From assembly GCF_964204865.1 (NCBI RefSeq), contig NC_135254.1, positions 21,510,199 to 21,525,456 of the forward strand: 15,258 nt of DNA, read 5' to 3'. Below, piece by piece: positions 1 through 15,258 of the stretch (the stretch's first letter is position 1; the number at the start of each line of letters is the position of its first letter). The notes under the pieces are model-generated. The model searched no databases. It saw only the letters and a list, made by a program, of their open reading frames with translations, and was not told the DNA's origin. This DNA is from Styela clava. Lineage: Eukaryota. The position numbers and the translations under genes were made by a program.

Positions 1-79
1 ATAATTAAGCCATCTTCTCAGCTTTCCTCTTTCCTCCTCCCAAGATAAATATGTAAATCCTATCATATCCTAATATTTG

Positions 80-91
80 ATATATATATAT
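80..91. repeat. (AT)6 microsatellite
   Basis: atatatatatat read directly. Confidence 0.7.
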
Positions 92-115
92 GTGAGTCTG
101 TTTGCTAGTACTGTA

Positions 116-173
116 GAAATATTGGTTGAAATAAAGGTTGAAATATTGGTTGAAATAAAGGTTGAAATATTTG
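116..173. repeat. 24-bp tandem repeat, about 2.4 copies (gaaatattggttgaaataaaggtt), itself built of two 12-bp half-units
   Basis: Exact copies at 116-139 and 140-163, plus partial gaaatatttg at 164-173. It is the source of the VEILVEIKVEI artefactual ORF at 77..340. Confidence 0.85.
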
Positions 174-561
174 TAATGCAAATGTTTTTTTTATTAGCAA
201 AAGTGGCCCTAATATCAATTGAACAAGAGCTGTTGTTTGCTGCAGCATTAGTCTGCAAATTGGCATTTCATTTTTTGCAATATCTGAGAGATATTGTGCT
301 ACATATTCGTCCTCGATCAAAAAATGATTTGCTGAAGTAAGACAGAGAGGGCTGAACATTTAAGTGAAATCAATAGGTTTCATCTACGATACTAATAAAA
401 AAGATATGAGCGATCCATATGCATGCGCCAGTCTATCAGAAAATCCAAATAGTGGAATGGACTTGGTTCAATAGGCTAATATAATGTATTTACAAATGAA
501 TATGCTATGTATGTACCAAAATATATATTTTTTGTGTTCTTGAGTAGTTTTATTTTTTCAG

Positions 562-796
562 CTGAATATTCTGCATCCAGTGAAATTATTATACATCCTG
601 CAAGATTGACTGATGACGGAGATTTCATTTGTATTGCAAGAAATGTTGCTGGACGAGACACATCAATAACTAGTCTTGATGTTCAGAAGCGACCTACCAT
701 TCAAGATCCAGGATTTGGAAGAGATCTTACTCCATCAAAGGGAACTCATGTCACAATTCCTTGTGTTGCATATGGGGATCCATCTCCCACCATCAG
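562..796 (+). CDS. Exon 1 (in window): C-terminal half of one Ig module and N-terminal half of the next
   Basis: Acceptor ttattttttcAG|ct at 560-561, phase 1 in. Peptide (A)EYSASSEIIIHPARLTDDGDFICIARNVAGRDTSITSLDVQKRPTIQDPGFGRDLTPSKGTHVTIPCVAYGDPSPTI(R). Donor catcag|GTtatt at 797-798, phase 2 out. Confidence 0.75.
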
Positions 797-3700
797 GTTA
801 TTTTACTTCATCAAAAATAGTTTGTTTACATTAGTCATTTGATGGACATACTTATACGTTAATTCCTTCTCTACCTTACATGAATTGAGTTGTTTATATT
901 TTGTAAAATGAGTTGCACAATTGTAATCATTTAAGCGGAAGTTATGAAAATAAAAATATATATTTTTTACTATTTACTTTTTGTATCCACAAAATTCAAT
1001 AACATATTACTGTTACCAACAATTATCTATGAATAGATAACTAATATAGCCAAGTATTTTGTTTCATCTTTGTTCTTTCAACTTGAACATCACTTAACCT
1101 GCACATGAAAATATTTATAAATCATATCACATTGCAGCTGTTGTATGGATGGTTATTAAAATTTTTGTCATAGATGGTTCCATAATGGGGAAGAGCTCAC
1201 TGGTGATGAACTTGATATTGACATTGCAAGTAATGGAAGTTTGCTGTTATATTCTGTTGATGGTGATGACAGTGGTTCATACAAATGCGAAGCTGAAAAT
1301 AACCTGGGTAAAGTTGACATCGAAACAAAAATTACGGTCTACGGTAAGATATTTTTATTTCAGTTATTTCAATGATAAAGTAAAAATTTTGTATAGAAGT
1401 GGATTTTTTATATTTATGTCGCCCAATCATATTGCAAACCATTGCTTTTTGTCTCGCTACCGGTTTTATTCCTTTCAAATGCATGAAGTTGAAGTTTGCC
1501 TGAACTGAATGTACTCTCACTACTGTATCATACTAGTTTTGTGTAGACGAATCTCTGAGACCTCTTTAGTGGTTGCCATTAAACAGAAAGGTCTATAATT
1601 AAGTATATATTCATATAAAAATATATTGATCTCATATTTCAAATCAAGTCTAGTTTTGTTATACAAAAATTTGTGGATTGCTTATTATTTTTAAATCATT
1701 ATGAAGTTGGATATTTTTATGACTATATTCTCGACTTTACATAGAAAATATTGATTATGGTAAAACATATTCGAACCTTTTGCAGAACCGCCAGAGATTA
1801 CTGATGCAGGTGACACCACAAGATTATGGGTTTTTGAAGGACAATCTGTATCAATGTTTTGTTATGCAACTGCTGTACCAAAGCCAACAATTACTTGGTA
1901 TAAAGTAGAATCATCAGACAGGGTAGATATTTTTAATGTATCTCATTTATTTCACTTGAATTGTTATAAAAATCATTATTCAAGAATACATTCGGTTCAT
2001 AACAAGGTACAGTCAGTAGATCTTCTCATCTCTTTTATGTTGATTCCCACAATTAATGTTTCAACTTTTTCAAAATCGAAATTGCAAATATAAATATGTA
2101 TTAGGAAAATAAATTTTGCTCATCTAATCTTAATAGCGACCATTATTTTCAAGCATTTTCTGATCTGTCACTCAGAATTTCAGCTCATTTTGTTGCATTG
2201 TTTAGATTCTGAATAATGAAGTAGACCACATCAATATATTGGGAGATGGAGATATCTTAAACATCACCCGAGCAAGAGTATCTGATACAGGAAGATACTA
2301 TTGTGCTGCAGCTAATGTTGAAGGAAAATCATACAAAGTATGAATTTTTATTTTAAATTATTAGTAAAGCAAATAGTCTGCCTTATTCAAACAAAAGCCT
2401 CATTCCTCAAATATGGAAAAATTTATAAAATGATTTGTTAAAATGTTAGTAAGACCTTTCTTGCTTTCTGCAATGTTTTCTATAAGAATCACATTGATTA
2501 ATTTCTTAATAGCTACTCCATAAGCAGTTTAAAAATATACAGATCTTTGCTCTGGTACAATTAGACAAAAATTATTTTATTTTGATTTTTAAAAACTGTG
2601 TTTGTCTATATCAAGATGTGTGTTTTTTAGTTGATGTGTGAATATGATATATTGATGATATTTGCAAATATGAATTAAATAATATAACCTTGCAAATTAT
2701 TTTTGCTCTTCAGTTCTATGAATTAGACGTTTATGTCCTTCCTTCCATTGATGGCAGTGATGAAGTTGACAGGAGTAAAGTTATTCTTGGTAACGATTTT
2801 ACTCTAGAATGTCCTGTCACTGGAATTCCATTTCCAACTATACGGTGGTTCAAAGGTACAGTTTATTTAAAATCTTTTCTAGGAGACAAAAATAACAGAA
2901 TAGTATTGCATACTTGTTACTTATAGATTTTAATCGGTAAGTATGTTGATAGGTATTCGTCTGTCTGTTTGTCTGTTAGATGCACGCGATATCTCACGAA
3001 AGCGAGATTGAATCTGCTCCAGATTTTGCATGTGCATTCATCATATGTCGTACCAGAAGCCTATTGATTTTGGATGAATTATGTCGTATAATTAGCGAGT
3101 TATTAATTAATTAGTGATGGGACACAAGGTGTCACTATGTAGTAAGAGCGCTGTTTTGGGGGATCCCCTAACTTTCAATCGATAAGTCTTCGGTCTCTGA
3201 TCGATATTCTCGTTTTATTTATTCAAGGATTGCATGAAATATCTGTTGAAGATGAAGGAATGTTGATTGATAATCGTGGACAATCTTTGACTGTTCTTAA
3301 CAGTGAACTTGAACATGATGGAGAATACACTTGTGTGGCTGATAATGCTGTTGGTGAAGCTGACAAAGATTTTGATGTTTCAATTCTTGGTAAATGTTTA
3401 TTTCAACAGTTAATAGTATGTTAGACCAATGTCTCGGTCCAAATTGTCAACTTAGTTCGAGTATGGGATGATTTTCATAACTAGTTCCTCATCTCTGATG
3501 AAGGGAATTGGATGATGCAAATATCTGTAATGAATAATTCCGAGAACCAATCTGGGTGGGGAAAAGTCGAGAAACTCTCTTTTACATAATTATCATATAT
3601 GAAATCTTTTGAATTCACATTCAATGGAAAGCACTCTAACCATAAAATAAAAATAAATAAATAGTAATGACAGATTTATAAGGTTTTTTATGTTTTTCTA

Positions 3701-6700
3701 ATTGCAAATCCCTTGACTTAACTTTTGTATTCAACCAGTAGAATCAACTAGAACTAACTTTATTAGATTTTAATTCTTGTGTTTTCATAATTTTGTTAAA
3801 ACGGTTACCGGTACTTACCGGTTAGTAAAATATTTTGTAAAATAGCAGCATATTTCACAGCATATTAATGGAATCTTTCATTAAAATGTAAAGCATTCAA
3901 ATCTATTTTTCAACACTTTTTCTGTATTTTTTAGTTCCACCAACTATTGCTGGTGATGACATGACACACACCATTCAAGTTACAAGATATCTAGCTATTG
4001 AATGCAGGTACTATTTATTTATTGTTGATGAAAACTAACCAATAGAATGAATATACTTTATAGATTTAATAGCCATTACATTCCTCTGATAATCTTTTAT
4101 TTCTGGATCTGTATTTCTTTTGAATGTGTATAAAACCAAAAAATGGTTTATCTGATATTTCGAATAGAAGCTATGAAGCACAATCGCTTTTCTTGGAATT
4201 ATATTCTTGCATCCATTATTTCCTTTTCACAAATTTAAACTTTTTAAGGATGTTTTATGTTCGAGATCTTTCTTGGCAAGACTATACTATAATTACTATA
4301 AGTTCCTTCAACTGGATTTTGCTTTGATGTTAAATGATTTATAATAATAAATGATTGACTGACTGTTATATTTCATATAATCTTCAGGGCATCTGGCATC
4401 CCAAAACCAACACTTTCTTGGTACAAAGATGGACGAACAGTTGCTATCATAAATAACGATCTTGAAGAAGGTCCTCAAACCCTTGACAATGGACGCTATT
4501 TGGAATTTTCAAGAATTCGGGTTGAAGATGAAGGAGTTTATAAATGCGTAGCAACTAATGAAGCTGGATCAGATGATAAAACACACACTGTCAATGTACA
4601 AGGTGACTATAACATCCTGAAACAATAATAATATATCTGATTTCGTATTGAGTTGGTTTAAGAACGGTGCGGAAAATTCTATTCACGTATATGCTATATA
4701 TTGGATATTTTGAAATTTTATGCATTTTATGCATTTAATCGAGGCAAAATTGTGAGCTCCATAGATTAGAATTGGACTCTATCAAACTAAACGATTGATA
4801 CTCTGTGTTTATTTATTTGTATTTGTGCTTTCATATTTATATTTGTTTTGGTTGACGAATCAATAAATCTCTCTCGATCTTTCTCTCTGATTGGTTGATT
4901 TCCTATTAGTCCTAATATTTGTCACATCCCAGATATATTTGTATGAAGTAGTAAACTCAAGATGAAAGAGTAATTATTATTCAAATATTGCATGCAAAAT
5001 AATATAAGTTTGGCAATCAGATGACAGCGACTGTGATGCATGAAAAATATCAAACATGGACTATTTAATCTTGTGTACTGGTTTACAATATCAAACTCAT
5101 TTTCAGTACCTCCAAAGTTTTCTGGTGATGATATACCTGCAAATGTATCAGTGGTTGAAGGAGAAGATATTACTTTGACATGTTATGCCAGTGGAGATCC
5201 ACCACCTACTATAACTTGGCTCAAAAATGGTGTTTTAATCAAAGATGGAGGACGATTCTCTATATCAGATAGTGGAACATTTTTGACAATAAATAGTATG
5301 GATTTATTTTAAAGCAAAAAGGAATTTTGCTGGAAAGCAAAGTTGTAAGAATTAATCAAGACATTAATTTTGCCATTAATTGAGAAAAGAAGAACTTTAA
5401 ATATTGTAAACACGAAAACATATGGATTTCACACTTTTATATTTTATACTATTTTTTGTATTAGATGCTGCACAATCAGACCGAGGACAGTACACATGCA
5501 GAGCGACTAATGATGTGGGTGTTATAACACAGAACCAATTTCTTGATGTGTTGGTTCCACCACGTATAAGTGGCAACAATGAAAATATTGTCATTGAAAA
5601 AGGAGATCCTGTGGCACTTGATTGTGTGATTTCTGGAAATCCAAAACCTAAAATAAGGTTTGTTTTTTTACCAAAATTATATGATTTTCTCTTTCCTTCA
5701 ATTGTTTTTATTATTATATCAAAGAGAAGGTCATTTAATACTGTTATTTAACTGCGAAATTTGGAACGTTGCAAAAAAAAAAATTTAATATTGAATCAAA
5801 GTAATGACCATATTTTGATGTTTCAATTTTTTTAGTTCACATTGTTCTGCTATTCATATCTTATTGGATAACTAAACTTTATGAGTAGATGGCGAGACTT
5901 ATGGTAGTTGACATCAATAAAACGCTTTCGTTTGGGTACACCCGTAGTATGTGTACCAGGTTCGGGTTAGGACCTAATTTTATTCTGATTTTCCTTATTT
6001 TAGTCCTATTAAGAGTTCGGGGTCTGTCTGTGTTATCCAAGTGAATATACCCCTTGCCCATAGGCTTCAGTCCCTTTACACAATTTGATTTAGAGTAGGA
6101 AAACAAAATTAGTTACCTCCATATTGGTACATATACTTCTGGAGCACCCTAGTTTGTCTTTTAAAATCATCTGAAAAACTGAAATGACAGTAATTTCATT
6201 GACTTTTGAAATGCTTGTGGCTACAAATAGAACAAAATGCATGATATCTATGCATCGTTTTTGTATACGGTATATCATTTTGATTATATCAACATTTGCA
6301 GATGGGAAAAAGATGGCCTACCAGTTTTGGCAAATGATCGAATCAGTTTCGATTTTGATAAACAGAGACTAATTATCAGAAATTCAGATGAAACTGATAC
6401 TGCAAATTATACTTGTACTGCCAGTAACATTATTGGATCAGATTCAAAAGGCTTTAAACTTGATGTGCATGGTTGGTATATACTTCAATATTTTTAGATA
6501 TGGAAATTGATATTATATAAGTAATGTCTTCTTCATTACACAAGATTTAATTTCTATGATTCTTTTATAGTTCCACCTGTTGTAAGGCCTTTTGATCAAG
6601 ATGTTTATGAGGTTATTGAAGGAGAGAAAATTCAAATTACATGTGTAGTCAGTGGAATACCTCAACCAATAGTTAGATGGTTAAGAGATGGAAGTGTGAT

Positions 6701-9700
6701 TGCAAGATCAAAATATTTCAAGGTTGGATATTATGTTGTTGGGATTTATTTGAAATTAATTTGGTATGGGATTAGTTAGCCAGTTATTTGTTTTCGGAAG
6801 CATGGACTTGATGGTGGAGGAAGCTGTAACCGACCAGCGGTTACGTGAACCACCCTATGGTGGCGAGGAGTCCAGCATCCTCTCGCACATCATCATTCCT
6901 GCATGGGATTCGAACCTACGAACCCACGAAGGGTAATCAGAGATGCGTTGGCGAGCGAATTTCTAATGCTTAGCACGATGCGCCACACCGCCGAGGATCT
7001 GATAAGTGGAACAAAATTTAATTTTAAAGTTATTCCACACACACAAAGCATATATTTATTAATATTTAATATTAATATTCACTTCTGAGGATAACATGCA
7101 TTTTCATTATATTTTTGTGTTGCAACAAAGCACATAATCATTCTTGATATTCTTTATTTATAAGAGAGCTAGACTAGAAACACTAATAATATTGTGCCGA
7201 TTCGAATGCACCATGAAACTCAATTTTATTGGATATATACCTATTTAATGTTTTATCTAATATAGGCACATAATATGAATAATAGTTCATCTAATGCAAT
7301 TTTCAGCAATTAAGATTTATTTAGTTTGAATTAACAAATAGATTAAAATTTTATACAAATTTCAAAATATGATCATTTTGCTTCCAATAATTTTACCTCC
7401 TTTTAAGACACACTGTATACTTATAATTTACTTATAATTTCTCCCACTCAAACCTAATACTTTTCTGATTTGTTTGATCTACAGTTGAGAGAAGATGGCC
7501 ACACTCTTGTGATACAAAATGCGGATGTTGGTATACATGAAGGTCGATATACTTGTTCTGCTATAAATGATGCTGGAGAAGATGAACAAGATTTAACTGT
7601 TAGTGTATTGAGTGAGTATATAAGAAAATTTGAAATTTATAATTATGCAGATAAATCAGGATATTTCAAAATATTTCTTCATTCTAATTATATTTGTGAA
7701 TGTTTGAGACTGATAACTTCACCTTACACTGGTAATCATTGTACCATTACCCATTAATACGTAGTGCTTATTATTTGTTTACTTGTTTGTGTGGGGGGGG
7801 GGGGCAGTGCTGCTTTCGCGATGGTTCTTTATTGTTCGTAACAAGCTGATGGAAAGACCTGTGAATGTCTATTTATATCACTATATCTTCATTTTGATCA
7901 TATCTGAAACATAAATATGACATAAATATTGGACATTGTAAATAAGGTCATTGTTTTGTCTATGTTAGTGGTCGGCAACCTTTTTTAAGTGACGGACCGG
8001 TAAAGCCTGACGAAAATTTTGGCGGACCACCTTTTATAGAAACGAACTAAGCTTATGCAATAAATTATACGCGTTAAGAAACTTATGTTGACAATATACT
8101 GAAAAAACGAAAGCCGTGCTATTTAATGCGAGATCTGTATTTATTGGCTGGCAATTAACTGTTCCAATATTGGAGATATGGTCGACATCGACACATGTGA
8201 CGTGTTTCATACAGCCTACTTCGATATTTCCTTTTTTGTAGTTATCAATATTGAAAACCAGGCCTCACATTAATAAGATGTTGGGATAAGTAACAATGCC
8301 TGTAAACCTTCTGTCTCTAGTCTGGGTATTGATTGATGTTTGATTGAACATTTGATTTTACTATTGTTTGTTTTGCCATAACTAATTTTGTACCCGATGT
8401 GTTAACTTATGATTATCCTGGTTCCTGAAGTATAGAATTAGCACTGACTGGTCATGACCGGTTAGCTATGAGCAAGTAGTGGAGTAGTCACTAGTCACGT
8501 TCCTAGCGAGAATCATTTTGTTCGAGAGATCTTATTCCGACTGATGTGAGACTTTCTTATATGGGCGTTGAGGGAACAATTGACCCAGCGTCAATGCGAC
8601 ATAATGACATGGGAATTGTTTGTGAAGTCAGACATGCTGCTGAAATGCGTTATGTTTGTCTGGTTTAGTGCTTTTTTGATCGTAGAGTATGTGGTTAGAT
8701 TGTAGAGGCTTCATTAAGGCCTTGTCCGTTTCTGTGTCACCTCTCTGCGGACCGGTAATAACCTTTCCGCGGACCGGCGATGGGCCGCGGCAGGTGGTTG
8801 CCGACCACTGGTCTATGTTATCTGTTATCAGTTGAGTAATCGTACATTTATATCTGCTTGTGTGACGACTCAAAGTCCCTAATTTTTTGATAAGAATGTT
8901 CTAATTATTCCTAAATTCAGAGACTTCCTATGTTTCATATAATAAATTTGGAATGAATTTGATTATTTGATTCGTTTTTGGCCATTCCTGCTTATAGTGC
9001 AGAATTGGCAAACCACTGACTCATGGTGGTAAAATGACCCACTGCATTTTTTCGCTGACTTGTCAAGTCACGAATTAGTGCTGGAATTCCGTTCCAAACT
9101 CTTTTGAAACAATTGAAAAAATTTTGCCATAACATTACATACGTTTTCCGGTAATTCATATGCACACAAATTTGTGTTTTTGTAAATGAATTTCATGAAA
9201 TCGAGTATCAGAAATCACATTTGTATGATATAAGTGCTGCAAGTGTAAACACAATACTAAACAGTATTAACCGAAGATTATATGACTTGCAGAGAAGATG
9301 TAACAAATTTGCTGTATTTGCTTTGATGACGAATAAACTTCAACATTAGTCACCAGTAATACACACACCACTTGAATCTTGTTAGTAGCAAATTTACCAT
9401 TGCATAAATATACAGAGTAACTTAGCAACATTTCCTAAGATACAAAGTACTTCTTGCAAGCATCTTACCTTATCTTGTTCCTTGTATCAATTGATATCTG
9501 ATAATCTTATGTGCTTTGCTGGGGAATGCCATGGGGAATTATTCATTCAATCAAAAATACATATTTCAATAATATTTAACAAAGCATGTCTATTCTAATT
9601 TAATAATTCTTCTTTTCACAAAGTTCCACCATCAATATATGGGCAAGAAAAAACTGTAAACAAAATAGTGAATGAGGGAAATGAAGTTGGATTGGAATGC

Positions 9701-12700
9701 AGAGTGAGAGAAGGAAAACCAAGTCCTATTGTGAGTTAAATATTATGTTTTATATTTGGCAAAAGACAAGGACGCCCAATCTTTTCCACTGAGGGTTGAA
9801 ATGCACATTGATAGACATCTGGGCTTAATGAATCCAATTCAGGGTTATTTTATAAATTTATATCAGTCCCAAATGAATATTGTATGGAAAATCTTATGCA
9901 GTTGTTGTGTTAAACCACACTACAGATAAAAAAAGATGCAGCCGATATTCTGCATGTCTTAGTTTGTACACCCAATAGACAGCTTGTATCCATTCATACA
10001 ACATCAGTTTTCCATGACCACATGATGAATCTATTGCATGGAATAATTTTACTTTTAAGATTCGATGGTATAGGGGAGAAAGTAATGCAATTTCAAAGTT
10101 GAGCACATCATGGGATCATGCACATTTTGATCAAACAATCACAAACCTTCGGGCTAAGGTTGACAATACAGGAGGATATTGGTGTGAAGCGGTTAACACT
10201 GCTGGAAGAGCAAGAAAGAATTTTACTATTGACGTTCAAGGTACTGATTTAAATTGATTTTTTTTTATTCCATTCCCCGTTTCTGTACTTCTTGTGATTG
10301 CATTATGATCGCGATCAATTTTTTGTGCAAATATCCTCTAGTTGATCATAGGTTCAATAAATTGTGAAAAGCCAGAAAAACTACTAAAACATTACTGCAC
10401 AATCAGTTTTGTTACATTCCACTTTTTCTGAATAGTTGAGAGCATGCCAATATCTCAGTTTAATTTATTTTAGTGTATTTGCTTGTCATTTACACATTAT
10501 GAAATTGTTTAATACCTGATTCACAAACAAATTCGCCAATTTTAAATTAGCTTATCTTGTGTTTTCAGTGAAACCTTACATTGATGGAAATGAAAGGGAA
10601 AACAAAAATGTGATATTGGATAATGATGTATCATTTACCTGCAAAGTTAGTGGAGTTCCGAGACCAGAAATTACTTGGACAAAAGATGGAAATCCTATAT
10701 CATATGATCTTAATGACAAATATGGAACAGAAAAAATAGGTGTGTTGTATTAACAAATTCAAATTTAAGGGTAGCCTACATTTGGATGAAAGGGAAATAG
10801 GCACTCGGTCACAATTACTGATTAGAAGATTGCTGGTGTGAATATAATAAAGTTTTATTTTCAGGAACCAGCAATGATTTGTAATAGAAATTTCAATACA
10901 GTAAATCGGCAAAAATATCTTGATAATTTTTATAAATGACTTGATATTAAAATAATTGTCGTCATTCATGATAAGGTATTGGAACCTACATACTGACTGT
11001 AAATGATGCACAAGATGATGACAAAGGAAGGTATACATGCATAGCAACAAATGATGCTGGACAAGATTCTAAAGACTTTGATCTAGATGTTTATTGTAAG
11101 TTGTTACACTTCAAATGCATCGGTTTTGCCAAGATGCTTAATAATAACATTTCTATCTAATGAATTCCAGTGCCACCAACACATGGTGGTGATGGCATTT
11201 TCAATATCACTGTTCTTGAAAACAATGATGCAGAATTATTTTGTGATGTCGAAGCTTTTCCCAAACCAACAATCAGATGGTATAAAGATGGACAGCCAGT
11301 TATATTACCAAGAGAAGTGTTGGATAGCTTGGAAGATTACAGAATTTTACCAATAAAAAAGGCTCAAGTAACAAAATTTATTTAAATTCAATTTGATATG
11401 ATGTTGCATACTATTACTTTAATAAATAAAGTACACACATAGACTGATACTTTCAAAGGTTGTTAGAATTTTATTCCTCTTCATGATGAGTAACCTTTAG
11501 CATCAATGACAAACTGCATGGTAACAAGCATTTGGAATAGGGCAGACTCACAGTTGTTTTGAGGTTCCGAAAAGTTAGAAGATAGGAGAGAATTTGCTTG
11601 ACGTCTTGCTGTTTTACATACCAGTTGATTGGCTACAGCTTTTTTAGTCAATCAAGCCTATACAAGCAATTGAAGGATTCACTGATCTCATAACAAGCCT
11701 GAACCGTAACCGATCAAGAATGCTTTGTCATATGCCTAAACCAATTCAAGTTTCATCTCATCATTTCCCTGGGATTAAAATTACAATCCTGTTCAATTCT
11801 CACCAGTGTTATATTTGGGATAGCTATTATCCGATGTACGTGTATTGACCTCCATGCTGGTCACTAAAATCAACCTTGGTATAATTTCTATACTTGAAAT
11901 TATAATAATGTAAGTTTAATAATGTCATAAGTTTCCAAAACTTTATTACTGGGTTTGGCAGATTTCTGATGCTGGACTATACAAATGTGAAGCAGAAAAT
12001 GTTGCTGGAATAACTGAGAAAAACTTCAGATTGAACGTTCATTCAAAACCCAAAGTTTTTGGACCTACAGTCGATGACATAACGAAATGTAATTTTGTTT
12101 TCTTTGAGCAAATTATGTATGAAGATAAACAAATAAACCTAGGTTTAGTCATTTAGGGATTAACTAAAATATACCTAAATTAATTAAATAAGAACAGAAA
12201 ATTTTTATTTGGGTTACTATTCTTATCTACAAACCTGGATATTGAAGACTAGTATAATGAGTAGCAACTATCTTTAACTTGATGAATTATTTTACTCTTA
12301 TTTGTCATTTTTAAAATCAACATCATATTTTGGACATTGTGATTAATCTTTCCACGATAATTAACATTATTAATTCAATTCAATTCATTTGTTAGTGGTT
12401 GGTGATAGAATTGATATGGTTTGTGATATCCGTGGTGTACCTGCACCTACTTTATCATGGACTAAGAATGGACAACCTTTAGTTATTGACGAATCCGAAA
12501 TGACTCTATTATCTGGATCAAAGATTTTGCGTATTTTTGCAGCTGAGGTATAAATTTAAATGTTCACCATTTGTTTTATTTAATGATTTCACATTTATAC
12601 TTGATTTGAATTTTTGTTTATTTGAGTAGTATAGTTGATTAATAGCGATGTTAGTAGAGCTTGTAAAAGCTTGCCTGAAAATATCTATCTCTGGTTATAC

Positions 12701-15258
12701 ATAATGTTACAAAAATTGATCCAATAAAATGTGCTGCAAGACTTTCGCATTACAAATTTTAAGAGTAGCATTGTTAATTATCTGTGAAATGCTGATGAAA
12801 ATTGTTTTAGATTACAGCAATATGTTAAATGTTATGTTCTGTAAAACACTAATCAAGATTAAACAAGATTTTTTGAGACGCGTTTGCTCACTTTGCAGCG
12901 TTCTTGTATTTTTCGTTATTTGGTATTCTTTGTTTTTTAGCTTAGTGATACTGGACAGTTTGAATGTCATGGAATCAATGTTGCAGGAAGAGCAGTAAAA
13001 TCTTTTGATGTAACTATCCATGAATCATCAAGAATACTTGGAGATCCGCATGAGGTATGTTATCTAATGAAATATTTTCAATTGTTTGCCATCATTATCT
13101 TTATTCAACTATATCCAGCCAAACGTCTGCTTCTTCTGACAAAACCTGTTTGTAAACCTTTTGTATGTATTTAAATTAAATCTAACAGTCACAATTTCCA
13201 TTAGGGGTTTGTTAACCATGTTGAATTCACAATGTTGTCTGCTTCCTTTCGATTATATCCATGGTCATTATTTTAACTGGAATATGTCTACATTATAATT
13301 ATATTATATTGAAAAATGAATCTTTATTTTTCTCTCTACAGATGCATGATGTTAACAAAGGTGATACTTTTACTTTGGAATGCTTGGTATCTGGAACTCC
13401 AAGACCAGAAATAACTTGGTTTAAAGATGGTCATGAAGTTCACACAGACTCGAGGTTAGTAGGTGGAAATTTCATAACACCAAACATGGAATTTGTGTGG
13501 AATTTAGGAATGTTTTGTATTGAACAAGAAATATGAATAGCACTTTTAAGTTGATGAACTATATGCAGTGAGATAAAGATATTATTTAATTGGATTATTG
13601 GATTGTTTATAATGAATTGTTTCTTATTTTTTGATGTAAAGAACAAAAATGAGAGAGAATAGAAGATATTTAATTGTAAAGAATTCACATGAAGCAGATG
13701 CAGGAAGATATGTTTGCAATGCCTCGAATGTTGAAGCCTATGATACCAAAGCTTATACAGTAAATGTGCGAGGTAACTATGTACTTTTGTGTACAGATGC
13801 TAAGTAAGATAGAGATCTTTGGTATCACTGAGAGCCCTCTTTGAATCAGTTCATTTAGATTGCAGCCATGCTATAACACAAATGTAAATTTATATTTATA
13901 TTCACTGCTTGTTATGTATGGAATCTTTCATTTTATAAAGGTTTTATTTAAAACTAGCAAAAGGTTTCGATTATCCATATGTTCTTATTATGGTTTCATG
14001 AAATATCAAATCACAATTGGCTTATTTACGAAAAAGCTTTTATAGATCAATAATCTACAGATTTAATTGATAATATATTCTATTTATCAAGTTCAAAATA
14101 ACAAACTTTGATCAATTATTGTGTTCCAATTTCAGTACCACCAGCTATTGAAGATGGACCTAATCGAAAGTGGGTTAAAGAAGGTCATAACATAAATTTA
14201 ACTTGCAATGCAGTATCTAATTCTGCTGTTCAAATTCAGTGGTTATTTGAAGGAGAACCCATAATACCTTCTAGTTTAGCAAGGCCATCACCTCAAGGAA
14301 AACGACTGATGCTTTTCAATGTTCAGGTATATTCTGCATCTATTTCCATTAAAGCAAGATATTTTTGCTATGAAACTCTCATGAATAGGTCAAAGTCTGA
14401 ATAGGGCTTTTAACAAATGAAAACCTATAAGTACTGGTACATTGTTTTTTGGTAATCTTTCATCTTTATACCCTCGATGAGATGGTGTTAATGCTTAAAG
14501 TGCTTAGGTCCAACATGCAAACCATGAGGTTTATGATAACCATTACTCATTTCTTTACTGAGTGTTAATCTAATGTAAACATTTTCAATTGTTTTGCAGC
14601 GAGAAAAAGCTGGTCAATACACATGCAGAGCCACAAATGCGGCAGGTTCAGATGACCGGAACATAATTTTGGACGTCTATACCATACCTGTTATCACTGA
14701 CAGTGATACTATTGACACATACAATGTCACACGATCTGAATCTGTAACATTAGAATGTGACGTTTCTGGATTTCCTGAACCTACTATTGAAGTTTGTTTC
14801 AATTTGTATTATCTAGTAATTAAATATAAATAGAATTAGAAACAAAATTTTTTTTGTTTGCAAATGATTGAAGTTCATTTGAAAGATAGTAATGCCTTTG
14901 TTTTATTTCATTTGAAATAATCATATATGGCAAGTAATCACCTGATTAAATGAATTGTAATACTTCTCAGTGGTAAAATAAAAACTGTTTGCATAAAGTT
15001 TTCAATAATCACGAAATGCTATTTTTCCTTTTTTCCTTATTCAGTTTAGTGGACTGTAAATTTGACCATTGTCCTATTTATGCCTTATCTTTTTGCAGTG
15101 GTTGAAAGATTTCTACCCAATATTTTTCCACGAAGATGGTTCAGCACAGACAGGAAGTTATGAAATTCAAAATGGGGGGAGACTGTTGACTTTATTTAAT
15201 GCACAGGTTTTCGATGAAGGAAAGTATAAATGCAGAGCAACTAATGAAGCTGGGTTTG
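562..15258 (+). CDS. Partial multi-exon eukaryotic gene for a tandem I-set immunoglobulin-repeat extracellular protein (hemicentin/fibulin-6-like). At least 26 coding exons lie in the window and the gene is open at both ends.
   Basis: 26 exons with canonical AG acceptors and GT donors. Their phases chain into one uninterrupted reading frame. The conceptual protein is about 13 full Ig modules. Each has Cys(B strand)...[IV]xW[YFL]K[DN]G...L.I......DxGxYxCxAxNxxG...[LV]xV. Modules join directly at V|PP. Family call from motif recognition, no search run. Confidence 0.85.
1174..1343 (+). CDS. Exon 2: Ig module C-terminal half
   Basis: Acceptor tttgtcatAG|a. ag+a gives R, then WFHNGEELTGDELDIDIASNGSLLLYSVDGDDSGSYKCEAENNLGKVDIETKITVY. 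Donor acg|GTaaga, phase 1 out. Confidence 0.8.
1786..1922 (+). CDS. Exon 3: Ig module N-terminal half
   Basis: Acceptor cttttgcAG|aa. Peptide (E)PPEITDAGDTTRLWVFEGQSVSMFCYATAVPKPTITWYKVESSDR. Donor gacagg|GTagat, phase 0 out. Confidence 0.8.
2206..2337 (+). CDS. Exon 4: Ig module C-terminal half
   Basis: Acceptor tgcattgtttAG|att. Peptide ILNNEVDHINILGDGDILNITRARVSDTGRYYCAAANVEGKSYK. Donor caaa|GTatga, phase 0 to 0. Confidence 0.78.
2714..2855 (+). CDS. Exon 5: Ig module N-terminal half
   Basis: Acceptor tttgctcttcAG|ttc. Peptide FYELDVYVLPSIDGSDEVDRSKVILGNDFTLECPVTGIPFPTIRWFK(G). Donor caaag|GTacag, phase 1 out. Confidence 0.82.
3228..3389 (+). CDS. Exon 6: Ig module C-terminal half
   Basis: Acceptor ttatttattcaAG|ga. 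Peptide (G)LHEISVEDEGMLIDNRGQSLTVLNSELEHDGEYTCVADNAVGEADKDFDVSIL. Donor cttg|GTaaat, phase 1 to 1. Confidence 0.82.
3935..4007 (+). CDS. Exon 7: short exon, start of next Ig module
   Basis: Acceptor tctgtattttttAG|tt. Peptide (V)PPTIAGDDMTHTIQVTRYLAIEC. Donor aatgcag|GTacta, phase 2 out. Confidence 0.78.
4388..4602 (+). CDS. Exon 8: rest of Ig module
   Basis: Acceptor ataatcttcAG|g. ag+g gives R, then ASGIPKPTLSWYKDGRTVAIINNDLEEGPQTLDNGRYLEFSRIRVEDEGVYKCVATNEAGSDDKTHTVNVQ. Donor caag|GTgact, phase 1 out. Confidence 0.82.
5107..5295 (+). CDS. Exon 9: Ig module N-terminal two thirds
   Basis: Acceptor aactcattttcAG|ta. Peptide (V)PPKFSGDDIPANVSVVEGEDITLTCYASGDPPPTITWLKNGVLIKDGGRFSISDSGTFLTIN. 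Donor aata|GTatgg is the only in-frame GT before the TAA at 5310; phase 1 out. Confidence 0.72.
5465..5657 (+). CDS. Exon 10: end of one Ig module plus start of next, with no intron at the module boundary
   Basis: Acceptor ttttttgtattAG|at. a+at gives N, then AAQSDRGQYTCRATNDVGVITQNQFLDVLVPPRISGNNENIVIEKGDPVALDCVISGNPKPKI. Donor ataag|GTttgt, phase 2 out. Confidence 0.78.
6302..6471 (+). CDS. Exon 11: Ig module C-terminal half
   Basis: Acceptor atcaacatttgcAG|a. ag+a gives R, then WEKDGLPVLANDRISFDFDKQRLIIRNSDETDTANYTCTASNIIGSDSKGFKLDVH. Donor catg|GTtggt, phase 1 out. Confidence 0.82.
6571..6722 (+). CDS. Exon 12: Ig module N-terminal half
   Basis: Acceptor tgattcttttatAG|tt after a 99-bp intron. 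Peptide (V)PPVVRPFDQDVYEVIEGEKIQITCVVSGIPQPIVRWLRDGSVIARSKYFK. Donor ttcaag|GTtgga, phase 0 out. Confidence 0.8.
6776..7000 (-). mobile_element. GC-rich tRNA-derived SINE-like insertion, or a tRNA pseudogene, in the intron between exons 12 and 13
   Basis: Block of about 50% GC in an intron of about 28% GC. Minus-strand reading contains GGTTCGAATCC, the Pol III B-box / T-arm consensus (plus-strand gggattcgaacc at 6905-6916). About 75 nt upstream on that strand is an A-box-like TGGCGCATCGTG. A clean cloverleaf could not be folded by eye, so it is called SINE-like rather than tRNA. Boundaries are approximate. Confidence 0.4.
7485..7611 (+). CDS. Exon 13: Ig module C-terminal half
   Basis: Acceptor ttgtttgatctacAG|ttg. 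Peptide LREDGHTLVIQNADVGIHEGRYTCSAINDAGEDEQDLTVSVL. Donor ttga|GTgagt, phase 1 out. Confidence 0.8.
7793..7804 (+). repeat. G12 homopolymer tract
   Basis: tgtgtGGGGGGGGGGGGcagtgc read directly. It is unusual in an AT-rich intron and lies about 160 bp upstream of the MITE. Confidence 0.9.
7966..7980. repeat. 5' terminal inverted repeat of the hAT-like MITE
   Basis: TAGTGGTCGGCAACC; its reverse complement occurs at 8796-8810 with 14 of 15 bases matching. Confidence 0.7.
8796..8810. repeat. 3' terminal inverted repeat of the hAT-like MITE
   Basis: GGTTGCCGACCACTG, followed immediately by target-site-duplication copy GTCTATGT (8811-8818). Confidence 0.7.
9624..9730 (+). CDS. Exon 14: Ig module N-terminal part, after the 2-kb intron
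   Basis: Acceptor ttcttcttttcacaaAG|tt. a+tt gives I, then PPSIYGQEKTVNKIVNEGNEVGLECRVREGKPSPI. Donor ctatt|GTgagt, phase 0 out. Confidence 0.75.
10060..10240 (+). CDS. Exon 15: Ig module C-terminal part
   Basis: Acceptor ttttacttttaAG|att. Peptide IRWYRGESNAISKLSTSWDHAHFDQTITNLRAKVDNTGGYWCEAVNTAGRARKNFTIDVQ. Donor caag|GTactg, phase 1 out. Confidence 0.78.
10569..10739 (+). CDS. Exon 16: Ig module N-terminal two thirds
   Basis: Acceptor tcttgtgttttcAG|tg. g+tg gives V, then KPYIDGNERENKNVILDNDVSFTCKVSGVPRPEITWTKDGNPISYDLNDKYGTEKI. Donor aatag|GTgtgt, phase 1 out. In-frame TAA at 10751 limits the exon. Confidence 0.72.
10976..11095 (+). CDS. Exon 17: Ig module C-terminal third
   Basis: Acceptor cattcatgataAG|gt. 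g+gt gives G, then IGTYILTVNDAQDDDKGRYTCIATNDAGQDSKDFDLDVY. Donor tatt|GTaagt, phase 1 out. The Trp-to-Cys spacing of 41 residues matches the other modules. The acceptor is the least certain boundary in the window. Confidence 0.6.
11171..11367 (+). CDS. Exon 18: Ig module N-terminal two thirds (75-bp intron upstream)
   Basis: Acceptor tctaatgaattccAG|tg. t+tg gives L, then PPTHGGDGIFNITVLENNDAELFCDVEAFPKPTIRWYKDGQPVILPREVLDSLEDYRILPIKKAQ. Donor ctcaa|GTaaca, phase 0. The end is chosen so that ...LPIKKAQ|ISDAGLYKC rebuilds the L.I..AQ.SDAG.Y.C motif. Confidence 0.68.
11962..12088 (+). CDS. Exon 19: end of Ig module plus start of next
   Basis: Acceptor actgggtttggcAG|att. Peptide ISDAGLYKCEAENVAGITEKNFRLNVHSKPKVFGPTVDDITK. 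Donor gaaat|GTaatt, phase 1 out. The alternative donor at ctag|gtttag (12141) would add non-Ig sequence and is disfavoured. Confidence 0.68.
12396..12547 (+). CDS. Exon 20: Ig module middle
   Basis: Acceptor caattcatttgttAG|tg. t+tg gives L, then VVGDRIDMVCDIRGVPAPTLSWTKNGQPLVIDESEMTLLSGSKILRIFAAE. Donor gctgag|GTataa, phase 0 out. Confidence 0.78.
12941..13054 (+). CDS. Exon 21: Ig module C-terminal third plus inter-module segment
   Basis: Acceptor ttctttgttttttAG|ctt. Peptide LSDTGQFECHGINVAGRAVKSFDVTIHESSRILGDPHE. Donor catgag|GTatgt, phase 0. Confidence 0.75.
13342..13454 (+). CDS. Exon 22: Ig module N-terminal part
   Basis: Acceptor tttttctctctacAG|atg. Peptide MHDVNKGDTFTLECLVSGTPRPEITWFKDGHEVHTDS. 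Donor ctcgag|GTtagt, phase 2 out. Confidence 0.78.
13642..13772 (+). CDS. Exon 23: Ig module C-terminal part
   Basis: Acceptor ttttttgatgtaaAG|a. ag+a gives R, then TKMRENRRYLIVKNSHEADAGRYVCNASNVEAYDTKAYTVNVR. Donor cgag|GTaact, phase 1 out. Confidence 0.75.
14136..14326 (+). CDS. Exon 24: divergent Ig module N-terminal two thirds
   Basis: Acceptor gtgttccaatttcAG|ta. g+ta gives V, then PPAIEDGPNRKWVKEGHNINLTCNAVSNSAVQIQWLFEGEPIIPSSLARPSPQGKRLMLFNVQ. Donor ttcag|GTatat, phase 0. Confidence 0.78.
14600..14791 (+). CDS. Exon 25: end of Ig module plus start of next
   Basis: Acceptor caattgttttgcAG|cga. Peptide REKAGQYTCRATNAAGSDDRNIILDVYTIPVITDSDTIDTYNVTRSESVTLECDVSGFPEPTIE. Donor attgaa|GTttgt, phase 0. 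Confidence 0.78.
15099..15258 (+). CDS. Exon 26: Ig module continuation; exon runs off the window end
   Basis: Acceptor ccttatctttttgcAG|tgg. Peptide WLKDFYPIFFHEDGSAQTGSYEIQNGGRLLTLFNAQVFDEGKYKCRATNEAGF... Confidence 0.75.

Follow-up and report, generated by a model that had tools for sequence, protein, structure and literature searches.

A hemicentin-like gene with an intronic insert, probably a Buster-type hAT transposon with an internal deletion

An 845-bp insert at positions 7966-8810 of the window, the 15,258-bp stretch of DNA analysed here, is very probably a Buster-family (Charlie-like) hAT transposon that has lost internal sequence and is non-autonomous. The insert occupies part of an intron in a hemicentin-like gene, in antisense orientation. 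We establish here its anatomy, the homology of both of its ends and of a coding remnant in its interior, and its family membership.

Termini and target-site duplication

The limits of the insert can be read straight off the sequence. It is bounded by 15-bp terminal inverted repeats (TIRs) that pair at 14 of 15 positions (TAGTG.../...CACTG), and a repeat search returned the perfect 14-nt arms at 7967-7980 and 8796-8809. The left TIR (End A; 7966-7980, plus strand, TAGTGGTCGGCAACC) can be aligned to End A of related elements at their termini and represents the transposon 3' end relative to the transposase, and the right TIR (End B; 8796-8810, minus strand, GGTTGCCGACCACTG, reverse complement CAGTGGTCGGCAACC) is the transposon 5' end. 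Adjoining the two termini without a gap are exact 8-bp copies of GTCTATGT, one at 7958-7965 and the other at 8811-8818, so the near-perfect 15-bp TIRs and abutting 8-bp duplication described in an earlier note on this DNA are both present.

The TA that follows each copy of GTCTATGT is also identical, which extends the direct repeat to 10 nt, and the same note had offered a 10-bp duplication with 13-bp TIRs as an alternative. We rejected this reading: the TG at 8809-8810 of the right end would stay unexplained, and all relatives recovered with two ends consistently have 8 bp beside a CAG/TAG terminus.

Elements of the hAT superfamily are characterized by 8-bp duplications, short TIRs (5-27 bp) and a terminal YARNG (PMC3014272, PMC3517528), and the target consensus of Buster elements is 5'-nnnTAnnn-3' (PMC3517528). 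The GTCTATGT pair provides an 8-bp duplication, as found in the relatives; the element termini read TAGTG and CAGTG on TIRs of 15 bp; and GTCTATGT, whose fourth and fifth letters are T and A, fits both nnnTAnnn and the nTyTArAn pattern at related termini.

Could such an arrangement arise from chance inverted and direct repeats in an AT-rich intron, with no mobile element involved? Short inverted repeats are indeed common in the window, with six further perfect 14-nt ones within 3 kb; however, all six are AT-only or AT-rich low-complexity sequence, and the 14-mer TIR arm itself has no further occurrence in the window with up to three mismatches. A perfect 14-nt inverted repeat (<3 kb) combined with a flanking 8-bp direct repeat was seen in 0 of 200 dinucleotide-preserving shuffled windows. 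Moreover, chance cannot produce the homologies described below, which link the insert to the ends of transposons and to a transposase, and we regard this explanation as refuted, with a negligible probability.

Related elements and the two unlike ends

A metagenome scan combining the TIR with a subterminal motif uncovered a single family on host-derived contigs, represented by at least 58 distinct termini. The flanks of 58 related termini give the logo nTyTArAn, with the central T in 56 and the A in 55 of them, and in eight full-length related copies, 369-4,326 bp long, the 8-bp duplication is perfect and always of the form nnnTAnnn. One further copy (L121) has the correct ends and flanks that do not match, and was left out of the target-site duplication evidence. 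When viral contigs were scanned for the family terminus, the four matches obtained were all GC-rich chance occurrences.

Near-intact autonomous relatives are 2.4-2.7 kb long, with 8-bp duplications that fit nnnTAnnn and transposases of about 620 aa whose annotations (SCAND3-like, ZBED5 or FAM200) put them in the Buster/Charlie clade. Elements of this type, with the same architecture at their ends, include L122 (3879-6453 of its contig; 2,575 bp, duplication ACCTAGTG, ORFs of 182 and 439 aa), L123 (4290-6854; 2,565 bp, a 573-aa ORF), a spider element (L128, 2380-5079; duplication TCGTAAAG, 620 aa) and a fish element (L129, 2792-5231; duplication TGTTAGGG, 622 aa). The spider, fish and snake transposases are mutually 86-90% identical. 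The TIR core of the window element is GGTCGGCAACC, against GGTCCCCAACC in the spider and fish elements, and an identical TIR (CAGTGGTCGGCAACC) is present in a family from metagenome and ENA contigs (JGI24158J21664, JGI24021J15306, JGI24022J15233, JGI24159J19872 and Ga0210059; ERZ25067582 and ERZ22157276; L121, L122 and L123). This family has the End A/End B architecture in common with the window element. Over its first 64-65 bp, End B is 81.5% identical between the element and L122, and colinearity of the two extends over 365 bp at the 3' end. However, the family comes from a different host genome: the rest of the window has no match there, GC content is 38-41% compared with 32% in the window, the subterminal regions are just 63-73% identical to those of the window, and the interior at 8327-8745 is not shared.

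The related family has two unlike ends, and each of the ~65-70-bp ends of the window element is homologous to a different one. With the TIRs excluded, the left subterminal region is homologous to End A of the relatives and the right one to End B (scores reached in 0 of 2000 shuffles in each case), whereas the cross-comparisons (left against End B, right against End A) showed similarity at chance level. The ends of the element are asymmetric, not mirror images of each other.

The End A subterminal region (7981-8040, plus strand) contains a T-run, CGGACCGGT (7993-8001) and CGGACC (8023-8028), and that of End B (8746-8795, minus strand) contains CGGACCGGTAA (8748-8758), CGGACCGG (8770-8777) and CCGCGG; both are presumed transposase-binding regions. 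The motif GGACCGG occurs three times in the window (7994, 8749 and 8771), every time within the element, where chance would give 0.12 occurrences per window and three or more copies were found in 0 of 200 shuffles. These subterminal repeats, reported in the earlier note, are present and are conserved in relatives, but they do not have the same inward orientation at both ends: read inward from the termini, the motif is GGACCGG on the left and CCGGTCC on the right. As the note suggested, the GGACCGG motifs are plausible candidate transposase-binding sites, because they lie in blocks that all relatives conserve. It is known that the TIRs of Buster elements are insufficient for transposition by themselves and that subterminal sequence is also required (PMC12637253).

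A transposase remnant and the family assignment

The interior of the element retains the decayed C-terminus of a transposase gene on the minus strand (8123-8326), corresponding to the last 68 codons, with four in-frame stops and the original TAA at 8123-8125. Compared by tblastn with Buster-type transposases, the segment running from 8326 down to 8126 is 42-46% identical (E about 1e-10) up to the C-terminal ...SH, and contains the hAT C-terminal motif LLPxPTSYxCEAxFS. This remnant, together with the transposases of the relatives, shows descent from an element that encodes a hAT transposase, an enzyme with an RNase-H-like DDE core and a hAT C-terminal dimerisation region; the catalytic core is gone from the window copy.

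In the reverse-complemented element, positions 1-64 match End B and positions 481-844 are colinear with positions 2231-2574 of L122 (60% identity, E 8e-16), so that the last 365 bp of the element follow the 3' end of autonomous elements. The remaining interior (8327-8745, 419 bp, minus strand) sits where autonomous elements have a lineage-specific 5' leader; it has no significant protein similarity (tblastn with 120 transposases) and no significant DNA similarity, and the 5' leaders of the autonomous relatives are not alignable with one another either. The longest ORFs in the element (58 and 81 aa) have no homologues, and six-frame open segments of at least 28 aa, concatenated, found no match in a collection of 5.8 billion proteins. 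An origin by a single deletion is plausible. With an identity to known transposases of only 42-46% in the remnant, and to the nearest family of only 63-73% in the ends, the true parent lineage is unsampled.

The earlier note had classified the insert as a MITE. As an element of the hAT superfamily that is non-autonomous, it withstands scrutiny, given the 8-bp duplication, the YARNG termini and the subterminal motifs kept in relatives. As a sequence-anonymous MITE it does not, for the C-terminus of the transposase is kept as a pseudogene and the 3' part is colinear with autonomous elements; on these sequence comparisons it would be best described as an internal-deletion derivative. We nevertheless give roughly even weight to its being a true MITE, that is, a short, coding-free, high-copy element that has amplified recently in its host genome, where an autonomous hAT element elsewhere would mobilise it. 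Consistent with this, it has no intact ORF, its only coding trace is the pseudogene with its four stops, its TIRs and duplication are intact, and its length of 845 bp falls within the usual MITE size, at the upper edge. The CpG observed/expected ratio, 0.89 in the element interior and 0.53 in the rest of the intron, also fits a limited residence in a CpG-depleting genome, and homologous families are multi-copy in other hosts, with short members of 369 and 472 bp alongside autonomous members. In contrast, a BLAST comparison of the element with the remainder of the 15-kb window gave chance matches only and hence no second copy, and the transposase remnant and 3' colinearity are more in keeping with a deletion derivative than with an anonymous MITE of the classical kind. 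The four stops among the 68 codons further imply that, even should this particular insertion be young, the non-autonomous lineage behind it is not.

Target-site duplications of 8 bp occur outside hAT too, and the element could in principle belong to another superfamily (P, Mutator/MULE or Merlin), its hAT-like termini being coincidental. We consider this very improbable and effectively refuted by the YARNG termini, by the homology of both subterminal regions to hAT/Buster-encoding elements, by the LLPxPTSYxCEAxFS-containing remnant in the interior and by a target that fits nnnTAnnn (PMC3517528).

Within hAT, sequence similarity places the element in the Buster family (Charlie-like). The best transposase matches are all SCAND3-like, ZBED5, FAM200 or ZMYM6, the placement within Buster being made by best matches, and homologues of the transposase remnants in the long related copies carry the same annotations. 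Homologues of the relatives' transposases contain PF14291, PF27073 and PF27046, and some also PF05699; the domain assignment rests on full-length homologues found by homology search, as a Pfam scan of the relatives' transposase fragments, single and concatenated, gave no match even at E <= 10.

In common with the Buster family (TcBuster, AeBuster, SPIN and AnBuster, and the domesticated SCAND3/ZBED9, ZBED5, FAM200A/B, ZMYM6 and GTF2IRD2), the element has an nnnTAnnn 8-bp duplication, 15-bp YAGNG TIRs, two subterminal regions unlike each other and a C-terminal remnant homologous to SCAND3-like and ZBED5-like proteins. The hAT part of SCAND3 descends from Charlie10, of the Spin/Buster group (PMC3575427). 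Buster elements are 2.5-3.0 kb long, with transposases of 597-677 aa and TIRs of 14-16 bp, an architecture that the autonomous relatives fit with their 2.4-2.7 kb and ~620 aa (PMC12637253), whereas the window copy is short of about 1.7 kb of coding sequence and unable to move alone. It also resembles Mar, a hAT/Buster MITE of Drosophila willistoni (PMC3517528), which is likewise short and non-autonomous (610 bp against 845 bp), has CAG(G/A)GG-type TIRs and nnnTAnnn 8-bp duplications, and owes its Buster assignment to a full-length relative, as is the case here. However, the two are unrelated past the terminal CAGNGG, and for Mar copy number and distribution are documented.

Full-text literature searches for the terminal sequences returned unrelated primers only. 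Among the mammalian Charlie-type non-autonomous hAT elements, MER30, whose consensus we take to have CAGGGGTCCCCAACC termini, a T-rich end followed by GGACCGGT and another end resembling CCCGGGCCGCGGACCGGTACCGGTCCGTGG, presumably shares the architecture of the spider and fish element ends seen here; this likeness is offered as a lead only. Pattern scans of viral and genome contigs gave no match to the MER30 terminus assumed here.

Origin, host context and significance

We propose that an autonomous parent of about 2.5 kb would have lost nearly all of its transposase gene. Both ends would have been kept, the 5' end together with a leader-like segment and the 3' end together with the 3' UTR, as would the final ~70 codons, now a pseudogene. 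An autonomous relative may have supplied, in trans, a Buster-type transposase that bound the 15-bp TIRs and the ~50-bp subterminal GGACCGG/CCGGTCC blocks at the unlike ends, excised the element from a donor site and inserted it at a GTCTATGT target, where repair of an 8-bp staggered cut would have created the flanking duplication. A fairly recent insertion is weakly favoured: the duplication is intact and CpG is undepleted, but the transposase remnant is heavily decayed.

The host intron (7612-9623, plus strand) is 2,012 bp long, with a GTGAGT donor and an AG acceptor; a tRNA scan of the whole window found nothing. The earlier note put the share of the element at about 40%, in agreement with the 42% obtained here. 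The host gene is hemicentin-like and built of Ig I-set repeats, its exons being 33-39% identical to their best protein matches, and the element, whose own sense strand is the minus strand, lies antisense to it. Such a location inside a gene, with so large a share of the intron, raises the question of co-option by the host, for instance in regulation from within the intron or through splice sites or antisense transcripts that affect the hemicentin-like gene; binding of host factors to the CpG-rich ends is conceivable in principle. Yet nothing points to constraint or expression, the interior is decayed, an Rfam scan of the window found nothing, and antisense sites within introns are where transposons usually persist without effect; we therefore judge co-option distinctly unlikely. 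The element encodes nothing and is ordinary transposon biology, with no sign that it serves the host and no demonstrated host function, and a role as a source of cryptic splice sites, raised in the earlier note, is speculation.

In genome annotation, the 845 bp call for masking as non-autonomous hAT-Buster DNA, lest they be taken for gene or regulatory sequence. The exact ends and duplication provide a clean marker for presence/absence genotyping. Alignment with the autonomous spider, fish and other relatives singles out a few invariant subterminal positions at each end, which are candidate transposase-binding sites for Buster-type vectors. A tentative possibility, and one that we hold to be rather doubtful, is that this copy stems from a still-active, horizontally spreading Buster lineage, whose ~65-bp unlike ends are conserved from fish and spiders to an AT-rich invertebrate. 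If so, the intact ends, perfect duplication and undepleted CpG would mark a recent arrival that may still be mobilisable, and the conserved blocks would represent the minimal cis-requirements of the whole clade.

Termini and the two unlike ends

The element (845 bp, window positions 7966-8810) reads TAGTGGTCGGCAACC at its left terminus (7966-7980, plus strand), the transposon 3' end or End A, and GGTTGCCGACCACTG (reverse complement CAGTGGTCGGCAACC) at its right terminus (8796-8810, minus strand), the 5' end or End B. These terminal inverted repeats (TIRs) pair at 14 of 15 positions, the sole mismatch being the outermost base (T vs C), and both are directly abutted by the target-site duplication GTCTATGT (7958-7965 and 8811-8818); direct reading bore out the TIRs and duplication described for 7958-8818 in the earlier note. 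A repeat search of the window recovered the perfect 14-nt arms, whose sequence had no further occurrence in the window at up to three mismatches; the six other perfect 14-mer inverted repeats of the real window were all AT-only low-complexity sequence. A perfect 14-nt inverted repeat (≤3 kb) with a flanking 8-bp direct repeat was obtained in 0 of 200 dinucleotide-preserving shuffles. Structurally, hAT elements are recognised by an 8-bp duplication together with YARNG termini (PMC3014272), and the nnnTAnnn target is a signature of the Buster family (PMC3517528).

A scan of metagenome contigs with the pattern AGTGGTCGGCAACC-N(5-35)-CSGRYCSG matched at least 120 loci, those rich in GC being chance occurrences in bacterial DNA and not relatives. 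Among the matches listed, about 75 came from five samples (JGI24158J21664, JGI24021J15306, JGI24022J15233, JGI24159J19872 and Ga0210059) and had in common one terminus, CAGTGGTCGGCAACCACCGGGCCGCGGCCCGGTGCCGGTCCGTGAGGAGTTCGTTACCGGGCCG..., closely similar to the right end in the window when the latter is reverse-complemented. The similarity of these contigs (GC 38-41%) to the window was confined to 8746-8815, and they thus derive from a different host genome. At least eight complete copies (369-4,326 bp) were present, all with a perfect 8-bp duplication and TA at positions 4-5 in each. The flank logo of at least 58 non-redundant termini among the matches listed was nTyTArAn (central T in 56/58, A in 55/58), and the duplication in the window agrees with its invariant centre and left half. 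Two copies above 4 kb (L044 4861-8958 and L072 1351-5676) had no long transposase ORF, and their coding content had no match in a Pfam scan; a 148-aa ORF of L044, unrelated to hAT protein, possibly comes from a nested insertion.

One end of the complete copies was of the type CAGGGGTCGGCAACC-TTTTTT-GCACTGCGGACCGGTTT...TTTTCGCGGACCGG (End A) and the opposite end was of the CAGTGGTCGGCAACCACCGGGCCGCGGCCCGGTGCCGGTCCGTGAGGAGTTCGTTACCGGGCCG... type (End B). The left end in the window aligned with End A and the right end with End B, each scoring above 2,000 of 2,000 shuffles after exclusion of the 15-bp TIR; under the same exclusion, the left end against End B and the right end against End A were at chance level. 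Invariant or near-invariant blocks were CGGACCGGT and CGGACC at End A, and CCGGTCCG and CCGGNCCG at End B. GGACCGG, which had been proposed as a possible transposase-binding site, occurs three times in the window, always within the element (0.12 expected), coincides with these blocks, and lies in opposite orientations at the two ends when read inward from the terminus. The human element MER30 may have a similar end architecture.

Family assignment and autonomous relatives

The longer metagenome copies contained decayed coding fragments, whose concatenated reconstruction gave 489 protein matches at E ≤ 1e-5, annotated as SCAN domain-containing protein 3-like, ZBED5, FAM200A/B, ZMYM6 or 'HAT C-terminal dimerisation domain-containing protein' and bearing PF14291, PF27073, PF27046 and, on some, PF05699. 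A local Pfam-A scan of the fragments returned nothing, even at E ≤ 10, whereas precomputed annotations of their full-length homologues gave PF27046, PF27073 and PF14291, a discrepancy that reflects either excessive decay of the fragments or a difference between library copies. The C-terminal part of SCAND3 derives from Charlie10, a Spin/Buster hAT (PMC3575427).

DNA retrieved around four matched proteins yielded elements of autonomous type whose ends have the same architecture: L122 (3879-6453, 2,575 bp, duplication ACCTAGTG, ORFs of 182 and 439 aa), L123 (4290-6854, 2,565 bp, 573-aa ORF, duplication ATTTATGc/ATTTATGg with two extra bases on one side), L128 of the spider Parasteatoda tepidariorum (2380-5079, 2,700 bp, TCGTAAAG, 620 aa) and L129 of the fish Sebastes fasciatus (2792-5231, 2,440 bp, TGTTAGGG, 622 aa). 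Their transposases read from End B to End A, and their dimensions agree with those of published Buster elements (2.5-3.0 kb, 597-677 aa, 14-16-bp TIRs; PMC12637253). The hAT assignment of the earlier note thus stands, the ends being homologous to those of elements that encode hAT transposases, and on the best protein matches of these relatives we place the element in the Buster clade.

The L122 and L123 copies lie in transposon-dense DNA: the former is adjoined (7003-9722 and 10468-11320) by the pol of an LTR retrotransposon, with RVT_1, RNase H and rve, as well as by another hAT transposase gene, and two more partial hAT transposase genes lie upstream of the latter (1-2600). A further copy (L121 5091-7785, 2,695 bp, 550-aa ORF) is correctly terminated by End A and End B and has no recognisable target-site duplication, its flanks differing (CTATTATA vs ATCAGATT); it may be rearranged or recombinant. 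Transposases of the clade from the fishes Sebastes (P0029) and Oreochromis (P0039), the spider Parasteatoda (P0033) and the snake Pituophis (P0036) share 80-90% protein identity, and the DNA of the spider and fish elements L128 and L129 is 87% identical across about 2 kb, a pattern that horizontal transfer of the transposon across phyla would be expected to produce.

A decayed interior

On the minus strand, window positions 8326→8126 matched the last 68 residues of the recovered transposases (tblastn, 42-46% identity, E about 1e-10), including the conserved LLPFPTSYLCEAGFS block and four in-frame stops; the alignment terminates exactly at the transposase C-terminal ...SH, immediately followed by a TAA stop (8123-8125). 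When the reverse-complemented element was aligned with L122 DNA, positions 1-64 corresponded to End B and 481-844 to L122 2231-2574 (60% identity, E 8e-16). Positions 65-480 (window 8327-8745) matched neither the transposases by tblastn nor the autonomous relatives in DNA alignment. Between autonomous elements of different lineages, alignment was itself possible only at the first ~65 bp, in the ORF and at the last ~60-70 bp. The 5' leaders of these elements are specific to each lineage, and 8327-8745 occupies precisely the place expected of such a leader. The most economical history would be a single internal deletion of ~1.7 kb in a parent autonomous element of ~2.5 kb; filler DNA captured in the course of gap repair would be indistinguishable from this single deletion.

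Host intron, age and mobility

The host gene, on the plus strand, encodes Ig I-set repeats, each domain split across two exons, with short, AT-rich introns; its closest homologues in a protein collection search were hemicentin-1/HIM-4 proteins, at only 33-39% identity. The preceding exon stops at 7611, before GTGAGT, and the following one starts at 9624, after AG, delimiting an intron of 2,012 bp (7612-9623), 42% of which is the element. The element is antisense to the gene, the orientation in which transposons within introns are usually tolerated. In the preceding intron, a GC-richer stretch (6770-7000, minus strand, about 40%), whose reverse complement has a B-box-like GGTTCGAATCC (from about 6906-6916) and tRNA-like arms, looks like a candidate tRNA-derived SINE; ARAGORN and Rfam scans reported nothing there.

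By our calculation, the intact 8/8 duplication loosely bounds post-insertion divergence at roughly <0.19 substitutions per site (95% level), or about 0.07 with the 28 TIR sites added. CpG observed/expected, at 0.54 across the whole window, suggests germline gene-body methylation. In the element it is 1.03, or 0.89 for the interior, compared with 0.53 for the remaining intron sequence; GC content is 41% in the element against 32% in the window, and this undepleted CpG points the same way as the divergence bound, towards limited age. The four stops in the coding remnant indicate that the non-autonomous lineage is old and do not date the insertion itself. A 'fairly recent' insertion, as the first reading had it, is plausible, not established.

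The element is a non-autonomous hAT of the well-known Buster/Charlie group, and is mechanistically ordinary. Beyond the anatomy and homologies found here, established hAT biology would have a Buster-type transposase, supplied in trans, recognise the TIRs and subterminal blocks at both ends, excise the element and, by an 8-bp staggered cut, insert it into a target of the form nnnTAnnn; repair of the cut would generate the duplication. Published Buster elements do not transpose from TIRs alone and perform best with end sequences of about 126-240 bp; to judge from the AnBuster data, ends of the length seen here would be marginal (PMC12637253). Having kept about 65-70 conserved bp at either end, the element might therefore still be mobilised, given a cognate transposase.
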